Made by a program: the position numbers and the translations under genes. A DNA stretch of 63,520 nt, the filler included, from Parasitella parasitica NRRL 2501 (lineage: Eukaryota > Fungi > Mucoromycota): assembly GCA_025201805.1 (NCBI GenBank). It is 4 parts of 4 records of this genome, joined end to end, with 100 filler letters (N's around TTAATTAATTAA, not from the genome) between each part and the next. Parts side by side here need not be neighbours in the genome. Positions count along the whole stretch, not along the records: positions 1 to 19,346 come from MU619418.1; 3 more parts are not named here. One strand, 5' to 3'. Positions 1 to 63,520 of the stretch are shown one piece after another (within the stretch, counting starts at the first letter, position 1; each line of letters opens with the position of its first letter). Under the pieces are notes generated by a model. That model ran no database searches. It was given only the letters and a program-made list of their open reading frames with translations, and had not been told where the DNA came from.

Positions 1-975
1 CCCAGTTGCTAATGGTGTTGGTGCTGGTATTGGTACTGGTGCTGGTGCTGGTTTTGGTATTAGTGTTGGTGTTGGTGTTGGAAGAAGTTGGCTTTTCTTC
101 TTCTGATGAGATAGACTCATATTTTCTCTTTAAGGCAGCAGGAAGTAGTTTTCCATCTTCTAATATTTTCTTGCATTTCTCAACGTCAGGAACTTCTTCC
201 GATAATGTTGATATCGCCTTTGATAAAACACTTTCTGCATTTTCGCACACCAGCAATAGATCTTCTGTAGGCTTTGTACTTTCATTCAATTGTTCTTGGA
301 ACACCCGTGTGGCAATTGAATACAATAATTGAATTGTGGAGTCATTGCGGAAAGGGTTTACTAAAATCGAAGGGTGTTGACTGATAAAAAATGTGGATAA
401 AGCAACAAAAGGAGAAAGGGGTGATATCAAGCTTGTTTCTATCGAGCTGCCACTCACAAAGTAACACATCTCGGCCCAAGGTTGGCAAGAGTATTGACGA
501 AGAAAAGGGTGTTTTTTGTTTGGTACTGTTTTCTTGGAGACCTCATACTTCATCGAAGAGATAACAAATGTTTACACAATCGGTGGTGTTTTATTGTGTT
601 GGCGATAGATTGATATGGCATAAGACATGAGCCTCAAAACAAAGTCGTTGTCAACTGTATGCTGAATTTCCACCAAAATAGGGAGAAAGCTGCCGTTTTG
701 TGGGGAGTTGGGTAGATATAAAACGTCTGAAATAGTACGAGTTGGCCATTCTGTCGGCCAAGGTGAATAGTTACTTCTTCCTTCGGGTCCAAATATAGTC
801 TCAATGACAATGTCGATCACAGTGGAATTCAATAAAATTTGTTTCGACATCAAGTCTGTGCCTGGTCGTAATTTATGTGGCAGTTGTGAGGATAAAGTTC
901 TCTGGGGAGGTCCGTCATTTTGTGTTTTAGTTTCAGATTGATTGATACCATATGAAGTGAGAAAAACACGATACT
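1..975 (-). pseudogene. PD-(D/E)XK nuclease-like protein of a Mucorales repetitive family, one in-frame stop, 3' end beyond window
   Basis: The minus frame reads ...KLRPGTDLMSKQILL...SDVLYLP...PILVEIQHTVD...RLMSY...TPPIV*(TAA at 572-574)TFVISS...CQPWAEMCYFVS...PLSPFVAL...DSTIQLLYSIA... and stays open to base 1, ending in an (NT/ST)n microsatellite. The D...EIQ arrangement resembles a PD-(D/E)XK core. The start codon is not resolved. Confidence 0.55.
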
Positions 976-1200
976 AGGTATCATCCTTGCTTCTTCGATT
1001 AATTTAGCAAATCTCTTCCCTCTTCGCATTTTCTCTTGAAAACATACATTATGATTAATACCAACAATCACTAATGGCATGATATTTTGCATATGTTTAC
1101 TTCTTTATTACGCTAATTAATTGACAACACTATAACTTATCCTTCATGATAAAGTAGTCAATAGTACGGCCCCCTAAATATCTCGTAAACTGTGAAAAAA

Positions 1201-2660
1201 AAAACAGTGTTTTATGTTTTTGGAAGAGTGTCGCACAATTCAGGAAAATATTGTCATGATTTTCAAAAAAAAGATGTCGTATGATCTTAGTGATGTTTTT
1301 TTTTCTTTCTCTTCTATAGCTAATTAATACCACAATGAGTTTTTCGTTCTATTTTGAAGATGGTTTAGGAAATGTTGTTGATGAATATGGGAATGACCCA
1401 ATGGACATCACTGACAATGAAAATCCTTTCAAGCTTTCAAGCTGGAAGAATTAAGTTCTTACAGCACTTATGTAGCTTTAAGAGCTAAATCAGTAGATAG
1501 TGAGGTGTTGCAAGGGTGTCAAGAAGAAATGCCGGAGAGTGTTGATAAGCAATCATCTGTCTCAAAACAAAAAACTCATTAAAAGGCAATCGCATCAGTA
1601 ACGAGATTAAAGCCCATGCTGTTCACTTAGTTGATATTCATCCTAGGAACAGTGCAACAGCTGTGGTCTTAGAGCTCAAGTTGGAGCCTAGAACTGTACA
1701 GAGATGGTACAAGACTTGGAAAGAGGACCCGGACGCATTGTTCAAGACTATAGGCCGCCCAAGAATTATTGAACCTGAAGGAGAACTAGCAGAGGCGACC
1801 AAAAGCTTAGTGTCTGACTTCTATTACAAGTATCCCACTGCCACCATAAATCAGTTGATGGATCAGATGACTAGTAGCTTTAAGGGCTTAATCATTTCAA
1901 AAAGAACGCTCTACCGTTATATGGCTGACTTATGGATTTTCACCATTAAAAAGGTTCAATTGGAGCCTGTAGAAAGAAACACCCCAGAGAGAATCCAAAC
2001 AAGAAAAGAATGGGTAGAAATGGTGAAAGAGTTGGGCGTTGACTATATGAGCAACTGTATTTTCATCGATGAGTCAGGGTTCAATGTAAACCTGAGAAGA
2101 ACTCAAGGCTCGGCACCAAAAGGGGAGGCTGCTAAAGTCAAAGTATTAACTGCGAAAGTCAATTCAATTTCTATCCTGGGTGCCATTTCTGCTAAAAGCT
2201 TGATTAAAATCAGCTTGAGAAAGCCCATGCCACCTTCAAAGAAAAGAAAGCTAGCCGGTGGCAGAAAGCAGCAAACAAAGGGCACGGTAATCAATCACTA
2301 TGTCAATTTTATTAAGGACGTTCTTGCTGAGATGGACAAATTTCCTGAAATGAAGGGACATTATCTGATCATGGATAATGCGCCCATACATACAGGTAAA
2401 ATAATTGGTGAGATGATTGAAGAGCGCGGCTACAAGTGCATTTACTTGCCACCTTACTCTCCAGAACTCAACCCAATAGAACAATTTTGGTCTGTTGTTA
2501 AGAGTAGTGTGAAAAAGAGAGTTTGCGCTTGAAAAAGATACTATTCCTCAAATAATTGCAGATGCTAGCAACCAAGTTGCCCAGTCATCTTTTGAAGGGT
2601 TTGCACACTATTTTCCTAAATTGTGCGATACTCTTTTCTAGAAACATACGACACTGTTTT
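1201..2660 (+). mobile_element. Tc1/IS630-family DNA transposon (degenerate) with imperfect inverted repeats
   Basis: 1201-1250 (aaaacagtgttttatg...gtcgcacaattcaggaaaata) is an imperfect reverse complement of 2609-2660, and the pair encloses a DDE transposase. Confidence 0.8.
1334..2575 (+). pseudogene. Tc1/IS630 DD34E transposase, N-terminus and C-terminal tail frameshifted
   Basis: ORF 1663-2532 has an HTH (RTVQRW), CIFIDESGF, IMDNAPIH and YLPPYSPELNPIE, with 34 residues between D and E. An upstream MSFSFYFEDGLGNVVDE start at 1334 is interrupted. Confidence 0.85.
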
Positions 2661-2990
2661 ATTAAAAAGTGCGACACTTTAATTTTTTTTCTTGCGACAT
2701 CATTTTGGCAAAAGGTGTATATCTCACAATTCCCTGTTTGTCTCGATAGTTCTCTTACTGGGTTTTGTAAATCAGCCCTTTATTAAAATGTGAATTTGAA
2801 CAAGTCGTAGTTTATCAACATAATCATTGCCTCTTTTCTTGGGATATTCAACCACTCACCAAAGGTAAAACTCCTTTTATCCCAAGACCGAAATATGAAA
2901 CCATTCAATTTTTTTTTTATGTATATAAAAGAGGGTATCTGCACATGTCATAGCCTCTCCTTCTTTAAATTGATGCAATGTATCGCTAAT

Positions 2991-5900
2991 ATGCCAAAAA
3001 TCCGCATTATTTTGATACTTTTAATACTAGATTTAATTCAAAAATCAATACAACTGACATTTCGGGACACAACGATACCACAATGTGCTACTTCAGATTA
3101 CTACAACCCAAATGATCGTCCGAAAATTGCAGTTATATCACACGATTCCGCTATCAGCACATTTACTCAGGATCCAGAACAGGGAGCAAGAGATGCTGCC
3201 GCCATTCTCGATGTGCAAATAGATTGGAACAAGCATTTTATCAATTCAGCGTCGAAAATGATTGCTGATATTTATGATGCAGTGGACAATGTAGGTGTTT
3301 AGGTAGTTGCTGATTATCCCTCATACTGACGTGTATCTCAGGGAGTAGCCGGCATCATCGTCAGCATTCCCAACCAAGATGTCTTAGCTGCTGTCCGATA
3401 CGCCATGTCACATAATATACCTGTCATCGTATACAACGCAGGCCTTGAGTATGCCAAACAATTAGGACTCACCCGAGTCATGCTACATAACTATGAATCT
3501 GGACAGTTAGTAGGACAGGAACTATTAAAAAGAGGATACAGTCGACCACTTGTTTTGCAAATGGCAAACATACCAGATATTAGCTTCACCTCTCGATATG
3601 ATGGTGTATCAGAGGCCATTGGAATGGAACCTGAATTGATAGCTATATCTAACATCAATGATACGCAAAAATCAATTACTCAATTGGCAGCTTATTTGGA
3701 GGGACATGACACATTTGACTCTGTAGTTTCCTTGGGCGGATCTGTAAGATGCTAAACCTACGTTACACTGATGCGTTCTGATGTGATTTCCTTCAATAGT
3801 TAGGGACAGACATTGTCAGCAGCGCTGCATTGGATATACTGAATAGAAATTCTAGCAGAAAGCTAGGGGTTGCCTTCTTTGATACTGGCGGGCGTAACTT
3901 GAGTGCACTCTTCCAACAGCATCCCGATGTATTTGGAATATCGCAATTGCCTTACTATCAGGCTGCTTTACCCGTGTTTTTGATGTATCTTAGAATTACA
4001 ACAGGTTACAATGTCTATGGGAACCAAACAATCAATACAGGACCTATCTTGGTAACTAATGAGACTTTCTCCACTGTACTCGACAATGAGCAATCGACTT
4101 TGGTTCCTTTATCCGCTAAAGAAGCTCGTATTGGAGCCATTCTACCTAACGCTCAAGGCGACACCTACAACGGCGCAATCATGGCTGGAATCAAGGACTT
4201 GGCAACAAAATTGAACTGGGAAGTTCTGAATGTTGTTGAGGTATTATATTTTTGTTAAAACTTACAAAAACTGTAATGCCAATGCTAACTATATCTGAAC
4301 AACGTTTAGCAAGGACCACTTGGTAAAAAAAAAAAAAAAAGAAAAATCGAACAGTTACACAAGTTCAAGACAAACTAAACGGTTTTACATTACAGGCTCT
4401 ATAGCTCAAATGCAAGACGAAATCGATTATTATGTCAAAGAAAATATCGCAGGTATCATGATGCAGACAAGCAATCAAAGTTTGTTGAACTATAGCTTGC
4501 GGCAGAGCAATGTAAGTGGGATTCCTCTCGTTACATTGGGAACCTTTTTCGAAGATTTGAATCACACGACAACGCCGTATGTATCCCATCAAAAATGCAG
4601 AAAAAAAAAACTCCTTCCAGGTCTAGCTAAATGTATTGATATATGCTTAGAAAAATTCATAATATTGCTTTGAACACAGCCGATCTTTCTTTAAATGTCG
4701 CCAAGACAGTATTAGATAGCAACTTTACACGGCCTTTATGCATCGCAGAATTAACGCCTTGGAAGCAAAGTAGATACTGCAATCGCTTTTACAATGACTT
4801 TAGCTCAATGGCAGCCGAAAGAAATATTCAAGTGGAGTTATTGCCAGTCTCCAATGTCAATATTTCAACTGATAGTTCCATGGATCTTGAAGTAGCCATC
4901 ATCCTTGCTCGTCTAGCAGAAGCAGGGTCTAGCCCTGACGCCTATGTTACAATGTCTGAATACACATTTGAAACATTGAATGCGGTAAGCTCCTATATTT
5001 TCGATACAAAATATACATACTAACAATTTTTTTTTTTTTGTCTTTCAAGCGCATGCTAAAAGGCTATTTAAGCAATTCAACCAGTGTTTTCACCTCTGCA
5101 GATTTATTTGATCAAGTGCAAGCCTTGCTGGAAAAAAGAGTTAAAGCATCTTGGTTTCTGAACACATTTTCGATGGGATTTATGTCTGCTCTTGATATCC
5201 TTTTCTCAAAGACGCTGACAATTCAGCCGTGGAAATTAACCCAAATAGTATCACCCAAAGTTGCTTCAATTTGTACGCCAGGCACATTCTACTACGAGCT
5301 TTCCAAAAGCTTTTACTGTCTGGATGATGCTGGACACACTATAAAATCAATTCGCTGCGCGCAATGTCCCATCAACACATATTCTCCATTCGCAGATATG
5401 CTGGAATGCATACCGTGTCCTCGTGGAACGTACTCGTCAGCTGGATCCTATGAATGCACAACTTGTAGTCATGATGATTTTGAAAGCAGTTACAACAGTT
5501 ACTGTTTAGATTATTTTTCAGAAGAATCGGAACGAAAAAAGAAGTTATATATGTCGATCTTTATACCTATAGGCATAGTGCTGTTTGTTATTATTGTAGG
5601 CTGGCTGCTTTGGTTACTTCGTAAAAGAAACCGTTCTGTCAACGAGACCAGCGACGAAACATGGCTATTATCATATCAAAAGTTGACCTGCCCTTCGTTA
5701 CCTCACATGTCGTACTTGTCATCCTCACTGATGGAAGTTCCACTTATTGGCCCTAATCCTGAAAATACTTCGTCAAGTTACTCAATAGCAGATTATTCTA
5801 GTCCTTTGTCCCCATTTCGACAACAGCAACAACAAAAACAACAACACATGAATCAGCACGGACGTGTTTTTGACTCAAATCTTGCTGTCTCTGTTAGCGA

Positions 5901-7500
5901 TTATTCCAGGTCACCCAGGTAAGTACATACGTACAGATATTCTGGAAGGACATTTTTCAAATTAAAAAAAAAAAAAAAAAGCAGTGCAAGATCATCCGTA
6001 GACCATACATCAGAAAAAGAAAATTTCACTCTCGAATTTACCGTTGGATACCAGTAGGTATTGTGCAAGCCAGGACACGACGTCGAACTAACAAATCATC
6101 AAGTCGAAATTTGCCCGTATTTATCAAGCAGATTGGATTTATAAAACTCAAAGTGGATGACTCTATTCGGCAAGAAGTTGCATTAATGAAATGCGCCAGA
6201 CACCCAAAGCTTGTTGAGTTTTTAGGCATTTGTGCTGAGCCGCATGCTACGTTTATTGTGGAAGGTGAGCTGCGTTATTTAAACGAACCCTCAAAAATAC
6301 TAAATGCATTTGTTAGAATACTGCGCCAAAGGGTCGTTGGCTGACGTTTTGATTAATCCTGATATTGATCTTACATGGATATTCAGATTTTCGCTGATCA
6401 ACGATTTGCTAGACGGTTTGGACTTTCTCCAGCATTCTCGATTCAATTACCATGGAAACTTGACGTCCTTTTCGTGCTTAATAACAGGAAAATGGGAGTT
6501 GAAAATCACAGACTACGGTCTTCGCAAAATTCATCGCACCCAAATTGATCCCACTGTACTAGGTGCATTGCGCGAAAATTCACATGTAGACAGCAAGAAT
6601 TTCTTTTCAGATTCTGCGTGGATAATGACTAGTAGCATAAATCTATTATGGGTAGCTCCCGAATCGACAGCATGTACACCGCTCGGTTTATACATTACAT
6701 CACCTACAAAAAGTGCTGACATTTATAGGTATATTACTTTGGCCGACAAATGTCAATTATGCTAACGACTTTGTTAAAAACAGTGTTGGCATTATTATTA
6801 ATGAGATATTGACTCGTGAAAGGCCTTACCAAAAGCTCCTCGATCAAGGGATTACTTTTGAAAACATATTCCAAAGGGTCCGTGAAGAAAACCTTCGAGT
6901 AGCGATGAAAACTGCTACAGAGGATGAATATGCTGACAAGATCAACTTAATTATCAATGATTGCCTTCAATCTGACCCAAGTTCAAGACCTACATGTTTG
7001 GCTATCAAGGTATATACGCTATACTAGTCTCCATTAGCAATTGCCTTAATATTTCCTATAGAATCGAATGAGATCAATAGACCCATATTTGGCTGAATCA
7101 GACAACGTGGTTGATAATCTAGCTAATCTGGTAAAAGGGAGTTTTCTTAAAAAAGGCTTTTGTTTTACTTAAACTTTTTACGCTTGCTTTAGCTCGAGAA
7201 ATATGCTAATGATATGGAAAATCTTGTCCGTAAACGCACAGCAAACCTTCAGCAACGAACTATGGAATTAGAAGAAGAGCGTGCTCGCACACAAACTTTA
7301 TTGAAGGGTAATAAGGTGTAATCCAAATTGCTCTCTTGTAATGATGCTAACTCCTTTTTGTCGCAGATTTAAAGGCTGCCAAAGAAGTAGCTGAAGCTGC
7401 GGCCGCTGCTAAACAAACCTTCTTGGCGAATATGTCTCATGGTAAGGTCTTTTACAGGGCCTGTGGATGTGAACACTAATTGCCAGCACCTTTTTCTTTT

Positions 7501-7565
<65 letters not shown>

Positions 7566-9818
7566 CAGAAATACGTACGCCTATGAATGCTGTTATTGGT
7601 ATGTCCCGTATATTGATGGAAAGTGATTTGCCCACAGATTTATACGAATGTGCCGAAACGATTGAATCTTCAGGTAATCATACGCTTTACAACTAATATA
7701 TATTGCACGTCAATTTATTATTACCTATTAGGTAATCATCTAATGGCTATCATTGACGACATTTTGGACTATTCAAAGATTGAATCGGGAAAACTCTCTT
7801 TAGAAAATCGCCTCCTGGACATGGTAATTCAAATAGTTACATCGTTCAAAACAATCTCATGCTAATACGGCTGTCCTAAAATTTAGACATTTGTCATTGA
7901 AAGCGCAATTAAGCTCGTTGCCCCCAATTATTTGGATAAGGGTCTGACGCTATGGTATGAAATCGATTCCAACGTCCCAGTTCGAATATACGGTGATTTA
8001 GTTCGTATTCGCCAAGTCATCTTGAACTTGTTATCAAATGCGCTCAAGTTTACAAAGACGGGTTATGTGCATGTTCATGTGCAGATATGTCCAAATAGTA
8101 AGCTGCATATCACAAAACCGGCTTCGGATCATGCACCAGGCAACAATGATGAGGAGGACTACAAAAAAATATCTGAGACGGCACCTTTTATCACTGAAGA
8201 ATGCGAGTTGCCACAAGATGTAGTTCCATTCTTGGTATCTGTTACCGACACCGGTATTGGTATTCCAAAGAGCAAATCAAGCAAGCTTTTTCAGTCGTTT
8301 TCTCAAGTTGACGCATCCACTACTCGTAATTTTGGCGGCACTGGTTTAGGCTTAGCTATCAGCAGACAGCTCTGTCGTATGATGGGCGGCGATATGGTGA
8401 GTGTCCCATTTCCTTTTCTACATACATATACTTACTTTTTTTTTTTATAATAGTGGGTTGAATCCAAACTAGGTAAAGGATCGACCTTCAACTTTCAAAT
8501 CCTGCTACAAAAACAAGCAGACAGTCCTACCTATGGAGACCAAAACCGTTTAAAAGAGATCTCAAGCATTTATACCAATCCAGTCGTTATCGCTGAAAAT
8601 GAGCCTTGCAAAACTAGCTGGAAGAGCATTCTTTCGAGCTTCTGTATCACTGGAACCAAAGCAATGAGCTACAGAGAATCACTCGTGTGCTTTAAGGAAT
8701 TGGATACGTTGCATTCCAAGCCCTCTGTTCTTATTATTGACGAGGATCTTAATATAGTCGACGGAATGGGCTCCACTTTGCCTGCTTCCAGCGAGGCAGT
8801 TCTTGATGATCTTCGAACAAAGTTTCCATTCTTAACCAACATACCAACATTGTGCATCAATGATTTACGACTTCGAAAGTCAACCAAGCTAGCAAATCCT
8901 GCTTCGACTGTCGGGCAGCAAGTCAGTGCTTCACCTGCATTGGAAGAAAAATCATCCACTCCTCAAGATGAATCAAGCAACCCCTTTGATTTTGCTAGTG
9001 ATTCGTTTTACAGCGTCTGCAAACCCTTCAAAAATTCAAAACTTGTATCTGCCCTCCATCGTTTGGCTATCAAGGAGCCTGTTTCTCCTGCAGATGCATT
9101 TTTGACTCGAACTCGATTGCAAGCACCAAATCCAGCAATCCCTTCTTCTTTTGCAAACGATGAGTCTCCTCAGCATCTTGGTCATCGATCAAATAGCTTC
9201 TCAAGCACATCATCTGGTCGCCCACTCGCTGATTTCTTGGCAGGTGTAAAATCCCTATTAGTAGATGATAACCCGATTAATCAAAAGGTGCTATCTCGTA
9301 TGTTGACACAGATGGGTTTGCACCCTCAGATTGCTCAGAACGGACGAGAAGCTTGTAACATGGTCGCCAGTGCAAAGGATAGCGGTGAGCCCGTCGAGCT
9401 CATTTTTATGGATATTTGGATGCCCGAGATGAATGGTCTGGAAGCTTCTGAAAAAATTCGTCAAGGGCTATCTTCTTCTGGTGTGAACCCTTATATCATT
9501 GCAATGACGGCTTGTGTTATGCCTGGAGATCGTGAAAAGTGTATTGATTCAGGCATGAACGGGTATGTGAGTAAGCCTGTTCGTAAAGAAGAACTCGAAG
9601 CTGCGCTTCATACATATACCCAGATCCATATGACCAGTGAATTGACGTCCGTGGACAAAGGGCAAGGCCTCAGCGGCTCGTCTGCTCCTTCAACTCCCCC
9701 AGCAGACACTCATCAAGCCTTTTCTTCAAATACTGTCATAAACAGAAGTGGACGTTGTGAAAACTTTGTCCTTAATGTACCCACTGTTACCATTACTCCC
9801 GAAGATCAGTCTTCTTGA
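2991..9818 (+). CDS. Single-pass receptor hybrid histidine kinase: signal peptide + periplasmic sugar-binding-like domains + Cys-rich repeat + TM + receptor-guanylyl-cyclase-type pseudokinase + coiled coil + HisKA + HATPase + pseudo-REC + REC (~1912 aa, 18 exons)
   Basis: Hand-spliced exons, all GT-AG and in frame: 2991-3290, 3342-3743, 3800-4240, 4310-4322, 4396-4576, 4651-4984, 5050-5918, 5985-6053, 6104-6264, 6317-6728, 6784-7009, 7062-7130, 7193-7307, 7367-7441, 7569-7673, 7732-7823, 7887-8396, 8454-9818. Motifs: GVAGIIVSIP..IPVIVYN; CPINTYS..CPRGTYS; TM IFIPIGIVLFVIIVGWLLWLL; EYCAKGSL..HGNL..KITDYGL..WVAPE; H-box FLANMSHEIRTPMNAVIG; N-box NLLSNALKFT; DTGIGI; GGTGLGL; REC LLVDDN..FMDIWMP..MTA..KP. 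Confidence 0.9.
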
Positions 9819-12101
9819 GTATCTGCTCTTCGTTAAGTATTTTTTTTTTTTTTTTTTTTTTTTTTNNNNNNNNNNAAATAAGTTATACTGCATCTCTTGC
9901 TTCCCCCATCTTACTCTAAAATTGTTATTAGAGGATCTTATTCATGGATTTGATATCCAAGTTGCTATTTATACTGTTTTGATGTTCTGAAGAGAAGTTT
10001 CTAAACAATTGATATATATATATATCAATATAAATACCTCTTTATTTAGACTTGTAGATAAATTGACAAAATAAAAATTGTTTCACTCGTGGGAGTTAAT
10101 TTCAAATAAATCTAATGAAAATTATCTGAAACTTACAAATTTTCTTTAGGATTCACACACAAGCATGTTTTGACAATTGCTCAAGTTAGGTATAAGAAAC
10201 AAGCCAAAAACTGAGAGAATTTAGAGTATAAAGACGGGATTTACTCTAGCTCGTTGAAACCGAGCTTGGCAGGGACATACTAGAGACATGGTAGTGTGTT
10301 AAAACCTGATTCACAAGCTAAGTTTTTTTTTTTTTTTTTTTGAAACTTGGATCTGGTTACTACAATGAGCATGATTAGAAATGGCATATCCTAAACCAAC
10401 CGACCTCAAAACTATGACATACAAAGAAAATTTTCTATATCAAGATAAGAGTTGAGATCTGATGTTACTGGAGCCGCATTGGACGTATTTCTGCCACTTT
10501 AGAATGATTTGTAACGTTTGTAATGTCGTAAACGGAATTAGTAAACCTTGAGCAGCTTATTCATTTGGAATTAACGGTATATTATTTATTGTAAAATAGC
10601 TTAACTTTTCTGCCAATTAGTTTTTGGCGATATTCAAGCAGCCTTATCCTTGCAGCGGAGGTCCTACAACAATTTGATAAAGAATCTCTTTAAATCATTT
10701 TGTCAAATAAATTATGCCGGATATAAATCTTTCAGCAATTCGCAAAACAGCTCTTGCAAGCAAGAAGGAGGTATGGACCACATTTGCAAAGTCTTTTATC
10801 AATCCCACACACCACATGCGAATATTGAATCCCTCCGAGGAGCAGTTGCTGACCTTTCATAATATCGTTAGTGTGTCATTAGCCGTATATTCAAAGAAAT
10901 ATACTCGTTTATTGTTGATTTTTGGCTCTGATTGTTCTTGTTGACGATTGCAGAAAAGCATCAGGCACAGTTTACGTAGCAACAAAGTAAAGAAGAGCGA
11001 TTTGGCATTTTCGATCTGGTATTTATGTGGCTCAAATTTTCAATCTATCATAATTTGTAGATTCTTTTATTTTGCAAAAATTTTTCTTCAAGGTATTTTT
11101 TAGTGATGTACGCATACCTAAAGCGTGCGGATGATAACACAGCCTTGGCTAATAAAGCCTTACTTGAAGATTCTCTGTTTGTAATAGCATATTTTGGCTC
11201 AAGGCCCGGCGATCCCTACCTTCTTTCTAAAGTGTTGGTAAAAAAAAAAAAAAAAACTTGAACAAGTACGTAACTCCATATCCATCTCCAACGATGAGGT
11301 TGCTAATCAATAATTCTCGAGTTCCAGAGCTCGAATTAATCATCGAATAGGAAATAGTGAGTTGGTATTTTGCGATATCACTTGCTAGGTAGTAGCAATG
11401 TTGATATTTGAGTTCACATGTCGAACCAAGTTTTCATAAAGCATCTAATTATTAATTTACCCTGCGACCTTTATCCAACCGACTTGTTTCTTCACCAATT
11501 TGGTATGGCCGTCTGGTTGTATCCTTAAATATCCATGCGTTTACAATACCATAATAATTTGTCTTGAGTCGGTTACACTTGGTCGGATCATGATATAAAT
11601 GGAGTCAAACAAATTCATTACCGCTAAATTAATAGAGTGGTACAATGTGCTACAGCAAATGTAAAAAGACAATAAATCTTGCCAATCAAGATATCCTGTA
11701 TTTTAAAAAACCAAAAATGAACATGTATTGTATACTTGAGAAAAGTTTCCACTTGCTCAAAATCAGCATTTGAAGGCCTAAAAAACATTGCCGCTTCAAT
11801 AAAAACTATGCATTCCCAAAATCAGGGACGGGAAGTCAATCCCTTTACACTTGTAGCTGTAGGCTAAGGCGATTAAGGTTTTTCAGGAGTCAAGAAATTT
11901 AGGGAGAATTTTCNNNNNNNNNNNNNNNNNNNNNNNNNNNNNNNNNNNNNNNNNNNNNNNNNNNNNNNNNNNNNNNNNNTCATCTATGGTGACTCACAGC
12001 TTTGTAAAACCAAGAGAAAAAGGAAAGATTACTATATTACTGTTTGTGTAGGTATGTATAAGTTTGTATGTATGCGTGTGGATCGGAAGGGTGCAATCTA
12101 T

Positions 12102-13087
12102 TTAGGCTCGATTATTCAATTCTGTCAAGATGACGACTTCCTGGTGCTGCTTGATTTCAAGTCTAACTGGCTTATCGCCATTGACTCTTTGCAAAGCCTT
12201 TTCGTTCAATTGAAGTTCTGCGGGATGTGTAGTAACTATAGTAGAAATAAAGTTAGCAGTGGCCTCATTTGACGTTGCAACATATTACCCCAATGAATCA
12301 CCATACAGATGATAGTGAGCGATAATGCAGACACGCTGGAGGCAACCAACCCTCTCTCGTGCCCGTTCAAGCAAATCATTATGATAAAGTTTGCGGCGGA
12401 AGTGATCAGAGCAGTAATAGCAGCAATGGCATTGCGCTTCGCCATCATGTGTAAAGAGGACGATTGGTGAGCTGTCTGTTGCGCTGTATTGGGAAAGCAG
12501 TAGAATTTGATGAAAATGGAAATGTAAAGAAGAGATATAAAGACGTCGTAACAGAGAGCGACGGCTGACGCGGGCAGGTCAAAGCCAACTATGCAATGGA
12601 AAGGATATTCGTTTGCTACTATATTGACACGAAACATGATTTGGAGTAAAATGATGGCAATGTGAGGCAGCATTAGACCCAAGTTGATCAAATACAGGGG
12701 CGACCTAAAACGGGTGCTCTTTGGAACAGAGATAATATGGATCTATGGTAGCAGTAATTAATACAAGCAGTGCTTGGTTGGGATGGCGAGATTTACCTTT
12801 TCAATAAAGTATAGATAGAGGACAGCTTTGGCGGCTGTGTAGATTAAGGTACAGTTGAAATTGGTCATTACGCAAGAGATAAAATTGCCATTATTTGTGC
12901 TGGTGAGCATGCAGGCAATAAGATTGAATGCCCAACTAAGGCCATACAAGATCAGCAGCAAGCCGCGGACGTAGTGGATGGGGCCGTCTATACTGGCAAT
13001 CTTTCGGCCAAATATTAACGATACAATAGTAATGCAAGTGACGCTGTTGACTTCTGCGAGAATTTCCCACTGATCTGGTGAGTACAT
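12102..13087 (-). CDS. Seven-transmembrane GPCR-like membrane protein (3 exons)
   Basis: Exons 13087-12797, 12742-12289 and 12235-12102 splice in frame. There are seven hydrophobic segments, a Cys at the start of TM3 (ISCVMTN) and in ECL2 (FHCIVG), and a short polar C-tail. Confidence 0.7.
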
Positions 13088-13644
13088 TCTGAATAATTAA
13101 TGATGAAAAAGAAAAAGAAAAAGCAACAAAAAAAAACAAAAAAAACTAAAAGAAATAAAAAGGAAATAAAAAGCACGCACAATCAAGGAGAGAAACTGTT
13201 CAGCTACAAGTCCAAGCAACAACGTATAATGTATACTGTAACATGAAATTATTAAAAATAAAGGAGTAAAAGAAACATCGAGTTGCATGGTAGGCGTGTG
13301 TGTAACTTGGCTTGATTAACGTGTGCCATTTTATCTCTTGTTTGTCAAGTGTAGTAACAGGAGTCCAGAAGATGACTTGGCTTCAATGCGAGTGCGCTTT
13401 CACATATCGTTATGATATGCAATTGCGCCATCAACTTTATCTTTGCCATGTTTTCGACTCTCTCCTTGAACATCATGTTCCCCCTCTTCCGTCCCAAATC
13501 ATTCTAGGTTAGCACCATCAAACAATAACAGGATTTGGTTCCTATGCTGCCCAAATCCAACGGTTGTCATGGTAGTCGGATACGCTTGCGGTAGCTCGCT
13601 CAGACCCGGCAAATTTGGCACACCGAGATCAATAATAAGGCTAT

Positions 13645-13670
13645 CGTGCGTCGCGTGTTGCAGCGCGCTT
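13645..13670. promoter_or_regulatory. Candidate G1/S (MCB/E2F-like CGCG) elements upstream of Timeless
   Basis: A cluster of TCGCGT (=ACGCGA) and AGCGCGCT lies ~70-90 bp upstream of the ATG of a replication-fork gene, in an otherwise CpG-poor region. Confidence 0.3.
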
Positions 13671-13736
13671 GCTGAAAAAATTCAACTTTTTCTTCTTCTC
13701 TTGTACTCGCCTTTTGTCTTTTTGTGAATTAGCAAT

Positions 13737-16288
13737 ATGGAAGAAGACGAAGAGCGCGAAGGAACCAGAGCATACATCCTAAATTTATGTTCTGCTATTG
13801 GTGGCCTCGAAGAAATCAAGCAAGATGATGGAACCGTTGGTCAGATCTACTGTGCTGGTGATGAAGCCTTAGGTACAGCATGTGCAAGCCTTTTGCAAAC
13901 CTTCAATAAACTAACTCTTGTACAATAGCTTGTTTGAGAGACTTGAAGAAAGCAATTCGTATTGATAGTCAAAATAATGAGAAAACTGTATTGAACACTC
14001 TAGTCGAGTTTAATGTTGTAAAGACGGATATTGTACCTTTGCTATTATCTTATCGAAATCAACGTACAGAAGTTGCAGATCGATTCATTCTTGCCTGTGG
14101 TAAATACGTTTTTTCTCAGGTAAAGCCGCCTTTAGTTTAATTAGACGTTTACATAGTCGAATTGTTGGTACCCATGACATGGCCACTTGAACAAAAAACT
14201 CTAGATGATGAGGACGAGGAGGGTGAGCCTGAGAATCCCAACGTAATGCAATGCTACCGAAAATACAAGTTGGATCTTTTGACACCAGGTGTATTTGAGA
14301 CTATCCTAACCATGATTATCAAAGCACTTCGAAAGCCCCATAGGTAAAAAGAGAGGTTCTCTTGCGATGTAGACACATTAACTTTTTATTTTTGTGGTAG
14401 AGAGAGGTCCACTGTGGATCACACCAGTATTCGACTGGTGCTTTATCTTTTGCGTAATTTGGCTACCATTCCTGATTTAAATATGCCTGAATTCGGTACT
14501 GAAGATCAGATCAGAATGTCACATATGCAGGAATTATTGCTGATACGATATTACGAATCTGATATCATGGAATTTCTGCTCACAATTGCGTCCAACAGCG
14601 AAAGACAAGGAGGTACATCAGAGTGGAACGTATTAGTTTTGGAAACTATATACAATCTTCTCAAACATGTTGATCCAAGAGACGTATTTTCATACACACC
14701 TTCTGAGGATGCAGTAAGTCAAAAATGCTGGAACTAAACCAAGTAGCATACAACTTGAATATTATTTGTAGAAACAAGGAGAGCTCCAAGATTTGTCAGC
14801 TAAATTATCAAACTTGCTATCAAAGGAAACATCTAACAAACGACTCAAGACAGGATATACTCCATCGAGACACAATAGATTTGGTGGTACTTATGTACTG
14901 GATTGGGATGGGAAAAAAAGAGTATCACATAAACAAGTGGCAGGCTTTGCAGATTCTGCGTTTGTTGTTGAGGGAGACAAAAGGACAAGCAGGATAGGAA
15001 AAAAACGCAAATTGGAGGATACACTTATACCAAAAAAAGTTTACCGAAACAGAAAAACACTCAAATATCTCAAAACAATCTCCCAGTCATTCCTTACATC
15101 CTGCTTCAATGGTAAAAAGAAAGATTTTTCAACTATGTTTACTCGCCACGACTTATTTGGTTCTAGCATTCTTTGACTGTATTTTAAAGGATATGCAACG
15201 TGAGGACGACAAAATTGTACCGAAAGATTACCCTCGCTACTACTTTACTATGAAATGGTTCCTGGAATATCATAACTACGAACATAAGGCCGCGCACAAA
15301 AGCAAAGTGGACGAATTTTATATACCGAATGGTGATTTACTGCAAGATATTGAAAATAATGATTTCGACTACTCTTTAGTTGCCAGTGCTTTGAACCTAA
15401 AGACTGTTTTGTTTTGTTTGCGACACATGCGAATAAGATTAGATGATAAAGAGTGGTTTGACGTACAAATGGCAGTGGATTGTTTTCGTCAAATGTTGGT
15501 GACGCTGGGAGCCATGGCTAAATCAGACATCGAGGAACACCGCCAAGTGGCAGAACACATCCAACAGAACTTGTATTATGAGCAGGCATCGTTCGATCTA
15601 TTCCTTGATATATTAAAGTGCTATAGAAATCAGTCCTATGGCTACTTGAAAGCTGTAATTATGTTGACCCATGTGCTGCTGAAATCTTTAGATCACTATC
15701 AAAAAGGGAAAAAGATGATGTTTGTTCGCAAAAAGAAAACCCAAAAGAAAAAGAAACCAGCAAAAGTGGGAGAGGAACAGCAAGAAGAAGGCTTGGCAGT
15801 GATTACAGCTATTGACTCGGAAGAAGAGAGCGATCCTCAAATTGATAAACACAAAGAGCAAGAATACAGAGATATCCAATTCAAATTCTCGTCATATGAG
15901 CAGAAATATGTTTCCTGGGACGTGGTTTATGCTTATACTTCTTTGCTGGAACTTTATCAACACTTGCAGCCAGAGTATCTGACCTGTATTTCGAATATGT
16001 TTCATAGGCTGGCGGTTAAGAGAAAGGCAGAGTATTTATTCTGGAAGGTAATAAGAAACTGATTACAGCGCAGAGACAAGGTTCTAATCATCTAAGATGC
16101 AGCTCCCTGTAATGGAGTTATTTAATCGTATTTTACAAGACACAAAAAAGTTTCCACAATCTACGGCTTTTGCAGAACTGGAGCAATTTATTCGGTACTC
16201 TACTCGCCAGTTCTTCATAGCAGCCGCTGAGTATCCGCTCTTGTACATAGAAGCGCTCAATCCAAGCATAAAATCCGATTATAAATAG
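13737..16288 (+). CDS. TOF1: Timeless/Tof1/Swi1 replication fork protection complex subunit (~7 exons, ~735 aa, possibly C-terminally short)
   Basis: Timeless-family motifs: LCSAIGG, DEALACLRDLKK, DIVPLL, ELLVPMTWP, SIRLVLYLLRNL, PSRHNRFGGTY, VAEHIQQNLYYE, MFHRLAV. Confidence 0.88.
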
Positions 16289-17374
16289 CTGAACATTTTG
16301 TCAGCAAGTTTTTTGCTTATGTCTCAATTTTATCTTTTAGGCTTGCCTATTTGCTTTTTGATCTAAAAGGATCTCGCTGTAAAGTCCAGGAAGGAATAAT
16401 ATCCTTCTCAAATAATCGAATAAGGAACACCATCTGATCAAGTACTTTGATGAGAAACATCGTACTCTTTTGAATAAGAAACGCTATTAATAAAACTTTA
16501 AATAAGGAACACTATCCTTCTACGTATATATTGAACAAACGAATTAGGAGTACTATTTGTACAATAATAAAATCTTATTCTGAACGATATTCAATTCATA
16601 TTTTGATAGAGTCACTATCCTAATAAATATCTCATTGTGGCCGTATGCTTATGGGATTTTCTGAAAAGAGAGGGAATTGTTTAAGACCAAACGTAACACG
16701 TCGTCCTAATGAGACTATCACCAAAGCTTCTAGTGTCATGCTCATTAAGGATACCGCCACTTGTTAGAGAGCTCTTGGTGGATTAGATGATGGAGTTCAG
16801 TGAATCCCAAATAGATAATGGTAGTCGCCCTTGAATAAAAAGTTCAACTCAAAATGGCGTTGCCTCCAAAAAAGGTAAAATTGAAAATGTTGACCTGACA
16901 AAATCTAAATACATTTTCCAAAGTTCTGTGCCAGGTCCAGGATATGAGCACAGTAGCGATTGTATATGATAAAGATATAGGAAAGTAATAGAGACTTAAT
17001 TTACCAGATACAAAATTATTGATTTTACTGATTGAAAAGAAGCTGTCTCTTTATATTGGATTAAGTTTATATGAATCCATTTACAATTTCAATCAGATTA
17101 TGTTTGACGTTTTAATTGTCAAACAAGATTATAACACAGTAATAGTCAGAGCAAGACCCATTTCTATATTTAATCAATTAATTATTATCTATGTGAATTA
17201 TTCATTGATAAGTTGAGCTTCACAACTTAGAATACCAAGTAAAAAAGAACCAAAATAGATGAGGTTACTTCTTCAAAACAATCTTTTGATTACTTCTATC
17301 CATTGTATAGAATAATCAGTAATATTTGACCTAGATCCGATCAGGAACGGTTGCCACGACAACTAAGTTTGAGT

Positions 17375-17604
17375 TGTTGGACCAAAAAAAGATAATAAAA
17401 ACCAAATGCTAACGAGATACGAAAACTTGATGATACTTTATTAAATGTCGAAATTGCATCTGCTATTTATACTTTTTACAACTATATAAATTTATGGTGA
17501 CTTATTTAGATTACTAATTGGCAAGACTAATTTACAGTGACAATCTACTTGACAGGGTACGATATAAGGTTATAAACAAGGGCTACACGTCTTTGATCTT
17601 AACA
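17375..17604. repeat. Solo-LTR-like dispersed repeat (TGTT...AACA)
   Basis: Begins TGTTGG and ends TTAACA. The first ~75 bp recur at 46152-46228. Confidence 0.5.
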
Positions 17605-18077
17605 GTGCCTTAACCGTATCCTGGTCCTCAGATCTGAGTTACTTACAGGAATAACATTCTAGATTTAAAACAAAAACTTGATACTCAAGTTTACACAAGC
17701 GAATCACATCACATCACTGGACAATCTTCAACCTTCAATTGAAGTACATTGCCATGACCTCCTGTCTATAATTATGACAGATCATGAGTAGCAGAACCGT
17801 CATATTCTATAGACACCACACAAGTGACTATACAACCTTTGTTTTACATTTATTTATCCTTTGCTAAAAAGGTACACATACTAAAAACATTTAGCAGTCT
17901 ATTGCTTAGCCACAGTCACGTGATTTTATATTTCAAACTCCGACAGAAAAAACGCGAAGGTGTTTTTGCAAATATCTTTTGATAGACAAGTCGCGCAAGG
18001 GAAATCAAGTTATGCTCAGATAGCGATGATCATGCATGTTCTTATGGCGCATAAGACAGTGTTTATTTTACTGTTTA

Positions 18078-18270
18078 TCGAAGCCTATGATCGATTATAT
18101 GCAATTCTGATATGAGAATTTGTGATATCATCTGATAACTTTATAGATATCAATAAAAACATGAAAGCCAATGTTGTTGCCAAATAGCGCCAAGTCAGTG
18201 CTAAGTTTTCCAAGTTAGATCTCGGTTCTACGGCCATTTTAGCACAAGTTATGAGTAAATTGATGTGTCA
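18078..18270 (+). repeat. Dispersed repeat, second diverged copy at ~22035-22200
   Basis: Shared blocks: catctgataa(c/t)tttatagatatcaat, atagcgccaagtca(g/a)tgctaa, caagttagatc. Confidence 0.7.
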
Positions 18271-18844
18271 ATTTCCTAACCGGAAGTCAAACTCAAGTAA
18301 ACTCAATCCTGAACAGAATTTAGGGACATATCCCAATGAATCATGTTCCTTATTTATAACTCAACATGACATGTTTATGGACAATAAATACAATCTATCA
18401 TTCCATTCTCTAAACCACACCATGTCTCATACTTGTATCTTATCCTCCCATCAGTCCACTTTTAGATTCACTAGTATATAAACCATCATTTTTTCCATCA
18501 TATAAAAAACGAGATCTTTACCTGATTAATTCACAACCGTTTTATTTGAATTATTTCTCATTCTGATAAATCAGACTAGAAATATGAGGCAAAGGTTACA
18601 TATCATATTACAAAAACTATCCCTTTTTTATAAAGTTGATACAAACATAAAACAATAAACCTACCTTTTTATCTTGTTACAACCTATAATATAGTATTGC
18701 CTATTGTATTATATTTAAATCTACTATTTCTGTGTAAATACATTACACCTTTCAGATACTCAATAATCATATTTGTATATGACAAAATTGTCAGCACTGG
18801 TTTGGCAGGTATTCCGGAGGTAGCAATGGCCAAGCCGGGCAAAC

Positions 18845-19010
18845 GCAAGTTCAAGCCAAGAGTACAGGGTGTTTCGAAATTATTCACGCACTTTTTGAAA
18901 AAAAATTCAAGCAGTCGGAAAAATAAAAATCAAGCACTAATTAAAAAAAATTTCAAGCATTAATAAAATAAAAATTCAAGCACAAAATGAAAAAAAAATC
19001 AAGCACATTA
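18845..19010 (+). repeat. Array of short AAAA(T)TCAAGCA motifs, TE subterminal-like
   Basis: About 5-6 copies of tcaagca, preceded by A-runs, at ~22-24 bp spacing. Confidence 0.55.
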
Positions 19011-19165
19011 AAATTTATTGAATGGGTTTTCTGTTTAAGCAATCATCAAATTTCCCTACTGAATATCTACAAAAGCCAGTTAGCTTCCCACTACCATCGC
19101 CAAAATAAATTGTGGATATCTGAAAGTAACTAAGAAATTCTTATGAATATAAAAGTGATGTAAAC

Positions 19166-19512
19166 GTTGTCGTGCCAGTGTCAAAGGGCGCAGCGTGTAA
19201 TGTTATGTAAATATGATTTGTATGAAGTGATAAGACTTTTCTGAATAAAACCAGATACAAAACTGAAGACTTTTATTGACATAAGATATGATCTCTATTT
19301 ATACTAAAATATATCCCAATCAATGTTTATCCACATAACATCTGATNNNNNNNNNNNNNNNNNNNNNNNNNNNNNNNNNNNNNNNNNNNNTTAATTAATT
19401 AANNNNNNNNNNNNNNNNNNNNNNNNNNNNNNNNNNNNNNNNNNNNTTATTACTTTATACAAATCATATTTTACATAACATTACGCTGCGCCCTTTGACA
19501 CTGGCACAACAC
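19166..19512. repeat. Same repeat terminus at the ends of two joined scaffolds (apparent inverted repeat across the linker)
   Basis: 19166-19235 (gtgccagtgtcaaagggcgcagcg..taatgttatgtaaa..atgatttgtat) is the reverse complement of 19447-19512. Confidence 0.7.
19347..19446. other. Artificial scaffold linker N-TTAATTAATTAA-N
   Basis: A six-frame stop 12-mer embedded in N runs; the identical construct occurs three times in the window. Confidence 0.95.
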
Positions 19513-20799
19513 CGTATTTGTTAGTTGTGTTTAGATCCAATATGGATATTCAGTATACAAAAAAAATTTTACCACAAATTTTGAAAGACCCTTTGACTTG
19601 CGTTTGGTTCAAAATCTTTGCCATTACTGTGAAATACATTCATTATGATGATCTGCATTCTACTTCTAGATTCATCCAGTTACCTTAAATTGATATAGAC
19701 TACATATGCACACAGATAATAAGATTTGCAATACAGATTTATACTATATAAGATGTAAGCTAGAGATGGCACCATTAGGATGGATGACGCTATAGACTAA
19801 TACTTATATCTTGACACGAGCCTTAGACATTTACTAAATCTAGTGTATGCTACGAGCTTATGCTATATAAGATTTATGCTTCAGATGCGTATTCCCAGTT
19901 TCTAGATACGCACTATAGGACATATACTTATATCCATGATACTAGTTACAGATACGTTATGTACTACAGACTTGTACAATATGTGCAATGCTATAGATAT
20001 GGTTATGACATGCTATAGACATGCTACATATACCAATATATGCTAAGATGAATATCAAGTGATATACACTCAGATATGTACTATTAATATAGACTGGATA
20101 AGACTATACAAGAGATGATATACGCTTATGGATCGATATTAATAATCTTCGCATAGAAGATTGATCAGGGCACCTTGGGTAAAGTCTATCTCCTCACTCA
20201 AATAGATTTAAGTTACCTTGAGCCTGCTGATATGTTGGTTAGCACAAAGTTAAGGTGCTAGTAACGCAGTACTGTCGTACATATTAAATTGCGAGAGTAG
20301 AACATTTATCCATAGCTTAAGTATGTAAAGGTTCATCTACCTGGCCAGTAGATGAACTGGAGCTTTATACACCTGTCGATTTGATAATAAAACCTATACC
20401 TTTATCAAGTTGACATTGATTGTTTTTTTATTGTAATTTTTTTCCGTGAATCCATATAACAATTTATACTGATTCACACTTTCCTCTAATGAAGGATGTT
20501 TTCAACATCTAAAGATTTGAAAAGCGTTCTAAGGATGATTTCTACTGATACAGATGCATTCCTTTTAACAATAGATTTAGATTATAACAAGGCTTATTTA
20601 ATATTTTTAAGCAAGAATAATCTGTAGTTTTTATTAAGGAAGACAAGGCGTATTTATAAGAAGTGCCTGTAAGCAAAGTAATTGATCATAAGGAAATAGT
20701 AGTTTCAGTAAAGGGCACAAGGGGAAAGTGCATAGGACAATCAAGGAAAGAATGAGACGGCGTCATAAAGGAGAGCTGAGCCGTAACACTTCCCTACTT

Positions 20800-21095
20800 T
20801 TGTTGTGCCAGAAAAAAGGCAAAAGATCAACCAATAATTAAATTGGTAATTGTTTGTATACCAAGACAAGGAATAAGCTATTGATGTAGAGCATAGCATG
20901 TAATTAACTTGGTATGACATACCAAGTTCAATGTTTATTCACGATAACACATATTGCTACAATAGATATAATAAAGTATAAAAATATGGCATTTTCTTAT
21001 CAATAAAGTCATCAGTTTTTGTGTTTGATTTTATTTTTAAAAGGTTATACATTTTTTGAGCATATATATTCATATATTCTCTGCGCATACCAATT
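20800..21095 (-). repeat. Dispersed repeat, homologous (inverted) to 57185-57472
   Basis: Shared blocks: gttgtgccagaaa, gacaaggaataagctatt, caagttcaatgttta, gctacaatagat, atggcattttcttatcaataaagt, ctctgcgcata. Confidence 0.75.
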
Positions 21096-21171
21096 TTCAT
21101 AAATCCTTTATATGATATACAATCACCTGCTGTGCTCAATTTCAGGACCTTGGACAACAATAAGTTTTTAG

Positions 21172-21585
21172 CTATACCATTTTATTGCAGTCTATGTTAT
21201 CATTGTTATCAAAATACTCATCTTGAATAGTAGTGGTTTTTTCATTGACATCAGCCATGGATGATGAGCAGTCAGGCACAAAACTAGCAGCATTGGCAGA
21301 AGAAATTGATGCAAGAATAGCATTACGTCTAGCTGCATCAAGTTTCTTTGCTTTTTTCAATTTTAATTTGTATCTTTGATTGGTACTAATGCAATGGCAT
21401 CGCTGCCCCGGGATCTTGGGAAACTCTAACAAATGAGCATTGGGATTGACACCGAATGAAAAATTGCAATAACAATATCCCGTTTTATGTAAGTCGTGAG
21501 GGTCGTACACTCTGCGACGTTTGTTTCTGTAAAAGCATTCTGCAGGGATTTTAACGTTTGTTTTAGAATTCGGTTTTATTTTCAT
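21172..21585 (-). CDS. Hypothetical 137-aa basic, Cys-containing ORF, possibly TE-associated
   Basis: Intronless ATG-initiated ORF in AT-rich DNA, next to the dispersed repeat. No recognisable family. Confidence 0.3.
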   Translation of the reverse strand: MKIKPNSKTNVKIPAECFYRNKRRRVYDPHDLHKTGYCYCNFSFGVNPNAHLLEFPKIPGQRCHCISTNQRYKLKLKKAKKLDAARRNAILASISSANAASFVPDCSSSMADVNEKTTTIQDEYFDNNDNIDCNKMV

Positions 21586-23203
21586 TATTTAACAGAAAAT
21601 TTAAGATAAAAAAGAAGTGCACAAAAATACTATGCAAAGCTGATTGAACTAATTTTTTTTCCTACTCCATACTGTGCTTGGATGCTTGAGTAATGTTACT
21701 TGATCTACAAGCTATCACCTGTACTACATTGGTGATGTGGTGGCTTCGCTCTTTGTGTGTTAGTTCTACTAAGGCATGCGCCTAGTTAATTCCAACCATC
21801 TAGTTGTTGCTAATGCTTGTTCTTGCCATTACCTCTGTCAATATCTGGCATAATAATAGTAATTAAATTTATGCCTAAAATACATTTGATTTAGAGTGTT
21901 ATGGTTTTATTTTAAAAGAAGTTTGCATAGGCAACTCAATCATCAAATTATCTTAAATATTGATGCCTATCTTTAGAATTCAAGTCAGAACCCTAGACTG
22001 TTATAGTGTATACAGGCTTTATTTATTTTTATCGTAGCTTATCAGCGATTATGTGCAATTTTATGCTACCATCTGATAATTTTATAGATATCAATGAATA
22101 CACGGACGCAAATATTAATGCGAGATAGCGCCAAGTCAATGCTAAATTTTTCAAGTTAGATCGTGGTTCTTCGATTATTATTGCAAAAGTTATAAGCAAA
22201 TATTTGATATTTATGATTATTTACAGATAATTGGTACCTTCCATGGGAAAGTGTCAAACTCTTAAAGCATCTCNNNNNNNNNNNNNNNNNNNNNNNNNNN
22301 NNNNNNNNNNNNNNNNNNNNNNNNNNNNNNNNNNNNNNNNNNNNNNNNNNNNNNNNNNNNNNNNNNNNNNNNNNNNNNNNNNNNNNNNNNNNNNNNNNNN
22401 NNNNNNNNNNNNNNNNNNNNNNNNNNNNNNNNNNNNNNNNNNNNNNNNNNNNNNNNNNNNNNNNNNNNNNNNNNNNNNNNNNNNNNNNNNNNNNNNNNNN
22501 NNNNNNNNNNNNNNNNNNNNNNNNNNNNNNNNNNNNNNNNNNNNNNNNNNNNNNNNNNNNNNNNNNNNNNNNNNNNNNNNNNNNNNNNNNNNNNNNNNNN
22601 NNNNNNNNNNNNNNNNNNNNNNNNNNNNNNNNNNNNNNNNNNNNNNNNNNNNNNNNNNNNNNNNNNNNNNNNNNNNNNNNNNNNNNNNNNNNNNNNNNNN
22701 NNNNNNNNNNNNNNNNNNNNNNNNNNNNNNNNNNNNNNNNNNNNNNNNNNNNNNNNNNNNNNNNNNNNNNNNNNNNNNNNNNNNNNNNNNNNNNNNNNNN
22801 NNNNNNNNNNNNNNNNNNNNNNNNNNNNNNNNNNNNNNNNNNNNNNNNNNNNNNNNNNNNNNNNNNNNNNNNNNNNNNNNNNNNNNNNNNNNNNNNNNNN
22901 NNNNNNNNNNNNNNNNNNNNNNNNNNNNNNNNNNNNNNNNNNNNNNNNNNNNNNNNNNNNNNNNNNNNNNNNNNNNNNNNNNNNNNNNNNNNNNNNNNNN
23001 NNNNNNNNNNNNNNNNNNNNNNNNNNNNNNNNNNNNNNNNNNNNNNNNNNNNNNNNNNNNNNNNNNNNNNNNNNNNNNNNNNNNNNNNNNNNNNNNNNNN
23101 NNNNNNNNNNNNNNNNNNNNNNNNNNNNNNNNNNNNNNNNNNNNNNNNNNNNNNNNNNNNNNNNNNNNNNNNNNNNNNNNNNNNNNNNNNNNNNNNNNNN
23201 NNN

Positions 23204-24532
23204 AAAAAAAAAAAAAATTGGTTAAATGATTCTTTAACATAGCTCTGGACTGCGTTGAATAAGAGCAATTCGCACCTTCTTCTACGTTACTTGAGACACT
23301 ATCGTTCACCTCTGATGCTACTTTTTTGGGGCGCAATTTGTCCAATAAACCATTTTTTAGAACATATGGCAGAATACGATCCAGCCTGTTGAGAACTACA
23401 TCAATGATTGAATGCTTACCTATATTGAAATCAAGTTGGTAATCCTTATAAAAGGATACATGAGCCCAGAGAACAAACCTTCAACTAGGGGCGGTTCTTC
23501 TACTGCTTTCTCATCTTCATCTTCATCATCGTTATATTCTTCTGGTTCATCTGCTTCAAAATCGCTCGATTCATTGACGTTGATATTTTCGAGATTATCG
23601 TCAATTTCAGCTTCAATAGTCGTAAAACGAGTGAGAAACTCTTCATAGCCAGAAATGGCACTCTTGACAGCCATGTCATGGAAATTATGGTTGTGATCCC
23701 GCTTCATGTCACCTAAAATGCTTTTGAGTACATTTAGCTCTTTCTTGAGAATGACAATGTCGTGCTTTAATGTAGCCACATCAAGAGCTCCAGACCGGCA
23801 TTTAGGCTTTTTGGTGTGAGAACGAGATTCCAAATCCTCCAGTTCACGTTCAAGCCTAAGCAAATTGGATTCTTTGAGGATAATCTCATCTTCAATTTTG
23901 ATCTGGTCTTCTTCCCACAAAGCAATTTGCTTTTGCGCGTCATCTATGAGCTGTCTTTTTGCATTCAATCCAGCTTTGGTTGACTTTTTTAGGCTGGATT
24001 GCTCCTTTCGATAGACTTCTCCAACTTGTTTGCATTTGTTGGGACATGAAATAAGGTCCCCGTTTTCATCAGATCCATCACAGCAAGCTTCATCGCAGAC
24101 GCCATCATTGACAGCATAGGATTTGATATACGCAGGAATATGCCCAACATTGGCACAGTAAAAATAAGAGCTGGGACAAGCAGAGGTGCCTATTGTTCAA
24201 CTTGATGTTAATACGATCAGGTAAATACGTATGCACATGTACCTGGCTCATCTGATCCATCAACACAATCGCAGTAGTCGTCATTGATTGCTGAATACGG
24301 TATCACCTTTGAGCCATCTAAACAGGTCCAAGTCCCTTCTTTGGAAGGTTGGTATAAATTGAATTCTGAAAAAAAAAAACAAAAAAAAAAAAAAAAATCA
24401 ATTGAATTAAACAGCACAAAGGCAAGACAAGGACATACTTTCGGGAGAAACGCCTCTAATAGAAGAAGAAGAAGCCCTTACTAATGAAATTGCTGCTAGA
24501 ATACAAGGCAGATTATGCTTGATCGACACCAT
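23204..24532 (-). CDS. GTB1: Glucosidase II beta subunit (PRKCSH-like), 3' end lost in gap
   Basis: Signal peptide [20 protein letters not shown], then [57 protein letters not shown], followed by a coiled coil and an acidic stretch. Confidence 0.92.
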
Positions 24533-24686
24533 CGTTGCTAGTCAAGATGAGAACAGTTAAAAACCAACGCGAATCGGCTTTTTATATTAGTTTTGAGCCA
24601 ATAAGCAAATGCAACCGCATAGGATTCATTTCCAGCAGTAATCATGTTTGTAAAGCGTTTTATTAAGTACATTGTAGTCTAAATTA

Positions 24687-27600
24687 TTAATCCTCTGCTT
24701 CGAGACTCTTCAACAAGGCAGCAGCAGATATGTCGTCAGTGGAGACGTCGTCTTGCTGAACCTTGTGCTTGTTTTTTCTACTACGGCGACGTGATGTACG
24801 AACTTCCACTTCACCAGTCCTCAGCTTGTCCAACAAGTCATCCATCATACATCGATCGCTCTCTCCTTTACCGTCCGAGTTCGTGCTGATGCCCTGTACA
24901 GACACCCTTTTCTCCCTTAGTGCGGCTTCTGCCTTTTCCTTCTGTAACCTGAGGCGCTCCTTTCTCTCTTGTTCGTCTCGTTTTCTCTTTTCATCCCGTT
25001 CTTGTTTCAATGCCATCTTTTCTTCAGCAGCCGTTGCATCCTATTGCGTACGTCTTGGTGTTAGAGCAATCCTCTTCATATTGAAAAAATCCATTACCTT
25101 CCATGTTATGACAAATCTCGAAAACGTGCCAAAAAAGTCATCAGGTCTCATTACCTTGGGGTTTTCACCATACCAAGTCATGACATCCTTCCAGCTAGCA
25201 TCCATATTGATATACAGTGTCTGCAAATCCTGAAATCTCATGGATGCCTTTTCTTGGCAAGTACGCATCACTGTACGGAAATGGTCCTGCTCATCATCAA
25301 TCTCAACTTTGTCAGATTGCCAATTTGAGCCCAATTCCAGATCGAGATCCTTTAGTCCCTTTCGGATCTCTGTGTATTGTTGGATCATATCGTTGAGACT
25401 CGCCATGATTCGAGCTGCCTGTTCTATGTCTTTGAGATCATTCAAGAATTCCAGTAGTTGAGGGAATTGGCGACGAATGACGCCAGTGACAACGTGCAAA
25501 AGAGTAACAGAAGAGATGTTGGACGCCTTTGTGTCTACAAGCTGCTCGTGGGTGAGAAGCTGTAAGTATATAATTTTGTGTCTTCTTCTTACCTTATTTA
25601 TGCTTGAGATACGCATACCAAACGCACCACCTTGTAAACTAGAAGCATTCATGAAATTACCAAGCACCAAAATAAGCTATTCAAACATATGAGTGCACAG
25701 CAATCAACTCGTTGGTTTATTTCTGTCTTACGCAGAGCAGATTCTTTAAACTCTGCGAGTTTTTCAGCGCATCAGACACATCCAGTACGATTTTCATATT
25801 CTACACGACCACACGTCAGCCCTTTGGTATATTCAAAATACTTTTCCCAACATCTTACCTTTTCCAACTGGTTGAATTTTTCCCAAAATTGGACTCTAAA
25901 CAACATAAATTGAATACGCACCTCGTACCTGTACATTTTGTACATCTGAAAGGAGGGTTAGCAATAGCCACTCTTCCTTGCTGGATCAAGCACAAACCTC
26001 AATAGTGAACTGCTCAGGAAGATCCAGTTCTTCACAGGCTTCTGGTGTCTCTTTCTGATACTTTTCCATCGTCTTGAAGTTATCGTTTTTGTCAGGAACA
26101 TAAGCAATCAAATTGCCCAAGAAAGTTTCGCTGCAAAGCTCATCGTCAAGTCGCATGATATCCAGCCTTACTTTTTCAAAGCTCGTATATGCTTTAACCC
26201 TGGGAAGAATGGCCAAATCTATGCACATTTATGAGCAACGCTCCATAGCATGCTGCACATCTACTTACTGATATTTCTAGACTTTTCTGCGCTTAAAAAC
26301 TTGACGGCATCCTTCTTTTCTTCGACTCTAGCCTTTAGTCTTCTTTCAAAGAAAGTGTTGGCTTTGGCAGGGAACAACGACTCGATCTTTGCAAACACAC
26401 CATGCTTATCGAGATCATCTTCTAGCTGATTTTCATCCACTTCTTCCAGCTTCCATATGGTGTTATCGACACTACGAGCATCCAATTTTTGCCATTGAAG
26501 ATTCTTGAGCTTAACTTGAGGATAATGACGCAGTTCTTTACGCAGAGGTCCCGTTGGTGTTGGTGGCAGAATAGGACCCTTGCCACCAGGTGGAGGAGGG
26601 GGCGGTGGAGGAGCACCAGGGCCGCCAGGCGCTGCGTGGGTTTGTGTTAGCAATGAGAATAGCGTCGTTTATAATGTGAACTTACGAGGTGGAGGAGGGG
26701 GTGGAGCCATGCCGCCAGGAGCTACATTTCCCAATTAGTAAACAAGTTTATTATCCCAACTACAGAGCACTTACGAGGCGGGGGCGGTGGTGGAGGAGGA
26801 ACTCCAGAGCCTCCAGGAGCTATTCAAAGCACAAGGAAATTAGATTGAGTGTAATAACGGGGGTATGGTATAGATACACTTACGAGGTGGCGGTGGAGGT
26901 GGCGGTGGTGGTCCAGACCCACCAGGTGCTATATAATATATACATAGGTAGTTAGTCAGCATGCTTCCTCGTTCAATTATCTATTTATCTATTTAATTAC
27001 GTGGCGGGGGCGGGGGCGGAGGCGGAGGAGGCGCTGGACCACTAACTACAGGCATTGGTGGTGGCGCTGGTGGCGGTGGCGGAGGCGGTGGTGGTATCCT
27101 ACTTTCTGATCCTACATGATCTTGATCAGTAAAGAGTATACAAATGTATTTAAGCATGCTTACCAGTGTTTGATAAGGGAGTTTGAGGTATACTATCAGA
27201 GTTGAGGGCTGGAAGTGGTGTGATTAATGCGTCATCTGTGACAATACCATTTTCTGATTCAAGAGGGGTTAAATAATGAGTTGGGCAATCTCTATTATCT
27301 ATTTTTGACAGACTATTTTGTGGCATTGGTGATGGTGGAGACGTTGACACAGGCATGACAAATCCGCCAGGTCCAAGGTTAACATTGTTAGCTGCACCAG
27401 ACATCCCCTGTGATTGCTGAGGAGGATATAGCGGTGTTGTGGTGTCAGGTCTTCTGGTCGCCAATTTCCATTGCTCACCCACAATGATAGGCAGCACAGT
27501 GTCAGCTTCCGTGTCTATGCCCTCTGGTTTTTCGTCAAGCTTTGCTTGTAATATGGCAATTGTTTTGTTGGATTGTTGTTGCAATGCACGCAATGCAATG

Positions 27601-29697
27601 TTTTCCATCTTGTAATTTCGTTGATTCATTTCAGTGGTATTTGCTCTTGTGAGCGTAGATAGTTGGTCTCGGAGATCCTTGTTTTCGGCCGCTAATTTCA
27701 AAGCCTGCTCTCTGTCTTCTTCTGCTGATCTAGCTAATTCTTGCAAGCGATCCAATTCGTTAAATCGGCCAACCATATTGTTAACAGAGATACCGAAGGC
27801 TGACGAGCCAAGCTCATTTACACTGACACTATCCCTACGATCCAGAACAATATTGGCCACGATTTCGCTGATGGCTTGATGGTAGTGTGCTCTATACGGT
27901 TAAAACATGTGAATCAATCGAAAATACGCAATCATAGACAAGCTTACTTTTTATCAGCATCCCCTTTAATCAGCAGCATGCTCCTAAGTGTCTGTAGCAA
28001 ATATTCCAAGGCATTGGGTGCATCCGCAATGCTTTCAAGAATCAAATCCAACAGCTCGTTTGGCTGGGAAATGTCGCTGTACATGGAAATCTCATCACCA
28101 AATGCCTCATACATGTCATTCTCTGCTCTTCTTCGGTATTTCTCTATTTGATCGTGTAAATGCGGATCGTCCAACCTCTCTAATTTAGTAAAAATGCGGT
28201 CTAAGCCTGATGACTTGAATTGGCTTCTCAGATAAACTCTGTTGGTCGCTTCAGTTGGTATATAGGCTAAAGTATTGATAAGGCTGACGTTGGAAATACA
28301 GTATTCCACCAAGTGGCTGTCTGGCGGAACGTAGACGTTGACTTTGTGATAGTCGTCAATAGAGTTGGATCTACCAACCTTGCGAGTGCCATCTAGCGTA
28401 TGCTCAAAATTTTTAAGCCATGAGTCAAATACGCCAAAATCCTTTCGATGTTGTCGTAGCAATTCAAAGCCTTGCATCACAATTGAATGACCTAGTGGCA
28501 CATCACAATGGCACAAAAACAACAATATGTCACTAATGATCTTTCTCGACTGCCATTGGGGACAAATGATGGAGAATACAAATGAATGAATGTATTCAGG
28601 ATTGACTATAGCTTCACGAGCACCCCACTAAATAAGTGTTAGAATTTGCATGAACGACATCCAGTAACGGCTAGACTTACCCTAGCATTGACCAACACTT
28701 TGCTGCATTTGATAAGCCCATACTCTAATTCCAGGGCCTGCCCCTTTCTACATATTAATTCCAGCTTGTAAGTAAAGATGGTTGTGTCCCTGAAAAAAAA
28801 AAAAAAAGCAAACAAACCTTTCTAAATCAGGCTTTTTGTTTAAAAACGACAATCCACCAGAGATAACTTTCAGCCCCTTCAAGTCTGTAAATCGAATAAC
28901 CCAGCTATACAGTTCACGTTAGCAGATGTGTAATTTGTATCATAAATCAACATACTCCAGTGGTCGAGTTCTTAAACTAACGGCAAGATTATCCGCCAAA
29001 GCAGGTGTAACGGCTCGTAGATCAGCCTCCATAAATTTTCGAATATAAAACTCTGGTGAGTTTCTGTCAGTTGCAGAAGCACCTTCATATGCTACAGACG
29101 CAGATGGCACAGCTACTGGTATTCCGGTCGAAGTAGAAGTTGACGGTTGAATTGCTTCTGATACTCGACGTGCTGCTGGTGCTAAATGGCTGTGTCGGTG
29201 GGAGTGGCGTTCTACAGCTCGTGCGGTTGAATCCTTTGTAGCAGACCACATTTCTCCTGCAAGGTCTGACAGCACTGTGATCAGAGGCTGAGCGTTTTCG
29301 TCTTGTTCGCCAGGCGCTAATCTTCTGCCCGAAACTGACTGCTCTGCTCTTTTATCTTGAACAACCATGGCCCATTTGGTTTTGTAATCCAATCTGGCGA
29401 GGGGCTTTTTCTTTTCCTCATCTAAACCTCTGCGACTCTATATACAGAAAAAATGAAAATGAAAATGAAAATAAAAATAAATAAATGTCTGCTTGCACAT
29501 ATTAGGATGACTATACACACCAGCATTTGATCAAACAGCTCGTCGATTTGCTCATCAGTGTCTGGCATAGGGTCGTCGGTCATATCTGCTGCCCCTTGGC
29601 TCTTGCGAGAGAAACTGTCGATGGAGGATCGAGGCGACGTTGCTCCTGACTGTCCTGTCCCCTTCTTTTTTCTAAATGATCCAAAAAAATCAGACAT
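24687..29697 (-). CDS. Diaphanous-related formin (SepA/Bni1-like; GBD/FH3, FH1, FH2, DAD), multi-exon
   Basis: GBD (TKWAMVVQD, SPEFYI, LAVSLRTRP); polyproline FH1; FH2 (KLKNLQWQKL, LVLGNFMN, GAFGMRISSINKL, TLLHV); DAD-like MMDDLLDKLRTG. Confidence 0.92.
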
Positions 29698-29773
29698 ATA
29701 TATGTTGAATATATGTAAATTGTATCCAGGTCCTTTATATCTTGTTTCGGTTTAATATTGCTATGATGGGAAG

Positions 29774-29807
<34 letters not shown>

Positions 29808-30001
29808 TTAATATCCTGTATCCCTTTATCCTTTATTTTTAAAAAAAAAAAAATTCTATTTTAATACGGTGCATCAGCTCCGCCTGGTTGCCATGTTACC
29901 ATTTCCATGTGATTGGGACTACCGAAGATTGCCCGTGCTTTAAATCGTTCATTGAAGGTTGCGATTCCCTCCTCTCCTCTTTTCTTTCTTCACTCATAAA
30001 A

Positions 30002-30778
30002 ATGACCCAAACAGAATTGCATTTAGCTTTGCTCCTAAACGACACTCCTATGCCAAATGTGTTGCAAAATGCCGGCGATTACTTGCAACAGTTCAAGAAT
30101 GTATTCAACAAAGCAGCCGATAGCCAGCATTTGGTATTGACTTGGGATGCATTTGATGTAGTCAACAAGCAAGAATATCCGTCCCTGGCAGATGTGGCTA
30201 GTGGCAAATATGATGCCATCCTTTTAACTGGGTCTAAACATAATGCGCATGATAACGACTTATGGATAACCAAATTGCTTGATTTTATAAACCGACTTCA
30301 AACCGATCATGTCGTCAACACCAAGCTGGTGGGCATTTGTTTCGGCCATCAAATCATTCTACGAGCCGCAGGCGGCGTTACTGGAAGGAACAATGCAGGA
30401 TGGGAACTGGGGTGGACACAAGTCAAACTGAATCAAGACGGCCAAAGCTATTTCAAGACCAACAAGCAGCACATTTGCATTAATCAATTTCATCAAGACC
30501 ATGTCTCTGTGCTGCCCATTGGCTACAGATCATTAGCATTTACAGAAGGCAACACACCCAATCATGTCACCGTATCAGACAATGGCCAGTGTTTAACAAT
30601 CCAAGGCCACCCTGAATTTAGTAGGGACACTATGAGGACGATGCTTACGGTCAGGAGAGATACAGGTGTATTGCAAAAGGATGTTGCTAATAACGCACTA
30701 AAGATACTGGAAGACGCTCCGCCTGAGATGGCGGATGTTTGGTTTGCAGAAAAAGCATTGGACTTTATTCGTAATTGA
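30002..30778 (+). CDS. Class I glutamine amidotransferase-like protein, intronless
   Basis: YDAILLTGS, nucleophile elbow GICFGHQ and QGHPEF give a complete Cys-His-Glu triad. The ATG is at 30002. Confidence 0.9.
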   Translation: MTQTELHLALLLNDTPMPNVLQNAGDYLQQFKNVFNKAADSQHLVLTWDAFDVVNKQEYPSLADVASGKYDAILLTGSKHNAHDNDLWITKLLDFINRLQTDHVVNTKLVGICFGHQIILRAAGGVTGRNNAGWELGWTQVKLNQDGQSYFKTNKQHICINQFHQDHVSVLPIGYRSLAFTEGNTPNHVTVSDNGQCLTIQGHPEFSRDTMRTMLTVRRDTGVLQKDVANNALKILEDAPPEMADVWFAEKALDFIRN

Positions 30779-30780
30779 AT

Positions 30781-32787
30781 TTACATCACCTTGGACAGTA
30801 AAGGCAAATTATCCGAAAGAATAGGCCTTAATGTTGAGTTCGATGCTTTGACAACGGACACTAGTAGTAGCACTGAATAAAGCGGGATGCTGTCTAATTG
30901 ACTAGAATCAAACACGCTGCTACAGCCGTCGTTATATTCATCATTGTCGGTTGATAAGAGTGGGTTTGTCATTAGTTTAAAGAGTATTTGTGTTTCTAGA
31001 CGACTGTTTGGTAAAATGTTTGTGTTGAATTCAAAATTAAACTCACTCTGGTCTTTGTATCGCAATTTTCTATCACTGTCAATCTCGCACAGCTTATCCA
31101 AGAGGCCACTAATTTCGCTGTAAATGGCCTGCTGATCTTGTTTCTCGTATTCTGCTAGCTGGATCAAAAAATGAACAAGTGTTTGCAGCGCCCCTATTAC
31201 AAAAAAGCAAGCATTTTAGCCATATTTTTGCATTTGTCTCGAGATCGCATCACATACATGCACTGTCAGGCTCGATCTCTAGCAATTCGCGCACTGTCTC
31301 TATCTCGTCACTAAATAGCTTGGTTCTGTCCAAAGTAAACCACGACGTCTGGTCATTCAGTGTCGGATCCTTGTACATTTTAGTTGCTGCTGGCTTCCAT
31401 TCGTCGGATAGTCTTGATCTCAGAGACTCTAAACCACATGTCTAATGCGAAATTCCCTAATTCTGCATATATATTTACCTGTGTCACGATCCAATTTCTT
31501 TAGTTCCAAGTCCCAAACCTTATCATGAGGTACTGATTTTGCGCTAGTACTAGGCAATATGACATTGGCCTCAATAACAATACGTCTTGCAACATGCTTG
31601 TCGGGTGTTTGCAGAACCCATATCGATGCATTACTGTTCTTGGAATCAAAGGGATACAGTCTGCACGCAACAGTTTCATCCTTATCATTGAACAATCGAG
31701 GTTTTTGCATAAATTTAACTCTATCGCTGAATCCGAGAATTATGATCGATGGATCCTTCTCGATTTGGTATGCTCCATACAATGCCACATTGTTGGGCGC
31801 TCGTCCTAATAGCCACCAATAGTACAGCCAAGCAGACTGATCCTCAGGGTCAGTGTAAATTGCATTTTTGACAAGGTCGAGTTCTGCTTTGTAAATTAGT
31901 AGGTGGCCATAAATCTAACATGGGCTGGTTGGGTTGGGGGGGGCCTGCTTACCGTTCAGCGCTACCTGGTTCTTTTCCTCTGCTGTCATGGATTGAACAA
32001 TCTCTGGTAAAAGCTTGGATCGCTGATGCCACGCCGAGTAGTTGCTAAAGCTTTGGTTGATCTTTTGAGTTGTGAATTTGTACTCCTTTTGGACGATACG
32101 GGCCAATTCCTCAGGGTCGTTGCTAGCATTCTCTCTCAAATGACCTACCACAAAGCGGCGGTAATCCCATCCGTGAACTACAGAATAATACTCAGCATGG
32201 CACAGATTTCGTTCCAAATGCACTCACAATTTCTAGCATCCATAGCCAACATTTTATCGACTAGGTTCAACTCTGCTTGCCAGTCTGGCGTTGGCATATT
32301 CTGCAGACACCAAATGCGATGATTCCACATCCAATACGATTTCGGGTTCTTTTTAATCAATTGCAAAAAAAGAATCAGCTCTTGATTGTACACCTTTTGT
32401 TGTGCGTCCGTATCCAGTTCCTTCAGAATAAACTCTTGCAGCAAAATACGCCGATAGTTCCAGATTGTATAATAGTCCAGGTTCCAGTCTACAAGCTGGC
32501 TAGTTAGCTTGAAGGTTTCTTGGCTGTATTCCTTGTTCTCCATCTTTTTGCACATGTAAATGTATGTTTGAATCAACTAATATAACGCAGCATAGTGCTG
32601 TTTTACCTTTTCTCGGCACTCTTCTACAAGCCGATTGTATTCTTTAATTTTGACGGCTTCCTTCTCCTTGCGTGCCTTGACAACCTCCTCAGTTGTTTTC
32701 TCGCGTTTTCTTCCATGCTTTTCAACAACACATACGTAAGACAAGTATTCCCAAGCTGTTGTGCTATATAATTACCACATCACTCAT
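30781..32787 (-). CDS. BET4: Rab geranylgeranyltransferase (type II) alpha subunit
   Basis: MSDV|HGRKRE start. PPTA repeats: [58 protein letters not shown]-terminal [12 protein letters not shown]. Confidence 0.9.
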
Positions 32788-33702
32788 ATTGAACACAAAT
32801 TAAATGGATAAATAATGAAAAGCAGGATGCTTTTAGTATGCAATACATTAAACCTTTAAAAAGCCGCATAGTGCCCAGTGCCCTGCCTCCCCTAAATCAT
32901 AACTACTAAATTTTTTTTTGGACACATCTGTGGGTTGTGTCAAAATAGATTTTTTATAATTTGTACATTTTTGGACAAAATAAACACACTATGCATCATT
33001 AGCGGCTGTGCATTTGTAATTATATGTGGTTGGTTTTCAATAGTCAAACTGATTTAGTAGCTAACCTCTTTAGCAGACAACCCATCTTCAAACACGTATT
33101 CATATCGCTAATTAACAGCCGTAATTGCCTATAAATTGTCAGCAATCTACACGAGAGAGTGATCTTGAGCCTTTTATAGAGCGCATGTGTGTGTGTGTGT
33201 GTGTGTGTGCGTGCGTGCGGATGATGCACGCTTTAGGCCTGTCTCTGCGTATATTCATGTGAAAAATGAATGAATATCTGGTCATTATATCGATCTACTG
33301 TTTCGACTTGATCAATTGGGATCGTCTCGGCTATAATGGCAGATCACTATATGGCTGGCACATGTACTCAAAGCCTCAAAGAAAAAAAACAAGGTTTTGT
33401 ATACGTGAGATGCTATATGTGTATATACACGACATGCATAATAATCTAAAATCATTTCTTCTCCATGTCTTGAGAACTCCCTCTTGTTCAAAATATACTC
33501 ATAGGGGCTGATATATGCTGCATTCTCCCCTTGCTTTTTTTGTTATCAATGGTCCAGCATACATATAAAATTAGCCTTTTTCTTTGCTTTTCTTTTTGGT
33601 TCTTCTTTTCTATAACCATCTTTAGTCAATTAAAATGCCCGGTATGTGTCTAGAAATCATCTGCAAGAGACAGCCCTTATTGACACTCTCATCATAGGAG
33701 TC

Positions 33703-34044
33703 ATGGATATAAAGCACTTGCTATGCCATCCTGCCACCGTCAGTATCAAGACCGATTTGAAATGTCAAGATTATCCACTCTCGTCATTTTTATCCAATTC
33801 ATCGAGCCCAACATCGCATCTTGTTCTGCCTCTACCTGCTAACCTTGAAACTACTGATTTCTGGAAGCATAATCGATCCATGAGCACAGCAAGCAGTGCC
33901 AGTAGCTGTACTACAAATAGCACTAGCAGCAGCAGCAGCACTAGCAGCAGTAGCAGCATTCACATGTCGACAGAGCAGCAAAAGTACAGGAGACGTGTAA
34001 ACAGTGAAAGCGACGCTAGATTCTTTGTACAAGTGTATCCTATT

Positions 34045-34076
<32 letters not shown>

Positions 34077-34338
34077 ATCAAAGCCTAGCAAACGTGCAAG
34101 ATGCAATTCTGCGTCGTATATTCAGACAAGAATCCCTTGGACTCCAAAAGAAGATGACCTGTTACAAAAGGGCTATGAGCAAGGATTATCATGGGCCATG
34201 ATTTCCTGCACTTTTTTACCACATAGATCGCGTGGTTGTTGCTGGGGCCGATTTAAAACGCTACAAAGCAAAAATGTAATTGAAGTATATCAACAAAGAA
34301 TTTGCCAAAGACCTTGGAAAGCTCACCTAAAAAAGTAA
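33703..34338 (+). CDS. Myb/SANT-domain transcription factor with poly-Ser and poly-Gln tracts
   Basis: RIPWTPKEDDLL..GLSWAMIS..LPHRSRGCCWGRF. (AGC)n/(CAG)n repeats. MDIKHLLC start. Confidence 0.85.
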
Positions 34339-35170
34339 ATAATGACAAACACAGCCAAAAGAGACAAAAACAACAAAACAAAAAACAATATAAAAAAAAC
34401 CCTCCCCCAAGATAAAATTACCTTCGTTTAGTGATCAATAACCTATACGCTTAATCCATATGATATGACAACCCATCGTTCGTTTCTTATGCTTCATCCC
34501 AATCTATTATGCCAAACATCATTTTTCATATGCGCTTATTGTTATCCTTCTCTCTCTTTCTCTTTCTATCAAGCAGACCCTATTTCACGCCTAAATTATT
34601 ACTTGCATCTCTACATGTTGTGCCACTGGGGCACTGACGACTCAACCTATATAAATAATGGAATAAATTCTATGTTTACAAAAGCTTATTTTATGCATCT
34701 CAATTGTATCAGAAAAAATAGTGTACATCATCGATGCCTATTAGATGGGTCATTTTAGATGCCAACAGATTTGACAGAATTCAGGGGGCAAATAATGAGT
34801 TATAGGAAGAATGGCCAAGAAGGCAGATCCACGCTACCATATGTAAAACTATCATATACAACATGGTATTCAAAAACATGGTTAAAGAACCAGCGCATGT
34901 TGCCCAATATTATATTTACTACGACCGATTGATTGTTGTACATCACATCATTGAGCTCGCCCTTGTCCATTTGAAAGATCATCCTATAAGAAATGAATAG
35001 CAGCTTTATTGGAAGCCTTGTCGATCTATTAGCCTATCAAAGCAGCCTGTTTCTTTATATTGGTTTGAAAAATGCAAAAATGCAAAAATGCACATGTATA
35101 TGTATATGTATGTCATTGACGAGGATTATAATAGAAACGATTTATTCAACAAGCAAAAAGACAGCAAATT

Positions 35171-38100
35171 TTAGAAATACTGTAAAGAGGCTATTAATAC
35201 ATGTTAAAGTCAGCATCAAATAATTACTTACCAGACTTGCGGCAAAGACGATATCACGCTTGATGTCTTGCTCTGCCTGTTCCATTTTTTTGTATAAACT
35301 CGTATCGCCAACCATACGGGCAGCGCCCATCACTTCACGACAAGTTTCGTCCAATCTGCTGATACATCTGACAATCGATCCCTCCAGAACGTCTGTTAGA
35401 TCCGTAATGTGTTTAAATGGCTATAGAGATGATGCATTAATAAGGCGGCATGTGTATATTCACAATAAGCTCCTACCAGTCCTCTGGCCCATTCATACAC
35501 GACTTCAACGAGACCAAATTTGAGACTATTGGCGTAATCTTCCACTGAAATAGCAAGGCCGCAATCAACTTGAAGCTGGGCAATCTTGCGGGCATACGTC
35601 AAAACAATTTCTTTCCCCTTTGTTAGTTTAGGCGTAAGTCGAGGCTCACTGGCGTTGCGTTCCTGGAATACAAAACACGACAAAATGGCCACGACCTCTG
35701 CAGGCTCGAAATCAGCAAACACATTATCCAAAACTAATTCTGTGAGCAAAAGCTCGTCAGCAGAATTGACTTCGCAGGCAACTCTCCCCTTTAGTTGCAC
35801 GGTGCCCTGATCATCAATGTAGTTTAGATGACGGAGCACTTGAATGCGTTGGTGATAATCAGGCAGCAATTCCAAATTTTGATCGGATATCGTCATTTTA
35901 AGCATATCAATTTGGCTGGAAAGTCGCTTGTGATCGTGGATAAGGCCGTAATGTTCATCCAATTCAGGACACTTTGTACATTGGAATTCGGTGCGAAGTC
36001 GTTTCATGAGGCTGATCTTGGAGCGCAACATTTCCTGGAATTCCATGTCCTTAATCTTGCTCCAGTCAAACTCAACTAGGCCGCTCTTTTTGGCATCTTG
36101 GCCAAAGAATTCAAGTTCTTGACAGACACGGGTTGTCTCCAGAGAATCACTGCCTGCCATGATTGAATCAACGTCAGTTTTGATGGCTGAGCGAGTTATA
36201 AAGAGAATGTCAGGAGCACCGACAGTAACAATTTCAGTTTTACCGTTGCCGTTTTCAGGCGTGCAGATGGTGGTAATTGGCAATGGGGCTGTTTCGTCTA
36301 AATTCGTTGATTGTAGATCTTTGGGCTGAAGCACTAGACAGTAGAACGAGCGGTGCTGTGAGTTTGCTGCACTGACAGGCAGTGGCTTCAGTATCATAGC
36401 TGGCGCATTTCTGTACACATTTGTATTGATGATCACTAGACGTCCAGTCGACAATGCTCGGTTGCCAACAGGAGTCATGCTGATGAACTGGGTCATCATG
36501 AGGCGATTCAAGTGCACTACCTCTCCACAAACGTCGTAAAAAGTTTCTAGATCAGGCTCACAGATGGCGCAGTCCAGCTGGCGAAGTGCATTACGCTTCT
36601 GTTCGCTTTCGTCAACCAATCTCTTTGTCTCTGGAAGTAATTTCTGTGCGCTGTTTTCAGAGAAGCTACGCTTGATCATCTCTTCCACCTTGAGCGCTTC
36701 GACACGTAATAGGTTCAAAATCATATTGTACGTCAGTCTGAACTGAGATTCCAGCTTTGTAGGCTTGCCCAGAAGCATGGTGGACAGGCATGATATTTCA
36801 GGTGGTTCGTCGCCTCCTGTGGCTATAACCACTACACCTGTGCTATCGAGGCCGCGACGACCAGCACGGCCAGACATTTGAGTGTATTCGCCGGGCAGTA
36901 AATCGCGGAAATTACGGCCATCGTGTTTGCGGATGCCTGAAAATACTACGCAACGAGCAGGCATATTGACGCCCATGGCAAAAGTTTCTGTGGCAAACAG
37001 GACCTTGACGAGGCCTCGAGCAAACAGGATTTCAACAATTTCCTTGATGATAGGCAAGAGGCCACCGTGATGAACAGCAATGCCGCGGCTCAAAAGATCG
37101 CGCATTCTGAGGATTTGAGGCAAAAACTTGTCTGTTCCTCGAAGTCTGACCAGGCTGCGTTCAATAAAGACATGGATTTCGCTCTTTTCGAGGCTGGTGC
37201 ACAGATCTGTCTTGGACAATCCACTGGCATACTCTTCGCATCGCTTCTTTGAAAAGGTAAAGATGACGACAGGCAGAAGCGTCTTGGTCTTTAACATGCC
37301 AATCAGATGAACAAACAGATTGCGATCCTAATCCGAACATGAGTACGTTGTGCTCTGTAAAAAAAAAAAAGTTGGATACTTACTGTCTGCACGCCAGACT
37401 GGTAGCTTCGAGTCATAGTTCTCGGCCCGCCTCCACCGACACCACCGCCACGACCTCCCCCGCGGCCACCACGAACATTTGCTGATACACCGTTCGCTTT
37501 GTCAACTTGCTCCTTACGCTTCATCATGGCATCTTTAGCCTTGTTGTATCCTGTCGTATTTAACTTGGTTTCGTTTGCACCAACAATCTTGTAAATGTCC
37601 TTGTTTGCGTAAATGTAATGCTCTAGCGGAACAGGTCTTTTCAGCGTACTGATGACATAAATGTCCTTCTTTTTAGTGCGGCTATGTATATAGGAGATTC
37701 GTGTTAGTATTCAGAGCCATCAATCTGTCTCTGCAACGTCCTTATTTACCCGACCCAGCCAGCAAACTCTTTTGTATTCGGAACAGTAGCAGACAGCAAA
37801 ATGATATTTACGTGTGCAGGAAGCATAATGATAACTTCTTCCCATACAACACCTCTTTCTAGATCGTTTACGTAGTGCACTTCATCAAAAATAACAAATT
37901 CGACATCACGAATAAGATCTGCCCCTCTATAGAGCATGCTACGCAAAATCTCGGTAGTCATAACCAGGCAGCTTGCGTCGGGGCGAATTTGCACATCGCC
38001 AGTCAGAATACCCACATCTTCTCCAAACGTGTGCTTAAAGTCCCGGAATTTCTGGTTGCTGAGTGCTTTGATAGGCGATGTATAGATAGCTTTGGTCATA

Positions 38101-38458
38101 TGCTTTGTTGCTAGAGCAATAGCATAGTCGGCTACGACTGTTTTGCCGGCTGAGGTGTGTGCCGCTATAAATACTGAATCTCCAATTTCCAGGTGGTAGA
38201 CCGCCTGTTTTTGAAAAATGTCCAATTCGAATGGAAACTTCATGGCCATCTCTGGGACCAAATCATAAAAGTTATCAAAAGGTTCATTAACGTTAATTTC
38301 GTGAGCCCATTCGCGACGTTTGAGAGCTTCGTTGTTGGCTGCAGTCAGCTTTTTAGGAGCAAGGTCCTTTTGGGGGGGCAATGTGTTGGGAAGCAAATCA
38401 TCCACTTCTTGTTGAGCACCTGCAACATATATGCAATAGATTTAGTTTACGCTTTCAA

Positions 38459-38500
<42 letters not shown>

Positions 38501-39398
38501 CTTGACTATCGCTATTCATAGTTAAATCCTCTGCAACTTGATCTACAGGCGCTACTTTAGCACTCAAAAAGTCAAAAGTAGCGTCGACCGGCGCCATCAT
38601 ATCTTCAACGTTAAACACAGAGCTTTTTTTAGCAATAGTGTCTGTGTCATGGCAATCATCCTCAAATGCCAAGCCTCTATCTAATCCAGGCGCAAGCATG
38701 TTTGAATCTCTACCGCCAAAGTCGAAAAAGTCCACATCCACGTCCACGTCCACGTCCAAGTCTACAGTGTCATCCACAGATTGATCCACAGCAACTTGGG
38801 CATCCAAGCCTCCTGGCGCAAATGGGAACTGAGAAGCTGATCCTCGAACAAAATCTTTGGTCGAGCCAAAGGCCCTTGCAAAACTAGTAGAGTTGTTCGA
38901 TGCCAGATTGGGATCATCGATGACCACTTCCCTGAAACCAATAATGTCTCCATCAAACCCCTTTCGTGCTACTTGGATATTTGTCCTTGGCTTGGATAGC
39001 TGAGAATATGCATGTTCGGCATAATTTGGTGTTTCCTCCCAATGCCTATTGCAAAGATACACGTTATTTCCACAGGTTTGTGAGTCTTGACGGCAGACAA
39101 ACTTACTCTTGACATTTGCTCAGCCAAGACGATGGAAAGCTTTTTTGGGGGGTAAGAAACATTTGCTCCAGTTCATTCTTGATATTTGTCACTGTTGCTT
39201 CAACTACTGGTGGAAGCTGGAACACAATCGCTCAGCTTTTGACATGAATGATGCTTGATTTTATCATACCTGATTTTTCGTGCTTCTTAGCCGAGAAAAT
39301 ACCTCCTCCAAGGCCTCAACGCCAACTAGAAATAATTAACGTGTCAACAAGAAAGACGCATGATATGTTTGTCATGGTAACTCACTCTTCTCGTCCAT
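35171..39398 (-). CDS. SKI2: Ski2 DExH RNA helicase (cytoplasmic exosome cofactor), multi-exon
   Basis: [48 protein letters not shown], and DSHCT ending RDIVFAASL|YF*. The N-terminal Ski2-specific region SKDFVRG..FPFAPGG distinguishes it from Mtr4. Confidence 0.93.
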
Positions 39399-39599
39399 AT
39401 TGTCTAGAGAAGTTGAAAAAGTTGTTTTTGCTTGACTTTTCACGCTCAACACTTGCTACTACCACTACAGTACCATTTCAGTGCCCGCAAGGTTCAATGC
39501 GTTATTACGGTCATATCTGTAAAATGTGTCGGTAGTTGAAAAAAAAGTTGTCGGTTACTATAAATATAAATGTCGATTACTAAAAAAGCAATAGTCTAT

Positions 39600-39860
39600 A
39601 TTGACCTGACTTGGCCAAAATACAGTTTTTCTACTTTAAATTCAGACGATGTTAATTTTTTTCTGGACGAATTGAAATTCATATTTAGACAAAAAGCTTA
39701 CCTATTTTGGAAAACAAAATAATTATTTTCAGATAAAAAAGAAACTATTTTAGACGAATCAGAGTTAATTATTGGACCATTATCTTACCTATTGTGGAAA
39801 AAGTAAAAATTGTTTTCAGATAAAAAGGAAATTAGTTTGGACAAATCAAAAGCTAATTTC
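39600..39860 (+). repeat. TE subterminal-repeat remnant
   Basis: Repeated (tt)cagacga/ggacgaa/ttcagata motifs resembling the TIR motifs of the Tc1 element at 61835-63520. Confidence 0.4.
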
Positions 39861-40021
39861 TTTATATCAATGGATATTTTCATCAATAATCATTGTAAAT
39901 TATTAGAATTAATTCGTGGATTATCTGAAGCAAAATTAGTAAATATTCATATGCTGTTTCATACGTGCTCCAACTAATAGTTGGATCCAAACTCTATTCT
40001 ACTGTTGAGATAGATATATTA

Positions 40022-40121
40022 NNNNNNNNNNNNNNNNNNNNNNNNNNNNNNNNNNNNNNNNNNNNTTAATTAATTAANNNNNNNNNNNNNNNNNNNNNNN
40101 NNNNNNNNNNNNNNNNNNNNN
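40022..40121. other. Artificial scaffold linker
   Basis: N-TTAATTAATTAA-N. Confidence 0.95.
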
Positions 40122-43100
40122 CAGTACTGGAGCTGATGGATTCCAACCACCTGCTGCCCCTGTTGGATACACTTGCATTTACTTGCCAATTAATCGCAAG
40201 ACCAAACATACAGAATTGCGAGAAAAATTGAGAATTCTCAAGATCAATCTCAACAGAATCTACGCTATCCAGCGTCCCGCCAAAAACATTGTATCCCTTT
40301 TGGTACACACTGGATATGCACAAGAAATTCTGAATATCTGTGCTACAGAGGGTATTCACCCTATCACTGACTTCAATCCTATTGCTGGTACAAATTTAGG
40401 TGATCCCAAGCTGCTTGAATCACTTAATGAGCTACAGCTCAACGATAAAGCTAAGGCTATCTACTACAACCGTATGTTACAAGCTGCAGCTCAACTCCGT
40501 GATCCTCGCCTCGGTCTTACTATTCTTAAATATTTCAATACTAAAGATAGCACTGATAGCCATGCAATCCCTGATGTAATTGTTGAGCAATTCCTCAAAC
40601 TGAAGCCAACTGCTGTTCGCAAGATCAAAGGGGCAAATACAGTCAACACTCTTCTCAAAGGCTTTGATGCTACTAAGCTCTTTGATTCCTTGTTGCAGCC
40701 GGCTACAACCTCTTCTACTGATGCCTCTCATTTGACCATACCTGACTCTGAAACGAATGTCTTTCCAGGAAACGCCGGGATCAGACCTATGGATACAAAT
40801 TAATGATTATGATAGACTCATCACAATCTATCAATCTTGCAATGCTTAACGTTTCTGGTATTTCCACCTCTCTTGATTTGGTTATACAATATCTAGAAAC
40901 GCACAATATCGACATCTTACTATTAAAGGAAACCTTTCTACTGAAGGGGGATTTATTTACAAATTGGACTCAACATCATCAGTATGCTACTGTCACAGGT
41001 GATGCATATAAAGGCAAAGGCGGTTTGACTTTTCTTGTTAGACCTAATTTCCCATATTATGTTCACCGCATTACTGACTCCACCACAAACCAACACACCA
41101 AACTGAGTATTGTCATTGGTAACACACTTACAATCCACGGTTTCTATCTACCCCCAACATTGCCTATTACAAACTATCAGAATGTTCTAAGCAGTGTTGA
41201 CTTTAATACAACATCATCAGTCATATGCCTGGGAGACTTCAACACTCGACTTGGTACCTATACTGGTGATACTCGATCAACTAGTCATCGTAGCAATTAC
41301 CTCCTTAATTGGCTTACTATTCATCAAGTTAATTTATGGAACCGTATCTGCACATTTGGCCAACCTACTTTTGAAAACAATCGAGGTACTAGCATTATTG
41401 ATTTTGCGGTGTCACCACGCAGCATCTTCTCGGATAATCCTGTACTATCTATAGAAAGCGATTTGAACCTCAATTCAGATCATCATCTAGTGCAGTTCTC
41501 GTTTAAACTTCAACACCAACCTCAGCTACTGTCTCCTACATTGACTCATACACGCCGATTGTGGAACTTGCAACGCTTGAACGAGAAGGAAATTTACGAC
41601 TTATACCGTAAAACCTTTTATAGCAATATATTCAGTTTGCATCAAGAAGTTAAGCACTTTTTGGCACAGCAACAAGCTCTATTCCCAAATGGTTTTCCAA
41701 CAACTGCTGCTGAATTGAACCAGCAGGCGAAAGCTGTAGAGATCAATAACCGCATCAACTCGGCTAATGACTTACATTTTGAGGTTACAGAGTCCCCAAA
41801 GGACTTTATCAACCGCATTGGCAGCGAAATGATTCAGTCAATACAAAATGCCCTCAGTAACTCAATAACCACCAAAATAGCTAGACCTAAATCGTGGAAA
41901 TTCTTCTGGGATCATGCGTTACAGGCACTTGCAGATCAGAGGCAGCAATGTTATACTGCATGGAAACATGTCAAATCAACAAACAGAGGCTCACTAGACA
42001 GTATCTCACACAACTGGGACTTGTATCAAAAATCTTGTATCCAACTCAAAAGTGCTATCAAGGCTGCTAAAAGAAAACACTGGAAAAATTTTTGTAATGA
42101 AATGAATGAATCCTCTCCAAATCAGGTGTATTCAGTTCTAAAACGTTTAAGAAAGAAACACTCTACTAATCATCGTTTTTCTCATAGTGAAGGACCTGAA
42201 ATGGCTGCGAATGTAATGGCAGATTATTTAAGACAAATTTATGGTGGAGATCAACTGGATATTTCAGCTTGGCGAGCTAGTAGAACACCTCTTCACAATC
42301 AGTTCAAACCGCCAACTTTCTTTACACCAAGATCAATCAAACATCAGCTTTCAACATTAGGCAACCGAAAGGCTCCTGGAGATGACCATTTGGTTAAAGA
42401 AATGCTAATGCCTGTATGGTATCCTCTATGCAATTTTCTTTCTGACTTTTTCACCCTTTGTTATTCTTTTGCGTGGACACCAATATCTTTTCGTTCTGGA
42501 TTAATTGTACCGATTTTCAAGAAGGGCGATCCCAATGAAGCTGTTAACTACAGGCCCATCTGCGTGACCAACACTTTTCGAAAACTGTACGAACGTTGTC
42601 TGAAGTTCTGTTTACTTGAATACATGCCTGCTCTTGACGTTGCTCAAGGTGGCTTCCGCTCTGCCCGCAGTTGCACGAGTCAAGCTTGGAATCTTTTAGC
42701 ATTGCAAAAACAGTTCGAACAACAACATGGAGATCCGCCAGCTCTGATTTTTATGGACATCAGTAAAGCGTATGATAGCTGTACTCGTGCTCGTATATGG
42801 TCCCTCTTACATCCTCATCTACCCAAGGCTCTGTTTTACACTATTCGACACTTGTTTGATCATATCTCACTCAATGCAGTTCTGAATAATGCCTCATCTC
42901 GGCCAATTCACCCAAAACGCGGGCTTCTACAGGGTTCTATTTTGTCTCCTTTCTTATATGCTGTTTTCATCAATCAACTGCCAGCTTTGTTACGTACAGC
43001 TCCAGTTCGATTCCCGTTACATGTGGATATCGCTGTTCGAGCTCGTAACTCTGCTGGTGATGACTCTGCTACCAATGTCCCTGCTGAAGCACCAACGCTT

Positions 43101-44110
43101 GATTACATAAAGTATGGTGAAGGCTCTAATCTTTCGGAAGCAGCCAGTAGCGCTGCTCTCTCGCCTCTCGGTGTAATCCGTCAACAAACAGCTATACACT
43201 GTTTATTATATGCTGATAATGTTTGCCTGATTGCTCATCGCCGTGACATGCCTCTGTTGGTTCGACTTTGTGAGGAATACTCTTTACAATTTGATTTTCA
43301 TTGGAGCCCCACTATATGCGCACTGGTTAATTATCATTCAATACGGCGACCTATTAAGCTCTATGGGATTGATGTTCCAATGATGTCTTCATATGAATAC
43401 CTCGGTATCCCGTTTAATGCATCTGGTATTGATACAGCCGCTCTTCTGAATAATAGCACTAAAAAAGCTCGCTCAACTATGTCTCTGTTTCGGCGCCTTG
43501 GTGTTCATCAATATGGCTTTGGCCTAATGCTGTCACTGAAGGTGTATCGTGTATTTGTTCGTCCTGTTATGGAATATGCTCTTGCTCTTCTTGGTCTGAA
43601 TGCTACTTCTGCTACGCTTCTCGACAAGACTCAGGTTACTTGCCTAAACATGACACTCAACAGGTCTGCTAATCACAATGCTCCTTCTATGGTACTGAAT
43701 ATGATGGCAAATCTTCCTACCATGTATACCCGTGCTCAGATATTGACGTTCAAATTTTGGTATTCTCTCCAAATGTATGCATGTCCTTTTACTCTGATAT
43801 CTGGTATACTGTTCACACATCAACGATTAAAGATAGCTCCTGCTCTTTGGCGACGCCTCAGCTCGAACAAACTTTGGAAAAAGTACAAAGCATCTCCAAC
43901 ACCCACCAACGCGCGTGTTATATGCGAAGATTTTCAAGAGACGCAAATTGAAAAATGGACAAATCAAAAATCCTCATGTAAACGGGCTCTTAGAGTTGAT
44001 ACTTCTGGCTATGATCCTCTACTTTACTATCCATGCTCTCGTTTAGAAAGACTAAGACTAGTCAAATGGCGTCTTCACCATCTCCCTGGTTTTCCTCTTT
44101 CTTCTTGCAG
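40122..44110 (+). mobile_element. Non-LTR retrotransposon (LINE): ORF1 3' part + near-complete ORF2
   Basis: ORF1 ends at 40803 and overlaps the ORF2 start (TAATG). ORF2 carries an APE endonuclease and an RT. Both ends are cut by gaps. Confidence 0.93.
40803..44110 (+). CDS. LINE ORF2 endonuclease/reverse transcriptase (RT motif YADN)
   Basis: EN motifs MLNV, LKETF, LGDFN, SIIDF, NSDHH. RT motifs KAPGDD, PIFKKG, NYRPI, QGGFR, MDISKAYD, GLLQGSILSP, LYADNV, YEYLGIP. Confidence 0.9.
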
Positions 44111-44283
44111 NNNNNNNNNNAATTGACTATGCGTGACATTTGAGTCTTATTTTTTTTAGTTACTTGCTTTTAGTTATACCATTCCATTGCACGATCAAAG
44201 GTTAATTTTCCTCTGCTTAAATTTGTCATTACTGACAAAACAATCAATACACCGACAAATTCGTCAATAATGATCAAGATTTA

Positions 44284-46040
44284 TCATTTTTTTTCGCCAT
44301 GGTGGGTGTTGAGGTCAACTAATGAGCTAATGAACAAACACGTCGATGCAGGGTTTCTTTTTTGTTGTAAGAGTTGGAACACTTCTCTCCAAGAACCTTC
44401 GTCACCCATCATCCGATGATAAATCGACGAAAAAAGAAAAGAAAGAACAACACAAAAGGACAAGAATGATAGAGAAGCCGTAGTGTTTGGCGGAAGGGAG
44501 CGTCGTCTGACCAATACATCCAGACCTCTGGCTCTGAGAGACGTAAAACTAAACAGTGCCGAAGTTTCGAACCATCTGATAGATTTGTACAATCTGAGCC
44601 TTCAACGTAGAAATTAATTAGTATACCAGAAAAAAATGAGTTGACAAGATACTCACTTCATTTGAGGTTCTGAAGTTTTGGCGTATAAACGACCAGCATT
44701 CTGCGAGTTTATTCTAAACTCTGCACGAGCCCCGTAGGTTGGCGCATCATTAGCCATGCAGCCAGAGTCAGTGATAAGGTTTTCCTAATAACAAACACAT
44801 ATGAATACACTGAATAATGTGAATCCAAGAAAAACTATACGTACAAACCAGTTAGAGTAGACCTTTCCATGACTAACACGAGAATCAAAGATGTCAGTTG
44901 GCTTGATGTCCTTTCCTTGCCTGTTTGATTTGAGATTTCTATTAAAAAAGGCATGCTTCCAGTCACCGTAAAATTGAACAGATTTTATATTATATGGTTC
45001 ATGGGAATCGCCACTGTGTTTGAAACCGCCTAACCCTTCAAAGTGGCAAAAGTCATCCTGGCGGTAGCTACCTCTGAACTTATTTTGAATGTTAGGCTTG
45101 AAAAACAAGCGACGCACGTAACTGAAATCGGACCAAAGACCAGTTAATCCAGTAGAGGTAGTTGGTGTTGATGGCAGGAAAGTGAAGCCAATGTCGACAG
45201 TCAGGTTTTCAATAGTGATACTGCCGGTATCCAGGTTTTGGTTATTTAGCGCTTCACAGATGGTTTCCTCGATAGAAGCAGTTGGAGGCATCACATATTT
45301 CATGCCGTGCGTGTAAATGACAAAGAAAAAATCTTCAAACAGAAAGTAACCATCTGATCTTTCTTGTTCCTGGTGTCCAGCGGAGCTAAAATCGTCCAAG
45401 ATAGTTGCCATGTGAGAGATTATTGCATTAATTTGGCTTGATGTAAATTTTCCATCTGATTTCCCAACACCAGCGCGAGCAGCATTATCATAATTCAAGG
45501 AAATAGGGTGCGCTTGTATTGCATCTCCACAAACATGCTTAATTGATGGCACCAAAACATTGTTGACAAAAATGCGATGATGCATTTGTTCTATATTGGT
45601 ATTTTTCAAACCAAGATTTGAAAATGTTGTACCCGGAGAGTCTGAGCTGATTGCAACATTTGGATCTCTGCTGTTTGAGCGATTTTGGCGGTAATAATTT
45701 TTGAGGCGAGGAAAACAAATGTTGATCTATTTAAAATCAGTATCGTAAAATAGTATCAAAAATATTTACTCACATTGCAATCCCCATAGTCGGCAAACAT
45801 CATGTTTGGATACGTAGATAATTCAGCTGCTGTCAAATTTGGAGGAGATGCAGACACTTTGGTGTTGTGGCGAATAGTGTAATTGTGCTGCGGACGCAAG
45901 TATATGTTCCACGTCTTGCACTCTTGTAGGGGCAAAGGGTCTGGGCCATAACAACACAAGTAGTAAGAATCGATATCTGTTACCATTTTGACTTGTGGAT
46001 TTGATCCGGATATTTGCGCGAGTGAAGAAGTGTTATTCAC
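44284..46040 (-). CDS. Hypothetical multi-exon protein of unknown family
   Basis: ORFs 46040-45774, 45726-44845, 44784-~44657 and ~44600-44284 are joined in frame by canonical GT-AG introns. Motifs VTDIDSYY, INICFPRL, QFYGDWKH, GARAEFRI. The start is uncertain. Confidence 0.6.
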
Positions 46041-46151
46041 AGCTAGCAGCGTTCTTTCATTCCCTCCTCAAATGAAAGTATTCACAAGGTAGGAATCACG
46101 CTCAACATTTCCCTTGTATTGAAAGTTGCTCCTATCATGCTCATTCATCAG

Positions 46152-46228
46152 TGTTGGATCAAAAAGATAATAAAAAAACCAAAGGTTAACGAGATACGAA
46201 AACTAAAGATACTTTATTTAAGATCGAA
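46152..46228. repeat. LTR-like repeat start running into gap (copy of 17375 repeat)
   Basis: tgttgga.caaaaagataataaaaa.accaaa.g.taacgagatacgaaaact matches 17375-17450. Confidence 0.6.
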
Positions 46229-47399
46229 NNNNNNNNNNNNNNNNNNNNNNNNNNNNNNNNNNNNNNNNNNNNNNNNNNNNNNNNNNNNNNNNNNNNNNNN
46301 NNNNNNNNNNNNNNNNNNNNNNNNNNNNNNNNNNNNNNNNNNNNNNNNNNNNNNNNNNNNNNNNNNNNNNNNNNNNNNNNNNNNNNNNNNNNNNNNNNNN
46401 NNNNNNNNNNNNNNNNNNNNNNNNNNNNNNNNNNNNNNNNNNNNNNNNNNNNNNNNNNNNNNNNNNNNNNNNNNNNNNNNNNNNNNNNNNNNNNNNNNNN
46501 NNNNNNNNNNNNNNNNNNNNNNNNNNNNNNNNNNNNNNNNNNNNNNNNNNNNNNNNNNNNNNNNNNNNNNNNNNNNNNNNNNNNNNNNNNNNNNNNNNNN
46601 NNNNNNNNNNNNNNNNNNNNNNNNNNNNNNNNNNNNNNNNNNNNNNNNNNNNNNNNNNNNNNNNNNNNNNNNNNNNNNNNNNNNNNNNNNNNNNNNNNNN
46701 NNNNNNNNNNNNNNNNNNNNNNNNNNNNNNNNNNNNNNNNNNNNNNNNNNNNNNNNNNNNNNNNNNNNNNNNNNNNNNNNNNNNNNNNNNNNNNNNNNNN
46801 NNNNNNNNNNNNNNNNNNNNNNNNNNNNNNNNNNNNNNNNNNNNNNNNNNNNNNNNNNNNNNNNNNNNNNNNNNNNNNNNNNNNNNNNNNNNNNNNNNNN
46901 NNNNNNNNNNNNNNNNNNNNNNNNNNNNNNNNNNNNNNNNNNNNNNNNNNNNNNNNNNNNNNNNNNNNNNNNNNNNNNNNNNNNNNNNNNNNNNNNNNNN
47001 NNNNNNNNNNNNNNNNNNNNNNNNNNNNNNNNNNNNNNNNNNNNNNNNNNNNNNNNNNNNNNNNNNNNNNNNNNNNNGTCTAACACATTCTGTAGTCTAT
47101 AGTAGGGAACTTTACTCTCTGTTTAACTCGATGTCTGGTTGTGCTATTTACAACTTTTACGTTTGTGATCTTTGTATCATCTGATGCGTCAAGTTTCTTC
47201 TCGTATCACACAAATTTTATTCTATTTCGATTTTTGATCTACTCATCCTAATCCTTTTCTGACACTTTATTCCTGCTTCAATTTTTCACTCTCTACGAGT
47301 GTTTTTTCATTGATCCAACTTTACTTTTTTTTAATTCTGGGATGGCCATTGTAGTGCCCTTTTGGGACAAAGCCTTAATATCCTTTTTACAATAAAATA

Positions 47400-48051
47400 T
47401 AACAGTTAAACTATACTACCGAAGATCACATCACGAACTTGCTATCTCAAAAAATTACAACAACGCAACCCTATATGGCAGCAGTTAATCTCTCCCCTCA
47501 CCATCACCAGCACAACACGCCAAATTTATATTCAACACGCTGATCTCAAACAACAAACATTTCAGTACCTTTTAGATCAATGGCATTCAACACAATCCCA
47601 GTTTGTACATGCAGGTCATTGTCGCACTACCCTCGGCATTGATCAAATTATGTATTTGCCAATGACAGTGCACGAACGGAGCCGCCTCAGTCGTTGGCGA
47701 ATAGGCTGGCTACCCGGAAAGCCACAAGCTTGCCGTAATTGCAACCAGGTCAACACCCTCACCACACAACTACATGTAATTCAATGTTTCCAAATTTGCG
47801 AAAATATTGATATGGACATCCACTCCTTTTTGAATACACTACCAAAATATCCACCTAGCTCAATAACAGAAAAATTTTACTGGACCACTCGATGGACAGT
47901 TTTACAACAATTCCTGTTCAATCTCGAAACCATTTGCCTGCCACCAGATGAGCCCATTAACCCAGCATCATACACAGATCAATCACCTTTTGTTGCTTGG
48001 ATTAACGGCTCTCCTAGACTCACTACACCTTTTGCTCTTACATTATCTTGA
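47400..48051 (+). pseudogene. 5'-truncated LINE ORF2 C-terminal fragment
   Basis: MYLPMTVHERSRLSRWRIGWLPGKPQACRNC...HVIQC is a CCHC-like LINE C-terminus. It aligns with the tail of the 40803 ORF2 (LLYYPCSRLERLRLVKWRLHHLPG). Confidence 0.75.
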
Positions 48052-49742
48052 TCCAGCAAGTCTCTCTCATTTTTTTACCATAATTTTTCATCGTTTTCAG
48101 ATGTTTTTTGATAACATTTTTCATTCTTACAAGTCGGAGGGGAGTAGCTGGTACTCAAGAACTTATTTCATATAAGTAACAATTTAATTTATAAATTTTA
48201 CACTCACTTGCAATAAACCAACCATCGCGGTCACTATTTCTAGTTTATCTAAGGAAACTAAGATCCTTTCTCAATACAGCACGAAAATTACCTTGTAAAA
48301 GTTTTAGACACGGCTTTAAAAGAACGTGATTCAAATATTGTTAAGAGAGTGCGAATTCGGACTACGATATTGAACGAGTAATCGGGTTGAATGAGTATAA
48401 TGCCCAATTTCCGCCATGATTAAGTCGACTGGCATCAAGAAAGTTACTACAAAGGGTCTGATATACGGACGCTAGTACAAAGGCTCGGCACTTCCAGCAC
48501 AAAGAACTGATCGAATTAATCAAAATTCGATATTGTATGCAATGATTCTGGTACTAGACAGAGATCCACCAAATCAATAAAAGGTTCGATGAAAATCATA
48601 TTCTCGAGGAGTGAAACAAAATTAAGGTAAGTTTTGTTTGTTGAGGGACTTTTTAGAAGTATGACCTCTCGCGGTAAAGAAGTCAATAAATGTAAAGGTG
48701 ACCACACCAGACATTGTCTTCAAATAAACAAAATCTACGTATTATATACTCCAATGTAAGACAAAAATGATAGTGGCTTTCAAAATTAGGAAAAATTGGA
48801 TTTGTGACTGTTCATTTACATTGCAAGTGACTTTACATCAAGTTGGCTCATATCTTATTGCATCATCTGGGAATGCGTTATAAAACAATTTGATGGTATA
48901 TTCAGCGCTAAACCACACCAAGTATTGTTATAGCTGTAAACGAACATTGAATCCTTTATAAAGTATATAAATAGAAGAGCATATTATCCTGTCCTAACAT
49001 CTAGATGCTAGATTTAGTATTTGAATAAAGCTATCAAGTCTCAACAACTACTCAGAGCTTGTCAAAATTCAACCGGTTATGCTTTCTGCCAAACCAAAAG
49101 AGGGGTGTCCGGCCACTCTTCTGTAATGTGTTGTATTGATGACACTGAGCGCATCCTATTTTCTACACATGTTGATTTTAATACTTTATATTTTTCACAA
49201 GATCATACAAGTCTTGTTGAGATCTATTTGGTGTTCTAGCTCAGTACGGCTTTTGTTGTCGTCATAGCTCGCAAGATGAAATGCAAAAAAGTCACAAGAA
49301 AAAGTGTATTTATACCGCTGTAAAATTTTTTATTCGTNNNNNNNNNNNNNNNNNNNNNNNNNNNNNNNNNNNNNNNNNNNNNNNNNNNNNNNNNNNNNNN
49401 NNNNNNNNNNNNNNNNNNNNNNNNNNNNNNNNNNNNNNNNNNNNNNNNNNNNNNNNNNNNNNNNNNNNNNNNNNNNNNNNNNNNNNNNNNNNNNNNNNNN
49501 NNNNNNNNNNNNNNNNNNNNNNNNNNNNNNNNNNNNNNNNNNNNNNNNNNNNNNNNNNNNNNNNNNNNNNNNNNNNNNNNNNNNNNNNNNNNNNNNNNNN
49601 NNNNNNNNNNNNNNNNNNNNNNNNNNNNNNNNNNNNNNNNNNNNNNNNNNNNNNNNNNNNNNNNNNNNNNNNNNNNNNNNNNNNNNNNNNNNNNNNNNNN
49701 NNNNNNNNNNNNNNNNNNNNNNNNNNNNNNNNNNNNNNAAAA

Positions 49743-49778
<36 letters not shown>

Positions 49779-52479
49779 GAAAAATTGATGATAGTTTGGT
49801 AACATGATTTGGGAGAGCATACTAGTATAGGTCCCCGTCCTCTCTCCTGGATGCTCTATTTCATAGAGTAACTAAAGTACTAGTAGTTTTTTATAAAAAT
49901 AATAAAAATGAAAAAAAGACAAAAAAAAAGAGAAAAACTTTGATTGTTGGGAGCATGAATATGGGAAGGCATACTGGCATGGGTCAACGTCCTCACTGTT
50001 TCATACAGTACCAACAGTTCTAGTAGTTTCTTTTACATTAATATCATAAATGAAAATTTTTTTCTTAACAATAAATATTTGTCATGTAGTATGGCTTAAG
50101 GGTACTGTCGTAGCGAGCTGTTTCTTTTAGACTAACTATATACTACTGTTGACTTATCCAGTACAACTGTTCCAGTATGTTGTCTTTATTGCGGTAAAGG
50201 AGAACATTCACACACTTCTCACAGGAGTTGCGCCAGGAATATTTCTAGTTTGGAAACCAAACCTTTCGATGCTGCTGATGTTATAACAGCTATTAAATAC
50301 GGTAGGCCTTCACTGCGATAGAAAATTTTCCTACTCACAGGAACTTTGCCAGGAATTCTTCTAATTTGAAAAGTAACTTTACCGATGCTACTGATGTATC
50401 AGCGCCTACTCGTGTCATTTGCCCTCATTGTTGCAAAGGTGCGCATTTATAGAAACTGCCCCGCAAATCCAGTATCAATATATATTTGGATGCTACGCAA
50501 AAAAAAAAAAAAAACAATACTGCACGGTAACCCACTTTGCCGAAAGTTTCAAGGCATTGTGTGGAGCGTCTAAGTGGATTTCAGAACGGAAAAGCAATTC
50601 CAATGTGCCAGAGCCTATCTTTCGAAAAACACCGTACGTTGTGGAGCTGGGAAAGCGATGGTTGGATTATAGCAGATTTGCTTACTTAAAGAATGAGTGT
50701 AGGTTAATACTACCAGGTACAGTACTTTTTTTTTGCGATGCAGATGAAATTGCTGCTAGTTCAAAAGAAATGACAACCAGAGAGATGCCAAGCTTCAGTA
50801 ACTGCAAGAGGAGACAATTACTCAGAACATGAGAGAAAACATCATAGATTAAAGAGTGACATAGATCATTGGCATTCCAACGAGAGATAGACATAGGAGA
50901 GGGGTAGACTGGGTTATTTTCGAGTTCCTTTCGCTGGGATATTCAACCAGCAAAGACAAAGTATTTTCCAACGCCATCAGTTCAGCCTCGCATTTTTTCT
51001 GAGGCAGAAGAGACACCATATGGGACCTGTCGACCAGTTTAAGCAAAAGGGCACGAAGGTTAGATCCAGCATAGAAGATTTATTGCCTAGGTGAGTACGC
51101 ATAGCCGCATATTCACATGTACAGTAGGCACCTTAATTGTCTGTGACGCCTGGGTTTGATTAATGTTATTTTAGACATGGCTTTGAAAAAAAACTTGTTT
51201 GAATAAAGATTCTCAAAATTCACACCGGGAGACTTGTTTGGCTTGCCAAAGAGCTAGCCTAAACTTTTAATGTTCTACTAAATGTTGATTTTCAACAAAT
51301 ACGCTCCTTATCCAAAGCTGAAGGACAGCGATGATACGTGCGATACATCAATTCACGTTTATCAGTATTCTAAAACCTTTTATGATCAGGTCCAAAGAAA
51401 AACAAGTCAGAATAAAACCAACTGAAAAAGATAGGGAGGGGAGATCTAGAGAGGAGGCAAAAGGCAACGACACTACATTTTTACTGTGGCAATCGAAAAT
51501 GCTACTTACATTCTGCCCACGACGACAATCGTCAATAGTAGACGTGCCCTGGGCTAACTGGTATTACAAATCATTCAACTCGTTGTCAGCACAATATTTT
51601 TGGGAAAATTACTACTACGGGATTCGGTGTCATAATCATCAACTAAATTTACCCATTCTAGCGTTGAGGTCACCATAAATAATTGTATCATGATTCAGAA
51701 GGATTGCATTAAGACAGCAAAGCCCTCAGCAGTAAAAAAAAAATACAACTTGTTTAGGCGGAAATATAAAAGCAGATAAGCTGAAGCTCACGACCCAAGT
51801 GGAAATTTATGCAAGGCAGAAAGCAGTAAGGGGACAATAATAGGGATTCATCAAACATAACATACCTCTGGGGCGCCAACTGTTGTATCCATATAGAGAC
51901 TAAATATGTCATACCTAACATAATTACTATATTGCGCTCATGATATTTGTTGTTGGAACTTTTTTTACAATTAAGGAATAAACTACAAGTTGTAATTGAA
52001 CCTCTTACAAGATTCTGGGCTTATTCAACGCTTACAACAAGATCAAATTGAGGGATATTGGGAGATCTCTCTTACCCAATCTTCTCTCTAATAAGTATAG
52101 GTCTGTCCTGGAAATGCTGTGATTTAATAAAGTCTGACACTCCCTCTAAAACAAACTAATTTTTGCGCCCTCCACAAGGTTCAAGACACTTGCTTGCGCA
52201 TGGGACTTTGGGGTTCATTGCGCGGCCTTTTCTTTGGACTTTCGCCATATGACTTACCTGCCGTCGATGAAGCAGCAAGCCGCGATTATCGTGACACAAT
52301 GTTGCCTGCGCTCACTGTTCCTTCCTGCGGATGGTTTGATCTCACTGTTGTCTGCCTCGCTGCAATACATTTCCTTGCCATAGTTGAAAAAGCAGCAAAT
52401 AACAGCCAGTGCTCTTGAAATAAGACCCAGTTGCTAAGCAACGTCAAGAATGGCATTCCGAGTCCCTGAAATAAATTAC

Positions 52480-52771
52480 TAATTTGTGCCTTCCTCCCTA
52501 CTATTGGTGTTGGTCCTGTGATATACTGTATGCGTCTGCCAGCCAACTTGTTTGTTACAGCATGGGCTGGCTGCCTGGAAAGCCTCGACCTTTTGTTCTT
52601 CCAACACTGATCACACATCCCGCCGCTCTATCTACTGGAATGCTCCAAGATCTCACCTGGTCTTCTCTTTTCTCTGTTACTAGTATCGACCACCACGTTC
52701 TAAATCTAGTACCAAATTCTTCTCCATTCTTTTCCAGCTTACCATGGCCAACTTGTGCAATTCAATTCTAA
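52480..52771 (+). pseudogene. Degenerate LINE 3' fragment
   Basis: SQLVCYSMGWLPGKPRP shares the GWLPGKP motif with the 47650 fragment. Confidence 0.5.
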
Positions 52772-53225
52772 CTACTGATGACTCTTTAGCAACTAGGTAT
52801 CTAAGATACGGCAAGTACAGTCTAGCCCGAAAGTATTGTATGTACTACAAAAATAAATGACAATTACAAATAAATGATTGTTGGTCGTACCTATAAAATC
52901 CTCAACTGCCTCCAGAGCCACGCTTTATTTCCTATGCATAAAAATAAAAAAGTTTTCAAATCGCTTTCTTCCGTATAATTTTCAAAACCACACACCGTGG
53001 TGTCGATTATGAAATATATCGAAAACGAACCACATTTCGTCACAGCAGCGGAGGCATTAGGACTATTCAAAAGACTCCAAATTGAAGAACGCACGAGAAG
53101 GAAAACCAAAAGACAAGGCTCTGAATTACCAATGCTAATATCCAAAAATTTGGATACCACGGCAACATACGAGCTCTAAGAAGAGTTCACATGATTAAAA
53201 AAACAGGTGGCCAAGTACAAAAATA

Positions 53226-56200
53226 CACTATGGCCTCCTGGATGTTCTCGGTGAACATAAATGTGCTCAAATGGGAACATTATTAGGGTCATGGGAGTAT
53301 TTATGTGCTTGTGAGAACTTAAATAATTTTGCCACAGAATGTGCGTTTATAAAAAAAAAAGTTGAGATAGCTCATTTTCAATGATATAATATTATTTCTG
53401 AGACATTTCGGTTTTTTTTGTGCTGGTAGTAACATTTGCTACCAAATATTTGTTGAGATATTGCATTCCAAAGATCGCATCTGTTTTCAGTAAAAGTTTA
53501 TCACTATGGCGTCGGCGATGTTCTTATGAGAATATTGATGTGCATGCACGGGAACATTCTTTAAAGCCAAAAAAAGTGCTTATCGAGCTAGGTTAAGGCG
53601 ATAAATGTGCTCATGCGAGAACAAAAATTGAAACATCTTATGATCACATTTTTATGCTCAAATGAGCACATAAATTACTAGTTTCATAGGCTTAAAATTA
53701 CGCTCAAAAGGCTTGAAAAAACGTGCTCATGAAGCGAAAATGTGCCCGTAAACTCAAAAAAATGTGCTTAAAAAAGTAAAATTTGCGTACAAAAATGTAG
53801 CTTTAGCTTTTGTTTATTTCTCAATTTTTGTAGTATGAACCAGTAATTTATTATCGCGTTAATTTCATATCGCCACATACAGTATTGTCTTGATTATGTA
53901 GCCTTCGGTTGACACAGGCAATGATGGAGAACAATGCAAGATTAGCTATTACCCGATTCGAAATTGAAGCAGCTACTGAGGTATTTGTTATATAAAAAAA
54001 AAAAAAAGCGCGTCAGTAAAATAAATTTTGTTCACGACAATAACAAATAACCACCCACATTGATTGTGAAAAGAGATGATACACTAGATCATATATAATA
54101 CTCGAAAAAAGAAGCAAGGAGGCAGCATCTTGAAAAAAAAGTAGCAAGATTTAACTTCATAACATCTAGAATCCAGGGCAAAAATGAGCGACAAACCTAT
54201 CGTATTATCGTATATGTTCAGATACTGGGCACAAAATTATACCTGTAGCATGCCTAAATAATAGAAGAAATCTAATTTTAGTGTATATTAATAAAGCAAT
54301 AGAAGCAAGCCAAAAAGTATTCAGTACTACCTTGACATTGACACCCAAACGAAGTAATAATGCAAAAAAGTGATTCATACATAGTATTTATCTTTAGCTA
54401 TTGCCTATATTCAGCAGTAAAAGAAGTCAGTCATATAGTTGCTACAAACAATTTAATGCACATAGCAATAATACCATGCTCTCATATGAAAAATTAAACT
54501 AAGCAGCGCCTCTATATATTATAGACAAAAGGATTAGTAGTCTGTTAGAATAAACTCGAATACATACAATGATAATAGCAAAACACAAAATATGTTGCTT
54601 ATCATTTCTTCACACAAAGCTATACTGCAAGCTGTTCCTTAATAAAAGAGAAGCTACAATTTTTTATGATGAAACTACAGATACGTGAAGACGTTATTAC
54701 TCTGTATAATGTACTTATATTTGGCACAAATGTGCTAATATTGTGTGATTTTTAAGTTAAAATACCAGTTCATAAAGTTGTAAAAAGATAGATAAAACAG
54801 AAGAAAAGGTCAACGAGAGCTAACAAAGAAGCTAAAATATGCATTCGGTCATCACAATATGCAATGTTTTGGGCTAAGCATGCAGAAAGAAGCCAATGGA
54901 AAAACACCGCTTCAAGAGGTCATCTCAACAATTGAAAGCAACCATGTAAAAACAAAATATATACTTTATTCAAGTATATTGCTACTGGTGANNNNNNNNN
55001 NNNNNNNNNNNNNNNNNNNNNNNNNNNNNNNNNNNNNNNNNNNNNNNNNNNNNNNNNNNNNNNNNNNNNNNNNNNNNNNNNNNNNNNNNNNNNNNNNNNN
55101 NNNNNNNNNNNNNNNNNNNNNNNNNNNNNNNNNNNNNNNNNNNNNNNNNNNNNNNNNNNNNNNNNNNNNNNNNNNNNNNNNNNNNNNNNNNNNNNNNNNN
55201 NNNNNNCAAGCACATAAATGCTCCCATGACCCTAATAATGTTCCCTTTTGAGCACATTTGTGTTCACCGAGAACATCCAGGAGGCCATAGTGTATTTATG
55301 CTCTCACGATCATACAAATGTTCATCTGAAAGCAAAAAGTGACGAAGAAATACCTATTTCTAACCAAAGTGTTGTTCAAAATGTTGAAGAAGACGCTGGT
55401 GGTTATAATGCTAGCACCAGTAGCAATATACTTGAATAAAGTATATATTTTGTTTGTACATGTTTGCTTTCAAATTTTGAGATGACCTCTTGTAGCGGTG
55501 TTTTTCCATTGGCTTCTTTCTGCATGCTTAGCCCAAAACATTGCATATTGTGATGACCGAATGCATACTATTTTAGCTTCTTTGTTAGCTCTCCTTGGCC
55601 TTTTTCTTTTCCTTTATCTACCCCTTTACAACTTTATGAACTGGTATTTTAACTTAAAAAACATACAACGTTAGCACATTTGTGCCAAATATAAGTACAT
55701 TATACGGAGTTAAAACATCTTCACGTTACTGTAGTTTTATCATAAGAAATTGTAGCTTTTCTTTTATGAAGGAAAAGCTTGGTATAAGGAAATGATACGG
55801 AACATATTTTGTATATTGCTATTATCATGGTATGTTTTCGAGTTTATTCTAACAAACTATTAATCCTTTTGTCAATAATATATAGAGGCTCTGCTCAGTT
55901 TAGTATTTCATATGAGAGCATGGTATTGCTATGTGCATTAAACTGTGTATAGCAACTAAATGACTGACTACTTTTACTGCTGAATATAGGCAATAGCTAA
56001 AGATGATGCTATGTATGAAATTTTTTTTTTTGCATTATACGTCGTTTGGGTGTCAATGTCAAGGTAGTTTTGAGTACTTTTTGGCTTGCTTCTTTTGGTT
56101 ATTAATATACACTAAAATTAGATTTCTTCTATTATTTAGGCAGGCTACAGGTGTAATTTTGTGCTCAGTATCTGAACATATACGATAATATGAGAGGTTT

Positions 56201-56869
56201 GTTGCTCATTTTTGCCCTGGATTCTAGAAGTTGTTATGAAGCTAAACTTGCTACTTTTTTTCAAGATGCCGCCTCCTTGCTTCTTTTTTCGAGTATTATA
56301 TATGATCTAGTGTATCATCTCTTTTCACAATTAATGTAGGTGGTTATTTGTTATTGTCGTCAACAAAATTTATTATACTCATGCACTTTTCTTGTATATA
56401 GCAAATACCTCAGTAGCTGCTTCAATTTCAAATCGGGTAATAGCTAATCTTGCACTGTTCTCTATTATTGCATGTGTCAACCAAAGGCTACATAATCAAG
56501 ACAATATTGTATATAACGATATTAAATGAAAGCAATAATAAATTACTGGTCCATACTACAAAAATTGAGAAATAAACAAAAGCTACAGCTACATTTTTAT
56601 AAGCAAATTTTACTTTTTTGAGCACATTTTTTTGAGTGTACGGGCACATTTTTTGAAGCTTTTGAGCGTAATATTAAGCTTATAAAACTAGTAATTTATG
56701 TACTCATTTAAGCATAAAAATTTGATCATTTAGGAAGTTTCAATTTTTGTTCTCGCATGAGCACATTTATCGCCTTAACCTAGCTCGATAAGCACTTTTT
56801 TTGGCTCTAAAAAATGTTCCCGTTCATGCACATCTATATTCTTATGAGAACATCGGCGAGGCCATAGTG
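53226..56869. mobile_element. Non-autonomous CACTA (EnSpm) element, outer copy, TSD ATA
   Basis: Termini CACTATGGCCTC...GAGGCCATAGTG, flanked by ATA at 53223-53225 and 56870-56872. Confidence 0.85.
53502..55292. mobile_element. Non-autonomous CACTA element of the same family, nested in inverted orientation, TSD TAT
   Basis: Termini CACTATGGCG...GGCCATAGTG, flanked by TAT at 53499-53501 and 55293-55295. 53502-54990 is the reverse complement of ~55405-56869. Confidence 0.85.
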
Positions 56870-56999
56870 ATAACATCTGGAATAAACAACAAGTTAACAA
56901 GAAACTTAAGAAGTAGAAGTCAGACACCTACAAATTCATCAATTTCATATACAAATAATTGACCAAACAACCAAACCTGCTTTATTTGGGTTCAGCTAA

Positions 57000-57760
57000 G
57001 CAAAATTTCAAAACAATGATGTGAAGGAATATGCCGCAAAAGTCCTCAGATTACGAGCAAGTATGCGAAATAAAGGAAATTTAACGGATGACGAGCTCAC
57101 CGACAACACTTTCAATGCAGAATTTATGGCAGACTTACACCAAGCACATTTTCAAAACGGTTATTATCAAAAAGTGCAAGATGTTATGCGCAGAGGATAT
57201 ATAAATATGATCTGCTCAAAAAAATGTATAACTTTATAAAAATAAAATCAGACACAAAAACTAATAACTTTATTGATAAGAAAATGCCATCTTTTTATAC
57301 TAGATTATATCTATTGTAGCACTATTTGTCATCATGGTTAAACATTGAACTTGTTATGTAATACCAAGTTTATCACATGTTCTACTGTACAATAATAGCT
57401 TATTCCTTGTCATTGTATACAAAGAATTACCAATCTAATAATTGCTTAATCTCATGCCTTTCTGGCACAACACAAGAAATTATCAACAACACGAATAAAG
57501 AAATTGCAGGGGTCCCAACAGAGACTTTACAAGACTTCACTCGAGAGGTTTAAGGGGGAATTTTTGCTCAGGAGGAAACGGACCCGGGAACAGATTCGAC
57601 TGGTAAACCAACCAAGACAACAATCGCACAAACAACAACTACGATTACCTGTAACACAATTGCAACCACAAGCTCCACAAGACTACTTAATTCCAGCAGA
57701 CGGCATCCTTCCGGGGAGTCGCTTGTCCTAATTTTACAGCAATTGGAAAAAGAACATACA
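57000..57760 (+). mobile_element. DIRS-like (tyrosine recombinase retroelement) 5' remnant
   Basis: LPGSRLS*FYSNWKK resembles the GGRLxxFxxxW motif at the start of DIRS RT ORFs, and is preceded by Gag-like Q/R-rich ORF pieces. Includes the repeat shared with 20800-21095. Confidence 0.45.
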
Positions 57761-57769
57761 GTGTTTTGT

Positions 57770-59520
57770 AAATGATTTTGCGCACTATTTTTTTCCATTT
57801 TGCGCCTTACTATTTTTTAGTTTGCGTACCCCCCATATTTTTTGCGCCTCGAGATATCAATTTGCGTACTGGAAGAAATATTTGCGTATCGAGTTTTTAT
57901 TGATTTGTGAGTTAAAGATTTAGTTCACCAGCTAGACATCTGTCGAAGAAAGACATGGAGTGCCTGATATAACCCTGACAGTCTTCGATTGTAACTAGTT
58001 TTGCCGCCTCTGTGATCCTTTTACTAAGATTATCTTTGACTGACACCAGCTTTCACCTTAGCCCAGAATTCCTCGATAGGATTGAGGAACGGGGAATATG
58101 GGGGTAGGTATGCTGCTTCGTATCTGTAATGAAATGGCACCTATTATGTGGCACCACAATTACATTAAAATAAAATCCAGATGGATCATGGCTGATCCAT
58201 CTAAGAAAGAAATACATGAAAAGCACAAGTAAACATTAACAAGTGTTGGTAGAGGCTTGCACTCCTGATCAAAGTACAATCTCCTACAACCCTGGCACAT
58301 GCTAATGGTGAACAACGCTACTCATAATCACAAATAAACAAATTCTAAACATGTATAAACAATGCAGTTGTTAAAACAATTGCAATAATTCTAGATGCCA
58401 GAAATGGCTTGTTTATTACACAATAAGGAAAGCTCAGTCGCATTAGAAGTAATCAGGATCCTCAAATATTACAATCTTGCCCAAAACCATAGTATCAATT
58501 TCAATACGAACATATCGAAATCTCAACTACAATATAAGTGAGAGAATGTCAACAAAAGTTATTCTTCAAATAAGCTGTAAAATAGGCATTCTCACTGTAG
58601 TGAGGCAATTTTACAAAGTAGTATAAATACAAGCTCTCTTAATAAAGAGCATGTATCTTTTCTTCAGTTTTCTTTTAATCGAAAATAAAGATGGAAAGAC
58701 TATAATTGTATTTCTTTGGCTTATTTTTTTACTTTGTTTTATTTTCACATAAAATTGATCCCAATTTTATTGCAGTATCCTCTTTCTTGTGGATGTAATT
58801 TCGAATTTCATCCGTCTTGTGTATGGTTGCGTTGTTCATCACGATGTATCTGCCGGTCATGCCATTCTGATCCAGGGATGTCAAGACGCCATCGAGGAAC
58901 TCTAGAAAATGAATAGCTCTAGCGGCTACCCTTCCATTAACCTCCTCAACTGCTTCCTCTGCAGAATCGTCATTTCTCTTCCGTTTCTTCTTGCCCTTGG
59001 TAGACTTTTTTGTTACCGGCGTTGGTTTTTTTAACGTCAGATCGATAACACCAAGCTCGCATATGGCACCGATAATGGATATTGATACACCTCTGTTTAA
59101 AGGGACAACTTGCTTAGCAGGGGTTCCCTTGATTGACCGTCCAAAGTTTCTTCGAAGACGCATGTTGAATTCAGCTTGCGATTGTTGCCTCCAAGAGAAT
59201 TCATCTTCATGCCTGGAAGACAACCTGGATCCTCCTTGAGCCTGTATTGACGAACATAATGTTGGGCGGTTCTCACCACGATATCTATCAAAATCCCTGC
59301 CTTTCTTGCTGAGAGACCACTGAAGATTACCAAATCTAATAGTGCTTGGATTTGCTGTGGGGTGTATGATCTGTAGTTTCCTCTAACCTGTCTAGCCACA
59401 GTCTTGGGTTTCGTTCCACTCTGTGCCTTCTTCTCTTCCCTCATTTTCGAGACCTCTGCCTTTCGTATGCCTTTCCTATGCCAACAGTATCCATCTCCAT
59501 TAATTGTATCTCTCGTCTTG
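57770..59520 (-). mobile_element. Degenerate Tc1/IS630 element split by a MITE
   Basis: HTH (YRSYTPQQI..RTAQHYV), ISIIGAI and YIVMNNATIH lie at 59444-58780. RGYEAAYLPPYSPFLNPIEEFWAKVK resumes at 58123-58040. tttgcg(t/c)ac subterminal motifs are at 57770-57890. Confidence 0.8.
58124..58775. mobile_element. 652-bp MITE with imperfect TIRs and TAT target duplication
   Basis: The left end CTGTAATGAAATGG..TTATGTG resembles the reverse complement of the right end, CTGCAATAAAATTGG..TTATGTG. TAT flanks both sides, and removing the insert restores GAA AGA GGA TAC GAA (ERGYE). Confidence 0.8.
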
Positions 59521-59534
59521 CTTCTTTCCAGCTT

Positions 59535-60415
59535 GATAAGTCCAGAATCTGTACCATATTAAAAAGGCGTGATCCACGCTTGTCCGTTACAAATCCATCC
59601 GTAAAAAGCATAACAGCAACATCATCAGGACTTTGGAATTTCCCTTGGTCTAGAAATTGCTGATACAATGCACCATCAAAAAAATCTTTGAGATGGTTTG
59701 GTGTTCTTTCATAATTTGCACGATACGCAAGTTTTTCTCTGGTTCTTTGGTTGCTCAACAATTCCGATACAATATCACCAACAGACAAGATCTTCATTCT
59801 TTGGATTGCCCTGCCATTTTGATCAAAATGATCCTTTTCACAACTACTGCAAAATTCTTCATCATCATCCAAGTTGTATAATTTACATCCATTGACGCAT
59901 GTATCATACTCGTGAGCGGTAAAAGCGGCTTTTTTCTGGAGCAGATCATTGACGACAGAACCATGTAAAATATGGGCATCAGGAGCCTCTATTCATAATG
60001 GTATATATTTAGAAACGGTACTCTACAATATAATCCCAATTTATTTAACATACCTTCTATCATAGTGTTATAGTCTCTAATCATAGTATTCATTAAACGC
60101 ACTATTTGACAGTGGCATTCGCGAGGAACAGCATATTCTTCCATAAGATCGGCAAGGTAGATGCTATACAGCTCAAATTTCCTCAAGTCTTGGTACGTAT
60201 GATAATCGTCATAAACACAGTGAGGATCTTCACCACCCACAAATTCACCAAACGTTTTATATGGTATATAGAGTTTAGCTCTTTCAAAGTCAACTTCGAC
60301 ATGATCATTCGGGCGTACATTGTTCTCATCAGGTAAAGTAAAATTGTCATTGAAATCTAATACCACAGCAGACAGGATATATTGTTGGATGTTAGATTTT
60401 GCTGGCAGAATATAC
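59535..60415 (-). pseudogene. CACTA/EnSpm-type (Tnp2/Transposase_21-like) transposase N-terminal fragment
   Basis: HASMDV..FCSSCEK..REKLAYR..LKDFFDGALYQQ..DDVAVMLFTDGF, where DGF is the first catalytic Asp region. Truncated where the Tc1 fragment begins. Confidence 0.7.
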
Positions 60416-60467
60416 NNNNNNNNNNNNNNNNNNNNNNNNNNNNNNNNNNNNNNNNNNNNNNNNNNNN

Positions 60468-61247
60468 TATCAAGCCCACTGTATACAATAGGTTGGATGA
60501 TCTATTCAAAATTTTTCACAGGCAAAAGTATGGTGAGGCTGCACCCCCTTTGGATGACGGTATGATTCAGCATTTGAAGAAACCATATCAGAAGCTAGCT
60601 GCAGATATCTGCCAGCTTATTGCTTCAAAATACACACCTGGGCTTGTCCATTGGGGCAAAGTCGTCAAAGTAGATCGAGCTTACTTTTGCCTCGTATTCG
60701 AAGATGTCGCAGCCAAGAAAATAGAATTTGGAAAAATTCATCGCTGTGAAGCACGTTGGGGAGCAAATGCTTTCTTGACTTTGGGCTTCAAAGCTGTCAG
60801 ACAGAAACATAAGAGGCAACAAAAAAAACTGCAAGCTGCGCAAGATAATGTAATACCATACATCCAATAATATGTGTATATGAATGCTAACAGGAGTCTT
60901 TTTTTTTATACATAGCAGACACCACGCTTTGCAACTTATGATGATGGTGAAAATGCTATTTTAAGCGATGATAGCAACGAATATCAAGACGACGATGGGC
61001 CCTTGATTAATGAACAGTGAGTGCATTTAAAAATCTATGAAATAAATGCGTACCTAAAAAGGCTTTTGTAGACATAACGACGATTCGCTTCGTTCAGATG
61101 GCCAGTTTGCTGTTTTTTCTCCCCTTTCTTCTTTTCCTGCTGGCACAGCCATTTCGCCACCCCCCATACCAATTCCACATGCTCGTACACCTACTCCTCC
61201 AATTCGTCGCCCTGCTCGTAAATCCAGAAGAATAAATCACAATTAAC
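60468..61247 (+). CDS. Partial hypothetical protein, probable second gene of the CACTA element
   Basis: Open frame 60468-60849 (HWGKV..IHRCEARWGANAFL) with two GT-AG introns, an acidic segment and a Pro/Arg-rich tail. Divergent from the transposase across a small gap. Confidence 0.45.
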
Positions 61248-61733
61248 GATTTAAATTGATTAATAGCTAGTAGTGTTCATGATATTTATGCTGATTTTGT
61301 GTAGTGCCATGTGAGGGATTTATGTTGTTGTTCAAGTATGTCATTAATTTTTCATGTTGTATCGCCCTTTATAAAATCAATCTTTTTTTTTGGATAAGTG
61401 TATATTTCAGACCTGATTTTGCTGTTTTTTGGAGCAATTATGTCATATCAAATCCAGTGTCGCATCAAAAAAATGATAATTAAAACGTTGCATCTAAGAC
61501 GACTTATGAAGAATAGCAACGGTCAAACATGTACTATTCATAAGCTTTATAAATGATGAGTTATATACGCTACCACTTTTATTGCCATCGTTAGGCTTTA
61601 AACATCAAATGGCTGCTGCTATAGACTTGGGTAAATAATGCTGCAGCAATGGGTACTTTTTAGTCTGGTTTTAACAGGCTAAATTAGCGTGGAAATTCTT
61701 TTACGTGTCTCTCTTCCACTTTATATTTTTTTA

Positions 61734-61833
61734 NNNNNNNNNNNNNNNNNNNNNNNNNNNNNNNNNNNNNNNNNNNNTTAATTAATTAANNNNNNNNNNN
61801 NNNNNNNNNNNNNNNNNNNNNNNNNNNNNNNNN
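61734..61833. other. Artificial scaffold linker
   Basis: N-TTAATTAATTAA-N. Confidence 0.95.
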
Positions 61834-61834
61834 A

Positions 61835-63520
61835 AAAAATTTCCCGGACGATTTAAAGAAATTTGCCGGACAAAATAAAATAATTTTCGGATCATCTAAA
61901 CAACTTGGTTTAGACTATGTAAACATTTTATTCAGATGTAATAAACACTTTCTTCAGACGAAATAAACAATTTATTCAGATGGGGAAACATTTTAGAAAG
62001 TATGAATGCTTTTATTAGATAATGAAGTGATACGGAGGAATTTATTTTAAACCTATTTCGTTTTGAAGACACCTATCCCAGTAAGTTTCTGCATGTCTGA
62101 TCCAACCGATACAGTTATCGGCTGTTACAGTCAAGCATGCTTCTTTAATACGAGGGGTCAGCTTATCACCAGTATCCAAAGGATTTCTTCTGATGTTGCT
62201 CTTTATTTTTGACCAACATTCTTCAATCGGGTTAAGAAAAGGGGAGTAGGGAGGGAGGAAAAGAGGTTTGTAGCCACGAGCATTGATAGCCTCAACTACG
62301 AATTTCGAATGATGGATACGACAATTATCCATGACTATGAAATAACCTTTTTTGTCTAGCTTGTCCAAAATATCCATAACCGATTCTACAAATTTAACGA
62401 TATGATAAGCTGTTGTTCCTTTTTTGAGCTTTGGTTTAACCTCCTTCTGACTGTTTGATTTCCTTTTCTTTCCTTGATTCTCCGTAGCATGAAACTCTCT
62501 TTCGATCATCTCAGCATCAGCCTTTTTGATTGGATCTACTTTTGAGAAATTGACAATACCAAAAGACGCAATACATCCAATGATACTGATATTGACACCT
62601 CTTTGTGTGTGCACTTTGACAGTAGCAGGTATACTTTTTTTGACCAAGCCTTACCTCTCATCATTTGAGAATGAAAGCCAGCCTCATCAATAAAGACGCA
62701 GTTTCTTTGAAAATCAACGCCTGCATTCTTCCACTCACTAACTATCTTATGTCGCAATTCAATAGTCGCATTCTTTAAAGAAAGCCAGCACTTTTCCGTT
62801 ATGTGTTTGTGAAGGCCGCGTATAGAAATCTCCAGCCCTTCAAATTGTTTGCATAGCTCCTCTCGAGCCATCTCCAAAGTAATTGTTGGTTTTTTGTCAA
62901 ATAATTCAATAAGAAACTTTGAATGTTCTTCGAAAAGTTTTTTAGGGCGGGGCCCTCTTTTTTTAGGAAGACTGGCTGGTATAACTGATGCTTTTGAGTC
63001 ATTGTATTCCTTGACGAGTTCATAAGCAGAACTACGGGGTACGCCGCAAGCTTTTGCTGCGTTAGGTATCGATAAGCCTTCCTCTTGAATTAAGTCGATC
63101 ATACGTTTTATTTGATCGTGGCCGTATTTTTTATATCGTTGCTTAGGTTCATCCAGGAACGCCTCTTCCATTTGGGCAGTCAAGCTGCCAACAGCATCTT
63201 CCATCTCAATTACTTTAATTTCTGTAGCTTCGTCGAAGTCAATAATCATTTCCAAGTTTCCGTATTGAATTGCGATGTCCTCAAGATCCATTTCGTCAGC
63301 TGAGCTTTCATCAGCTAAAAGAGGCTCAGTGGCTGGATTGTACTGGACGAAGTCCATAATCTCAAAGGATACTCTGTAATAAATTGTTTATTTCATCTGA
63401 AGAAAGTGTTTATTACATCTGAATAAAATGTTTACATAGTCTAAACCAAGTTGTTTAGATGATCCGAAAATTATTTTATTTTGTCCGGCAAATTTCTTTA
63501 AATCGTCCGGGAAATTTTTT
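61835..63520 (-). mobile_element. Tc1/IS630 DNA transposon with ~140-bp near-identical inverted repeats
   Basis: 61835-61976 versus 63378-63520: only one mismatch seen (cagacg/cagatg). The outer ends are clipped by the scaffold and window edges. Confidence 0.92.
62042..63357 (-). pseudogene. DD34E transposase split by a -1 frameshift at an A7 run (~62635-62641)
   Basis: The 5' ORF has an HTH and CVFIDEAGF. The 3' ORF has IVMDNCRIHH and FLPPYSPFLNPIEE (D34E). Confidence 0.88.

Follow-up and report, generated by a model that had tools for sequence, protein, structure and literature searches.

Most fungal histidine kinases are cytoplasmic, and to our knowledge a ligand has been assigned to only a few of them. 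Group XVI of the fungal hybrid histidine kinases (also MS-HKII) is catalogued as a transmembrane group that carries an S/T kinase domain (PMC8510515). The accessible portions of the texts on this group give neither a function nor a ligand for it, and in the portions seen we found no paper noting a cyclase-receptor origin or a sugar-binding ectodomain; published figures may already label a PBP. Group X kinases also join an S/T-kinase-related domain to a hybrid histidine kinase, and they have a GAF domain (PMC6324907). Animal receptor guanylyl cyclases become constitutive when the kinase-homology domain (KHD) is deleted, and their signal is passed on by the linker (PMC12493192, PMC1435932); a signalling helix after a kinase domain has been stated to occur only in these receptors (PMC1592074).

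Here we describe a group XVI gene in a window from Parasitella parasitica NRRL 2501 (the whole stretch of DNA analysed, 63,520 nucleotides with filler). Its product resembles animal receptors such as NPR1/GC-A and GUCY2C in being single-pass, in the clade of its KHD, and in its linker and signalling helix up to the LL before the output domain. It differs from them in its output, which is HisKA, HATPase and receivers instead of a class III cyclase, in having two RbsB-like folds instead of ANF_receptor, in a helix longer by 7 residues and in a broken Mg-binding pair.

A single spliced gene of group XVI

The receptor histidine kinase is a real, spliced, single gene. A frame check gave 18 exons with GT-AG introns and an uninterrupted reading frame of 1912 codons followed by a stop; one of the exons is a micro-exon of 13 nt (Table 1). 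A spliced contig of 5371 nt from run X1 (presumed to be RNA; one assembled contig from one study) directly displays the splice junctions of introns 1-5 and 7-13, holds the pieces flanking intron 6 on both sides in one record, and extends from 7441 into exon 15. Record arithmetic places the intron-6 acceptor at 5981 instead of 5984, which gives 1913 aa, and, provided that introns 15-17 are spliced as in the model, would extend the contig to about 9439; the junctions followed in the RNA lie upstream of these three introns, which rest on reading phase and colinear homologues. The original prediction of one gene of about 1912 aa, with possible breaks near 5920 and at 7010-7370, stands as a single gene, the contig being in frame across both suspected breaks (5918 and 7010-7370). 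A paralogue elsewhere in the genome and the L001 locus are colinear with the gene. We found more than ten full-length single-protein homologues, and several of the public models are broken up or cut short (P0010, P0011, P0012 and P0189).

The S/T-kinase-like domain and transmembrane region match the definition of group XVI. The H-box region (exons 14-16) is near-identical to that of the founders MeHHK11 and MeHHK12 of Mortierella elongata, which were compared with the family by eye, outside the tree; the motif also occurs in homologues, and within the catalogue its exact form is confined to these two founders. As far as the accessible part of the source goes (PMC5285503), the founders further share the cyclase-type linker, kinase-like domain, single transmembrane helix, Cys stalk and long ectodomain, and we see no real difference from the Parasitella gene, which is a Mucorales member of the group. 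The suspicion that the architecture might already be listed was thus correct. Surveyed across Mucoromycota as had been proposed, the layout proved common to Radiomyces, Phascolomyces, Apophysomyces, Parasitella, Mucor, Zychaea, Podila and Actinomortierella, and the named homologues all belong to Mucorales or Mortierellales. This lineage includes agents of mucormycosis, plant associates and mycoparasites. The layout had also been judged unlike group X, and that identity was rejected: no scan of the Parasitella protein or of its homologues returned a GAF domain, and the group X MeHHK proteins have another H-box and layout. Group XV (MS-HKI) was rejected as well, MeHHK10 having a different H-box and no such N-terminus.

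Table 1. Features of the receptor histidine kinase gene, in window positions
Feature	Position	Strand	Basis or remark
Whole CDS	2991..9818	+	Frame check, spliced contig, record arithmetic
Exons 1-6	2991-3290, 3342-3743, 3800-4240, 4310-4322, 4396-4576, 4651-4984	+	
Exons 7-12	5050-5918, 5982(or 5985)-6053, 6104-6264, 6317-6728, 6784-7009, 7062-7130	+	
Exons 13-18	7193-7307, 7367-7441, 7569-7673, 7732-7823, 7887-8396, 8454-9818	+	
Putative signal peptide, end approximate	2991..3062	+	Hydropathy peak 1.93 at residue 6; closest orthologue P0172 starts alike
PBP1, class I sugar-binding-protein fold	3123..4080	+	Peripla_BP_4 5e-10; exon 2 vs 4RU1 4.8e-7
PBP2, second, degenerate sugar-binding fold	4120..5262, limits approximate	+	Includes micro-exon 4310-4322
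Cys-rich stalk, Ephrin_rec_like / NCD3G-like	5272..5500	+	Domain scan
Transmembrane helix, single	5551..5619	+	Hydropathy 2.77; homologues also have one
KHD (pseudokinase), receptor-guanylyl-cyclase type	6040..7009	+	NPR1 1.5e-17, GC-C 2.5e-8, LIMK1 8e-5; trees; motifs
Cyclase-receptor linker and signalling helix	7062..7425	+	HNOBA match, weak; motif comparison
HisKA	7402..7790	+	Domain scan; phospho-His codon 7438-7440
HATPase_c with N, G1, F, G2 boxes	7887..8510	+	1.2e-21
Degenerate receiver	8580..9065	+	Profile A5, weak matches
Canonical receiver	9252..9615	+	2.9e-23; acceptor Asp codon 9411-9413, Lys 9573-9575

Tandem sugar-binding folds in the ectodomain

The domain order originally proposed was verified exon by exon, except that the ectodomain consists of two PBP folds and not one, and that a degenerate receiver had been missed. 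Both folds are RbsB-like bacterial sugar-binding-protein folds, not NPR-type: every match in the family members scanned was to Peripla_BP_4/1 and sugar-binding folds, and none was to ANF_receptor (LIVBP-type). The PBP1 family profile matched 4RU1 at 2.6e-41, with the next match at 4e-14. In a structure prediction that took a Mucor bainieri homologue in place of the Parasitella protein, 4RU1 again ranked first (Z 28.6, rmsd 2.6 over 278 residues, at an identity of only about 24%), followed by glucose, galactose and ribose binders (Z 24-26). The PBP2 profile (A3) matched 3ROT at 1.6e-9 and 4RU1 at 2.4e-8, and residues 319-611 of the same model align to PBP-I folds with Z about 24; the pocket residues of PBP2 have been lost. 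The protein of 4RU1, ACEI_1806, is described as a verified myo-inositol transporter (PMC10747050). The best NCBIfam match of PBP1 is the rhizopine-binding protein NF052284, with scores far below the 420-bit cut-off (exon 2 reaches 42.6 bits and the PBP1 of a homologue at most 105.5). Rhizopine is an inositol derivative.

The pocket positions of PBP1, taken from the alignment and known RbsB-type contacts rather than from 4RU1 coordinates, carry the equivalent H, F, N, R, D and Q in the Parasitella protein and most homologues. This polar sugar-contact set is conserved from Mucorales to Mortierellales, amid columns that average 40% identity. Near the pocket, the Parasitella protein and its orthologue have three changes (W to T, Q to L and D to H) at positions where the paralogue clade mostly retains W, Q and D, and one Mortierellales clade has lost N, Q and Q. 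Ligands may therefore differ between copies. PBP1 shares its fold, and by alignment may share most pocket residues, with the bacterial CUT2 binders ACEI_1806 and NF052284; those proteins, however, serve an ABC transporter, whereas here the fold is tandemly duplicated, has many N-glycosylation sequons and forms part of a eukaryotic receptor. Two scans of bacterial genomes returned no relatives of PBP1.

Pseudokinase, signalling helix and phosphorelay domains

The KHD carries the motifs VFIK, HGNLTSFS (without the catalytic Asp or the Asn) and DYG. In a tree with two TKL-type outgroups and ten fungal kinases, and with cyclase rows chosen by similarity to the query, it clusters with animal receptor guanylyl cyclase KHDs (support 100/99), as the original prediction expected; grouping with fungal kinases, and with it an ordinary fungal kinase origin, was rejected (AU p=0.0007). 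Homologues from Mucorales and Mortierellales group together in a single clade (99/97). The family nests within the animal cyclases with unstarred support only, and cyclase monophyly is not rejected (AU test, p=0.14), so we do not claim transfer from animals.

The proposed NPR chassis holds for the pseudokinase and signalling helix and fails for the ectodomain. NPR-style allostery by ATP is doubtful, judging by the residues of the KHD, which lacks part of the Mg-ATP set. Both Mg-binding residues (catalytic-loop Asn and DFG Asp) are kept in 0/30 family rows, as against 53/59 cyclase rows: Mucorales have lost the Asn and Mortierellales the Asp. The VAIK Ala is often replaced by Phe in the family; the Parasitella KHD retains the beta-3 Lys, the alpha-C Glu and the DYG Asp.

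The signalling helix has a doubled RT signature with a 7-residue insert, which makes it one heptad longer than the cyclase type, and it merges into the HisKA helix; its exon alone had no match in the PDB. No class III cyclase domain lies in the gene, and Guanylate_cyc is matched twice in the genome, both times on other contigs. The phosphorelay transmitter is intact, as predicted from its H, N and G boxes and acceptor Asp, the hybrid kinase set being complete (H, N, G1, F and G2 boxes; receiver DD, D, T and K). Profile A5 of the degenerate receiver matches almost nothing but receiver domains, each weakly (best E 0.012). Response_reg was matched in this region by 4/13 members, and a single-sequence fold of exon 18 there had pLDDT 34. 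The genome holds one Hpt gene, with its His motif present.

Candidate ligand and proposed signal path

The 4RU1 ranking, the rhizopine match and the kept pocket residues lead us to favour, with a probability of roughly 0.55, a reading in which the group XVI kinase is a dimeric receptor at the cell surface that crosses the membrane once and binds a small polyhydroxy solute, with myo-inositol, or a cyclitol or monosaccharide related to it, as the likeliest ligand. PBP1 would close on the solute, and PBP2 and the Cys-rich stalk would couple its movement to the membrane helix. The catalytically dead KHD would serve, like its counterpart in receptor guanylyl cyclases, as a conformational clamp, though one that probably needs no Mg-ATP, and the signalling helix would transmit a twist to the HisKA dimer, switching kinase or phosphatase activity. 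Phosphate would pass from His (7438) to Asp (9411) and then to the only Hpt, which is Ypd1-like and would hand it to response regulators.

The same receptor and relay might instead answer to something other than a free sugar or cyclitol, such as a cell-wall fragment, a partner or host signal, or a peptide held between two PBP folds or subunits. Eukaryotic receptors have co-opted PBP folds, and natriuretic peptides bind between NPR ectodomains. The lost PBP2 pocket and the variation of pocket-near PBP1 residues among paralogues would fit such a ligand, but the conserved sugar-contact set of PBP1 argues against it, and we consider it possible though rather unlikely. That same pocket would be left unexplained if the protein sensed osmotic, turgor or wall stress without a ligand, in place of the absent Sln1 (group VI) membrane kinase. 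Group VI kinases are confined to Ascomycota (PMC13452588, PMC6324907) and Sln1 also uses a signalling helix (PMC1592074), yet group III osmosensors exist in these fungi (PMC5285503), and we regard this reading as improbable.

Slightly less probable still is a receptor that is NPR-like throughout and allosterically controlled by ATP at its KHD: the retained Lys, Glu and Asp and the cyclase-receptor type of linker speak for it, the broken Mg-binding pair, the frequent Phe in VAIK and the non-ANF ectodomain against it. A mis-joining of two adjacent genes, a sensor half and a kinase half, could be read from the split or truncated public models and from the reliance on a single contig, but it is largely refuted by in-frame splicing over both suspected breaks, by the full-length homologues and by the colinear paralogue and L001 locus; we deem it extremely improbable.

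For the solute receptor, the parts of the protein supply the first testable ligand guess for group XVI, inositol or a similar sugar, and a candidate ligand class with a defined pocket makes this orphan group directly testable. The receptor guanylyl cyclase pseudokinase and signalling helix, described as animal-only (PMC1592074), are here wired to a histidine kinase, which bears on the origin of such receptors and offers a natural test of whether the transducer works apart from its output domain. Tentatively, and short of an even chance, we extend the solute-receptor reading to group XVI as a whole: its members would sense extracellular inositol or sugar and drive a His-Asp relay through the pseudokinase and signalling helix of animal cyclase receptors. 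The transducer-kinase cassette would exist outside animals with at least two bacterial binding-protein ectodomain types, sugar-type in Mucoromycota and Bmp-like in an AT-rich eukaryote.

In LuxP/LuxQ, TorT/TorS and XylFII/LytS, a class I binding protein gates a bacterial histidine kinase; unlike the Parasitella receptor, those pairs keep the binding protein on a chain of its own and have no intervening pseudokinase. The XylFII-LytSN complex was present among the fold matches of the homologue model.

Gene structure, expression and family

Frame checking of the receptor gene gave 18 exons, including a 13-nt micro-exon, which join across 17 GT-AG introns into a single open frame running from 2991 to a stop codon at 9816-9818. 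X1, from one study and presumed to be RNA, is the sole sequencing run containing the stretch and yields a single 5371-nt contig. Direct inspection of this contig showed introns 1-5 and 7-13 joined as spliced and the letters of the micro-exon present. Both flanks of intron 6 are represented within the same record, and the contig extends from 7441 into exon 15. The ectodomain and the phospho-His exon therefore lie on one contig, which bridges both points (near 5920 and at 7010-7370) at which the original prediction had allowed for a break between genes; introns 15-17 are predicted from reading phase and colinear homologues. Intron 6 has a tandem acceptor (AAG CAG, 5980-5984), and arithmetic on the contig record favours the upstream AG at 5981, giving 1913 aa. 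The gene was searched exon by exon, and full-length public homologues stood in for the joined protein in searches, folds and trees.

Binding-protein, kinase, HisKA, HATPase and receiver domains sit together on a single chain in homologues from Radiomyces, Phascolomyces, Apophysomyces, Parasitella, Mucor, Zychaea, Podila and Actinomortierella; the Linnemannia homologue is partial, and several public models are split. One public model is auto-named guanylate cyclase and another RGC protein kinase, so annotation pipelines have already picked up the resemblance. The same genome carries a complete paralogue (G000:C25, L007, about 68700-75700), with which a 445-aa, apparently truncated public model (P0189) agrees except for intron gaps.

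The suspicion that this architecture was already listed proved correct. The H-box region and layout are the same as in MeHHK11 and MeHHK12 (MS-HKII, supplement of PMC5285503), and MS-HKII is group XVI (PMC6324907), which PMC8510515 places with the groups that have an S/T kinase domain and also with those that have transmembrane regions. The gene is a real, expressed member of an already catalogued group. The paper texts searched make no mention of function, ligand, binding-protein folds or cyclase-receptor kinship for group XVI. What is new here is the anatomy: a transducer of cyclase-receptor type, the precise point at which it joins the histidine kinase, an ectodomain of two tandem sugar-binding folds, and a hypothesis for the ligand.

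The kinase-homology domain and its junction

The hits of exon 10 are stronger to cyclase receptors (NPR1 1.5e-17, GC-C 2.5e-8) than to the best ordinary kinase (8e-5). Among 1.84 billion representatives searched, matches beyond the gene's own family were mostly cyclase receptors, all the named ones being animal. In a tree of the kinase-homology domain (KHD) only, the family forms one clade (support 100/97) and groups with the cyclase KHDs (100/99), separate from TKL-type and fungal kinases; grouping with fungal kinases was rejected (p=0.0007). The predicted kinship with receptor guanylyl cyclases rather than ordinary fungal kinases is thus borne out. Cyclase monophyly was not rejected (p=0.14), so the tree does not separate inheritance from transfer.

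In the KHD the catalytic Asp is absent, the catalytic-loop Asn is lost in Mucorales and the DFG Asp in Mortierellales; both of the latter residues are kept in 0 of 30 family rows, whereas 53 of 59 cyclases keep them. GC-C shows ATP allostery (PMC12493192), which these losses make doubtful here.

The linker retains the EKYAN motif, RT signature and terminal LL of cyclase receptors. In 23 of 23 aligned Mucoromycota rows a second RT lies in an insert of 7 residues, and the linker then passes directly into the kinase helix and H-box. PMC1592074 describes the signalling helix as a switch common to kinases and cyclases, with animal cyclase receptors as the only proteins in which it follows a kinase domain. 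The simplest account of the junction would be a fusion inside this shared helix.

The same KHD fused to HisKA (P0143) is found in transcript fragments (24-28% GC) from JGI sample 3300018087; these KHD sequences are the sister group to the Mucoromycota clade. Loci of this type (L029, L030, L036) belong to an AT-rich eukaryote and lack the 7-residue insert at the same place. Close relatives in the sample have a signal-like start and one membrane segment, and an ectodomain (P0202) scored as Bmp-like (0.88) serves as a lead only; no fragment from the sample covers the ectodomain through HisKA. Separately, an intron-poor, gene-dense metagenome contig carries an ANF_receptor, kinase and cyclase gene (L031:7398-10726), possibly a non-animal receptor guanylyl cyclase.

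Ectodomain and candidate ligand

The AlphaFold model of the Mucor bainieri homologue (pLDDT 84.7) has two class I binding-protein folds, PBP1 and PBP2, and a Cys-rich stalk. Its top structural matches are all sugar-binding or LacI-type, the first being 4RU1, the structure of ACEI_1806 (Z 28.6, rmsd 2.6, 278 residues), and no family member has an ANF_receptor match. The NPR-type ectodomain of the original prediction thus gives way to two sugar-binding folds. The PBP1 profile matches 4RU1 at 2.6e-41 and its next hit at 4e-14; the 4RU1 protein has been termed a verified myo-inositol transporter (PMC10747050). Rhizopine-binding protein is the best NCBIfam match, at a score far under the family cut-off.

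By alignment, PBP1 keeps H, F, N, R, D and Q, the inferred equivalents of RbsB-type sugar contacts. Three pocket-near positions are changed in this gene and its orthologue, and the paralogue has the more usual version of the pocket motifs. The second fold, PBP2, is a degenerate member of the same subfamily. The odds lean slightly towards a sugar or cyclitol as ligand, with inositol the best single guess. All PBP1 look-alikes in the atlas are bacterial clusters, and a bacterial origin is plausible; scans of bacterial genomes found no donor.

Output domains and neighbouring features

The transmitter boxes and receiver residues are all intact, in keeping with the complete phosphorelay transmitter predicted, and weak but consistent evidence points to a degenerate receiver between the HATPase and the true receiver. 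A single Ypd1-like Hpt gene with its His motif was found in the genome (L008:1280-1791). In the mechanism we propose, PBP1 would close upon solute, PBP2 and the stalk would move the membrane helices of a dimer, the pseudokinase would release its clamp, the signalling helix would reset HisKA, and the phosphoryl group would pass from His to Asp to Hpt.

Features neighbouring the receptor gene
Feature	Position	Strand	Remarks
IS630/Tc1-mariner-type DDE_3 transposase	1300-2700 (ORF 1663-2532)	+	immediately upstream of receptor gene; 5' part seemingly interrupted
Transposase_31 (YhgA-like) fragment	572-853	-	E 4e-6
Gene for hydrophobic, probably multi-pass membrane protein, two ORFs	12236-13087	-	no convincing Pfam match
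Timeless/Tof1 orthologue	13737-16288	+
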